Positions 1 through 64,000 are shown, counted from the first letter of the stretch. The stretch is 64,000 bases of DNA from Ginglymostoma cirratum (GCA_024137785.1 JAHRHZ010000018.1:32343307-32407306); one strand, 5' to 3'. Notes: a model not told the origin generated them from the sequence alone. Translations and numbers: made by a program.

Positions 1-81
1 GATTTTTTTTTGGGCTCAGTCAGTGTCAATCAATCTTATTTTCTTGACAGGGAAACAATCGTTTCTAATTCTGTATGAACT

Positions 82-283
82 GTCCAGAGATGTGCAAGTT
101 AGATGGATTAGCCATGTTAAATTGCCCCTAGTGTTCAGGGATGTGTAGGTTAGGTGTGTTAGCCATGGGAAATGCAGGGTTACGGGAATAGGGTAATGGG
201 CTGGGTCTAGGTGAGATGCTGTTCAGAGGGTCAGTGTGGATTCGTTGGGCTGAATCACCTGTTTCTCCACTGTAGGGATTCTA
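82..283 (+). mobile_element. 5'-truncated copy of the same SINE
   Basis: Core and tail match 6938-7095. Confidence 0.8.
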
Positions 284-2464
284 TATAAATGCTGACAGAG
301 ATTCCTGTTAATGTTGTACATTAATGGCGACGGTGAATACTTAAGTGGACGTATGGTTTACAAGACAGAATTAAGGTCACGTCAGTGTTGCTATTGCCAT
401 TTTAGCAATATCCTGGAACTGTAAGCAAATATTTGTAACAACATAGAGCCTTTATAATTCAGTATTTTAAATATTAAATTTGGGAACAAAAATTGACTCT
501 CTTGCTTTGCAGTTATCCTGTCAATAAATATGTTTTAATAGAATTGTCCACTATTTTAATGTACATGTAAATAAGTTTACCTAAATATACATTTATTGCA
601 CAGTTATATATGCAGTGCTTGCAGATAACGTTTCTTTGAGATTATTGGTATGGTATACATTTACAAGGAACAATGCATGTTTAATGTCTGAAGCAACTTT
701 TCAGGCACTAGATTAATCTTCACAGTTTCAACACTACCACCCCTGAACTCCTTGACAATTGTGAGGCAAAGATTTATAACCTGTCATGTTTGAACATGTT
801 ACTCAGAACCACACGATCTACAGCATGTCACAAGATAGTATTGTCAGTCTACCTTACATTATGTTGGTGGTAACTCACTTGAACTTTATTCTTATGGTCT
901 AAGAAGATAGTCATCCCTTTACTGTCTTGTCACCTATAGTAGACTACTAAATATGAAATTAGTGACAACACCCGGTAGTTTACTTTTGATATAAAATGAA
1001 AAAAATCTATCTTGTTTACATTTCACTGAAAAGTCTTAGCCTGATCAATGTGTAAAAGAAAGGGAAACTCTAATCAACTTGAGTAACATTTTAGTGCCAA
1101 CGAATTAAACAGACCAGCTTGTTGATAAGTCTCACAGGCTGGAGCTGTACTATGGCTGCTCCTTGGACTGATAATTGTGGCCTGCAATGTGATTGAGACC
1201 AAAGTGAAATGATCTGGAGAGAGTCTTGTAGTATTTGCTTTTCTGCATACAGAAATCACATCAATATCTGACTCCTGAATTACATTACCTCTTTTTGCAC
1301 AGCAATACACCTAAAGTGCTTGTCGTCACACAAAAACATCAGTACATGCCAACCCCCTCCTTAACTATCACTATCTTGATTACTTCTCCACAGCATTTTG
1401 CAGTAAGAACATCTTTTGACAATTGTCTGAAAAAGCACAAGTTTGTCAATGAATTAAATGACTAATTTCTCAGATTTGTCAATGCCGCTAAAGCAGAAGC
1501 AATTTTTTTAGCTACAAGTTTAACAATTAATTTATCAACATTATAATTGGTTCTAAGAAATTTAATTTCCAAATCTTAAAAGTTATTTGGTCACTGACTG
1601 ATCATTACCATATTGATTTATTTGAAAAATGGATTACTAGAATTTTAGAAAGTGATCTGAAAACACACCAAACGTTTGGAGTCACAAAGATGTGAAAATA
1701 CCACAGAGAGTTCTTTTTGAACAGAGTGGTTGAGTTTCAGTGGGTTGGGTAGAAATGTCAGTTTGGAATTTTTCTAAATCTTTAGTTGATACCTGATTGC
1801 CAGGAACATCTGACTAATTTCAGTTCACAGGTTGTGAAAGAGAGATGTTTATCATTCTCTTAACTGTTGTTTAGCATTTCTCTTAATTGTTACTTTTATT
1901 GTTTGTTCTTGCCAAATTGCTGTCCGCCCCTCTTGAGTCAGTTGTCTCCTTGTTAGTGCGCAGTTCCACTGGTTCTGTGTTGCCCACAAATATTTAGCCC
2001 AGATGTATATTATTCATATCTAAGCCTTGATTTCAAGCTTTAGTAGGTGATTTCATTGTGAGCGTATTAATCCTGTGCACATCTGTCACCCACATGCATA
2101 CTTCTATCAGAAGGCTGTTGGGCTGATTTCATAACCGTGATTTCCTGGCCAAATACCTGTAGCCTGGCAGCAATGCCATCAACTAATGTAACTGGACTAG
2201 CATATAAAATGGTAGGCACAAGAGCAACTCACAGCTGGGAATTCTGCAGCGAAAAACTCGTCTGATTTCCCAAAGCCTGTCCATCATCTACAAGGCACAA
2301 ATATCAGGAGTGTAAGAGAGTACTCTCACTTGCCTGGATGAATGCAAGTCCAACAATACGCAAGAAGCTAGCAACTATCCAGACCAAAGAAGCCCACTTG
2401 ATTGATGCCCTATCCACCACCACCAACATTCACTCCTTCCACCATGATGCTTACCTTCATTAGC

Positions 2465-3036
2465 CTGAGCACAGAATTGGAGCAAAGAATTCTTGTTTCA
2501 ACTTTCTAAAACATTGGTTAGGCCGCAGGTGGAATACTACGTGCAGTTCTGGTCACCATGTTATTGGAAGGATGTGATTGCATTGGAGAAGCTGTAGGGA
2601 TTCACCAGGATGGGTGGGGATTGCCTGGGATGAAAAATCTCAGTTAGGAAGAGAGACTGGACACGCTGGGTTTGTTTCCTTTGGAGCAAAGGAGGCTGAG
2701 GGAGTATCGAATTGAGGTGTACAAAATTATGAGAGGCATAGACCGAGTAGGTCATGAGAATCTCTTCCTCGGGCATAAATCTAACGTGAAGAGCATGTGG
2801 TTTGAGAAGAAATGAGAGAGAATTTTTTTCACCCAGAGGGTGGTAGATATATGGAACGTGCTGCCTGGGAGGGTACTCTTGCAACATTTAGGAAGCATTT
2901 GGATAAGTACTTGAAATGCCAGGGCATCGGTAGACTATGGACTAAGTGCAAGTAAGCGACATGAGTGTAGTTTGGTTTTCGTTGGTTGGTATTGACATGC
3001 TGGGCTGAAGGGCCTATTTCAAAGTTATATGACTCT
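2465..3036 (+). mobile_element. CR1-type LINE 3' fragment
   Basis: ttggttaggccgcaggtggaatactacgtgcagttctggtcacc and tail gggctgaagggcct...tatgactcta. Confidence 0.8.
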
Positions 3037-5204
3037 AAATAGGGAAGTGCAATAAATGCTAGACTTGCCAGCCATGCTTACATTCCACAAAGGAATTTTA
3101 AAAATTGTACCCATGTTGCTGACTGAAATCTGGTCAACTCAACTAGAAACTTTCTTGATCTGTTTGATGCAGCTACTTGTGTTTATTCTGATGGTCATGT
3201 TGAGAAGTAAAAGTGTTTGTAGAAACTTTAGCGATAAAGGTGTTCTGATGAAGGATTCTCTCCCAGAATTACAATTGCCGATTTTAATCTGGATGCTGGC
3301 AGATCTGCTGTGCCTTTCCCTCATTTTCTGCTTTCATTTCTTAATAATTAAATTGGCTGTTCTTCACATTGTGAAGTCGATCAAAACTGGGAATGGCTCA
3401 TGAAACAGCTCCACGAAATAAAGGTTGTGAATTTTCAGTAGGCTGTGAGATAGCAACCAACAGTTGTGTTGTCTGTGAAATGAAGTGAAATGAAGAATTT
3501 TAATTTTTTATCAATTAATATTGACACTTCTTTTTGTTGAGTTACGTCAAAAGTAGAGTGTTAAATTATATTGCAGTGTACTGAGATTGAGATGCATATG
3601 GGCGCTGTTTAAAAATAAGGAGTATCCCATTTAAGGCACAAGAAGAGGAAAAATTTCTTCTCTCTTCCTTAGTGAGCAGTGGTGGTTGGGTCATTGAATA
3701 TGTTCAAGGCTGGATTACTCAGACTCGCTTACACCTGTTCTTTGTGTTCTTATTTCTGCATACTTTGTCCCTTTGGGATATGTGTGGATGAAAGGGGAAG
3801 TAAAATGATGTTACAATACAAACATGCAAAATGGAAGCACTGGCAAAGCCAGAACTGAAAATTATATTTAGCTAGTAGCTACTAAGAACAACTGTTTTAA
3901 TACCCCACAACTCCCAATGTAGATTTTTTTTTTAGACCGTTTATTGTTTGTTATCAAAGGTGCTCCTTTGAAATCCGCAGAAAGATTAAGAACATAAAAA
4001 GCTTCAATCTTTCTGTGGTATGCGTGTCATTAAATGAAAAGTGGTTCAGTACCTCCCTTCCTGAAGCTGTTGACCTTTTGTTAGCCTCTCAGCTGCCAGA
4101 TTAGGAACCAGAGTAGGTGAGAGATCAATTAAAACAGACAGTAGAGGGTAAAGGTCCAACCCCTGTCCTAACTGAGATCAATCAAACTTTCCAGACTGTG
4201 GCTTCAATTAAGGGCTGTCTCAACTGAGTGCGTCAGGTCAGTGCTTCTCAAAATTTTGAAGGAGCTCTTCAGATGAATCGGGCACCAAGGAACATCTAGA
4301 ATGTAATGTGTAATCCTCCGCTACTTTAAATGCAAAAACCTTTGTTTTCACCCTCATTTACATAAAAGACAGACAGTGAAACAAACACAGTTGTGGGATA
4401 AATAAGAGAAAATACAGTCCGGCCCAGGGTTGTGAACAGGTTCCGTTCTGGGGTCTGTTTGCTAGACAGTTTGTTTGAAAGTCTGAACACAATTCAAGAC
4501 AATGGAAAATAGCCATTCCTAAGTGTAGGAAATGTTCATCTGTTGCGTCTTTAAAACTTATAATCAAATTCATAGATATGAGCATTTGTAACTGAGACAT
4601 TTGTAAATCAGGGATTTCCTGTAACAAAGGTGGGCAAATTACTTAAGTGGTTTTCATGATGCTTTGTTCCACAGCCGCAGATAATGGTTCTTTGGTTGAC
4701 TTTCTGAAGATGTTGATGCCTCTGGTTTTCCGTTAGTCACCAACATCTCGTAGCACACATCATGGGTTGTGATCAAAAGCACCCTAACTACCTCACCACA
4801 GCTAGCCCTTCGCCAGTCCAACAGGACCTCCGAGTCCCTATGGCAATGCAGAGTGCCAGTTACCCTCCACCTGACCTGCTGGGATGAATAAAGCAAATGG
4901 TGCAGAGCAACTGTGGACTGCCAACACTTGTCCCGTTGCACATATGAGCTGTAAGGATGCTGCCAGGGCCAGGAATTGTGGGACATCCTGGCAGTGACTT
5001 ACACCTGCACTGTGTATGACAGCTGGCGCTGCCATGGTTAATGGTGCGCCATTAATTAAGCACATATGCGGAGGTAGCGGGAGAAATCCTGGTAGGGTTA
5101 ACAGACAGAAAGCCTTCGTGACCCTCACCAAAAACCACACTTAGCCAACATCTCGTATGATTCAGCCCAGTGTGTCTGCTGCTGATTGCAGAGCGTTTTT
5201 TTTA

Positions 5205-5570
5205 CCAGAGCAGATATAGAGCAGGAGCCTGGGGACAACAAAACTGGGGGAGAACAGGAGAACTGGAGCCTGGGAAGAGTATTAACAAGGAGAGAATAGT
5301 TATCTTGAGAGAGCTGCATCATGGAGAAAGCATTTTGAGACCGAGTACTAAGAAAGCAAAGCAAGAGGCATCTAGAGTATTGCCCATCAGTAGCGAGAAA
5401 GCAGGAGCCTGCAGAGACTGGGGCAACAAACAGACCAGGAGCATGGAGGCGAGGAAAAAATGAGAGAGAAGGTGCTGCAGAAAGTATAAGCACAAAGAGC
5501 AGGAGCCTGAGGAATCAGGACAGAGCAAGCACTGCTGGAGAAAAACTGGAGCATGAAGAAGCAAGGCATG
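5205..5570 (+). repeat. degenerate purine-rich tandem repeat
   Basis: Recurrent agcaggagcctg / actggagc units. Confidence 0.45.
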
Positions 5571-5591
5571 TCTCTGACCACTGCTTAATTA

Positions 5592-5783
5592 GTTATACAA
5601 ACACACAAAAAAAACAGAAGCGCAGCAGGTCTGCAAGCCTCTGTGGAAAGAAATCTGAGTTAACGTTTTGGGTTCAGTGACCTGCCCTCAGAACTCAGTT
5701 CTTCGGGTCTTCAGATGTGTTGAGCTTTTCCAGCAATTTCTGTTTTTGTGTCTGATTTCCAGCATCGGCAGTTCTTTCAGTTT
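5592..5783. mobile_element. decayed hairpin element
   Basis: Same arm family as 31684; tgcttaatta at 5582-5591 and 5784-5793. Confidence 0.65.
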
Positions 5784-6260
5784 TGCTTAATTACTGTTTC
5801 TTGCTCTGGGTGATCACCTAGTTTACCCCCCCGCAAATAAGGCAGGCCCTACATTGTAAATCCCGAAAGGTATCTGTAGACCCTAGCTTGAGGGTTGCTG
5901 CTTTCATCAATCACTGGATCAGTTAATGAGCCAACATATTACCTGTCACCTACGTTAGAGTATTCTTTCTGATGATCCACTCCCACCATCTGTTAATAAT
6001 AACTCTGAAATTGAAAAAAAATTCTCGCATTACAAGTATCAGAATATAGGTAGAGGCTCATTACTGGAGAAATGCCATATCTATTCTCTTCCATAATTAA
6101 TCTTCTTAATTCATGAAAATAAAAACAACATTCCACATGTTAATATTAAAATAATTTAATTGCATAGCACAATAATTGATTAATCAAGAGCAGATTGTGT
6201 TTAATTTCAACTAATAATTGATTTTTAAACAATCATTAGGTTTGTCAAGCAACATAACTG

Positions 6261-6490
6261 ATGGCCTCCGAAGATAGCTATGGTGTCAAATCAAGCGTAT
6301 TCATTCGTCAAGATAGTTCCAGCACATCACTCTCTCTAGGCTTTGACCCATATCAAGATGGACTAAATCTTCAGTTTGTTGAACCATTAGAAGATAGGTA
6401 CAAATGTGTCACTTGTTCATTTGTACTTTGCAATCCGTACCAGACTGGATGTGGACATCGATTTTGTGAAAATTGCATTGCAGAATTAAT
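6261..6490 (+). CDS. TRAF5: TRAF5 coding exon 1 (start codon, RING N-half)
   Basis: ATG at 6261, probable acceptor ag at 6238-6239, encodes CVTC...CGHRFCENC; donor gtaagt at 6491 (phase 2). Confidence 0.95.
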
Positions 6491-9400
6491 GTAAGTAACA
6501 ACTTCTAATATTCACTTTGAAAGTTGTTCAATTTTAAATTGTTGATTGGCAGTGAAAATGAAATACCCAACTGAGTTGGTTTGTTGTCAGTTTCTTGTAC
6601 ATGTTTATTTCATTAAAGTATTGTAACCATCTGTTGAGCTGACCGTCCCTCACTTATTTGATTTGTAATCAGCGAGATACTGGAGAGAAGGGACTATTAC
6701 TCTTAAGTTGCCCTAAATTTTTGCAGGTAATTCATAAATGGATATGTTATGACTTCCTCTCTCCTCCAACTCAAGTTTGGAACTAAAATATTGATTAAAC
6801 ACATTCCTTCATGAGTGGCACGGTGGCTCAGTGGTTAGTACTGCAGCCTCACAGTGCCAGGGTCCCGGGTTCGATTCCAGCCCCAGGTGACTGTCTGTGC
6901 AGAGTTTGCACGTTCTCTGCGTGGGTTTCCTCCCACAGTCCAAAGATGTGCAGGCTAGGTGGATTGGCCATGCTAAATTGCCCATAGTGTTCAGGGGTGT
7001 GTGAGTTATAGGGGGATGGGTCTGGGTGGGATGCTCCAAGGGTCAGTGTGGACTTGTTGGCTGAAGGGCCTGTTTCCACACTGTAGGGATTCTAATTCTA
7101 ATAGCTGCCCTTCAGTTACCGTGCTTAGCGTAGCAGACCCGTCTAGGAATGCTGATCTTTGCTGTATTTGTTAATGTCCAAGTACTCAATATGGATAGTT
7201 ATATAAATGATCTTTGAATTGTGTGTCCAGGAAATAATGCAATTTTATTTGTATAAAGTATTATATGAGAGCATCCTAATAGATTGGAGTATGCAGTAGA
7301 ATCATGTACAATAAGATTTGCAAGAATAATTTTCAGTGTTCTGAACAATTGAAACTATTTTAAATCTTTTACCTAATTCTTCTTTTCTGTTTGTAAAATG
7401 CTTTCTAGAGAGACTAAACCTATTGCTATTTGTCCCATTGATCACGAAAAGATTATTACAAATTGGGTAAGATAAAGTTATATCTTATATATATATTAAA
7501 CAAAGATAAAATAGTGAATAAAAAAAAGTGAAATTCCTCTTAATGAAAAGCAATAGTTGCATATTTTCTCCATATCTATCTTCTAAAGATACCACACTTG
7601 CAAAAATTTTACAATTCAAAGTTGTGCATCGGCACAATTTGATGAGCCGTTTGCTAATTGTGAAGAAAGGTAAAAGTGAATTTTGTTTTGTTAAAAGCAT
7701 TTTGCTACATTTTAAGGAATACCTGTGTCTTTTAAGAAAACATGAGTTGCATGGAGTAATTCTTGTGTGCTTACAATGACATATATGAATAAGTGGACAA
7801 CCACTTGGCTTTTACAGTTCCTTGCAGTGAGTTCCTTATCTCCGTTGCTTGGCTAGCATAGTTATGCTTTTGGAAGCCAGGAGGAAGGATGGGGTAACAC
7901 AGTGTGGAGCTGGGGGAACACAGAACCTCTTTTATGATGCTGTTGTATTGAAAGGATCTCAAATTAACTTCATTAAATATAATAATCCAACTTATGCTGG
8001 CAACATCTGCCTCAAGCAATAAAATTACTGTGCTTCAAGTTTGAAAAGAAACTGCCATGTTCAATAAGTGTGGCATGTTGAACACAGTGACATTGACTTA
8101 ACAGTACAGAAAGAAAATTAAATCCTTTGCAAGTACAGTCACTGTTGTAAAGTAGGAAATTATGAAGAAAATTGTGCCTGGGCATGAAAATGGGCTGGGC
8201 TTGAGAAAGCTTCAGATTCTCTTAGTGATTAGAGTGCTCTCAAGACAAATTATGACATGTATTTAACATACCTAATTACATAAATCACAAGGGGATCAGT
8301 TCACATGCACATCCTTGATATCAAATTCATGCTGATATGGATTTGAGCTTAAATCTGTGCTGTGATAGAATTTGGAAAGTACACAGAAGGATGAATTGAA
8401 CTAGAGAGACACAGGAAAAAAAAAGCTTAAATATTGTTTTACTAAAGCCTCAAATTTTAAAACTTGATTTTTATATTCTGTTAGACAATCTCATGGGACC
8501 TTGACTGATTGTGCTTTGTTTAAACTTGTTCCCTGACCTGTGGAGTATTGCCATTTTATTGTGTTCTATTTGTATTCAATCAGATACAATGAACATTGTG
8601 CAGAGTAATGGCAAGTGACCCCAAACCTAGCATGTTCGTTTTTACAGGAGGATTATCACAGTTCCACATTTTTCCTCTATAAATTTTCTTGCCTATTTCT
8701 AGATAACAAAAGACTTACATTGACCTAACAGTTTCACATATCTCTCCGAAACATCTCAGAGCATTTCACACGGAGTGAATTCCTTTGAAGTGCAAGACCT
8801 GTTACACTCATTCATGAAAGGCATATGCTAGGGTGCAGGGTCAAGTACCTCCATGAAACTGAACTGCTCATTGTTGATTAAACCTTGACATTGGATCCAA
8901 ACTTTCTTGCCCCCTCCCATCAATTTGTGCCCATGCGCATATGGGTGCATTAATTCAAATGAGGGGAACATGACCTTTGCTTGTTACTCACAATTAGAGT
9001 TGTTTGAATCTTCGGCAGGTCTGCCTGTTAGGCTCTCATGCCCAGCGCTCAATGTTTAGAAGGCTTCAGGCATTTATTGACAGAGCGACCTCAGTAGTTG
9101 CTCTCAAAGAATGAATGGACAGTCCCAAAAACAAGTGAGATGGAATCACTGAGAATTTGCAGTATAGAAACAGGCCATTCAGCCCCACCTTTTTGTGCCT
9201 ACGTTAATGCTTCTCAGAAACAGGTGAGAAGTATCACAACTGAGCCCATTCTAGTCCACATCCAGCATGGTTTCTGAATAGCAATATCAGCAGCAAATGG
9301 TACTGATTTTTTTTTTGGGCTTTGCTTCACTAGAGGCACTCTAGCTAACTTCATTCTGACACCTTCAACTGCATCAGCTCACACAGCATGCACCAGGACT

Positions 9401-12400
9401 GAAGAAGGAACTTTCTTGGCTTAGTATCACTCAATATGATTAGTTTACCCAATGACACATCAAAAGAATATACCAACTTCAGTGATGCAACAAATTCCCC
9501 CTGGATACTAAAAGCTTTATCTCTTTTAGATGGGCTAAAGAATGAATAATGTCCGACAGCTTATTTTAAACTCTGCTTATGACACACAAAGACAGGTTGA
9601 AACCGGCATCACAATTACAAAGATAACAAGGTGTAGAGCTGAATGAACACAGCAGGCCAAGCAGCAAACACTGTTTTGAAAGACAGAAGTGCAAATTAAT
9701 GACTAATAAAGATTTTTTAAAAATCAATGAATGATAGAAAGCTGAAAATATTGGAAATATGAAACAAAAACAGAAATTGCTAGAGAAACTCAGCAGGTCT
9801 GGCAGCACCTGTGGAGGAAAAGCAGAGCCAATGTTTCAGGTCCAGTGACCCTTCTTAGAACTGATTGTAGCTAGGAAAATGTGGTAGTTATGCTGATGAA
9901 GGGATGTGGGAGGAGGAGTGAGAAATAGGCGGAGATGGCGCCCAGAGAGACAGAATAACAGTTAACGTGGCAAAGGGATTGATAGTAGTATGGTCAGGAA
10001 AAAGGAAAACTGATAATGGGGGCCATAAGTGGGTGAAACTGAGTTGGCTGTGATGAACGCAGCCCATGTCATGACAGGCCTGGGATGTGAGGGTTGGTAA
10101 AGGATAGAGATGAAGGTGTTCAGGTTTATGATTATTTATTCCCCAAGGCTGCAATGTCTGCCAAGTGGAAAATGAGATGCTTTGACTCAGATTTCCAGCA
10201 TCACAGTTTTGTTATTTTATTTAAATATTGGAAATACTCAGCTGGCCATTTAAATTCTGAAGGGAAAGTTATATCATGGTTCCGAGTGGAATCTTTCATT
10301 TGAATTCCGGGTTAATCAGCATTTCTTATTTTGACTGCAGACTGAATGACTGTACTTTTTAAAAGTTCCTCTTTATATTGCAGTGTCTACTTTAAGAAAA
10401 TAATAATATTTAATATGTGCATTTTTTAAAGATATTTAGAGATAATTGTTGCAAGAGAGAAGTATGGAATTTGATGGTGTACTGTAAAAATTCACCAGCC
10501 TGCATTGTAAAAACATCATTTGGACGTTTAGGGGTGAGTACTGTAGAACTACTTATACAATATTTAATAAACTCTTGATGATTTTCTGCTTATTTTGTAT
10601 GTATGAACATCTTAGTAACATTTGTTTCAATTGCAAAGAACATAATTATATCCAGCTTTCTTCAAATGAAAAATATTTATCAAATATGTGAACATTAGCA
10701 TTGTTCTGCATTTCTGCCAAAGTTTTACAGTTTTTCTTATTTCGTAAAATTTAGGAAAAAAGTTTACGACAATGTTACTATGTCCTTAATTGACCACTGA
10801 AATTGCTTTTTGGTACTGGATCTTCCAATCACTGTATGACTATAATAATGCAGAATAACAATGTTGTCCTTTTCTACTTCTCTCTGCTGTAGATTTCTCA
10901 TTATGTCATTGACATTTCAGTAATTTTTAGCAAATTACATTAATCCAATTCAACATCAATTTCTTCTTGACTATCATCAGTGCTGGGATGGTGTCTCAAA
11001 ATTTGGACTAACAGCTGCTTTGACTCTTGTGATATTCATCTTTCAACCTTAATTTGTGATTTTCGCACAGCATTAGGCTATGTGATCCATGACCCATGCT
11101 GAGTAGGCAGATCTTCACACCAATCAGCATGTAAGATTGATTTGACTCTGGCACTGCTATTTTGGAGCTTAATAATCCAGATAATACTTTCTTCTAATCA
11201 TACTTGCCTGAGCACTGCTTCAGCCCCCATCACAACTCCTAGCTCCTATTTAGAAGGATTGTTAACTATTTTTGGGTGAGTTGCTGCTTGTTTTTTTTCT
11301 GCCTGTTACTATGATTGTATAAGTCACTGGTGCTTTCTAAAATTCTTTAAAGTTGCTAAAGTCTGCACTCTGGTGATGGCTGAAGGAGTTTATCAGAGCA
11401 CAAAGGCTTTTGCATAGCAGGTCACTCCCAAACTCGTGGAGTAGTAGGCATTCCTCATGGAATATAGCATGACTGAGAGAATGAACAGATCTCACACAAA
11501 CAAGGCAATGCTAGAAGAAGAAAGAGGAGGAATGTGAAAGGAGAAAGGCTGTCAGCAAGAAGTTATATCTGCCCTTGATGTTCAGTAAGCAAGTTTTTTA
11601 CCTGTGCCAAGTTTGTGCCAGACTCCTCCTGGCGATGCTTTATTTTTCTCAGATTAAGTATGTGTTGTATTTGAACTTTCGTTACTCAGTAAAGCATTTA
11701 TGACGCCTCAGCTCTTCTGAGTCGTCTGTAACCTTTGACCAAATTTTATACGCATTCTAACCACCCACTGTGTAAAGAGAATTTTTTACATCTTTTGTTC
11801 TGTTTTTTTTAAGAAGTGTTTTTGCTTGTTTCTTACCATCTTACTAAACAGTGAAAGCAATCCATAATTACTTAACATAGTTAAACTCTTTATTGTATTT
11901 GAATGTTCCAATTATCTAACTAAACATCTTAAATTTATTTTTTAAACTTACTTAAAGCTTCTTTTGATAATTGTAGCTCCTGCTATCAACCAAACGAAGC
12001 CATGCTTTATCTTTTCCATTGCATTTAGATCCTTTCTGTAATAACGTCTACAACTGTATGTAATGCTTCAACTGCTCCCTAACTAAAACCTCATAAAAGT
12101 TTAGCATTACCTTTTTCATTTATATGATTTGTTTTCTGTTTTCCTTTTGCAGGGCATATCTACTTGTGCTGCCGTCTGCAGTAATCTATGAGACTGCACC
12201 AACCTCCCTCTGTCTCCCTAATCTACTTAAAATCTTACATTTAAAGTGTATTCATATTCCATATTCTTGCTTCCAGAATATGCTACTTCACATTTTTATA
12301 TTTTGAACTATATCTCCCAGCCATTTGCTGATTTTGACAGCCTATCTGCATCTTCCTCTGTTGCGTAGTTCTCACTCTCACTTACTATGCACCTAATTTG

Positions 12401-15400
12401 GTGACATGGTCAAATTTCAACTTCTTTCCTCAAGTGTTAAGTCTAAATTTGTTAATGTATACTGTAAATAAAAGCAACTTCAGCACAAGCCCTGATGAAA
12501 CACAGAACATCACTTTGGGCAAGTCTCAAGAAACTTCCTTTTGCTCATAGATAACACAGTTTGGAGCTGGAGGAAAGGTCCCGACCCGAAACACCAACTT
12601 TCCTGTTCCTCTGATGCTGCCTGGCCTGCTGTGTTCTTCCAGATCCACACTGTATTGTCTCTGACTCCAGCATCTGCAGTTCTTGCGATCTCTTCCTTTT
12701 GCTCATGTTCTTTTGTTTTCTCTCCTCCAACTAAGCTCTATCAATTCTAGATCCTTAGTTTCATCTGCTATTGCCTTTGCCATAAATCTAGTTGGTTGTT
12801 GATTTTCAAATACCCATATGCTTTTAATGCTACAGTTATACTTCTGCCTGAATATTACAAATGTATCTACTCGCTAGCTGATATTATTCTGTTCTGATCT
12901 CACCTTGATTACTGAATCTTTGCAACTGGCTTTTTTGCTCACTTGTCCACAGGATGCGGGCATTACTAGATAGGTGAACGTTTATTACCTAGCCCTGAAT
13001 GCCCTGGAGAAGGTGCTGGTGAGCTGCCTTCTCAAACAAATGGCAGTCTATGTGGAGTGGGTAGCCACTTAGTGTTGTTGGGAAGGGAATACCAGGATCT
13101 TGACAAAGCGACAGCGTATGAAAGATGATATATTTCCAAGTCCAATTGTGTGTAATTTAGAGGGGAACTTCCAAGTGGATGTGTTCCCATGCATCTGCTG
13201 TCCTTGCCCTTCTAGCTGGTAGAGTTTGCGGGTTGGAAGGAGCTGTCAAAGGAATCTTGGTGCGTTGCTGCCGTGCATCTTGTAGATATGATGCACTGGC
13301 TCTTTGTGTCAGCATTAAAAAGAATGAATATTTAAGGTGGTGAATGGGCTGCCAACTAAGTGCCCTGCTTTGTCTTGCATAGTGTCAAGTGTCTTGAGTG
13401 TTGTTGGAGCTGCACTCTTCTTGGCAAATAGAGTGTATTCCATCACACTCCTGATTCCTGTCCTGTAAATGGTGAACAGGTTTGGGGAGCCAGGAGGTGA
13501 GTTACTGGCATATTAAACTTTGATTCTCAACATAGAAAAGCCTAAAATACAGATGTAAAAAATATTATTCATGTCAATCATTATCAGATGAAGGAAAAGT
13601 ATTAGGAAGAGGTGATCTCATTTTGTTTTGTCTTTGCATCAGTCAGCCAAACTGCCTCTCATGTGAAGAAGTTAATTGACTTGGAAAAATTAACAAACAG
13701 CAGACTTCCCCCAGGCGGCATGGTGACTCAGTGGTTTCCTCCCACAGTCCAAAGATGTGCAGGGTAGATGGATTGCCCTAGCTAAATTTCCCCTGGTGTT
13801 CAGGGATGTGTAGCTTAGGTGGGTTAAAGGAAATGAGTCTGGGTGGGATGCTCCTAGGGTCAGTGTGGACTTGTTGAGCCAAAGGGCCTGTTTTCACACT
13901 GTAGGGATTCTATTCTATGAATTAATTTTCTACAAGGTGCACTATCAAGGTTTCCCCATCAATATTACATTCACTGCAGAAAGGTGCTAATTTGAAATCT
14001 TTCAAGCCTCTATTCAAGGGCATCTTGCTGCACACCTATGATCTCACAGAGCTGTGAGTGGGCACTGTAACATTTACACAGCTGCTCAAATGCACTGGCA
14101 ATGTTGAATATAGCAAGACCGTGTGCAACAGGGAATATCCAAACATCCAGTTTATAACTCAGTCTCTTCAATACTCCAAAATTATGTTCCTCACTCTCCA
14201 TAGAAATCTCAGTTCTTGAAATATGTCCCAGTTTGTCACTTTGCTATTCTATCTACCTTAGTAGAAATGATTGAGGTGGAAAGGGGGAAACTATGGAAAG
14301 CAGTGACTTAACACAATGCCTGACCACGTAAGATGCCTAAATTTAAGTACAGTCCACAGTGCTACGTGATATGCTGTGTACATTATCAAACTAATGCCTT
14401 GAGAGTTTAGGACTACAGCAAACAGACAATGACAATCTGGCTGAATACGCAGTTTAACGGGTAACATTTTGAATTGCGTGCTCTGGAAACAGGTTTGGAG
14501 CCCATGTCAGGAAATTGTCCAGATTGTTTTCCATCCAAAACTAGAACATTTCATTTGAATTTGCATTCACGCACAGGACATAAGAAAATGGAAGAATTCA
14601 ACCTGGTGCAGTAGGTGGTATTCTTCAAAGTTCGGGGCTAAGACAAAGCTCTTTGAACCTTGCTTGTGTTTTATACTGACATTTGGTGTCAAAAGTGAGA
14701 AGGGTGTAATTCACTTACACTGACAGCTCTTTTCTTGATGAAGATAAAATACTGACCAAATCAAAATCCAAATTCATGACTTGCTGATAATTTTTTTTCT
14801 CTTTTATTTAAGGATCACCTTAAAAAATGCGAGTTTGAAACTGTAGCATGTGTCAATGGTTGTGATGCTATCTTACATAGAAAAGATTTAATGGGCCACT
14901 TACAAACAGTATGTGAATATAGAGAAGAAGCCTGCCAATATTGCAAAGTGAAACTGATCTTTAAAAACATAAAGGTAATACTATATTCGGTGGGTAATCA
15001 ACTATTTTGTTGGCCAGTTCATGATTGCTACATAATTTTGTGATGTGGAGGCGCCAGTGTTGGACTGGGGTGGACAAAATCAGAAGTCACATGACACCAG
15101 GTTATGGTCCCACTTCACCTGATGAAGGAGCAGCGCTCCAAAAGCTTGTGATTTCAAATAAACCTGTTGGACTATAACCTAGTGTCGTGTGATTTCTGAC
15201 ATAATTTTGTGCCATCGAAGGTAAACTATGTTCTTATTGCCTTGGCTTTCTGTATATCAGGCTTTGGTTTCACGTGCTCATCGAGATTTCTGTTGCCTAC
15301 ACAAGGTTATTTTGTGTCTCTTGACTCATTATCATCATTAACTCAGACAGAAACTCCTGGATTCTAGTCCATGTTTAAGATTTGAACACGTACTGGTGGC

Positions 15401-18400
15401 CAACATTACAGTGTTATAGTGAGGGAGTGTTACATGCGTCGTCCTTTCAAAGAGAATTTAATACCAAGGCCCCAGTCTGGCCTTACAGATTTATTGTAGA
15501 GATCCCACAGCACAATTTGGGAACTAATATTTATCCCTAATTTTGGAAAGACGTTCCAAAGCGGAATTAGATTTTTTTGGTGCTGGAAAAATCAGGGTGG
15601 AGCTATTCACATGACTAGCTCCAATCGATAAATCTGTAGGTATAACTAATTAGCTGATTGTTTATGATGCATCTAATTTGATGTTACTTACAGGTCTTGC
15701 ATTTTTCTTTTTCAAGGAGCATGAAGCAGTTGCATGTCCAAATTATCCAATCCAATGTACGTACAATTGTGGTGAAAGTTTATTAAGAAGTGAGGTGAGC
15801 AATACTTAAGTAATAAAATTGCAATATTTGCATAAAGCTGAATTAATTAAGTGTCACTAATAATATTTGATTTTAAAAGTTTTAGTTTCCTTTTTCCCTA
15901 CCTGTCTCGGTCTATCTCATCAAAATATGCCAAGATGCGGGCTGAACCTTACCAGGAATTACCACATGTTATTTTTGTGAAGTTTCATGGAGAGTCTCTC
16001 TCACAATGTCTAGTGAGTTTTCTCATGCCAAGGTCCTAACTTCACCTCTTTAACGAGGTGACACGTGCCCCTTGTCCGATACCAGCCCAGTTCTCTGACT
16101 CACAGTAGGTGGAAGCACCCACCTGTTGATGGAATGTCCCAGAATCCCTGGTGCCAAAGCCATCGTAGAACCACAGCTGTGTACCTGGTCAAGCGTTGGC
16201 AGTCAGCTTGCCTTTCACAGACTATTTAGTGGGACATCACCCACAAACCAATGCTACTCATGGCAGATAGGTGGCACATCTGACACTTCCTTACACATAC
16301 AACTGCACATTCCTTCCCCTATTGCTGTTTAAACACCAGGGCAGACAAATTACAATTCCTTACCCACATCCCATTTTACAGTCCTGCTACTATTTCCCTA
16401 CTGTTCGACATATCTTATCAGTGTTCATGCAGGAAAGCATTCAGTCACTTCAAAACATTCACTTTCATTCAATAACACCAAAAATGAACAGAATTCAAAT
16501 AAAGAGAAATTGCATTTGCCTCTTGAAACAGAAATTGACTGTTTGTGTTGCCAGTGCTGACAATTTTACAGTAAATGAATGATCACTGTACCCAACTCAT
16601 CCAGTTCCAGCACATGTCAATTAAATCCTGTCTGGCTTGTAGTCCCCAAGCTGCTGTACTCTACCAGTGCTGCAGATAATGTTCCTCCTATTCTATAGTC
16701 TCACCTTCCTTCTCAGAAGACAGCTCTCCAAGCTCATTGGCCTCCGTCGCAACCCCTCTTTTCCTCCTTCGTTTGGGCAGAGCACAGCTTACTAGGATTG
16801 TGTAGTACATTCTGTCCAGAGGATACTGCCAGATACACCCAGACCAATCCAAGCAGCTTCTAGAGGCCTGTTGTCTGCTACACCTGGCTCTGGTTGAAGA
16901 ATGGGCTACAATGTAAGTGTGCTCCGCCTCAATCAGAGTGCTGCATCATGGAACCATCAATCATGGTTGAAAAAGACAGCCAAAGTTTGTCTTTCAAAAG
17001 CATTTGGCCCTTGAATCTCAGCAGGATCATGAGAATCTTCGGAGTACCTGGCACACAGTGCTATGAGTGGTACCAATGATCACAAATGTATGTTGATAAA
17101 ATGGCACTGTTTCCCATTAATGAACTCAGCCGTGTTAGAATATGGTCCTGTCAGTGCTATGTGTGTACAGTCTATCGTGCCCTGCACCTGGGGAAAGCCA
17201 GCTACTGCAGGGGATGCAGTACTGACCCTATCATGAGGAAATTAGATGAATCGGTGTGATCTGGCACAAATGGATCCACTGTTGTTTGTTATTTATATAA
17301 ATGATTTGGATGAGAATATTGGAGGCATTGGTTAGTAAGTTTGTGGATGACACCAAAATTGGTGGAATAGTGGACAGTGAAGAAAGTTATCTAAGAGTAC
17401 AACGGGATCTTGACCAACTGGGCCAGTGGGCCGAGGAATGGCAGATGGAATTTAATCTATATGAATGCGAGATGTTACATTTTGGTATAACACGCCAGGG
17501 CAGGACTGACACAGTTAATGGTAGGGCGCTGGGAGTGTTGTCGAACAGAGAGACATAGGGGTGCAGATACATAATCCCTTGAAAGTGGCGTCAGGGATAG
17601 ACAGGGTGGTGAAGAAGGTATTTGGAGTGTGTGGCTTCAGCGGTCAGAGCATTGAGTACAGGAGTTGGGACATCATGCTATGGCTGTAAGGGCATTGGTA
17701 AGGCCACATTTGGAGTAATGCGTACAATTCTGGTCACCCTGCCATTGGAAGGATGTTATTAAACTGAAAAAGGGGCAAAAAAGATTTACAAGGATGTTAC
17801 TGAAACTGAGAAGTTTAAGTTATAAGGAGAGGATGAATATGCTGGGACTATTTTCCCTGGAACATAGGAAGCTGAGGAGTAACCTTTTAGAGGTTTATAA
17901 AGTAATGGGAGGGGCATAGATAAGGTGTATAGCCAAGGCCTTTTCCCCAGGGTAGGGGAGTCTGAAACGAGAAGGCATAGATATAAGGTGAAAGGGGAAA
18001 AAGAAACCTTAGGGGTAGCTTTTCACAGAGGATGCTGCGTATATGGAATGAGCTGCCAGACAAAATGATAGAGGTGAGTATAATTACAACATTTAAAAGA
18101 CATTTGGACAGGTACGTGGATAGGAAGTGTTTAGAGGAATATGGGCCAAATTCAGGCAAATGGGACTAGTTCAGTTTTGGAAGCCAGGTTGTCATGGATA
18201 AGTTGGGCCAAAGGGTCTGTTTCTGTGCTGTATGCCTCTATGACTGTATGACTTGTGGACTGGATCAAACCGCATGTCATTTCAGTAGTTTGCAATGGGC
18301 AGAGTTTTGATTCTACTCAGCCAAACTATATTTGGAGAACTCAGAACATGTTGCCCACCATTAGATCTGATTCCACAATTGGACAACACTTCCCAAATAA

Positions 18401-21400
18401 TTCCAATTGTGCTAAAATTTACACCAAAAACCAATTTCAGAATACCAAGCTGGTTTTCAATGTGCCTGACCTATAGTCGCTTGCTGGAAGCTATATACAT
18501 TCATATGCAGGGCCCAATCCAAAGAGAACATCGCCATGTATTATGCCTTTTTCAATTAAACAAAGCTTGGTAGGCACTCATTGGGAAATATTTCCCCATT
18601 GCCATGGCCTGACCAACCAAAGTTGACTTGCCTGATTTTGAATTTAAACAAAATCTTGAAGGTTAACTGTTCCCTGGTTCATCCTCCATGCCAACACCTT
18701 GACCAAACAGAGTCCATTTGCCAACTCAGTGTACACTTCCCGCTGCCTTGGGAAAACAGTCAAAATAATCAAAGAGCCCTCCCACCCCGGTTATACTCTC
18801 TTCCACACACTTCCATCGGGCAGCAGATACAAAACATGTACCAACAGATTTAAGAACAACCTCTATCCCACTGTTATCAGATTTATGAATGGACCTCTCA
18901 ATGTGTTAGAGTTGATCTTTGTCTGCATCTTCTCTGTAGTAGTAACATTGTATTCTGCATTCTGTTCTGTTACCCTGATGTACTTACATAAAGCATGACT
19001 TGCCTGGTTAGCATGCAAAACAACACTTTTCACTGTATCTTGGTACATGTGACAATAATAAATCAAATCAAAACAAATTAGCACCCTCTTCTCATTCAGT
19101 GTAAATTATTGTTCCCTTGAAAAGTAGTATTCATGTAGTTACAGAGTCAAGAACATAGAACAGTTCAGCACAGGAACAGGCCCTTTGGCCCTCCAAGCCT
19201 GCGCCAACACATTTTGCCCTTCCACACTAAAACTGTCTTCTCTTACAGGATCTGTATCCCTCTACTTCCTTCCTGTTCTTGTATTCATCCAGGTGCTTTT
19301 TGAATGTTGCTATTGTGTCTGCTTCTGCCACCTCCTCTGGCAGCGTGTTCCAGGCACTCGCCATCCTTTGTGTGAAAGACTTGCCTCACGCATCTCTTTT
19401 AAATGACCCCCACTCTGCACCTTGAACCTGTATCCCCTAGTAATTGATCCCTCCACCCTGGGAAGAAACCTCATAGTTTCCCCCTCCATCCATGTCATTC
19501 ACAATCTTATAAATTTCTATCAGGTCACCCCTTAACCTCCTGCATTCTAGTGAAAACAAACCCAGTCTAGCCAAGCCCCATACCAGGCAACATCCTAGTA
19601 ATTCTTCAAGGACCGCAACTTCCCCCCTACAGTGGTCGAGAACGCCCTCGACCGTGTCTCCCGCATTTCCCGGAACACATCCCTCACGCCCCGTCCCCGC
19701 AACAATAATCAAAAAAGAATCCCCCTCGTCCTCACATACCACCCCACCAACCTCCGGATCCAACGCATCATCCTCCGACACTTCCGCCATCTACAGTCAG
19801 ACCCCACCACCAAAGACATCTTTCCCTCCCCACCCTTATCTGCCTTCCGGAGGGACCACTCCCTCCGCGACTCCCTTGTCCGCGCCACACTCCCCTCCAG
19901 CCCCACCACACCCGGCACTTTTCCTTGTAACCGCAGGAAGTGCTACACCTGCCCCCACACCTCCTCCCTCACCCCAATCCCAGGCCCCAAGAAGACATTC
20001 CACATCAGGCAGAGGTTCACCTGCACATCTGCCAATGTGGTATACTGCATCCGCTGTACCCNNNNNNNNNNNNNNNNNNNNNNNNNNNNNNNNNNNNNNN
20101 NNNNNNNNNNNNNNNNNNNNNNNNNNNNNNNNNNNNNNNNNNNNNNNNNNNNNNNNNNNNNNNNNNNNNNNNNNNNNNNNNNNNNNNNNNNNNNNNNNNN
20201 NNNNNNNNNNNNNNNNNNNNNNNNNNNNNNNNNNNNNNNNNNNNNNNNNNNNNNNNNNNNNNNNNNNNNNNNNNNNNNNNNNNNNNNNNNNNNNNNNNNN
20301 NNNNNNNNNNNNNNNNNNNNNNNNNNNNNNNNNNNNNNNNNNNNNNNNNNNNNNNNNNNNNNNNNNNNNNNNNNNNNNNNNNNNNNNNNNNNNNNNNNNN
20401 NNNNNNNNNNNNNNNNNNNNNNNNNNNNNNNNNNNNNNNNNNNNNNNNNNNNNNNNNNNNNAGCCGAACTCGTCCTCACCCTCAACAACTTTTCTTTCAA
20501 TTCCTCCCACTTCCTACAGACAAAGGGGGTGGCCATGGGTACCCGCATGGGCCCAAGCTATGCCTGCCTCTTTGTAGGTTATGTGGAACAATCCCTCTTC
20601 CGTACCTACACTGGCCCTAAACCCCACCTCTTCCTCCGTTACATTGATGACTGCATCGGCGCCGCCTCGTGCTCCCACGAGGAGCTCGAACAGTTCATCC
20701 ACTTCACCAACACCTTCCACCCCAACCTGAAGTTCACCTGGACCATCTCCAACACTTCTCTCTCCTTCCTGGACCTCTCTGTCTCCATCTCGGGCAACCA
20801 CCTAGAGACAGATGTCCATTTCAAGCCCACTGACTCCCACAGCTACCTGGAATACACCTCCTCCCACCCACCCTCCTGCAAAAATGCCATCCCCTATTCC
20901 CAATTCCTTCGCCTCCGCCGCATCTGTTCCCAGGATGAGACTTTCCAATCCCGCACATCTCAAATGTCCTCATTCTTCAAGGACCGCAACTTCCCCCCTA
21001 CAGTGGTCGAGAACGCCCTCGACCGTGTCTCCCGCATTTCCCGGAACACATCCCTCACGCCCCGTCCCCGCAACAATAATCAAAAAAGAATCCCCCTCGT
21101 CCTCACATACCACCCCACCAACCTCCGGATCCAACGCATCATCCTCCGACACTTCCGCCATCTACAGTCAGACCCCACCACCAAAGACATCTTTCCCTCC
21201 CCACCCTTATCTGCCTTCCGGAGGGACCACTCCCTCCGCGACTCCCTTGTCCGCGCCACACTCCCCTCCAGCCCCACCACACCCGGCACTTTTCCTTGTA
21301 ACCGCAGGAAGTGCTACACCTGCCCCCACACCTCCTCCCTCACCCCAATCCCAGGCCCCAAGAAGACATTCCACATCAGGCAGAGGTTCACCTGCACATC

Positions 21401-24400
21401 TGCCAATGTGGTATACTGCATCCGCTGTACCCGTTGTGGCTTCCTCTACATCGGGGAAACCAAGCGGAGGCTTGGGGACCGCTTTGCAGAACACCTGCGC
21501 TCAGTTCGCAACAAACAACTGCACCTCCCAGTCGCGAACCATTTCAACTCCCCCTCCCATTCCTCAGATGACATGTCCATCCTTGGCCTCCTNNNNNNNN
21601 NNNNNNNNNNNNNNNNNNNNNNNNNNNNNNNNNNNNNNNNNNNNNNNNNNNNNNNNNNNNNNNNNNNNNNNNNNNNNNNNNNNNNNNNNNNNTTGACCTG
21701 TCCGTCCTCCCTGGACTGACCTATCTCCTCCCTACCCCCCTACCTACACTCACCTTTACTGGCTCCATCCCCGCCTCTTCGACTTGTCTGCCTCCTCTCC
21801 ACCTATCCTCTCCTCTATCCATCCTCTATCCGCCTCCCCCTCTCTCCCTATTTATTTCAGAACCCTCTTCCCCTCCCCCATTTCTGATGAAGGGTTTAGG
21901 CCCGAAACGTCAAGTTTTCCTGCTCCTATGATGCTGCTTGACCTGCTGTGTTCATCCAGCCCCATGCTTGTTAACATCCTAGTAAACCTTTTTCTGTACC
22001 TTCTCAAAAGCATCCACATCCTTTTGGTAGCATGGCGACTAGAACTGTCTGCAATATTCCAAGTGTGGGCTAACTAAAGGTCTACAAAGCTGCAGAATAA
22101 CTGCCTATCCTTTTATACTCAATACCCCTTCCAGTGAAGGAAAGCATGCCATAAGCTTTTTTTACTACCTTATCTACCTGCTCTACCACCTTCAGCAACC
22201 CGTGGACCTGCATACCCAGATCCCTCTGCATATCAATATTCCTAAGGGTTCTGCCATTCACTGAATAATTTCCACCTGTACTTGACCTTTCAAAACACAT
22301 TACCTCGTTGAGGTTGATTGGCTCGCCGAGCTGGTTTGTTGTTCCGCAGACATTTCGTTACCGTGCTTGGTAACATCCTGAGTGCAGCCTCCGATGAAGC
22401 GTCGGTGTGTTTTCTCACCTGGTTTTTAGACTCTGGAATCCATTGAGCTGGATTGCTTCACTTCCAGTTTTCCTTCGTAGTGGAGTGCCAGGCTTCTAGG
22501 AATTCCCATGCCTGTCTCTGCTTAGCTTGTCCCAGGACTTTGGTGTTGTCCCAGTTGAATTGATGCTTCTCCTTATCCATGTGGATTGAGATGAGTGAAT
22601 ATTGGTTGTGTCTTTTTGTAGCCAGTTGGTGTTCGTGTACCGTTGTTGTCAATTTCCCTCCTGTTTGTCTGATGTAGTGTTTCTCACAGTCTCTGCAGGT
22701 GCTCTTATAGATGACATTGGTCCAGTCCATGGTGGGGGGGTGGGTCTTTAGTTCCGGTGAGCAGTTGTCGTAGGGTTGATGTGGGCTTGTGTGTCACTCT
22801 GATGCCCAGCAGTTGTAGGCGTCTTGTGGTGAGTTCCGATGAGTTCCTGATGTAGGGTGGTGTGATGAGTGTGTCGGGGCGTGTAGTATCTTCCTGATGT
22901 TGTTCATGTAGGCATCTTCTGACCCAGTTTTTTGGATATCCATTATCCTTTAAAACCTAGAAGAGGTATTCTTCTTCCTCTTGGCATAGTTCTGTGTTGC
23001 TGCAGTGTGTTGTTGCCTGTTTAAATAGTGTTCATATGCATTACCTCATATTTATAAAATTCATCTGTCATTTTTCTCCCCATGCCTCCAACTGACCTAT
23101 ATCCTGCTGTATCCTCTGACAATCCTCCTCACTATCTGCAACTTGGCCAATCTTTGTATCATTTGCAAACTTACTAATTAAACCAGCCATGTCTTCCTCC
23201 AAATCATTTATGTAGACCACGAACAGCAGAGATCCCAGCACTGATCCCTGTGGAACACCACTAGTCACAACCCTCCATTCTAAACAGTATCCTTCCACCA
23301 CTGCTTTCAGTCTCTTATGACTAAGCCAGTTCTGTATCCATCTTGCCGGCTCACCCCTGACACCGTGTAACTTCATCTTTTGTACCAGTCTGCCGTGAGG
23401 GACCTTGTCAAAGGCTTTACCGAACTCCATGTAGACAACATCAACCACTTCTCCCTTGTCAATCATCTTCGTCACCTCCTCAAAAAACTTAGAGTCACAG
23501 AGCACAGAAACAGACTCTTCGGTCTGCATCCACCATTTCCTTTGGCAGTTCATTCACATGTGAACCACCCTCTGTGGAAAAAATTGCCCCTCAGGTCCCT
23601 TTTAAGTCTTTTTCCTCTCACCTTAAAAAAAATTCCCCTGGTTTTGAACTCCCCCACCCTACAGAAAAGACCTTGGCTATTCACCTTATCCGTAACCCTC
23701 ATGATTTTTATAAACCTCTTTGAGGTCTCCCCTCAACGTCCTATGCTGCAATGAGAAAGGTCTTAGCCTATCCATAACTCAGGGAAAGGTAGGATGGATG
23801 GAGTGGGAATGACAGTTGGAGCAATAAGGCCAAACAAATTACCAAACGGCTATACAGAATAAATTTTAAAACAGCTTTCATGGATCATGTGTCACTGGTA
23901 ATATCCCTAATTGCTGTTAAACTGAAGGGCTTGCTAGGCCATATCAGAGGGTAGTGAGGAGTCATCCACATTGGTGTGGGTCTAATGTCATATATAGGTG
24001 TGATTGGTTAAGGACAGCAGATTTCCTTCCCTAAAGGATATTGGTGAACCAGGTGGATTTTTAGCCAGCAATGTCCAAATCCTGTTCTGTTCTGATGAGT
24101 GCAAGACAACAGGATTTGGCGGCATATCTCTTTTATCAGCAATAATACTATTTGCTTAATTTAAATTAAAGTGATACCCTGTGTTAGTATACTTTTATGT
24201 GGTACCAGGCATGCTTTATGAGCTTAATAGCAAAGAGAGTTAATGCAGAAACTAATTGTAGTATCCTTTCATCTCCCTGATTGGAAATGGCTAACACAGA
24301 TCATTGGTTAAACTTCTCTTTCTCTTACATATGGCTATGTACCAAAACAATGTCTTTCCAGTGAAATGTCTGATATCTCTTAACCTGTTTTCTTCTTCCA

Positions 24401-27400
24401 TTAAACAGACTAATAGGCCTATTGTCAGATGAACTAATAGCTGTGTGTGTGTAACTGAAAGAGATGGACTATAACTGTAATCTGTTATCATTTGAAGAGT
24501 ATTTCCTGTTTACAACGTGTGAATGGTGCCTCAGCATTTTGCTGTTGAATTACCTCGCAGACAAGAATCTCCACAAATGCTATTCAATTGTTAAATTGCT
24601 GCTTTGCCAAAGAATGAGAGAGAATTCAAACCTTATTTGAAACATAAGCATAAAGCTCCAGCGACATTATCCAAGTTCCAGGAATATATTTTCCAGTATA
24701 AACGTGAAATTGTTCCGTTTTTGTTTTTCTAATGGATGTTGAAATTATTATTAGTACACTTTATGGTTTTTAGTACTCAAATGCACTTCCTAACATCTAG
24801 AATGAGTAAAAGGAAGCTAATTCTTCTTATTCTTAAATTGTTTAATCGCGACTAATACAAGATCATCTCCATGAAACGTTATGTTGCACACTTAATCCCT
24901 GTTGACAATTGATAAATTTATTACTTGCATTCAGACGTATGTATAATAAAAAAGGTGTAGAGGAAGGAACATAATATTTAGAAGCAGTCACATCTTTAAA
25001 TAGGAGCATTATTAGGAAATTGCCCAAGTTTTGAAGATAAATACACATTCTTGCTGATAATGCAGTTGTTAGAAGTTTGCACCACTTTCTAAGGTGCACA
25101 TCAAGTTTTCTCTTTGTGCCTATTTCTCTTAACAGTTTACTTATAGGATCATAGAGCTGTACAGCACAGAAACAGGCTCTTCGGTCCAACTTGTCAATGT
25201 TGACCAGATATCATAAATCAATCTAATCCCATTTGCCAGCAGTTGGCCCATATCCCTCCAAACCCTTCCTGTTCATATACCCATCCAAATGCCTTTTAAA
25301 TGTTGTAATTGTACCAGCCTCCATCACTTCCTCTGGCACCTCATTCCATACACACACCACCATCAGTGTTAAAATGTTGCCCCTTAGGTCCCTTTTAAAT
25401 TTTTCCCATCTCACCTTAAACCTATGCCCTTTAGTTTTGGACTCCCCCACCCTCGGGAAATGACCTTGGCTATTCACCCTATTCACTCCCCTCATGGTTT
25501 AATAAACCTCTATAAGGTCACCCCTCAGCCTCCAAAGCTCCAGGAAAAATAAAGATAGCCCCAGACTATTCAGCCTCTCCCTATAGCTCAAACCCTGCAA
25601 CCCTGGCAGCATCCTTGTACCTCTTTTCTGAATCCTATAGCACGGAGACCAGAATTGAATGCAGTGCCCTAACCAATGTTGTGTACAGCCACAACATGAC
25701 CTCTGTAACACACTGCTTTTAGCTGGTTCTGCATTGAACAAATAAAATTTTAGATGCTAATCAAACCGCAATGGGTCTCACTTTTTTGGGCACTTTCATG
25801 GAAGCTTTCTCTCCATGAGCCCTAGAGAATTATCCTACACAATCCTCCTCAGCTCATTTCATTATGCATGTACCTCTGTGGTGTCGCGTTCACACTGTTG
25901 TACACTCAAGCATGGCAGAAATACTTTTCTAGGATTTGTGCTGCCTGTACCATATTTAAAAGCCAGAGTTGCATCTGGTCCATCACTGCCAGCCAGTGGG
26001 AAGGAAATAAAAATGAACAGCTTCTGAGGGCACATAGGTAGCATGGGTGACAGTGCATTATAAATATTAGCTCACATTCATAAATATGTTGTATCAGAGA
26101 TAATAGGAACTGCAGATGCTGGAGAATCCGAGATAACAAGGTGTGGAGCTGGATGAACACAGCAGGCCAAGCAGCATCATAGGAGCAGGAAAGCTTGATG
26201 TTTCGGGCCGTTTTCGAGCCATTTCTGATGAAGGGTCTAAGGCCCAAAACGTCAAGCTTTCCTGCTCCTATGATGCTGCTTGGCCTGCTGTGTTCATCCA
26301 GCTCCACACCTTGTTATTTCATAAACATGTTGCTATTTTACGTTATCATCTATCTGGCTGTCCTTGTACAGGAGTAAAGCTACATAGGCTACCCATCCTT
26401 AGCACCATACCATTTGTGAACCCTGTCTAAGGGAATGTTACTCTTTTCCCAATGCCCAGCATAGCATTATAACTTCTCATTGTTCAATGCGACAGCATCA
26501 CATGCTGGGAAACCTGTTGAAACTGTTCATTTTTATTGAACAACAGCAAAAGTCAATGGATGACTACTGCACCATACTCACATCTGTCGAAAGCTGGTGT
26601 CAGTTAAGTCTGATCTGGCTTGTTGCGCCCAACACTGCACCACTCTATCACGGAGAAGGTGATGTTCCTCCTGCACAATGTCCTCATCCTCCTCCTTGGG
26701 AGAAGGCTGCTGTGCTCTCAGCTGATCAGCATCCATGATACCCCCACATCGCTTGTTCCAATTGTGCAGAGCACAGCGTGCGAGGATAATGCAGCACATT
26801 TTGTCTGAACTGTACTAGAAGGCTCTGTTACACCGATCTAAGCATCAAAACCTCAGTTTCAGGAGGCCTAAAAGTCCTGGTGGAAAAATAGGCAGCATTG
26901 TATCTGCACTCAGTCTCAGTCGTGAGATTTGTGTGAGAGTCATTGCCACGGTTAAAGGAAGAGGATCAGATGCCTTCCACTGGTCACACCATTGAAAGGC
27001 ATCTGGTCCTCGAAACAAAGCAGAAATCTGACAGTTCTCAAAAAAATAAGCATCATGGCAACTTCCAGAGTCACTGGTACAGACTTCTAGGCTGTGAGGT
27101 GTCATCGCAAATGAATTATATGTTGATGGAATGGAATCCTGTCATGAAAACTGCTGCATAATGATATGGTGTTTTCAACATGGCCGGTGCACAGTCTCTA
27201 GTGCAGTGAACCTGGGGAAAACAGTCTGTGTTGCATATTGTACTGCTGAGGGTGTGGCACTGTCCTTGACATGGAGAAACAAAATAAAGCAGTGTGATCT
27301 GGCACACATTGCCTTGGCAACAGCCTTGAAACGCTTCTGGATTGAGGATTGAGGAACCCATATAGGTCCCTAATGGATCCTTGGAAGCAGTCAGTTGCAT

Positions 27401-30400
27401 GAATATTTAGTGTAGTTGTTGCTTTGATGATCACTGGGATAGGATGGCCATGATGGAAATGGCATTGAGGATGGTAGACTCTGGGCCTCCTGTACTTCCT
27501 CTCCTTTCTGAGGGAACCTTCAGCTGTGACTTTTTCATGCGGAGACTGTTCGGCAGCCACTAGAGGTTGCTACTGGAGCTGAGCTTGCTGGTGTGTTTGA
27601 TTTGTTCCTGTGCACCTTCACATAATCACAGCAGCATCGACAATAACCCTTGTTGTGGCTTGTCACATTGATCACAGTTCCACTGAACCTGTGTGCGAAA
27701 TATCAGAAACCGAACAGATCATTAGTAATGTGGGTAGTCAGCATTCACATCTTACACAAATAACTGTTTCTCATAATCCTCAGTACAGTGGGACATGGAA
27801 AACTCTGAAAGGGAGGGCTATGGAATTTCTTGATAGAGATTTTTGACATAGTGAACCTCATTTCCAATGTATGCAGCACCAGACATGACATATAAACAGT
27901 AGGAGCTTGTAAATACAGTAGGATTACTGAACACCTGAAAACCACAGCCTGAGAAAGGCAGTTTGGGTTTTTGAGGAGTGTATTGACTGATGCTTACAAT
28001 TCAAGGTGAGAGGAAATTACCTTCATGCTCTTGTGTAGCCTGAGACTTTAGATTGTCTTTGAAAATGGTGGCCCTGACGTGCCATCTTTAGTGCTGGCTG
28101 TGATTAGTTAAGCTTCGCAGGGATGACTGTGATCAATCTGCAGTTACCAGTGACATAGTTAAGGTTGCTTGTGACCAGGATTTATATCCCACACAGTTGG
28201 ACATATGCAGGGCACTTTACCCTGTACTGCATAATGTCTGATGCTGTTGCCATCGTCTACATGTAGACCCTGCTGCTCAGACATAAAGAACAATTACTCC
28301 ATCTAAGCTAGCTGTGGTCACAACCATTTTCCATTTCCAGTGAGCATCTGCGATTTGGATGAAGGTGGAAGGAAAATCAGGTCACACTTCACGCATGAGT
28401 CACAGGTTCAGTCTGTTCATCTCACCCCGTCCCTCCACCCCCCCACAAAGTTTCATGTTCCTTTCTTCCTTGCACTCCCTGGCACTGCCTCAGTTCTTAG
28501 TTTCCACATGATCCTATACAGCTCCTCGAATTACAGCTTCATCTTCCAACGTCACCCCCAGTTCCAGTCCTCAAGCTTAGCTAATCTATAATTGTGGTGC
28601 TGCACTGGCTCGCTCATCAAAGCCAGGATGGTGATAATCAGCCCCCCCTCCCCCCGCCTTCTAATCCCACTGTACCCTAAGTCCTCTAATGCACCATCAC
28701 TTCCCCCTGTAGTTGGTCCCATAACAATTTTTGTTCCCATTATGTTGGTTCTAATCTACACTTGTGGCTTCTCCAACTTCCCTACCACAGCAGTTGCCCC
28801 AATAAGCCCCTTGACTCTGAGTGAGCAGGCCCCCAGGACTAACCATGGGCCACCCCCCGACCAGATTGGATGGACAGCCCCACCTAATGGATGACCAGAC
28901 CCTGACTGACATGAGGGACACCAACATGTTCATTCCTTGATTGATCACTGCTGACAAGCTGCCTGGCTTTGTGCCTCCACTAAATGGTATAAGATGAGGC
29001 AGAAGAATTTTGAGCCTTTACATTCCAAATGAGGTGACAAAGCCCAAAAAAGGCAAGGCAAGGCAGAGCTGATTTGAGCAGGCACATCTTAGGTGAGAGC
29101 TAAGAGAGCAAGCCTAGACCTGTGAAATACATCCTGCACCAATGCATGAAATGGGTGCCATCCCTGCACACACAGCACTTTGGTTGCAACATTACAATGC
29201 AAGGTGCTGGTGAACTCCTAAATGCAGCATTGAAGTGGAGAACTGTACTATATGTTAGTCAGAAATATGCCATGATATGGTGAGGCTGGTACATGGCCAG
29301 TGTCAACTTTCAGGGGGTGCACAGAGTCACTGCCCATTGGGCGTACCCTGAGATGTTGGGTACAGTTGGCCAAAATGGAGACCCAGAATTGCAAACAGTG
29401 ATTTGGAGCCACCATTGCCTATTCAGCCAATCATGTCAGGAATTGTCACTGTCCAGATTCGCGAGCGAGACAACAGCAAACTTTATATAAATAAGGTGAG
29501 ATTAGGCATTCATGAAATGTAAATGTTTACAAATAGGCCTCTTGTTGCTCAATGGCATGACTCTCATCTCACCGTTGGGTGGAAAGTTAAACATTTTTTC
29601 TTGACATAGTGACTGTCATATTTCTGACCTTGCCATTTTTCCCAATTAACTCACCCATTGCTCACACTTTTCTAGGGCTGAGAAAATTCAGCTCAATATT
29701 GCTTTCTTGATTTTAATAATAATGTTCAGCCTGTTGTTAAATTTTGGGTTAAAGAAATTAAAATAATTGTGCATTGCATTAGAGGAAATAGTTGTGAAAA
29801 CAAGTAATACTGCTATATTCAACATTATTTACTTAAATGTGTTTTCTATAGTTCTTTGGTATTAATTTTCAGTATTAAACATAATTCAGTAGAATTTACC
29901 TCCCAAGCATAAAAAACATCATTAATTTTAATAATAGAAGCTTGTGGTATGATGTATATTTCCCTCAGTACTATGGAAATGAGAAAGCCTTCATTAATAT
30001 GAATAATCATGGCTTGATGTTAACCTTCCAAACAAATGAGTCAACGATTCAACAGCAACAGTTTTGCGAAATCACTGAGGGACTATTCTGTCCTTTTTAC
30101 TTCTGGGTCTAGACAGATGAGGTGCTGGTCAGCAAACTTTTGTTTAAATGAATCTAATTAATATGCATTTAAAGGGTCACTATCCGTGGTGTATCTCCTT
30201 TACACAAAACTGGCTTTAGTACAATTATGGAATAAACTCATTCTTCTCAAAGCATGTGAATGGCTGCTTTGAGAAATAGAACTCTCACTTTGAAAGGACA
30301 AGAAATGTCTGTTCAAAATGTGATGAAGCGAGAACGAAGGAAACTTTTCTCTAGTACATCTTAAGCTGAGATGTACCAAGGAGTGTTTTAAAATGGAACA

Positions 30401-33400
30401 CACTATAGCTAAGTTTTTATGGACTTCTGTTTAACTTGATTCCTACAAGAAGACCCAAACCAAACTACTTCCCCTCTAAATTGGAAGGGCTTGGTTTTGG
30501 ATGTATATTTAATTTTACCATGGTGTTCCAATAACACATTCAGATAATCACAACTGTTGTCATTCTCTCTACTGAGTTGGTGTTTCAAAATATATGTGGT
30601 TTCTTTGTAGTTTGACATACACTTGATGGAATGTCCAGAAGCTGAAGTAGAATGTAGCTACAAAAAATATGGTTGCCAAGTCAGGGTAAGCAATAATATT
30701 AATTTTAAAATCACCAATATTCTGTACTTAATATCATAAAACAATGCATAATTTTGACACTTTTTTTTACAGGAAAAGCGGCGGATGATAAGGGAACATG
30801 AATATTCTTATTTAAATGAACATTTGTTGCTCGTTGTTACAATCAATACTAAATTAGAAGAACAGGTAATGCGTCCTGAAAAGCACTTGCATGTTTTTTG
30901 CTACCAATTTCTTTTAATGTCAGTAATTTCTGATATTGTCATGCTCTGGCCTGCTTTAGGCTCCCTCTGCAATCCTTCCAGACTTTAGGCCTCGTAGAGT
31001 TTCCTGAGCACCTATGACGCTTAGCTCCCAGGACAATGTTTCAAAAGCTCAAAAACTTACACTGCCTTTTTGACCTCAGCAAACGTCCTCAATGTTTGCA
31101 ATTCCAGGAATCCTCCACTCAGAGGTCTCTGATCTCAGAACAGCCATTGCTTTGCTCAAATACAGAGGAAAATTCCTTATAAATGAATCCACTGTTCACA
31201 GACATCTGTATTTGTCCCTGCTGTAAAATTTGATCATGTCACAGATTACCCAAAAGGGTTGAAGATCACAAGCAATTTTATTGAGGAAAGACAGTTCAAA
31301 TACAGTACGCAACCAGAATAGACACAGCAGACGTGCAACCTGTAACCTCTGAGAACAGCTTACCAGTCCAGATTCAGAGGGCCTGCGGTGGCAAGGCTGT
31401 GGAATTTAATCTTTGCTGTCTGCTATAATATTCTCTTCCTCTTTGGTTGATGTGAGCAGGGTGAGATATTAAACTGAAAAGTAGCATGGATCCATCTCAG
31501 GGCTGAGCTGAGCAAGGTGCTGAAGTGAAGTCAACATTGACAAACCTCTGGGAGCTCTCCTCCACTTCTTTTGAGAAAGAAAAGGCCTTTTTGAGGAGAA
31601 TATCACCTATTAACTTTGTTCTGTGTCAGCTCAAGCAGACTGCTGAGGGATTGCCCTCAGCTAACTTACAATTCTCTAAGCAGGAACAAAAACAAAGTTG
31701 CTGGAAAGGCTCAGCAGGTCTGGCAATGTCTGTGAAGGAACAAACAGAGCTAACGTTTCGGGTCCAGTGACCCTTCCTTAGAACTGGACCCGAAACATTT
31801 ACTCCGTTTTTTACCTTCACAGATGCTGCCAGACCTGCTGAGCTTTTCCGGTAAGTTCTGTTTTTGTTCCTGATTTACAGCATCCGCAGCTCTTTCAGTT
31901 TTTGATTCTCTAAGCAGTATTGTTTTTATGTTACATTTCCAGAAAACCTTTTAGGAGTCATCCCAGAGCTCATGATCAATTAGTGATTTCAGACACCAGA
32001 GTGTCCTTAAAGTATTTCTCTTCTTTTCTCTGCGTCAGTGACACATGGGGCGTTTTTCCTCAACTTGATTCTACTGGAACAGAAAAGCCAGATGCTATAA
32101 ACATGAGGGGGCACCACTCCACATTATCTAAGGCTGACCAGGAGAATCTGCTGCTCCTACTGTCTGCCATTGGTGTACTGGGAAGATTTAAAAGTTGAAA
32201 ATTAACCTGTTTGACCATGTTATGAACTACGGTTCTGGAGAGGAACTTGAACCTGGAGCTTTTGGCTCAGAAATAGGAACACTACCCACTGCGCCTCAAA
32301 ATCTCTCCCTGAAAGCATTCCCAGATCCCCATTTCAGTACCGCCATGATCTCGACTGCTTTCCTCATGCTTCCAGAACTTAGGGCCAACATGAATGCAAA
32401 TAAATTAATGACCCAGCCAATACTACTTGATAAAGTGAAGTATGTGTTCTCATATAGTCTCTGATTAACTGTAAGTAGCAGCATTAAGTACCAGTCGGTA
32501 AATACAGCTGCACATTTAGGTGTGTGGTGCTCATTTTGTAGGCACCACCCTTGGAGATCCAAAATGGCATCTGCAGTACTTACACACATATGGGGTAAGT
32601 CAAGCCAAACACCATATTGGCAAAGGCATTAGTGTTTGTGAGGAAAGTTCCCACCAGAAGCATACAGAATGGGCAGCTCACATCATCAATCAGCTTGTAA
32701 CACTGATTTGATATCAGCGCTGCCATCTTGGAGTTCAATAATCAAGCTAATGCCTTTTCTGACTCTTGCATGGCTGAATATGCAATTAGCAACAGGAAGG
32801 AAACCTTGCTTCACTAGCAGTGCTGTTTTAACGCATCATTAACTACTTGAACATAGTTGCTGGTTTATTTTTATTGGCTGTTGTGATTGTATAAGTGTTG
32901 GATACTTTCTAGCTTTCTTTAAAGTTGCTAAATTCTACAGGGACCTCTGTGGCAGGTGGTGTCTGTAAAGTTTTGAGTTCTGCTGGCTGTAAAAATTCTA
33001 AACCACAAACCACTTACTCCCACACATGGGTGAACTAGTAGTCATCTTCCTTGGAGAATAAACTGAGGGCATGCAGATCAGAACAGGCTACAATAAGAAG
33101 CAGAAGAAGGTGAGAAGGGGTCACTGCACAACACCCAGGATGTTCAGGAAGCAACTTGTCTGGACCTCAGCAAGGAACCGTAAATGAGATATTAACAATT
33201 GAATGAGGACATTCTCACTGAAATCTATCAATGGCTGTGTCCACAACTGCAGCCTCAGAGCAGGGTGAGGGTTGCACTGCCAGGGTGAGGGTTGCACGAC
33301 CAGTATCTGTGAAGGGGTCCATGGCCACAATATCTTTGCACTGGGGTCCTTACAAGTATCACGTACCTCCATTCTGAGGCAGCCCACTGTGCGAGCTGCA

Positions 33401-36400
33401 TTTGAATCATCACAACAAACCTACTAGCTACTAGACAGTGAAGGCTACCCTTTGACAACATGACTGATGATTCCAGTGTGCAATCCATGCACCTTTGCAG
33501 TGTGGAAATCATGAAAGGTTTGCTTTTGTACAAAATGAGATGGAGCAGACCTTGACCCTGCTGAAACAGCGAGCGGGACTTAGTGCAATTGATGTTGACT
33601 TAGTTCAACCGACCACTTGAAGAACCAGTGGTGAACCTGTGTTCCTCCTGAGGAGGAAGCCCAACTGGATTTAAATGCCTTTCAGGAATTTAGCTGGCCA
33701 ACGTCCTATCTTCCCAGGAATCAGAACTTTGTAGGCAGAAATCACACCCATTGTTAGCTGCTGGTCAATCTGAGGAGTGCCCTGGAGGAAGTCAGTAGTA
33801 CTCTGCAGGGTGTGTGCCAAATTCCGTGATGGTCTTGTGTGTGTTAAAACATCGCATCATCATGAGGGCACAGCCCTTCCTGCTGACTATACAGAGAGTA
33901 GCTGAGGACCAGAGGAGAATGTGGAGAAAGATAGAGGAGGTAAACTGCACAACCTCATTTTACCTAGCTTCTCTATGAGCAACCCATCTGACTGTGAACC
34001 CTCTAACCCTAACCTTAGTTCCTCATTCCCCAAGCTCACCTTCTCTCTGTCAATATCATTGTAGTGTTCACAATGCAAAACAATAAATCCAACAAGAAAC
34101 ATGCCAAACCAAATTTAGAAATCAAACCATGTCAAAATGGCATACAAACACCTATCAATCATCCCATGCATTGCCTTCGTATTTGTCTTCTGGGTCTATT
34201 TTTCCCATCCTTGAGCTCAACCCAGTGGCCACAGCATGCTGGCTGGGAACTGCTGAGTTTCAGTGGAGGAAACTACAGAGAGAAGGTGAACAGCTGAGCC
34301 CAGAAAGCCTGGTTTCAGACCGCACTGTTTCAGCAGAGCTAGCTGGCTGGCTGACAGGCAAGGGCTTTGGCAAACAAATGATACTGCCATCCTGAAAGAA
34401 GACAGCAAGTCTTTACAGAGACTGTGCCTTACAGAAACATTGCTTGTCCCTGGCAGCACCTCAGCCGTTCTGGCATTGCGTCGAAGGACGAAGCTGGACT
34501 CCTGCTGAAACCCTCTCAACACAGTAACCCACAGTCACGCTGACAGCTGTTCAAACTTGTAGGGCAGCAAGCAAACCTTCAGCTTTAGTTAACACAGACA
34601 CTGGATGGTCTCTTCTTTGGCTGCGGTGAAAGTTGAGGCATCACAGCTACAAGACATTCTGTCAAGGTTAGGTCTAGAGGTGTGCTAATGAGTTCACCAC
34701 CAGTTTCATGCTGCAAGCTCTGTGCTTAGCCTTACACAACTGGGTCCCTCTGTGCTTTTTTGTATCCAGCAGCGGGATTCCTGACAGGGAGACAGTAAGG
34801 ACTGCAGATACTGGAAGCTAGAGTCAATAAATGTGGAGCTGGAAAAGCACAGCAGATCAGACAGCATCTGTGGATCAAGACAGTCAATGTTTCAGGCCAA
34901 AATGTTGACTTTCCTGCTCCTCAGATGCTGTTTGACGAGGCTTTCTGACAGGCCTGTCAAAGCACCAAGTGTTATATTGTGCACACCATTTAACATTCTT
35001 TTGTAGTCCACCCCATCAAAATGTTCATCTCAGGTCTCTGTGGTAGACTTAAGGGGAACCCACCCAGCGGTGAGCTGATAGCAATGCAACATTTACCCTG
35101 GCCAATAGAGGCCACTTGTACTTGGTCCCTCTTCAGAACTTTATACTGCATCAATGCTATCTGCCACTTTACAGGCAATGCCAGTATCTGCTCTAGTGGC
35201 AACAAATTATAAATGAAGTTATGGTATTCTTTTCATCATTAGTGTTTTGTTGCTGTTCTACCTGATATTCCAATGGCTGCACTTCCTGAGTATTCGAAAA
35301 GTAAGAAAGCTGAGCACTCAAGTTGTGGTGAGAGGTAATGTCGGAGAAAGTAAGAGGTGCTTATTTACACAATCTACAGCTTATAATCAGAAGAGAGTGT
35401 AGGAGTGGATTGGGGTGGGCAGTAGTTGGGGACATATTATAGGAGAAAGAGGATTAGGTATAATATTACAGTCATCTATAGTTTCAACCCCACCCACTCC
35501 AAGCACGATCTCCTGCCCAGCAGTAAGGACAGGCCTCTTGCCCACACTTTTTAGTTTGCTTTGTTTCCAGTTGTGCACCATCTTTTCCTGCGAGAGAGGG
35601 AGAGGATTGTCAGTGATTGTCAGACAGCAGTCTGCCTGTGTGATGTGGCCATCAGCTGTGTAGGTGTGAGATGTGGGTGTGAAGCTTACAGCAGTGCTAA
35701 GTGTTTGAGGGTGAGGGAAGCTGTGATTGTTAGGTACGAGTTCTGTTGTTACAGACTATTAGTAGGTGAGCAGTATCTGAGATTGAGGTCTACTTGGTTG
35801 GACGTGGCATTTGAAGACAAATGCACTGGCTTTCACCACTCACGAGAGGTCATTGAACTTTATGCAGCTGTGTACAGGTACTTGGGCTTGACTCCTAGCA
35901 TTGTCCAGCACTGCTCTCTGGCCAAACTGTCTTCCAATATCTGAGAATTTTCTAGCACACTCTTCGCTATGTTATGCCATTATTCAGTCCATTTTTTATG
36001 TCAGGGTGCCCTATGCAAGACAATTCAGCTCTTGTGTTCCAGCACAAGGCACCCTCTTGTCAAGAGAAGCAGACCAACTTTACTTACTGTAGGCTAACTC
36101 CAACCATGCCCCTGTCAATTTTGGTTCCCTCTGCTGAGGTGTAAAGCAACTCAACAGTGAATATAGTTTTAGTTGCGCACTACAAGCTTGGTACTAAACA
36201 CGCAGCAAAAACTTGGCATGTTGGCTACGTCACATTGATGGCATGAATGGCAATGATGCATTGTGAGTCCCCTGTTATGGGTTTTTCAATTTAGCATGCA
36301 TGCTATTATACTAGTGCTTCAGAAAGAAAGGATTTGCATTTATATGACATCTTTCATGTCCTTGGAAAGTTTCAAAGAACTTAAAGCTGATAAATTATTT

Positions 36401-39400
36401 TTGGAGTGTAGTTATTGTGGTTATAAAGGCAAATTGCACTCATTAATCTAAAGTATTTTGCCTTTATATTGTTACCTTGATAGTGTAATTTTTATTCATC
36501 TTCTAGAATCCATCCATTACACTGTTTGGAAACATTACTAAATCTGCAGAGGTATTCCAGAGATGTAAGTAGTTGAGGGGATTCACACAGATCAAAATAA
36601 TCTTTCATTTTGGGCAATTTACAGAATCATTTCACACAATGCTCTTATTTGCTGTGTTGTAGAAAATCCTGGAAAATTTATTACAGGTAAATTACACATT
36701 CTGCGCGTACAATCAAAATTGAAATATAGGTAACCACACGAGGTGTGTGTATGTTTACAGAGGGTTAAAAAGAATTGTTGCTCAGTCCTACAGTTGGCCC
36801 ATTTGCAGTATTTCCTGATGTTGTTAAGTTTTTCTTTCAAACTTTCCTTTATTTCTTAATGCTAGATTTTAGATCTAAAAAACACTTTATGTGAAAGGAA
36901 TCAAGCCATCACTCAATTACAAGAACAGATCAGCAAACTTGACATTGAGATGAAACAATTAAATGGGCACATTTCCAAAAATGACGACGAAGTTGCAAAA
37001 ACACAGGTAAAAAATTTCTCTGATGTGTTGAATTGTCATAGATCATCATCTTTGTAAATAGCTCCGTGCAGCCTCAGTTTTTAGATAAGTATCTCTGATT
37101 TGGCCCTTAGTGACTGATGAGGTCATAGCCTGGGCAATATAGATATGAATTAACTTGTGGAAAATAAACAAAATTCCACAAGGATTCCAGGTTAAAACCA
37201 GCAGAATGTTGTTGTCCATACTGGATGTTAAAAATGCTTATTTCAATGAATCCGAGTATTGACAATGAGGGTAACAGTCATTTTTAAATATCCTCTAATT
37301 ATTTCTTTCCTCATTTCACCTTTTTATTGTTGTCCTTTTAAAATCAATGGCTCTCTGCGAAAGAAAAAGTGTGCTATTTTACTTGTTTTATTGTTTTTGT
37401 TTTACTTTATGAGAGAGAAGAACAGTTCTTTCTAAGTAAAACTGTTCAATTAGAATAACAATAACAGAATCAATAATCAATCATAATGACCTGGTTTTTC
37501 CGATGGCCTGACAGTGGTTATTCCAATATAGATGAAGGTTGCAAATGGGGAACCTGCGGAATCCCCATCTTGGCACACCCCAAAAATATTACTTGAGAAA
37601 TTGAAGATTCCCAATGGATAATCCCCATATGCCTGGGACACTCTGAAAATCTTCATTTAACTCACTCAGACAATTTAGAGAGCTTTGATGAAATTAAGTA
37701 AATAGTTCCTCAGGAGATGTTAGACTATTAAATATGTAGTCTAACTGTGAGTAACTATTCAACTGACCCCATACTTACCTCAAACACCCCCAACTACACC
37801 TCAGCCAGACCTCTTACACAACCCAGATCATGACCTGACCACCACCGCTTCCCCACTTTGCCCCAACCCCACTTCCCAGTGGCTGGACACCTCTTTTCCC
37901 TGCTCCACACCTGACCAAACCCTCACCTTGCAGGACCCAGTATCCCCCACCTTCCCACTGCAGACCCGATCTTCCTTACCTCACTCTGCACCTAACCACA
38001 CTTTCCCTGCCCAGTGGGACTGACCCTCTGTCTTTCTACACCCAACTCCCCCTTCATCCCCCATTCCCTTGTTCTGGCACCTACCCTGATATGGTATTAC
38101 TTGGTTACTGTAAAGTTGTAATAATGCTGTGCTAATGCTCTACTCTTTCTTTATCTATTTTTTCTAATTGTTATGTCAACACACTGTTGTTTAAAACAGA
38201 AAATGCTAGCTGGGCATACTGACAAAATAATAAACATTGAACAGCAATCACAACAACTTGGTCGAAGATTCAATGAAGAAGGGAAAAGTGAAATCTCAGC
38301 CCTGAAGGAAATCATCAAAGTATTAAAAGAAAAAGTGGAATGTGCTGAAAATAGCATTGCGTCATTAGGTCCGTGTTACTTCCAACTTTCTTTCTCTTGT
38401 CATTAATGGTATATTTTGTATTTTTTTATTTAATGTGAATTTGGCAACGTTTAATCAATTTTAAGGACAAAATGGAGCGGAACTACTCCAAAATTTGCTT
38501 GAATTGACACTACCGGAAAATTAAACTCACAATCCACAGGGGTAGACCGTAGTGACAAGGAGTGGGTTTCGTACAAAAAGTTTGTTTTTTGTCTCGTCAC
38601 ACAGCGGTTCAAAAGCATAAAATGTAATAACGAAAGGTGATTGAGAGAACATGCTATTTCTATCTCTTTAAAATATTTCTAATTCCAACGCAGTTAAGTA
38701 GAATATGCTACAACAGAAACTTAACAGGTCAATCAGCATCTGTGTAACAGAGTTAATGTTGTGAGTCCAGTGGCTTTTCTTCAGAAGATAGAGTCATACA
38801 GCACAGAAACGGACCCTTTGGTCTGACTTGTCCATGCCAACCAAGTTTCCCAAACCAATCTAGTCCCATTTGCCTGTGTTTGCCCCATTTCCCTCTAAAC
38901 CTTTCCTGTACCTGTCTAAACATTTTCTAAATGTTGTAACTGAACGTAGATCTACCACTCCCTCTGGCAGTTCATTCCACATACAAACCATGTGAAAAAG
39001 TTGCCCCTCAGGTCCCCGTTAAATCTTTCTCCTCTCACCCTAAAAATATGCCTCTACTCAAAAGATATTTGCTGTTCACCTTATCTGTGCCCCTCATGAT
39101 TTTATAAACCTCTATAAGGTCACTCCTTAGCCTCCTATACTCCAGTGGAAAAAGGTCCCATATTAAATAGCAGAACAGGCTCAAAGGAACATCATTGGAC
39201 TTGAACCATTGACTGTGCTTTCTCTCCACAGATGCTGCCAGCCCTGTTGAGTTTCTAAAGCGATTTCTGTTTTTGTTTCAGATTTTCAACATCTCCAATT
39301 CTTTGTTTTATTTAGGTAGAATGTGCTTCTTTTTAACTCAAAAGATTACGGCCTATGTAACACATCTAAAATGCAGCAAATAGATTCATTAATGCCAAAC

Positions 39401-40744
39401 TTGAGACCCTAAAGTGAACTGGTGTTTCAAATTTCACAGGTCCAAAGAAAACATACATTGTCTGGCATTCCTGGGCTGTTGTGAAATTTTGATCCTGAAA
39501 CATTTGGTTTTTGAAAGGCCCTGAGTTCTCTGAGTCTTTGGGTGTGTCAGAACATTCTGTTCTGCCATTGAATTAAATTGTGACTAATCTGTATTCCTAT
39601 TTTGGTTCCATATCTGTTGATATTCTTATGTAACACGATCTATCATTCTTGGTCTTGAAAATTTCAGTTATCCTAGCATCCAGTCTTTTGGAGATAGTTT
39701 AAGATTCTAATGTGTGGGGAAAATAATTTCCTGATTTTTATCCTGAAATCTCTGTCTCTAAATTTAAGATTGAACTCTCAAGTTCAGGGTTTATGCATCT
39801 GAGGAAGTGGTTTATCTATGTTTAATTTTTTAGATTCCTTAATTGTTTAAATACTGTGATGCAGGATCTTTTGATCCTCCTGGCTTTCTCATTCTTTCAT
39901 TCATGTAAACTCTGACAGTGTACTTTCTTACTTTCTCAGTCCCATGGAATTGCGAATACAGCAACCGTTTTTGTAATGTATCGCAGAAACTGAATCAGCC
40001 TGTATCAGAATCTATATTGATTTGCTTTTGAAATTCAGAATATAATTATATTAGTTATTAATAACCAAAATATATATAGTATTGCAGCTAATAATACTTT
40101 GAAATTTGGCAACATTTTAAAGGCACGAGTTGGATTGTATTTTGCATTTTTTTTTTACTTTAGCCACTTTTGAACCCTGCCTGAAGCAACATGAATCATT
40201 ACTAAATGCTCATAAGAAGCTTCTGGAGAAGAATAATGAAAGATTTCGAGTTATTGAAGCTACTGGTTACAATGGTAAACTGATTTGGAAGATCAACAAT
40301 TACAGAGCAAGGAAGCAAGAAGCAGCAGAGGGACGTACTCCTTCTCTTTTCAGCCAGCCCTTTTACACTAGTCGCTGTGGATATAGGTTATGTGCTAGAG
40401 CATACTTGAACGGAGATGGCACAGGCAAAGGAACACACTTATCTTTGTTTTTCGTGGTTATGAAAGGTGATTATGACTCTCTCTTGGTGTGGCCATTCAA
40501 GCAAAAGGTCACCCTCTTACTGCTTGACCAGGGTCCAAAGAAAAACCATATTGTAGAACTCTTTAAGGCTGATGCCAGCAGCACTAGCTTTCAAAGACCA
40601 ATTTCTGAAATGAATATTGCATCTGGATGTCCAAAGTTTGTGTCTCACACTATACTTGAAAGTGGGAAAACTGCAACATTTATCAAAGATGATACATTAT
40701 TTATCAAAGTTGTTGTAGATTTATCTGATCTTGAAGATCTATAA
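6261..40744 (+). CDS. TRAF5: TNF receptor-associated factor 5, complete spliced CDS (10 coding exons, 1689 nt, 562 aa)
   Basis: Exons 6261-6490, 7409-7466, 10432-10533, 14813-14974, 15717-15794, 30611-30685, 30773-30865, 36866-37006, 38200-38368 and 40164-40744 join in frame with GT-AG borders. TRAF5-type motifs: FIRQDS, QFVEPLEDRYKC, NPYQTGCGHRFC, FYTSRCGYRLCARAYLNGDG and the C-terminus VDLSDLEDL. Confidence 0.96.
6815..7100 (+). mobile_element. tRNA-derived SINE, HE1/V-SINE type, full length
   Basis: A box tggctcagtgg, B box ggttcgattcc, core gtccaaagatgtgcagg..taggtggattggccatgctaaattgccc, CR1-like tail. Confidence 0.88.
7409..7466 (+). CDS. TRAF5: TRAF5 coding exon 2 (RING C-end)
   Basis: ttctag| then ETKPIAICPIDHEKIITNW |gtaaga, 58 nt; supplies the CPID end of the C3HC3D RING. 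Confidence 0.93.
9760..10222. mobile_element. decayed PLE-end element with internal sequence
   Basis: Arm sequence as at 31684; perfect 14-bp TSD aaatattggaaata at 9746-9759 and 10223-10236. Confidence 0.7.
10432..10533 (+). CDS. TRAF5: TRAF5 coding exon 3
   Basis: IFRDNCCKREVWNLMVYCKNSPAC...GRLG, aag| and |gtgagt, 102 nt. Confidence 0.94.
12950..13505 (-). mobile_element. decayed CR1/L2-clade LINE 3' end (related piece at about 2265-2455, +)
   Basis: caggagtgtgatggaatac motif shared with the 2305-2330 region. Confidence 0.6.
13714..13916 (+). mobile_element. internally deleted copy of the same SINE
   Basis: ggcggcatggtgactcagtggtt joined directly to cctcccacagtccaaag. Confidence 0.8.
14813..14974 (+). 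CDS. TRAF5: TRAF5 coding exon 4 (TRAF zinc fingers)
   Basis: DHLKKCEFETVACVNGC...RKDLMGHLQTVCEYREEACQYC, 162 nt, GT-AG. Confidence 0.94.
15043..15198. mobile_element. short hairpin element (third arm family)
   Basis: 31-bp arms 15080-15110 and 15169-15199; TSD acataattttgtg at 15030-15042 and 15199-15211; internal CTGATGA-AGGAG..CTCC motif. Confidence 0.75.
15717..15794 (+). CDS. TRAF5: TRAF5 coding exon 5
   Basis: EHEAVACPNYPIQCTYNCGESLLRSE, 78 nt, |gtgagc. Confidence 0.93.
16800..17260 (-). mobile_element. decayed Harbinger transposase fragment
   Basis: Minus strand of about 17152-17202 reads AGFPQVQGTIDCTHIAL. Confidence 0.75.
17272..18250 (+). mobile_element. CR1-type LINE 3' part
   Basis: SKFVDDTKIGGIVDSEE...QRDLDQLGQWAEEWQMEFN; CR1 tail ending tatgactgtatgac. 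Confidence 0.88.
18255..18580 (+). mobile_element. decayed PLE GIY-YIG C-terminal remnant
   Basis: DSTIGQHFPNNSNCAKIY...LLEAIYIHMQGP across frameshifts. Confidence 0.55.
18735..19075 (+). mobile_element. Rex1/Babar-like LINE 3' end
   Basis: IIKEPSHPGYTLFHTLPSGSRYK...TNRFKNNLYPTVIRFMN, ending aataaatcaaatcaa. Confidence 0.7.
19602..21972 (+). mobile_element. Penelope-like retroelement (RT + GIY-YIG endonuclease), partial tandem, 13-bp TSD
   Basis: RT motifs GVAMGTRMGPSYA, LRYIDD, FLDL; GIY-YIG VVYCIRC...LYIGET..RLGDRFAEH. TSD aacatcctagtaa at 19589-19601 and 21973-21985. Two N gaps inside. Confidence 0.92.
21884..21911 (+). ncRNA. minimal hammerhead ribozyme motif in PLE 3' end
   Basis: CTGATGA-A-GGG(tttagg)CCC-GAAA-CGTC: intact core boxes, stem II, and palindromic ACGT in place of stem III. 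Confidence 0.75.
22307..23038 (-). mobile_element. second, older Penelope-like element fragment (GIY-YIG end)
   Basis: NVIYKSTCRDCEKHYIRQTG...HEHQLA...FNWDNTKVL...FLEAWHS; flanked by cattacctc at 22298-22306 and 23039-23047. Confidence 0.82.
22349..22382 (-). ncRNA. degenerate hammerhead motif of the second PLE family
   Basis: Minus strand CTCAGGA-T-GTTACC(aagcac)GGTAAC-GAAA-TGTC; perfect 6-bp stem II, one core mismatch. Confidence 0.6.
23491..23775 (-). mobile_element. CR1 3' fragment
   Basis: Same tail sequence as the other CR1 copies. Confidence 0.7.
25146..25705 (-). mobile_element. CR1 3' fragment
   Basis: RLRGDLIEVY, FPRVGESKTKGHRFKVR...FKRHLD. Confidence 0.85.
26092..26317. mobile_element. 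hairpin element made of two inverted PLE termini
   Basis: 77-bp arms 26133-26209 and 26241-26317 (2 mismatches); TSD ttcataaa(t/c)atgttg at 26077-26091 and 26318-26332. Confidence 0.85.
26540..27560 (-). mobile_element. decayed Harbinger/PIF transposase (HARBI1-like)
   Basis: FPQVHCTRDC, GFHSINI, SGSCHDAY, GLLKLRF, CCIILARCALHN in the expected order, frameshifted. Confidence 0.8.
30611..30685 (+). CDS. TRAF5: TRAF5 coding exon 6
   Basis: FDIHLMECPEAEVECSYKKYGCQVR, 75 nt, tag| and |gtaagc. Confidence 0.93.
30773..30865 (+). CDS. TRAF5: TRAF5 coding exon 7
   Basis: EKRRMIREHEYSYLNEHLLLVVTINTKLEEQ, 93 nt, follows an 87-nt intron. Confidence 0.93.
31684..31904. mobile_element. hairpin element (second arm family)
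   Basis: Inverted arms; perfect 13-bp TSD attctctaagcag at 31671-31683 and 31905-31917. Confidence 0.82.
32500..36300. mobile_element. decayed Harbinger-like element (transposase remnant +, possible Myb/SANT remnant -)
   Basis: About 33420-33575 resembles LL.D.GYP..T.LMIPV.NP...EQTL.LLKQR; KFNDL on the minus strand near 35850; 32850-33120 resembles 11270-11540. Confidence 0.5.
36866..37006 (+). CDS. TRAF5: TRAF5 coding exon 8 (coiled coil)
   Basis: ILDLKNTLCERNQAITQLQEQISKLDIEMKQL...AKTQ, 141 nt, GT-AG, in frame. Confidence 0.9.
38200..38368 (+). CDS. TRAF5: TRAF5 coding exon 9 (coiled coil)
   Basis: KMLAGHTDKIINIEQQ...IASL, 169 nt, phase-1 donor gtccgt matching the phase of the last exon. 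Confidence 0.88.
38710..39311. mobile_element. hairpin element interrupted by a CR1 3' fragment (about 38788-39160, minus)
   Basis: Left arm, CR1 tail, right arm; flanks tta(a/g)gtagaat(a/g)tgct at 38694-38709 and 39312-39327. Confidence 0.65.
40164..40744 (+). CDS. TRAF5: TRAF5 last coding exon (TRAF-C/MATH domain)
   Basis: YNGKLIWKI...SQPFYTSRCGYRLCARAYLNGDG...WPFKQKVTLLLLDQ...MNIASGCPKF...KDDTLFIKVVVDLSDLEDL*. Confidence 0.97.
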
Positions 40745-41958
40745 AAGGATTTCCAAAAATTTATAGCTATTTATGTAATTCAGGGAAGACATTTGCACAA
40801 TAATTGACGAAGTTAATCTACATTGTTCACTATTGAGAACTAGGAATGATTAGAAGTTATATTTGTAATTTTTGTGAATATTTCTATTTTTGTATTAAAC
40901 ACTCATTCGTATAAAGACTTTTTTTTTGAATAGTGATTAATGCATTACCTTGTTTGCATGATCATTGGGTTCTGTATTTCCACTGGAGCCATAATGCACA
41001 AACTCCAGGCCCAGTGAATGGGAATTCAGTGCTTCCAACCATTTCCAGTGCGACCTGTGAACTTCTGTTTCCTGGGAAGGTGTGTCGTGCATGTTCCACA
41101 GGCTTCTCAACTGTTAGGATATAACATTGAACAGTTGTGCAGTTTACAGACTTAAACTGTGCTGCCCCACTCAACTTACTGGCTTGTCATTCAGCACATA
41201 ATACACTTAAAGCTACAAGAAGGTCACACCCAGAGCTGCTCATTAGAGGTTGCAGGGCCTGGGAAAATGTACTTTGTGTCAAGATCTTTGCCTGGGACAA
41301 ACCACATTGTGCATCATACCTGTCCCAGTAGTTCTCCAGATGTTCCTTCCATTCTCTATGAATGAAGTTCTCTGAGTCTGCACATTGAACTTTGCAAAAC
41401 AAAAGATCAAATGGTTCTACTCTCACTTTTCGAAAGGTCAACCCCCACCCTGGTGCCAATGGGGCCCCCAAAAGCTCAGGATCCAGGATGATCACCCTGA
41501 ATTGCCCAATTCAAAGATTGGTTCTGGTCACACTATTTAAAGGGCCAGCAATCCAACTTGCAGGTAAGGTAAATTAGTCTAACATCTGTCTTTGCAAAGT
41601 TATGTAAGTATTGTGAGGTGGGAATGGTGTTGTGATGAGAAGCTGAATTTGGCTGGGAATGTTGCTGCATCTATATTAGGTCAAAAGATTTGATGACCTT
41701 CTCACACAAACATGGCAACAGATGTTGGGCTGCAGTTATATTGTCTTAAATCTGCTGTATCACAAGAAGACAGGCAAAGGAAGGAGGGAGAAGAGCAGGA
41801 GGCATCCAGACAGCTTTACTTTGGAAGGCTATTTATGTGCATCTATTTTGATTCTAGTTTCTGTAGGAAGGCATTTCTTTACACCAGAACTGCTTCACCA
41901 AACACTGTCTTGTTCAACTACAATGGCTTATTACAGCATGCTCTTGGCCTGAATCTGC

Positions 41959-41964
41959 AATAAA
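41959..41964 (+). terminator. candidate polyadenylation signal for TRAF5
   Basis: AATAAA about 1.2 kb after the stop; an ATTAAA at 40894-40899 is an alternative. Confidence 0.3.
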
Positions 41965-43334
41965 AGTTTTCAATATCAACCTTGCTGTAACACTTTTATC
42001 AAAGAACACATGATATAAACAAAAAAATCTCTTTATTCGTTTGTATTTCCTTAGTGCTTTCTTGTAGGTGCTTCTATACAGTACTAATCCAGTGTTGCAG
42101 CTTGGCTGGTGGAAGCCTAATGGCTTTTGGGGAGACTACGGATAGTCACAAGCAGATCTGGGCCTTGAATTACACCAGGGTGGTCTGAGTGGCAGCAGCC
42201 TGGAATAGCTAGCTGAGAGGTGAGGGAATTGGGAGGGCGACGGTGACAGGAGCACAGATGCTATTTTCTTAAGGGAGCTTAGATACTTGTGCTCCACAGT
42301 TCTATTGCTACTGCCATCGAGCAATGCCTCTGATTTTAGTAACTTGCTAGGGCACAGATTGTGGGGCTGCCAAGAAAACCTGCCTGCCTCTTTGAACGCA
42401 GGGTTCCACAGCCATAATGGCTACAATCTAATGCAGTCCCACACGGCAACAAGAATGGGGCTCATTCTTGCTGTATGAACTTCTACTGCAACACTGAGCT
42501 TTCAAGGAACTTCCACATCCAGTGACTCCAGTGTTTATTCATGCCCAGTGACTCACCACATGCAAATCCCAGCTCTGAGCTGGCCTCAAAGGTGTGCTCC
42601 GTGTCGAGATCTGGATTAGTAGCTGTTTGCATTCACTCAGTGGCATGGTGCTGCTGTCTCCTGCTGGGGCTGTTGTGGCTCTGCAGAAGGGATGGTCGCG
42701 ATGACTGAAGGGGGAGAGCAGGTGCAAATTAAGAGGTTTATGGTCACATAACTTCTAGTTATGCACATCATAGCAGAAAGTAGGAGTTGAGTCAAGGGAG
42801 GTTTCAGAAGCAGCATACGGTAGTAACTGCACCATCTGGAATATTCTCTGTGACATGGTCTCGGTTACAGAGAGCTCCACAATGTAGCTTACCATTTGTT
42901 CTCTCAGGCTCAATATGAAAGGAACCTGGCCTTTGCTGCAGCTGACTGTGGTTAAGGTTCCTTTATCCTAATAGAGAAGGGGAGGGGGCAGTAATATGTT
43001 TTGCAGATGCACTTCCCATTGCTGAATAGATACGTGATGGCAGAGCTGTGTGTGAGGTTGCTTTCATGGTGGGGTTGGGGGGTTGCCAGTGCATTAAGTA
43101 GATGTCCTTTGACGATTGACTCTCATTCTGAATGAGGATTTTGAACATCAACACCACTGTCACGGATAAAATACAAACAGAAAGTACTGGAGAGACTCAG
43201 AAAGTCTGGTAGCATCTGTGAAGAGACAGAGTTAACATCCTATGTCCATTTTGACTTCTTCAGAACTGAAGAGAAGCTGGACAAATGATGGGCTTGTCTC
43301 TGGGTAAATAATTCCCTGGTTAGTTGTTGCTATT

Positions 43335-43966
43335 GGAGATAAAAGGTACTGCAGATGCTGGAGAATCCGAGATAACAAGGTGTGGGGCTGGATGAACACA
43401 GCAGGCCAAGCAGCATCATAGGAGCAGGAAAGCTTGACGTTTCGGGCCTAGACCGAAGGGTCTAGNNNNNNNNNNNNNNNNNNNNNNNNNNNNNNNNNNN
43501 NNNNNNNNNNNNNNNNNNNNNNNNNNNNNNNNNNNNNNNNNNNNNNNNNNNNNNNNNNNNNNNNNNNNNNNNNNNNNNNNNNNNNNNNNNNNNNNNNNNN
43601 NNNNNNNNNNNNNNNNNNNNNNNNNNNNNNNNNNNNNNNNNNNNNNNNNNNNNNNNNNNNNNNNNNNNNNNNNNNNNNNNNNNNNNNNNNNNNNNNNNNN
43701 NNNNNNNNNNNNNNNNNNNNNNNNNNNNNNNNNNNNNNNNNNNNNNNNNNNNNNNNNNNNNNNNNNNNNNNNNNNNNNNNNNNNNNNNNNNNNNNNNNNN
43801 NNNNNNNNNNNNNNNNNNNNNNNNNNNNNNNNNNNNNNNNNNNNNNNNNNNNNNNNNNNNNNNNNTCAGCCTTCCTGCTCCTCTGATGCTGCTTGGCCTG
43901 CTGTGTTCATCCAGCTCTACACCTTGTTATCTCAGAAACTCCAGCATCTGCAGTTCCTACTATCTC
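43335..43966. mobile_element. inverted PLE termini flanking an assembly gap
   Basis: Minus-strand PLE end at 43335-43465 and plus-strand end at 43866-43966, either side of 400 N. Confidence 0.75.
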
Positions 43967-45809
43967 ACAAATCCTTGAATATGTGTTTCCTTCCTGTGGA
44001 GATATGATTGGTTATCCTCAAATTGCCCTGAGACGAATGGCACAGTAAAGGCTATCAGGATCATTGTACCGTGTTAGAACTTACATGCTAGAACGGAGAT
44101 AACACCGGTGCACATTGATTTTGGGTTCAAATTTCATCAAAAATACACACCAGAGAGTAACACGAACCTCAATGCAGTCAAGGCAAGGCATAGGAGCAGG
44201 ATCAGGCCATTCAGTCCATCCAGTCTGCTCCCCCATTCAATGAGACAATGTCTGATCTGATCATCTTCAGCTCCATGAAAGACAGTCGGCCTCTGAAAGC
44301 ACTGTGATGAGAGGGTAGACACAGAGAATCATGGAAAAAGTCGGCAGGTCTGGCAGCACATGTGGAAAGAGAAATCTACAAGAGTTAATGTTTTGAATCA
44401 GGCATGTTTCGCCTTCAGTCTGAACAGTTCACAGGGCCCCTCTCCCTATCTCTCTCCCGGCATTGACTCTGGGCCCGCACTCGCTGTCACTGTGGAACTT
44501 CCCAAAACCGGGAAACGGGAACAAAAAAACGCAACTTGATTAAAACAAACAGGAAAAGACCTTTATTTCCTTCAACATCGCACAGTGGGAACTAGGGCTA
44601 GAGAGAGAGAACGGCAGGATCTTCTTTAAAAAACTGGATTCCCATAAATTGACCTCAAAATTTGCTTTGCAAATGTTAGACGTAGGCGACAGAAATATCG
44701 GTGATGCTTAAACTATGTAAACTATGAAATGAACTGAACTTTGGTGAATTCCCTTTGTGATGATCGGAATGGAAATGTTATTAAGCGAGTGAGCAAACTC
44801 AATGGTTTAAAGGGGAAGCAGAAAGGAGCAGTGAGGAACTCAGAGACAGTAGGAACTGCAGATGCTGGAGAATCTGAGATAACAAGGTGTAGAGCTGGAT
44901 GAACACAGCAGGCCAAGCAGCATCAGAGGAGCAGGAAAGCTGATGTTTCGGGCCTAGACCCTTCTAGCCAATCCTGGGAACACCTATTCCACCCTAGGAC
45001 ACCAGCTACCAGAACCGAACTGCATTTTGAGACAATGTATATATACAAAGTTGGTTTTTATGGATAAAATATATTTTTGAAATACAAAAACCCCAGCTAG
45101 GACAACCTTTAGCCAGTTTTCCACTTTGACAGACCTTTGTGATATATTCATGACTCATTTCGGGGTTTACTCCACCAGCTGTTGCCTCATTTGTTTCAAT
45201 AGGCAAATAGTTTTAATAGCTCCCGTTTCCCGGTATTCTCACGGTTACAGAGTCAATGCCGGGGAAGAGAGAGAGAGACGGGCCCTGTGAACTGTTCAGA
45301 CTGAAGAAGTCATTACCAGACTCAAAACATTAACTCTGTTTCTCTCTCCACACGTGCTGCCAGACCTGCTGAGTTTCTCCAGGATTCTCTGTATTTGTTT
45401 CAGATTTCCAACCGCAGTATGGCTCACTGCAGATAAAGGCAAAATGCTGCAGGATGCTAGAAATCTGAAACAGACACAGGGCATCAACTCAACCTCCTTG
45501 GTCTCTGTTGTTCCCCCTCCCCACCTCCCTTCCTCTCCGGGTTGCCGCTTCAACAGCAGACAGTCTGCAGTCTATGCTTCCATTTGTAAAGTGACTAATG
45601 GCAGTGCAAATATTTCCATTAGATTCTTCCCTTAGCCAGGTTTGGCTGGAGACTGGGTGTGAAGATTGCTGTTCCCCTTCAGCCATGCTATCAGTATTGT
45701 TCCTGCTCCTATGATGCTGCTTGACCTGCTGTGTTCATCCAGCCCCACGCTTGTTATCTCGGATTCTCCAGCATCTGCAGTACCTTTTATCTCTTGTACC
45801 TGTGTTATC

Positions 45810-46240
45810 CTGGGGACGGCGCGGGGCAGAGGGTGCAGGAGGAGAATATGTCTATTCCTGTTGCTGGGAGTTGTCAGACATTGAACCCAGTAGCTGCTCA
45901 CACACTGTACACCTTGTCCCCTCCACCGCGTCCCCCGGTGGGCTCAGGGTGAAGCGACAGGGACAGGCCCCCACCCCCCTGCTGCTGCAGCTCCCAGTCA
46001 GGGAGCAGCCCTGCAGTTAAAGACCCCCCCCCCGACCCTCCCCCCACAACCCAGTTGGAAGCGGTGAATTCCCAGCTGCCGAGCCATCAAGGTCACATTT
46101 GAAGTGGAATCAGTTCGAACGGACTGACTTCCCCCAACTGCAGTTTTAAATACAGTGAGCGGCCTCGACCAGCAGCCCACAAAACAAAACCCCAACGAGT
46201 GTCCCAGCGCTGCAGCCATGTGGAAACTCAAACGTAAGTT
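45810..46240 (+). promoter_or_regulatory. candidate promoter and non-coding first exon of the CK-like gene
   Basis: Locally GC/CpG-rich patch, TATA-like ttttaaata near 46144, then a strong donor AAC|gtaagt at 46233/46234. The coding exon at 52924 opens with an acceptor, so an upstream exon is required. Confidence 0.4.
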
Positions 46241-46309
46241 AATCCCTCATTTCATTGCGATCGTTGCGAGTCGTTGATCAAGAAACCACCGCGCTTCTGC
46301 AGAAATAGT

Positions 46310-46985
46310 TTGACAGAGCAGACAGGGGGAAACCTTTTCCCACTTGGGAAAGGCTAGAGAACATAGATGGTATTGGTTTTGAACACGGTTTGGGAAAGAG
46401 ACAACTGGAGGTGAGAGAGGAAGAAAAAATTCTTCACACAGCCAGTGGTCTACGTTTGGAACGCACTGTCCCTGGAGAGGGTCAACAGACAGGATCAAAT
46501 CAGAAAGGATGTTGCCAATGACTCGGGAGTCTATAACCAGGGGGTCACAGTCTAAGGAGGTCATTTAGGAGCTGAGATGGGGAGAAATGCATTCACCCAG
46601 ACAGTTGTGATCCTGTGGAATTCTCTGCTGCAGAAAGCAGTTGAGACCAAAACATGGAGTGTTTTCAAGACAGTGTTAGACTTTGTTCTCAGCGCTAAAT
46701 GGATCAAAGGGTATGGGGAGAAAGTGGGAACAGGGTATTGTGTTGGAGCCATGATCATTATTGGATGGTGGAGCAGGCTTGAAGGGCTGAGGGGCTCCTA
46801 TTTTCAGTGTTTCTATGGAAGAATGGAGAAGGTAGATTCAATTGAGGTGTTCAAGAGGACATTGGAATTTGTTTAAAAAGAAATTATGATGTGGGGAAAT
46901 GGCAGGAAATTGGCTCTACATCAAAATATTCGGGGAACTACAGTGGGCTGAATAGCCTCCTGTACACTGTATTGGTTTTGCGATG
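46310..46985 (+). mobile_element. nested or mosaic CR1 3' fragments
   Basis: CR1 tail motifs (ttcacccagacagttgtg..tgtggaattctctg..cagaaagcagttgag). Confidence 0.65.
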
Positions 46986-47154
46986 TTGGTTAACTGCTTA
47001 TTTATAGGGACAATGGGTTAAAAAAGACCAGGTCTATCTAATTCACGTTCTGCTAGTAACGCAAAACAAGCATAACGGAGTTGGTTAATGGTGGCTATTG
47101 AGCTATCAACTCGGCTACAATAGACAGACATTTCTCATTTTTATTATGACCTAT

Positions 47155-47930
47155 TCATAGAATTATAAAGTCATACAGCCCTAAGCAGACCCTTCAGTCC
47201 AACTCATCTATGCCGATCATATTTTCCAAACTAAATTAGTCCCATTTGCCTGCACTTGGCCCATATCCTTCTAAACCTTTCCTATACATCTACCTATCCA
47301 AATGTCTCATAAGTGTTGTAACTGTACCTGCATCTACCACTTTCTCTGGCCGTTCATTCCATATACGAACCATCCCCTGTGTGAAAAATTGCCCCTCAGG
47401 TCCCTTTTAACCCTTTCTCCTCTCACCTTAAAATTTTGCCCTCTGGTTTCGAACTCCCAACCCTAGGGAAAAGATCTTTACTATTCACCCTATCTGTGTC
47501 CCTCATGATTTTATAAGCCACAATAAGGTCACCCCTCAACCTCTCACACTTCAGTGAAAAGAATGCTGATCCAGTCTTTCTTTGTAACTCAAACCTTCCA
47601 ATCCCAGTAACATTCTTGTGAATCTTTTCTGTACCCTCTCCAATTTAATAATATCCTTCCTAGAGCGAGTTGACCAGAACTGTACTCAGTACTCCAAAAT
47701 TGGCCTCACCAACATCCTGTATAATCACAACATGACTTCCCAACTCCGAAACTCAATAGTCTGAGCAATGAGGTTATGTATTCCAAATATCTTCTTTACC
47801 ACTCTGTCTACCTGTGATGCAACTTTCAATGAACTACATACCTGAACCCCTAGGTCTCTCTGTTCTACAACATTCCCCAATGCCCTGCCATTTACCGTGG
47901 AAGTCTTGCCATTGCTCATCTTACCACAAT
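47155..47930 (-). mobile_element. CR1 3' part
   Basis: VNGRALGNVVEQRDLGVQVCSSLKVASQVDRVVKK plus tail. Confidence 0.85.
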
Positions 47931-48259
47931 TCGTTGTTACTATGTTTTCTTTATGGTTTTGCTTTGATAAAGAGCTGATTATTTTGTTGACTTTGTGTTC
48001 TTAGGACATTTCTGCACATGTCACATCTTATCTATCTGTTGTTTCTCACAGCCCCACTGGAAATGCCACTCAGTCTCAAATACAAGCACATTTTAGAGGT
48101 TTGTATTCTGGAATAAAAAAAATTAAAATTCTATTATCGCATTGCAGACATGGAAGAAGTGTGCATCAGAAATGTACGTGTATTTGGCCACTAGCAATAA
48201 ACAATAGCCTTTTCTTTATTTATTTTTTTCCCTGTTAGGATGTTGGTGAGTATTTGTTG

Positions 48260-48582
48260 CCCATCTCTGATTGTTTTTCCTCTGAGTGGCTTGCTCATCC
48301 ATTTCAGAAGTAAAACACATTGTGTGGATCTGGAGTCACATATAGATAGGACCAAATAAGGATGGCAGATTTCCTTCATTAAATGAAATCAGTCACCCAA
48401 ATTGATTATTCTAACAGCAAAAAAAAATGATAGACATGCTCACCATTACTGACACTAGCTTCAATTCCAGTTTTTTTTTAATGCATTGAATTTAAATTCA
48501 AGCTGCAGTGGTGAGATTTGAACCTATGCCCCCTGAGTCTGGGCTCTAGGTTACTAGTCCAGTGACATTAATGTTACACCAC
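48260..48582 (-). mobile_element. decayed SINE-like repeat
   Basis: Minus-strand gtcactggactagtaacc...ggttcaaatctcacc head; body shared with 23895-24065. Confidence 0.55.
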
Positions 48583-49221
48583 ATGTCCCTATAATACTAA
48601 ATAATTCACCTTGTGTTTCAAATCTTTATAGTGTGAGCACAATCTGTGTTCTATCCGTCAATGCTGCCTGCAGTAAGGCAGCTTTGAGACTTCAGTGGAG
48701 AGTCCCATCTGTAATAAGAAAGTGATCCATAATATAATGGGCCAGTAATTTCCTGAGCCATTTCCTGATGCCATAAAGAGTCTGGGTTTAAAGTGAATAC
48801 AATTCAAAGCCGGTGGAAAATATTTAAAGCAATATTAATTACAATTACATATAATTTGTTATAGACAACACCCTTGCCAAACTCCTCATATTGACACGTT
48901 TGTTGCCATTTTCATGACTTTGGGTTTGCACTTTGGAAATCTTCTTCTATTTAGAAAAATAAGCAGTGGATGCCGGAAATCTGAATTTTAAAAAATCACA
49001 GAGTGTTGGATCTGGCATTATCTGTGACAAGAGAAACAGTCAAATATTTAGAGTGACATCTCTTCTACGGTACTCAGGGAGGTAGAAATGTGATGAGTTT
49101 TATGTGATTGAAAGGAGGAAGGATGGGACAAGAAATGGGGTGGTCTGGGATAGAATGGGACCAATTAAATGACAAAGATTTTGTTTTGGGACAAAATGCA
49201 AAAGGAGTGGTAATGGAGAGA

Positions 49222-49585
49222 GAGATAATAGGTACTGCAGATGCTGGAGAATCCGAGATAACAAGGTGTGGAGCTGGATGAACACAGCAGGCCAAGCAGC
49301 ATCATAGGAGCAGGAAAGCTTGACATTTCAGGCCTAGACCCTTCATCAGAAATGGGGGAGGGGAAGAGGGTTCTGAAATAAATGGGGAGTGAGGGGGAGG
49401 CAGATAGAAGATGGATAGGGGAGAGGATAGGTGGAGAGGAGGCAGACAAGTCAAAGAGGCGGGGATGGAGCCAGTAAAGGTGAGTGTAGGTGGGGAGGTA
49501 GGGAGGAAATAGGTCAGTCCAGGGCGGACGGACAGGTCAAGGGGGTGGGATGAGGTTAGTAGATAGGAGATAGGGGTGCGGCTGG
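49222..49585 (-). mobile_element. PLE 3' terminal fragment
   Basis: Near reverse complement of 21693-21972 plus the terminal extension. Confidence 0.85.
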
Positions 49586-51449
49586 CTCTTGTTTAAAAAA
49601 AAGCATTAATCCAGACCAAGTGTAAATGTCAACATAATGAACGGCAAAACATGAAAACTAGAATAAGACCACACATAGAAAAAAAATAAAAATGGGGCAA
49701 AAGTCCACAGTCTGAAATTGTTGAACTTAGTGTTGAGTTCAGCAGGTTGATTAGAGCTTCAGTGAAACACCGCAGTATGCCATAAATAGTAAATACAGCA
49801 TGAGAGCAAGACAGTGAAATTCAAATAGAAAGCAACTGGATGCTCAGGGTTATGCTTTTGGATTTAGTGATAGGAATTCTTAAAGCTAAAATTCAGTCTG
49901 AATTTGTTTCCCCAAAATGTAGAGGACATTGAATTGAGAGCAATGAATACAATGTGATAAATGGAAAGAAATACACTACTTTACCTGGAAGAATTTACGC
50001 TGAACAATGAGGAGAAAGGAGCTAAAAGGGCAAGTATTATATCTCCTGCAATTGCAATGGCACGGAGAGATGCCGTGGGAAGGGGACAGAGGGCTGTGGT
50101 GTTTGAGAAGTGGGCCAAAGGCATGAGGTATGTAGGACATGGAGAGGGAATGTGAAGTGGGTATTTGGGAGGAGGTGATGGGGCTTTTGGATTTGAGGGT
50201 CTGACATTCATCATTACAACTACACTAATGCCCCAGTGAATGGAAATGTGTGTTCCAGCCTGCCAACTTTGTCATCTTCCTGTTACCAATGTCACTTCGG
50301 GCCCATCTCCCCAGCACAAAATCAAAGTGGGTAGAACTCCCTAATGGGAATGGATGTGGAGTTGGGGAATTCTTGATACCAATAGTCATTTTCTCATGAT
50401 CAGCTATTGTGCGGACTCAAGATTTTCCACTTGCAGCCTAATTGCGGTTGCTGGCATGCTCAGTGCCCACTGATTTTGGATCCCCACCAACAAGAAAGCT
50501 TGCTGCATCAAGCTGCAATCAGGTTAATAAATGCTTTGCAGTGAATTGCTGGCCTTGATGTTGAAGTCCCACGTCAAAAGAAGCCGCTGGCCATCAGAGG
50601 TAGATAGCTTCTGAGTCCTAGATATTGTCAACTGGGGCCAATGAAGGCATTGCCCCAAGCCTGAAGACAGATATCCCTGGTTTCTGAGTTGGGAAAGCAG
50701 CCACTTTCTTTCATCTGCTGGGGAGCTTGGTAAATTGGGCTGGTAGCTGTTAAACTGTTAGCTGTTACATAAGGGCCTTAATTCATAGAGAATTGAGAAG
50801 ATCCCCAATGATCCTCACTTGATTACTGAGGTGGCAAATGAGTGGCCAAGTTCCAAATCACCCAATTACCCTGCTTGCCATTTCCAGCTACCTCCAGAGA
50901 GGAGAGGTTTGTGCTCTCAGAATCTAATCCAAACAGAACTATTCACATGAAATAATTAAATGAGAAGTACATGGTATAAAACAGTGAATGATAGATGCGG
51001 CTATTCTTCCAATCTTTTTTTTCTAAACATAGCCTTTAGGACAAGAGTTTACTTGCTATAGCTTCATTCTGTTCTTTGTTGTAGATATGACGCCAGGAAC
51101 TCATCTACTGCTGATTAACAGCTGAAACTGGTACACTTGTGTAAAACTGGTTCATCACAAAAATATAACATCAATTCCATTGAATCATATAGAAACAAAA
51201 AGCAGCTGACATTTGAGACTGATAACTAAGGTAGATTGGCAGCCATCCACACATGGCTGTATGACTCTTGACAAAATCAGAATTGTGAACTAACTTTTGA
51301 TTATGCCATAGTATGCTGTAGTTCAAATAGTTAACCATTTAGACACCCTGAATTGGCTTCTGTAGCAACTAGAGCTTTGCAAAACTTACTGCTGCCAATG
51401 TGCTCGGTCCCATTAGGCTACTTAAAAGAACCACTGGTGCTGGAGGTAT

Positions 51450-52530
51450 TATATTAACATGGATAGAGGATTGGTTAACGAGTAGAAGACAGTGAGTTGG
51501 AATAGAGGGGCATTTTCAGAAGCAACCTGAAACTGGTGGAGTACCACAAGTGCAGTCACTACAATTATTTGCAAAATATATTAATGACTTTGAAGAGAAA
51601 AGTGAATGCACTGTTGCCAAGTTCGTGGATGACACAAGAACAGGTAAGTGATGGGAGGCAAGTAGTGAAGATGACAAAGTGTCTGCAGAGCAATATAGAT
51701 AGCTTAAGTGAGTGGATGAAAATATAATGTGGTAAAATATGAGCTTGTGCACTTTGACAGGAGGAATAGAGAATCCAAATATTGTTTAAATGGAGAGAAG
51801 CTGCAGAAAGCTACAAAACTGAGGGATTTGGGAGTCCTCATGCATAAGTCACAAAAAACTATCAGCCAAGTTTTGTGATCAATAGGGAAGACAAGTGGAA
51901 TATTAGTCTTTATTTCAAAGGGAATGCAATATTAAACTAGGGAGGTATTGCTAAAACTATATAAAGCACGAATCAGAACAAGCTGGACTTGGCGAACAGT
52001 TTTGGGCCCCTTATCTAACAAAAGATATACCAGCATTGGGCATTGGAACTAGTCCAGGGAAAGTACTCAAAGCTGATCCTGGGTATGGAGGCACTGTCTT
52101 ATGAGGAGTACGTTGAATAGATTGGGCATGTATTTGTTAGAATGTAGAAGCAACCCTATTGAAACAAACAAGATTCTCAGGAAGCTTGACAGGATGGATG
52201 CGGAAAGGTTGTTTTCGTATGTGGGAGAGTCTTGGAAGAGATGGCGTAATCTCAGGATAAGGGATCACACATTTAAGGCAGAAATGAGGAGGAACATTTC
52301 TTGCAGAAAGTAGTTAATCTGTGAAATTCTTTACCAGTGGACTGTTGAGACTGGACCATTAAATATATTCAAGGCTCGGATAGATTTTTAGTCAGCAAGG
52401 GAAGCAAGAGTTATGGGGAAAGGCAGGAAAGTGGAGTTGAGATTTATCAGACTGGCCACAGTCTCTCTGAATGGTGAAGCAGATTCAATGGGCTGAATAG
52501 TTGCCTTCTACTCCTATGTTTTTTGGTCTT
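51450..52530 (+). mobile_element. decayed CR1 RT and 3' part
   Basis: tggatagaggattggttaac...gccaagttcgtggatgacacaa (AKFVDDT), frameshifted. Confidence 0.8.
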
Positions 52531-52929
52531 TGCAAATGAATTGTGTGCGAGAAAGCTTTCTTGTCATTGATGGGCTTTAAACACATTGTACTGTTATTAT
52601 CAAAACAAAATACAGGTTAAAAGTTCATCACAAACAATCATCCACTTTTGTTATAACCACATGCTGTTAAATATGTGCTGTCTGATATTCACTGTGTCAT
52701 ATTACATTCCTCATCTATTTATTTTTGATTGTTACCTCATAGTGTAGGTGATCTAAGTTGTTTGGATCTAATGATTTTACATCGCAATGTTGTACATATG
52801 AGCAGTCCAGTTATGTATAATGGCACACAGACTTAATTTCCACTTCATGTTTCTTATTTCATATTAAAAGAATTGTTATTTAATCCATCAAATTGACGCT
52901 GATTTGATTGTTTATAATTTTAGCAATTA

Positions 52930-53122
52930 ATGCCAACTGATCCCTCAATTTCACTTAATCTTAAAAAATTGTCGGCTGAAGAAGAATTTCCAAACTTGGC
53001 CAAAAATCAGACTTGTATGGCAAAAGTTCTTACAATTCAAATGTACAAGAGACTGAGGGCCAGAGCAACCCAAAGTGGCTTCACACTGGATGATATCATC
53101 CAACCTGGTGTTGATAAATCTG
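52930..53122 (+). CDS. CK-like coding exon 1
   Basis: Acceptor tag at 52921-52923, ATG 6 nt later; MPTDPS...[16 protein letters not shown] + G|gtaagt. Confidence 0.92.
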
Positions 53123-56100
53123 GTAAGTCTCCTTTTAATTTAAAAAAAAACTCCTTTAGTTTTCAGTTAAAAGCTAATAATGTCACATTTGATAGCAATG
53201 TAAATTGAAACATTTGTAAATGATACAATTACGATACTATATGCTGTATGAAATATGAACCATCCATCCTTCAATATCTAGGAGTATTTCAATTCTGCAA
53301 GTCTAGTTTGACATAGTCCTGGGGATTTGCTAAGGTGACATTTGATCACATGATATTTTAACCACTGCTTACAATTGTTCCATTTTCACTGGGTGAGTGT
53401 TTCACCGTCATCATCAAGCCCTGATCTGACCTTTTGTTTTACAGCAGGATAAATCATAAAATTTGTAAAGAAAGAAAATAAAAGAATAGAAAGATTTAAG
53501 GATGTGTAATGTTTAAATAAAAATGAGTTCTGTGATGTTTTTACATTATTGGCCTCAATGAGAAACACAAACATAAAACTATTGATTCAATCAAATTAAT
53601 TGAAAAAAGTGAATTCTAAGCAATATTTTCATAAATTTTACAACTTGAAACAATGAATCGCAAATTATAGAAATGATAAATAAACAGGAATTGAATTGAA
53701 TTCACTGACTCTCATTCCTCATCACAAAAGCACAATTTCAGGGAGCTAAAGCCCATCCTCAGGAAACATTGAAGTTGCTCAGCTTTCATCATAAAATGAA
53801 TTATACAACAATGCCACAGGCCACCTACAATCTCGTTCCCTTCCCTAGTTTGTGTTGATTTCCCCATTTTGGGTTGCCTCCCTCTTGCTTCCTAAGTTTA
53901 TATTTGCCCTCTGTCCTGAAAGATGAGTGTAAAGTGTTTCCACAGCTTTATGTGTCACTAATAGGTGCTGTAATGTAATGTAAATGTGGATTTAATGCAG
54001 TGATTCATCATAGGTGTCAGTCCTTTAAAGTTAAGTTGACCCTTTCATCGGCCAGCCTTGTGTATTTGTTTGTGTGCTTTTTCAATGGCTAAAGCACAAT
54101 AATACAATGAAAAATGAATCAAAATGTCCTGTTACCTTTTGCTGTCATTTTTGTACTGTGATTAAAATTACTACAGTGGATTTAAACTAAAATATCTGTC
54201 TTCCACACATGAAAAAGAATCTAGTTCCCCAACCCCGCACCGCCCGCTTCTATCTCCTCCCCAAAATCCACAAACCTGAATGCCCTGGTCGACCCATTGT
54301 CTCCGCCTGCTCCTGCCCCACCGAACTCATCTCCACCTACCTAGACTCCATTTTCACCCCCTTGGTCCAGGAACTCCCTACCTACGTCCGTGACACCACC
54401 CATGCCCTCCACCTCCTCCAGAACTTCCAATTCCCAGGTCCCCAACACCTCATTTTTACTATGGACGTCCAGTCCCTATATACCTGTATTCCCCATGCTG
54501 ATGGCCTAAAGGCCCTCCGCTTCTTCCTGTCCCGCAGAACGGACCAATCCCCCTCCACCGACACCCTCATCCGCCTAGCCGAACTCGTCCTCACCCTCAA
54601 CAACTTTTCTTTCAATTCCTCCCACTTCCTACANNNNNNNNNNNNNNNNNNNNNNNNNNNNNNNNNNNNNNNNNNNNNNNNNNNNNNNNNNNNNNNNNNN
54701 NNNNNNNNNNNNNNNNNNNNNNNNNNNNNNNNNNNNNNNNNNNNNNNNNNNNNNNNNNNNNNNNNNNNNNNNNNNNNNNNNNNNNNNNNNNNNNNNNNNN
54801 NNNNNNNNNNNNNNNNNNNNNNNNNNNNNNNNNNNNNNNNNNNNNNNNNNNNNNNNNNNNNNNNNNNNNNNNNNNNNNNNNNNNNNNNNNNNNNNNNNNN
54901 NNNNNNNNNNNNNNNNNNNNNNNNNNNNNNNNNNNNNNNNNNNNNNNNNNNNNNNNNNNNNNNNNNNNNNNNNNNNNNNNNNNNNNNNNNNNNNNNNNNN
55001 NNNNNNNNNNNNNNNNNNNNNNNNNNNNNNNNNGAAGGGTTTAGGCCCGAAACGTCAAGTTTTCCTGCTCCTATGATGCTGCTTGACCTGCTGTGTTCAT
55101 CCAGCCCCATGCTTGTTATCTCGGATTCTCCAGCATCTGCAGTACCTTTTATCTCATCTACTCCCCTAGATTGATTGACAAGCTATCTGATTTGAAATTA
55201 TCTGTTAGGTTGTCTGTTCTTGTCCTTCCCGGAGAGCAACCTGTTGTTTGTACATCAGTGGACATTATCAATGTTTGGCTGAGTTTCAAGTGCTAATGTT
55301 GTCAGCATAGTGGGTGTTCTGTTCATCTGAGAATGATTGACAGTTTCAAATTGTTGTATTTAAAGCTGTGAACATCTAAGCTCTGGTGTATAATAGGTTC
55401 AAGTGGAATGTACCTCATAATTCCAGTCTACGAATTAAAGTCATAAGTGACTTAAAAAGATGTTTAGGTCTGAATTGCTTAAGATTCAGTTGGTAATAAG
55501 ATAAGCAGCCCCTTCTTTGTGGACATGTAGATTTTGTTATTTTTGCAGTCCTTGACTTTTTCTGTTCCTGAATAAATGTCTACTTATACATATGATTATA
55601 CTGTTACATTATATAAGTTGCATGTCCTAATGACTGTCAGGGAAAAAGCAGCAGTGAGTGGGTGAACTGATATGACATAGCCCAAATGATTAGATAGCTC
55701 TTCACCCTGCCATTGGAATGTCATTTCTGAGTGTTGTGCAGTGAAGCCTCTCATGATAGCCAGCAGGTTGTGAGACACATCCTTTTTGAATGTTAAATCA
55801 TCAGCAATCCTTCAATATTTCAGAGTGCCTGTAGATTGAAACATTACCTGAAATGCTTGAGTATCTTGTTGACAGCATTAAAACATTGCCCTCTGCAGAT
55901 TTGTACAGTTTTTCTCAATACACCGCTGAGCAATGATCGAGAATGGACATGTGAATTTCCCTTGTAAATGTCCCAGCATTAGCAGGCAATGTGCTCCCTT
56001 GAAAAGCTGATAGACAGAAAGAACCTTTCACTCCAGAGCTGTGTGGAATTATCACTAATTCACACTGTCAATACAAGATGGGTTTAAGCGTGAGACATGT

Positions 56101-59100
56101 ATGGTGGCCAGGCCCCAGCACAATCTCTACACATTGGGTTTCAGCTCAGTGCTATGGTGTTTGGTTAGCTCAGTTAGCTGGACAGCTGGTTTGCAATGCA
56201 GATAACAGCAGAGTTAAATTTTCCTACACTGGGGGCCGAGGGTACCATGAAGGATTCTTCTTCTCAACCTCTCCCCACACCTGAGGTGTGGTTTGTCTTA
56301 GGTTAAACCACCACCAGTTGTCTCTCTGTAATGACAGAACAGTTCTATGGTCTGGCACAGCTAAGGCAACTTTACCTTTACCTGTCCACAATAAAGTGCA
56401 AGACCTTGGTTGCAATCATCAACATGGCAGCTCAAGGATTTGTGAAGCCTTGAGGCTACTTGTGGTAAAGGAGTTAGTTGCCTGTGAGAGACGAGCAATA
56501 CTTGGTCATTACAACTTCATGAATCCCTAGAATATCTGAAAAGCTGCTCATCTCTCACATGCGTGTGATTTCATTCGGCCTGACAGAGAAAATGATACTA
56601 AAGTTTAAGAATGCAAGTAAGGATATGAGGATATTTTTACAAAAGTGCAAGACTATATACAATTATGTGTCACCAATGTGCCCTCAGAATATTATTTTAT
56701 CCTCTCCATCCCACTATGTCTAAGTTCAGTCCTGGATTCCATAGCCAGGGTTGGAGGGATCCTACTCTATTGTTGACCATATTGGCAGATCATCCCTGGG
56801 GAGTGCTTGGGACCAATTCTGCTGAGAGAGCCCTGTCTTGATGCAGGTTCACTCTTCTCAGCTTGAACCTTTGCAAGCTTTGGCATCACAGTCAATGGAG
56901 TTAGTGGTAAGGGCAGTAGGGAGTGTAATGGGAATCTGGGCTCCTCTGCAAGTCCTGAGAAGCAGCTTCTGGGTAGCCTGTGTGTGGTTCCTCCTCTGTC
57001 TGGGTGCCTGCTAGTGCACCTTATCCCCCTGAGAGAAAGGGGCACCTGGAATGAGGTTGAGGTCCCTCATCCTACCTTACCTTACAGCACTTATGGCTGT
57101 GTAGGACTGTGCACACATCTGATAGAAACTATGTACTGGAACTATCATTCCAGGTAATGGCCAAAGTCTCCATGGAGACAGTTACGTGCATGCAAGCCAG
57201 AGCTAGCATGGCACTGATAATGTTATGGACTCCTCCATTCTTTAATCCAGTTCACTAACTGCATCAGACAAACCTGCCTGTTGTTCCTATGCCTGTTTGA
57301 GCGTTTGACAGCGATTAATAGCCGACATCATGGGATCCTCTTCTGCGTGGGGCTGAGCAGATGCCTGGTCTCCAGGAGCCCTGCAAGTGGCAGAGACCCG
57401 GGGAGTCCCTTCCTTGACCAGCTGCAGAGACATGTCAGTGACATGCTGCCGAGTCTAATCTATGTTAGAGCCCACCAAGCCAAATGTTTCTGAGCCCTGG
57501 AGATACGAGTGAAAGCCTTGCCAATGCATCCTGTGATGGTTCAGTGGTTTCCTCCTGAGAGATGGAAGAGGGGCTGAGGGCTGCCTGTGCTGGATTTGTC
57601 AGGATGGAAGTTTGCTGGGTGTTGCTGGTGCCTGCGTAAGGGAGAGAATTAGTTGTGCAAGAAGGATAAAAGTTTGTACAGATTCAGAATGGGTTAGTGT
57701 GGTGGTGCTAGCACAGCACCATGAAGCTCATGGGCTGCTTGTCCATGGAATTGTCCATGGCAGTCACGTGCTGTCCGACTGAATTGAAAGGATTGAGGAA
57801 ACTGATATCCATCAGTAACCCCAGGCCAGACTTGGCCCAGTTCTAAGCCAATCTGTACAGCAATGAGACAAAAGGAGCCCTTTGTGAGATGTATGTGCAG
57901 TTTCCGAGTTAGTGACTGATGGCCCTGTGAGTGTGAGGTAGCAGAGAGAGGAGGGTGGCACTTAACCTTCCAGAGTACAGAAGATCATCTATTTTCTTCC
58001 TGCACTGCTGTGCTTTCCATTTAACTTGGGACACTGTGCTGACCGGGGCCATTTCCTGTGTCCAGACTGACTGTGTCTGGTGGCGTGGTTTCCTTTGGTG
58101 TTCTACAGTGTAAACGATGGTCCTCCTCTCCACCAACCAGCCCACCGGCACTTCCAGCTCCCCTTCCCAAAGTGGGAAGCTAACACACTTTTGTGGGCCA
58201 CTTCCTCAGAGATAATGATGCAGGGCCACAGGATGTGGCTCAGTTCCTGACTTGCAGAATCCAAAAAATCAAAAGGGCTTTAAATATGGCGCCCTTAGTG
58301 TGTACTCTGGAAGGTGCTGGCAGTGGAACACTTAAGCCTCTTTTGCCATGTGATTTGACAGGAAGGCTGTCAGATAGCCCAGTGACCAGCTAATAAGATG
58401 AAGAGCAGAAGATTGCATGAAAAGATTTGCTCTGAGCAATGAAGCGAATTAATCAGGCACCACAAATCTCACTTGATAGAGCTTTTTAACTGAAAATGAG
58501 AAAATTTAGCCAATGTTACTCATTTATAGCATTGTTATGGAACCACAGATTTAATTGGCACCATTTTATTTGTTTGCTTGCCCATATAGAACATTCTTCC
58601 ATTAGAACTGTGGGTTGTGTGGCTGGAGATGCAGAATCATACACTGTATTCATGGAGTTCTTTGATCCTCTTATTGAACTGTATCATCATGATTATCAGC
58701 CAAACAGAATGCACAGGAGCAACCTGAATCCAGAAAACCTAAAGGTAGCTTTATAAAGTTCATTTTGTAATTTCTACATGTTACATTTGGAAGGAATAAT
58801 ATGTAGAACAAGATAAGACCATTTCAGCCTGTTCCAGAGACAGTTTCACAAAGTTCCTTATTAATGTTTCCAGTTTACCTTTCAGTCATGGGTGCAGCCA
58901 CTCACAAAAGCAATAAAGCAAAGCTCACCAATTCCTATCAACACATGTCTTTATGATTCAACTTTCACCAATATTGTCTACAGATCGTGTGCTCCCTGGC
59001 ACAGCCAACCTCACTATACCACTATATACCTTCCACTCCCACCACACACTGCCAGTCTTGAGTGGTAGAAAGACCATTGTCTCCCTGATGTACTTAAACA

Positions 59101-61468
59101 TCCTAGGCTATCGTTTTCCCTATGGTTTTTAATCCATTACAGATCAGACAGTTTTTTTTAATGAAAAAAATGATAAGTCCTGATGAAGGATGTAGGCCCG
59201 AAATGTCGACACTCCTGCTCCTCTCATGCTGCCTGGTCTGCCGTGTTCCTTCAGCTCCACACTGTTTTGACTTTACCAGCAGTCTACTCCACATATTTCG
59301 AGCCTGTGTTGAAATAAAAATTCTGATGTCAAGCCTTACAAAATCATGAAATAAACCAGGAAAAGACAGGCTGCTCCACCACCCCACTGTACATTGGTGC
59401 AAAGTTTTCATTTTCAAATCTCTACATAACTTTGCATTCTTCCTGTAGGCATACTTTATCCTCCCACCTCTGTTCTTGCAGCTCTGATCAACTTCATGTT
59501 TCCCTCTTCCACCCATTCCACTATTGATGGAAAACCCTTCAACTATCATGCTCCAACAGTTCAAAATTTCCTTCCTAAACCATTCATTGTCTCTTCTCTT
59601 CTTCAAAAACTTCCTTAAAAATACCAGCGGCTCTGTCAACTTCCCTTGTTCACCTCCTACTTCTGAATCCCAGTTGTGAAGTGGCCTGAGACACATTAAA
59701 TGTTTAGATTTACTGTAGCAGACATAAGACTTCATCTTTGTTCTACTAAAAAAAATTCAATTTAAGTTTCTAGTGACATTTTCAAAAACTATTCATTAAC
59801 CATTCGAATTCTCTTTTTTCAAGTTAATAATACATTATTTCTTACCTAATCCTTTCTCTATGTTAATCTGTTTTCAAACTTTAGCACCTGTCAATTCTAT
59901 TTAGAGAATGTTTTACCACTTGACTTATAAGGATAGACAATGTTATTTTTAGTCTTTTAATATTGATTTCAAATGGGAGTACAGAAGTTCCATTTTACTC
60001 ACGGTATTGTGGCACTGCATGTACAATTTGACGTGCAGTACATGTCTAGAGTCAGTCAGACCCACCAGAGCTGATTTACTTCCAACACTATATGCTGTTC
60101 TCTTTTTCATAATGTCAAAAGCTTCTGCTCCCATTTAAAAGGTTAGAAAATTAAATTTTTATTTCACAGAAAGTCCAGTTTCTAACTTTGCTTCTCATGC
60201 TGCAATCAGTACATAGGGGAAGAAGTGCCCAAATTCCTTCTGGGGGTATCCAATTGCTTCTCTAAATGGCTATCATATGCCTTGCATTAATGCAAGCCAA
60301 AATAGTATCTAGTCAAAGTAAAATTTGTACTGTTATAATCGCAGCTGATGTTATTACTGGACAGTAATAATAATACTGGTCAGATTCCAGACTGAAACCT
60401 GGCATAGTAGATGATGTTTTGTTTTCTTTTGATTTTAACGAAGTGATCTCTTGCTGAAACATTAGCACACGATGCTGCAGATTTTAAAAACAAAACAGAA
60501 GTTTATTAAGGAAAGAAATAAAGATAAAATAGAATAAACAAACCGTCTCTATTTGAATATTTTTAAATAGACTGTAAAAGTACAATCTAACGAATCCCAA
60601 AACATACATTCATAAATTGAAAAGACAAACAACTGCTTTTGTAAAGCATCCAAAACACACTCCCGGTAGAGTACCCAAAAACACTCCTTGTATAGAACCC
60701 CAAAACACAACTTATACCAGCTTTGAGTAATCTCTTCAGCATTTTATCCCAATTCTTTAGGTCAGGGAGTATCACTATCTTTTCCCAGATGCAATCTAGT
60801 TCAACTATATCTTTCTGTTCTCACAAGCACTGGCCTATAAAAGCATCTTCATCGACGGACTTCACAGGAAGTCAAAGTGAAACTAGAAAAGCATCTCTCT
60901 CTAAGTTTAAAAAGCCTTTCATGATATTCTAAACTGGAGCTTGTTTATCTTGTTCAGTTGTAAAATCCCACCAATGTGTATTAAAAAAATTAAATCTTAT
61001 AAATTATATAGGCCTCAAAAATTCTTCTGAAATAAATCGCAAAAGCTACAGAAAAAGTTTAGTTAGTTATGACCTCTAGACACACAGAGGGCCAACATGT
61101 TACTAATCAAAAACCCAAACTTCTAATAAATTATAATAAAATCACACAGTCAACATTACATTAACTAACCATGCAATAGGGCTGGTAATGCACAATGACA
61201 GGAGCTCCACAAATGTTGAATTGAGTCTACAGATTAAAATCCTTATATTTATGCTGCTAGTATCCATTAATTAATAACAATTGAATGGCTAGTTAATAAA
61301 AGGCCTGTAATTATCTATTACTCTTCTCCCTGCAGGGTGGAACTAATTTAGATGAACTCTATGTGTTGACCTGTCAAGTGAGCACAGGACGTAATGTGGA
61401 TGATTTTTGTTTCCCACCTCATTGCAGTCGTGGAGAGAGACGTGCACTGGAAAAACTTGCAATAGGAG
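52930..61468 (+). CDS. divergent creatine kinase-like (phosphagen kinase) gene, 5' part (residues 1-160); continues beyond the window
   Basis: Three exons of 193, 155 and 133 nt with phases 1/0/1, the CKB/CKM pattern. Motifs [62 protein letters not shown]. Confidence 0.93.
54221..55155 (+). mobile_element. 5'-truncated Penelope-like element, same young family as 19602-21972
   Basis: [16 protein letters not shown]...[13 protein letters not shown] motifs; 54577-54633 is identical to 20462-20518; same 3' terminus after the gap. Confidence 0.9.
56160..56380 (+). mobile_element. other tRNA-derived SINE, decayed
   Basis: ggttagctcagttagctggacagctgg A-box-like head; tail actttacctttacc. Confidence 0.5.
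57905..58190 (-). mobile_element. Myb/SANT-like ORF2 remnant of a Harbinger element
   Basis: RRTIVY...[18 protein letters not shown]....[11 protein letters not shown] trihelix-like pattern. Confidence 0.65.
58590..58744 (+). CDS. CK-like coding exon 2
   Basis: atag| (E)[51 protein letters not shown] |gtagct. Confidence 0.93.
61336..61468 (+). CDS. CK-like coding exon 3
   Basis: cctgcag| [44 protein letters not shown] + G|gtgatt. Confidence 0.93.
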
Positions 61469-61592
61469 GTGATTTGTTTTGTTTATTCATCACTGAAGAA
61501 ACTGGAAATAACAGAAAAGTTAACATCAAGCTCCAGCATTATCCATGTTTGAATCCTTCCAATCAGGTTTTCATTCCTGCCACTATACAAAC

Positions 61593-61885
61593 ATAGAAAA
61601 TAGGCACAGGAGTAGGCCATTCAGCACTTTGAGCCTGCACCACCATTTAATATGATCATGGCTGATCATGCAACTTCAGTATCACATTCCCGCTTTCTCT
61701 CTATATCCGTTGATCCCTTTAGCTACAAAGGCCATGTCCAGCTCCCTCTTAAATATATCTAACAAACAGGCCCCAACAGCTTCCTGTGGGAGGGAATTCA
61801 CAGGTTCACAACTCTCTGAGTGAAGAAATTCTTCCTCATCTCAGTCCTGAATGGCTTACCCTTTACTCTTAGGTGCTGTTCCCTA
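61593..61885 (-). mobile_element. CR1 3' fragment
   Basis: acatagaaaataggcacaggagtaggccattc tail; gaagaaattcttcctcatctc. Confidence 0.75.
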
Positions 61886-61964
61886 GTTTACATAGGTTAC
61901 ATGATATCAATGTTACAAATGGCTTCTCATGTTACTGTGACAAATCCTTTTTCATTTGCCTCAA

Positions 61965-62380
61965 TGTGTGCAGTCTTTGACGAGGTTGACCACACCATCC
62001 TCCTTTGAAACCTCCCTTTGTTGTCCAGTGCACGGGACTACTCCCCTTCTACCTCCACCTCCATAACATTCCCTTACGTTTGTCTCAGATCATCTGTTGC
62101 TGAAACCCTCATTTGAGCCTTTTTAAAAAAACTCTCTAGTGTGGAATATTCCAACACATTCCTGTTGGTCTGCCAAATTTCACCCTCCATAAACTCAAGA
62201 TCATCCAAAACTCTAGTGCTTGTGTCTCAACTCAATAGAGCTCCATTCTTCTATCACCACGAGGCCTACATTGACTCCTGGTAAAGCAGAATTTTAAAAT
62301 TCTCTTGCTCATTTTTAAATCTTGCTTTGATTTTTCACCTCCGTAATACCAATATCTCCATCATCCCCACAGCCCTCTAA
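61965..62380 (+). mobile_element. decayed L2-type LINE fragment
   Basis: AVFDEVDHTILL RT motif; later ctcaagatcatccaaaactct (IQN). Confidence 0.55.
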
Positions 62381-62384
62381 GGTA

Positions 62385-62905
62385 TAGAGTCATAGAGATA
62401 TACAGCATGGAAACAGACCCTTCGGTCCAACCAGTTCGTGCTGACCATAATCCCAAATTAAACTAGTCCCACTTGCCTGTGCTTGGCCCATATCCCTCCA
62501 AACATTTCTTATTCATGTACTTATCTAAATGTCTTTTAAACATTGTAACTGTACCTGCATCCACAACTTCCTCAGGAAGTTCATTTCACACACGAACCAC
62601 TGTCTGTGTAAAAGAAAAATTGCCCCTCATGTCTTTTTTAAATCTTTCTCCTCTCACCTTAAAAATATACTCTCTAGTTTTGAAATTCCCCACCCTAGGG
62701 AAAAGACACCTGCCATTCACCTTATCAACACATCTCATGATTTTATAAACCTCTATAAGGTCACCTCTCAACCTCCTATGCTCAGTGAAAGAAGTCCCAG
62801 CTATCCAACCTCTTCTTATAACTCAAACCCTCCATTCCCAGCAACATCCTGGTAAATCTCTTCTGAGCCCTCTCCAGCTTAATAATACCCTTCCTACAAT
62901 AGGGC
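62385..62905 (-). mobile_element. CR1 3' fragment
   Basis: RGDLIEVYKIMR..DKVN...LFPRVG. Confidence 0.85.
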
Positions 62906-64000
62906 TGATATCTCCACTGACATCTTCAGTATCAGAGTTTAATCATTCCACCATGAGTGACTGTGTCCTGGGCTCTGGAATTCCCTGTGTAAACCTCTGA
63001 TCTCTACTCACTTTCCTCATCCTTTGACCAAGCCTTTGATCACCCGAATGCATATTTCCTTATGTCATGTCCTGTTTTATTTCTTGAAGTTCCTATGGTG
63101 TGTTGGGATGTTTTATTATATTAAAGGTGTTGTATAAATGCCATAAATCACAGTGTATAGGGTGACCCCATTTACCTGGCTCACGAATAAGTTTTTTGCA
63201 AAATTTGACATTAATGTCAAACCACTTTTTCAGCCATGACATTACTTTACTCACGTTTGCAGTCAGCCTCAATTTTCCTCCCAGCAAAGATATGTTTTAT
63301 TTACTGGTACCTTATGACTGGGCACAAGGGATCAAGCAGGTGATATGAGCTCTTCATGCATGGAAGTTGAAAACACATTGACTTTTTGCATTGAATGCCA
63401 AGCAAATTTCAAAATAGCAACCACCCACTCTCACTTATATATTCAGTGCATAAGTCAACCACAGTTTTAGAGGGATTTTTCAATGGTTCAAATGTTACTC
63501 AGACACCAGCATCTACGGTATAATCTGTTGTTGTTTCTCTAAATCAGTGGGTGAATTGAATGTTACCACCATCTAATGGTAATCTAGTGGTAAAACACTA
63601 CAGCCGTTTTACATGTCATCAAACAGTACATGCAGTTATTGATGATCCATCAACAGTAGCATCTGAAAATAACTCACAGCTTTTATGCTATTTTTATCAG
63701 TTTCCATTCAAAGAATATTTAAGATGCTGATGAAACATTCACTCCCACTTCTTCATCCATTTGTCTATCTATGATCTCAATTAACCATACAGGCTTTAAA
63801 CTAACATAGACTACCGTACACAGAATTTGATCATTGCTCATTTAAAATAAAAATTGCCAACATTTTTGCATTGGAACTGAGGACTACTTCTACAAATAGA
63901 ACAAAATGTGGAGCCTCTGAACAAGATGATCTTCAGATAAAACCTCTTGTCTTTTGTTTACACCCTCTCTAAACTCATCAGCTATTGTTTTATAGAAAAT

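Follow-up and report, generated by a model that had tools for sequence, protein, structure and literature searches.

What does a creatine kinase (CK) gene encode once the codons for R130 and R132 have been replaced: an enzyme, the remnant of one, or a protein with another task? The question is raised by a CK-like gene in a window of 64,000 nucleotides from the nurse shark, Ginglymostoma cirratum (GCA_024137785.1 JAHRHZ010000018.1:32343307-32407306), where a first-pass annotation had noted CAA and AGC codons at the two sites. Translation of the exon at 61336-61468 (+) bears out both, with CAA at 61375-61377 encoding Q130 and AGC at 61381-61383 encoding S132. No other letter occurs at 61375-61383 in any of four public runs, so the codons are not a sequencing error. 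The loss is not due to chance either, since R130 and R132 are both present in 42 of 42 canonical CKs.

The same annotation had described three open exons with GT-AG borders (52930-53122, 58590-58744 and 61336-61468) that align with CKB without indels at about 55% identity. All three are open and real with the borders given, and 89 of the first 160 residues match a macaque CKB record in an ungapped comparison. An HMMER alignment of the orthologous RefSeq protein P0003 with human CKB is likewise gap-free over residues 24-404. The description was incomplete upstream, where two small coding exons had been missed. Coding exon 1 (46218-46233, +) begins with ATG, encodes MWKLK, ends at a GT donor and opens an N-terminal extension specific to the family; the N-terminus matches the RefSeq models P0003/P0004. 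Coding exon 2 (PPLEMPLSLKYKHILE; 48052-48098, +), with AG/GT borders, completes the extension and carries a motif conserved throughout the family. Coding exon 3 (52924-53122, +) covers CKB residues 1-65, with the CKB-equivalent Met at 52930 and a T59P change; counted from this Met, the numbering of the gene is that of CKB. Exon 4 (58590-58744, +) encodes residues 65-116 with R96Y at 58682-58684, and exon 5 adds S128T and S129C to R130Q and R132S. The first part of intron 5 (61469-64000, +) fills the remainder of the window, and the gene extends past its end.

A family search and the neighbouring DNA place the last four exons at C18:32410711-32415637 (+). Exon 6 (C18:32410711-32410882) has H191G and keeps ARDWPD, and exon 7 (C18:32411960-32412083) reads NKEDH in place of NEEDH owing to E231K, with E232 and R236 kept. 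Exon 8 (C18:32413054-32413243) keeps C283, S285, R292 and H296 and has N286D, Q318E and R320Q. Exon 9, with the stop codon (C18:32415441-32415637), has G324A and V325A. The nine coding exons form one open frame of 410 codons (410 aa) with GT-AG borders at all introns and neither stops nor frameshifts. Exon borders after residues 65, 116, 161, 218, 260 and 323 are of the cytosolic type, and the intron positions equal those of the same genome's own CKB. From the CKB-equivalent Met, the 387 residues are 98.7% identical to P0003, a whale shark protein labelled 'creatine kinase M-type-like'.

The annotation had called the gene maintained, and this stood up: no stops or frameshifts were found downstream, spliced contigs exist, and pN/pS is about 0.2. 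We compared 58300-61800 with contigs of four public runs. Exon 4 is spliced to exon 5, from 58744 to 61336 (GT-AG), in runs X9, X12 and X6; no exon 4-5 joint was seen in run X1. Exons 6-7 and 7-8 are joined in four runs from four studies. The exon 8-9 junction lies at the predicted place in two runs. In the other two the joint differs a little, consistent with a small indel in the 320s loop. A 1681-nt contig of run X9 spans exons 4-9 with 0 differences. Although the runs are not recorded as RNA, their spliced contigs imply that the CK-like gene is transcribed; the contigs speak to splicing, and neither to level nor to tissue. Against run X6, from a related organism, about 62 differences were counted, the last piece including 3' untranslated sequence. 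The 42 coding ones listed comprise 24 synonymous and 18 non-synonymous changes on 206 and 760 sites, respectively (pN/pS ~0.20, uncorrected; p 5e-7). Run X12 offers a small and weaker comparison, with three synonymous and five non-synonymous changes among the eight listed.

These results bear on the possibility that the gene is a plain pseudogene in decay or an artefact of assembly. The divergence of the family could be taken that way, since it changes more quickly than CKB (68.5% identity between shark and chimaera, against 88.2% for CKB), but the frames are still open. Against decay also stand the 410 intact codons, the splicing in four studies, the low pN/pS and open orthologues in more than 100 proteins from both major fish branches; by contrast, both a frameshift and a stop are present in a genuine CK pseudogene of this genome. 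The explanation is refuted as far as sequence can refute it, and we regard it as exceedingly improbable.

To delimit the family, we surveyed protein records. A search with exon 3 returned 12 proteins, of which the 11 named ones are of shark, ray or chimaera origin. A sturgeon-type protein, found by an alignment search, shares its cluster with RefSeq records named zgc:172076, and a search with the paddlefish protein returned many ray-finned orthologues among the matches listed (120 of 615). Of 140 rows sorted as family, 36 isoforms, partial or near-identical rows were removed. The remaining 104 (15 cartilaginous, the window's included, and 89 ray-finned) are related by descent and not independent; 42 canonical CKs served as control. 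In quick trees the CK-like proteins form one branch with the zgc:172076 proteins (16 of 16 rows, SH-aLRT 100; 6 of 6 rows in a second tree, SH-aLRT 100) on a long stem of 0.56-0.64 changes per site. Sharks, rays, chimaera and ray-finned fish thus share a single clade of these proteins, in which the window gene is the shark orthologue of zebrafish zgc:172076. The window protein is 54% identical to the paddlefish and 44% to the zebrafish orthologue. There are 20 family-specific fixed changes, among them T59P (101/104) and S129C (104/104). Five further proteins (P0276, P0286, P0288, P0320, P0325), all from fish or clustering with fish, have clearly higher scores with the family profile. Among the matches listed (120 of 1311; 120 of 615), none was named from a tetrapod, coelacanth or lungfish. 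The same holds for the 10 of 150 representatives checked by name, where 50% clusters hide members.

How much of the active site is left? The window protein has R96Y, S128T, R130Q, R132S, H191G, E231K, N286D, Q318E, R320Q and V325A, and keeps H66, I69, E232, R236, C283, S285, R292, H296 and D326. In the creatine pocket and loop latch (R96, H66, I69, V325, D326), R96Y and V325A are therefore set beside an intact H66, I69 and D326. We take R130, R132, R236, R292 and R320 to be the set of arginines that binds the ATP phosphates. The first four are confirmed in passages of PMC8626780 and PMC10557616. The window protein keeps two of the five and no family member more than three (one to three in cartilaginous fish, zero to two in ray-finned fish), against five of five in all 42 canonical CKs; 18 of the 89 ray-finned members lack the entire set. 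In the zebra shark, the RefSeq orthologue (P0134, P0136) also has R292C, leaving one of the five.

Across the family, R96 (0/104), E231 (0/104) and R320 (0/103) are never kept, and H191 (1/100) and N286 (2/104) are nearly lost. That the loss of R130 and R132 is shared by orthologues holds in so far as none of the 104 members keeps both. Either survives singly in some lineages, R130 in four members (4/104), all among the 15 cartilaginous ones, and R132 in 12 (12/104), all among the 89 ray-finned ones. Glu mostly occupies position 130 in ray-finned orthologues (101 of 105 rows). Retention is intermediate elsewhere: H66 11/104, I69 4/103, C283 15/104, H296 46/104, R236 62/104, R292 68/104 and E232 88/104. 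R132C, R236Q and C283S occur naturally within the family. Over 12 pocket positions the net charge, +4 in CKB/CKM, drops to a value between +1 and -2. Parsimony suggests that R96, H191, E231, N286 and R320 were already missing from the common ancestor, and R130 and R132 would have been lost later, separately. Because R96, E231 and R320 are absent from both branches, we envisage that phosphotransfer was lost early in jawed vertebrates, with further separate losses later.

Single changes in known CKs give a measure of what such losses may cost. In the passages of PMC8626780 consulted, human CKM R132C has 0.9% of kcat/Km and R130H under 4%, and both mutants show <5% ATP formation. Human CKB variants described in part of PMC10557616 retain kcat/Km of 2.1% (R132H), 12.3% (R236Q), 10.1% (C283S), 11.8% (R292Q) and 17.6% (R96P). 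For uMtCK, excerpts of bioRxiv 10.1101/2024.06.18.598884 report that Glu226 and Glu227 matter for catalysis, that E226A lowers activity and that His186/His291 contact adenine. Glu226, Glu227, His186 and His291 presumably correspond to CKB 231, 232, 191 and 296. With six or more crippling changes combined in the window protein, inactivity is predicted. The database labels imply otherwise, namely a weak but real creatine kinase. P0003 does contain PF02807 and PF00217, the N- and C-terminal ATP:guanido phosphotransferase domains (88.8 and 190 bits), its label is 'creatine kinase M-type-like', and human single mutants retain 1-18% activity in the passages of PMC8626780 and PMC10557616. Here, though, one protein combines the loss of six or more residues for binding or catalysis (R96, R130, R132, H191, E231 and R320, plus N286), and the same genome has CKB (C283), CKM (C1) and mitochondrial CK (C80) with canonical-looking motifs. 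We hold a weak but real creatine kinase to be very unlikely, although, given the single mutants, some residual activity is conceivable on sequence grounds. The pocket changes may have a further consequence: D32 of the degradation receptor ASB9 sits in the R132/N286/R292/R341 pocket (PMC7280518, in the part consulted), and one may speculate that the family, with part of this pocket gone, escapes the ASB9 degradation route.

The loss is uneven downstream of exon 5. E231 and R320 are gone (E231K, R320Q); E232, R236, C283 and R292 are kept in the nurse-shark gene. Because these four are kept in the shark protein, a residual ligand site is possible. The protein might then be a non-catalytic metabolite sensor that binds creatine, phosphocreatine or nucleotide via E232, C283, R236, R292 and K231 and changes its shape or partners. 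All 15 cartilaginous members keep E232, R236, C283 and S285 and have Lys at 231, a pattern that may point to a ligand site, preserved or built anew, and not to structure alone. R292 is kept in 14 of 15, while R130 and R320 vary, and N230, D233, H234, P284 and G288-G290 are retained throughout the family. The ray-finned members fit poorly: C283 and S285 are each kept in 0 of 89, with C283S in 89 of 89, and Glu is mostly found at 130. The CPSN motif, CPSD in the window gene, thus keeps its cysteine in cartilaginous fish only. With the reduced pocket charge and R96, H191 and the 320s loop gone, a sensor could fit sharks only, and we consider it unlikely. Another idea is that the CK fold here serves a different reaction or substrate, as a new enzyme. 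The long stem (0.56-0.64) followed by conservation, with the 20 fixed changes, is what such a shift might leave behind. It is hard to reconcile with a pocket that differs between the branches and varies freely in ray-finned fish (R320, H296, D335, E231), or with the 18 ray-finned members that lack all five arginines, and a new enzyme seems to us quite doubtful.

What the family keeps lies elsewhere. Canonical CKs have 239 invariant positions. At 78 of them, D54, H145-R151 and R209-D213 among others, the residue is retained by 90% or more of the members in each branch; another 60, with most of the pocket residues, have been lost on both sides. A full CK fold is predicted by an AlphaFold2 model of P0003 (pLDDT 82.5, pTM 0.83, TM 0.84 to human CKB; loops 87-91 and 346-352 uncertain). 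We take R148, R151 and R209-W211 to be part of the CK dimer face, on a list drawn up after the kept residues were seen. All five are kept in 104 of 104 members. Of the 10 residues assigned to the dimer face, nine are retained by 90% or more of the members, compared with 0 of 18 in the active site, a contrast for which the Fisher p is optimistic given the post hoc list. This conservation is suggestive of a retained dimer; W211 points into the core according to a passage of PMC8626780, and the residues may instead be kept for folding.

The N-terminal extension is the other conserved feature. Its 23 residues, mostly from the two extra exons, are absent from CKB and CKM. A motif, MWK-x-K-PP...Y...LE...PxDP, is common to the window protein and the zgc:172076 group, and in 51 aligned members W2, P7, Y16, L20 and E21, then P25, D27 and P28, are near-invariant. 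Among rows having the region, P7 and Y16 are retained in 49 of 49, W2 in 46 of 47, and P25 and P28 in 48 of 49. Searches of the ESM Atlas with residues 1-40 gave only scores under 0.9 and no lead for the motif; with the whole protein they gave creatine kinase clusters only.

The marks of a pseudoenzyme, a fold that is kept, catalytic residues that are gone and selection, are found together in the CK-like gene, judging from sequence and the predicted model. The protein is predicted to be catalytically dead and would be a scaffold or regulator, much as the annotation had inferred. The reading that we favour, with some reserve, is a pseudo-creatine kinase, predicted to be inactive, which probably acts as a dimer-forming adaptor pairing with itself or with active CKB/CKM. 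Selection would maintain the fold and the dimer face, and the N-terminal motif would bind a target. At some place in the cell the protein could then tether or dampen an active CK subunit, or form a scaffold with the shape of a CK; a homodimer and a heterodimer are both compatible with the present data. Regulation by pairing is plausible because wild-type/mutant CKB heterodimers can be dominant negative (PMC10557616, in a passage citing earlier work). Fam20A, which accompanies Fam20C (PMC5413348), offers a parallel: there, too, the fold is kept, catalytic residues are lost and an active paralogue exists alongside. Fam20A has another fold and its pairing is shown, whereas pairing of the CK-like protein is a proposal. 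The engineered, inactive CKB C283S (PMC10557616, as excerpted) has the very change fixed in the 89 ray-finned members; it is a laboratory mutant and not a natural gene, and the shark protein keeps C283.

Where did the gene come from? Compared with CKB/CKM (EC 2.7.3.2), the window protein shares PF02807 and PF00217 and is colinear over 381 residues at 56-57% identity. The gene has the CKB intron positions, the predicted fold and, like CKB, a tail-to-tail MARK gene. It differs from CKB/CKM in the replacement of R96, R130, R132, H191, E231, N286, Q318, R320 and V325, in the 23 extra N-terminal residues and in its faster evolution. Upstream, the last exon of TRAF5 (MATH domain; 40121-40744, +) is an open frame whose best PDB match is TRAF5 (292 bits, against 257 for TRAF3), and it ends 5.5 kb before the start codon of the CK-like gene. 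Downstream, the last exon of MARK1 (C18:32434175-32434555, -) lies tail to tail with the gene, 19 kb away. On C283, the neighbours of CKB are a MARK paralogue (C283:46.50 Mb), 58 kb off and in tail-to-tail orientation, and TRAF3, 1.2 Mb off; another MARK paralogue is on C193. The MARK gene beside CKB is presumably MARK3, a name we give it after the human arrangement. Because TRAF5-gene-MARK1 mirrors CKB beside MARK3 and TRAF3, the two CK genes appear to be a whole-genome-duplication pair, and the CK-like gene is likely the sister (ohnologue) of CKB. Duplication of a CKB ancestor would have given the gene at the TRAF5-MARK1 locus. A quick tree places the family with CKB (SH-aLRT 93, long stem); grouping with CKM (p-AU 0.33) and placement outside both (p-AU 0.37) are not rejected. 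RD3 and ELM2, as synteny markers, had no match on C18 or C283 and were uninformative.

Two observations concern the surroundings of TRAF5. A two-part cation-efflux (SLC30-type) gene lies at C18:33036073-33049863, 0.6 Mb downstream; in human, SLC30A1 is near TRAF5. The human lncRNA LINC00467 is on the forward strand at chr1:211.38-211.44 Mb in the portion of the record consulted. It directly follows TRAF5 in human, the position of the CK-like gene in the shark. Neither LINC00467 nor creatine kinase is named in the main text and four supplementary files of PMC5577775, by term search. LINC00467 as a possible remnant of the CK-like gene is a lead.

Vertebrates are commonly credited with four CK genes, two of them cytosolic and two mitochondrial, all active. 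A more far-reaching reading, which we put forward tentatively, would add a fifth jawed-vertebrate CK gene, the duplicate next to MARK1, a pseudo-kinase since before the split of sharks and bony fish. It would be a dedicated anchoring and regulatory subunit that heterodimerises with CKB/CKM, its N-terminal motif placing or throttling phosphocreatine turnover at a particular site, kept in fishes and possibly lost towards land vertebrates. Its retention in sharks and ray-finned fish spans over 400 million years. If the reading is right, the protein would give the vertebrate phosphocreatine system its first natural subunit without catalytic function. A paralogue kept for so long without its active site would mean that selection acts on a task of the CK fold other than catalysis, and it would show how fish might anchor or regulate the local buffering of ATP. 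The gene is present in zebrafish and medaka, which makes knockout and biochemical tests direct.

The conserved pseudo-creatine kinase family is real and apparently undescribed, though an earlier mention is possible. Databases already list its members, either under zgc:172076 or with the name of a CK. No description of the gene was found in listings and abstract openings from open-access PMC and bioRxiv, where the colon of zgc:172076 limits a search by name. In the parts consulted, PMC6443941 and PMC5473427 do not mention a gene of this type and PMC6429109 adds nothing. Paddlefish XP_041109013.1, sterlet XP_033873051.1 and the zgc:172076 proteins belong to the same clade as the window gene and have the same N-terminal extension. 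The ray-finned zgc:172076 group is more degenerate than the shark gene, with C283S, S285A, mostly R130E, R341T and a shorter 320s loop, and its records bear a placeholder or 'creatine kinase' name only. Fish proteins labelled 'creatine kinase M-type', 'B-type' or 'testis isozyme' are probably often mislabelled, which affects the reading of fish transcriptomes.

Other degenerate phosphagen kinases were seen along the way. At C80:20471680-20481600, about 48 kb before an intact-looking copy, is a degenerate tandem copy of mitochondrial CK; its frame shifts near residue 151, its motif is altered to SSCARTGRS and an in-frame stop lies close to its end, so that it is an ordinary pseudogene. Five unnamed proteins (P0361, P0267, P0272, P0275, P0312) contain degenerate-looking phosphagen-kinase domains. 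P0361 is without the RVR and NEED motifs, and the long multi-domain ones score slightly higher with the family than with the canonical profile. Dead phosphagen-kinase domains may have more than one origin. Elsewhere in the window, long frames at 19602-21719 (-) and 54191-55174 (+), with masked stretches, are reverse-transcriptase-like, and the former also has a GIY-YIG-type end; they resemble Penelope-type retroelements.
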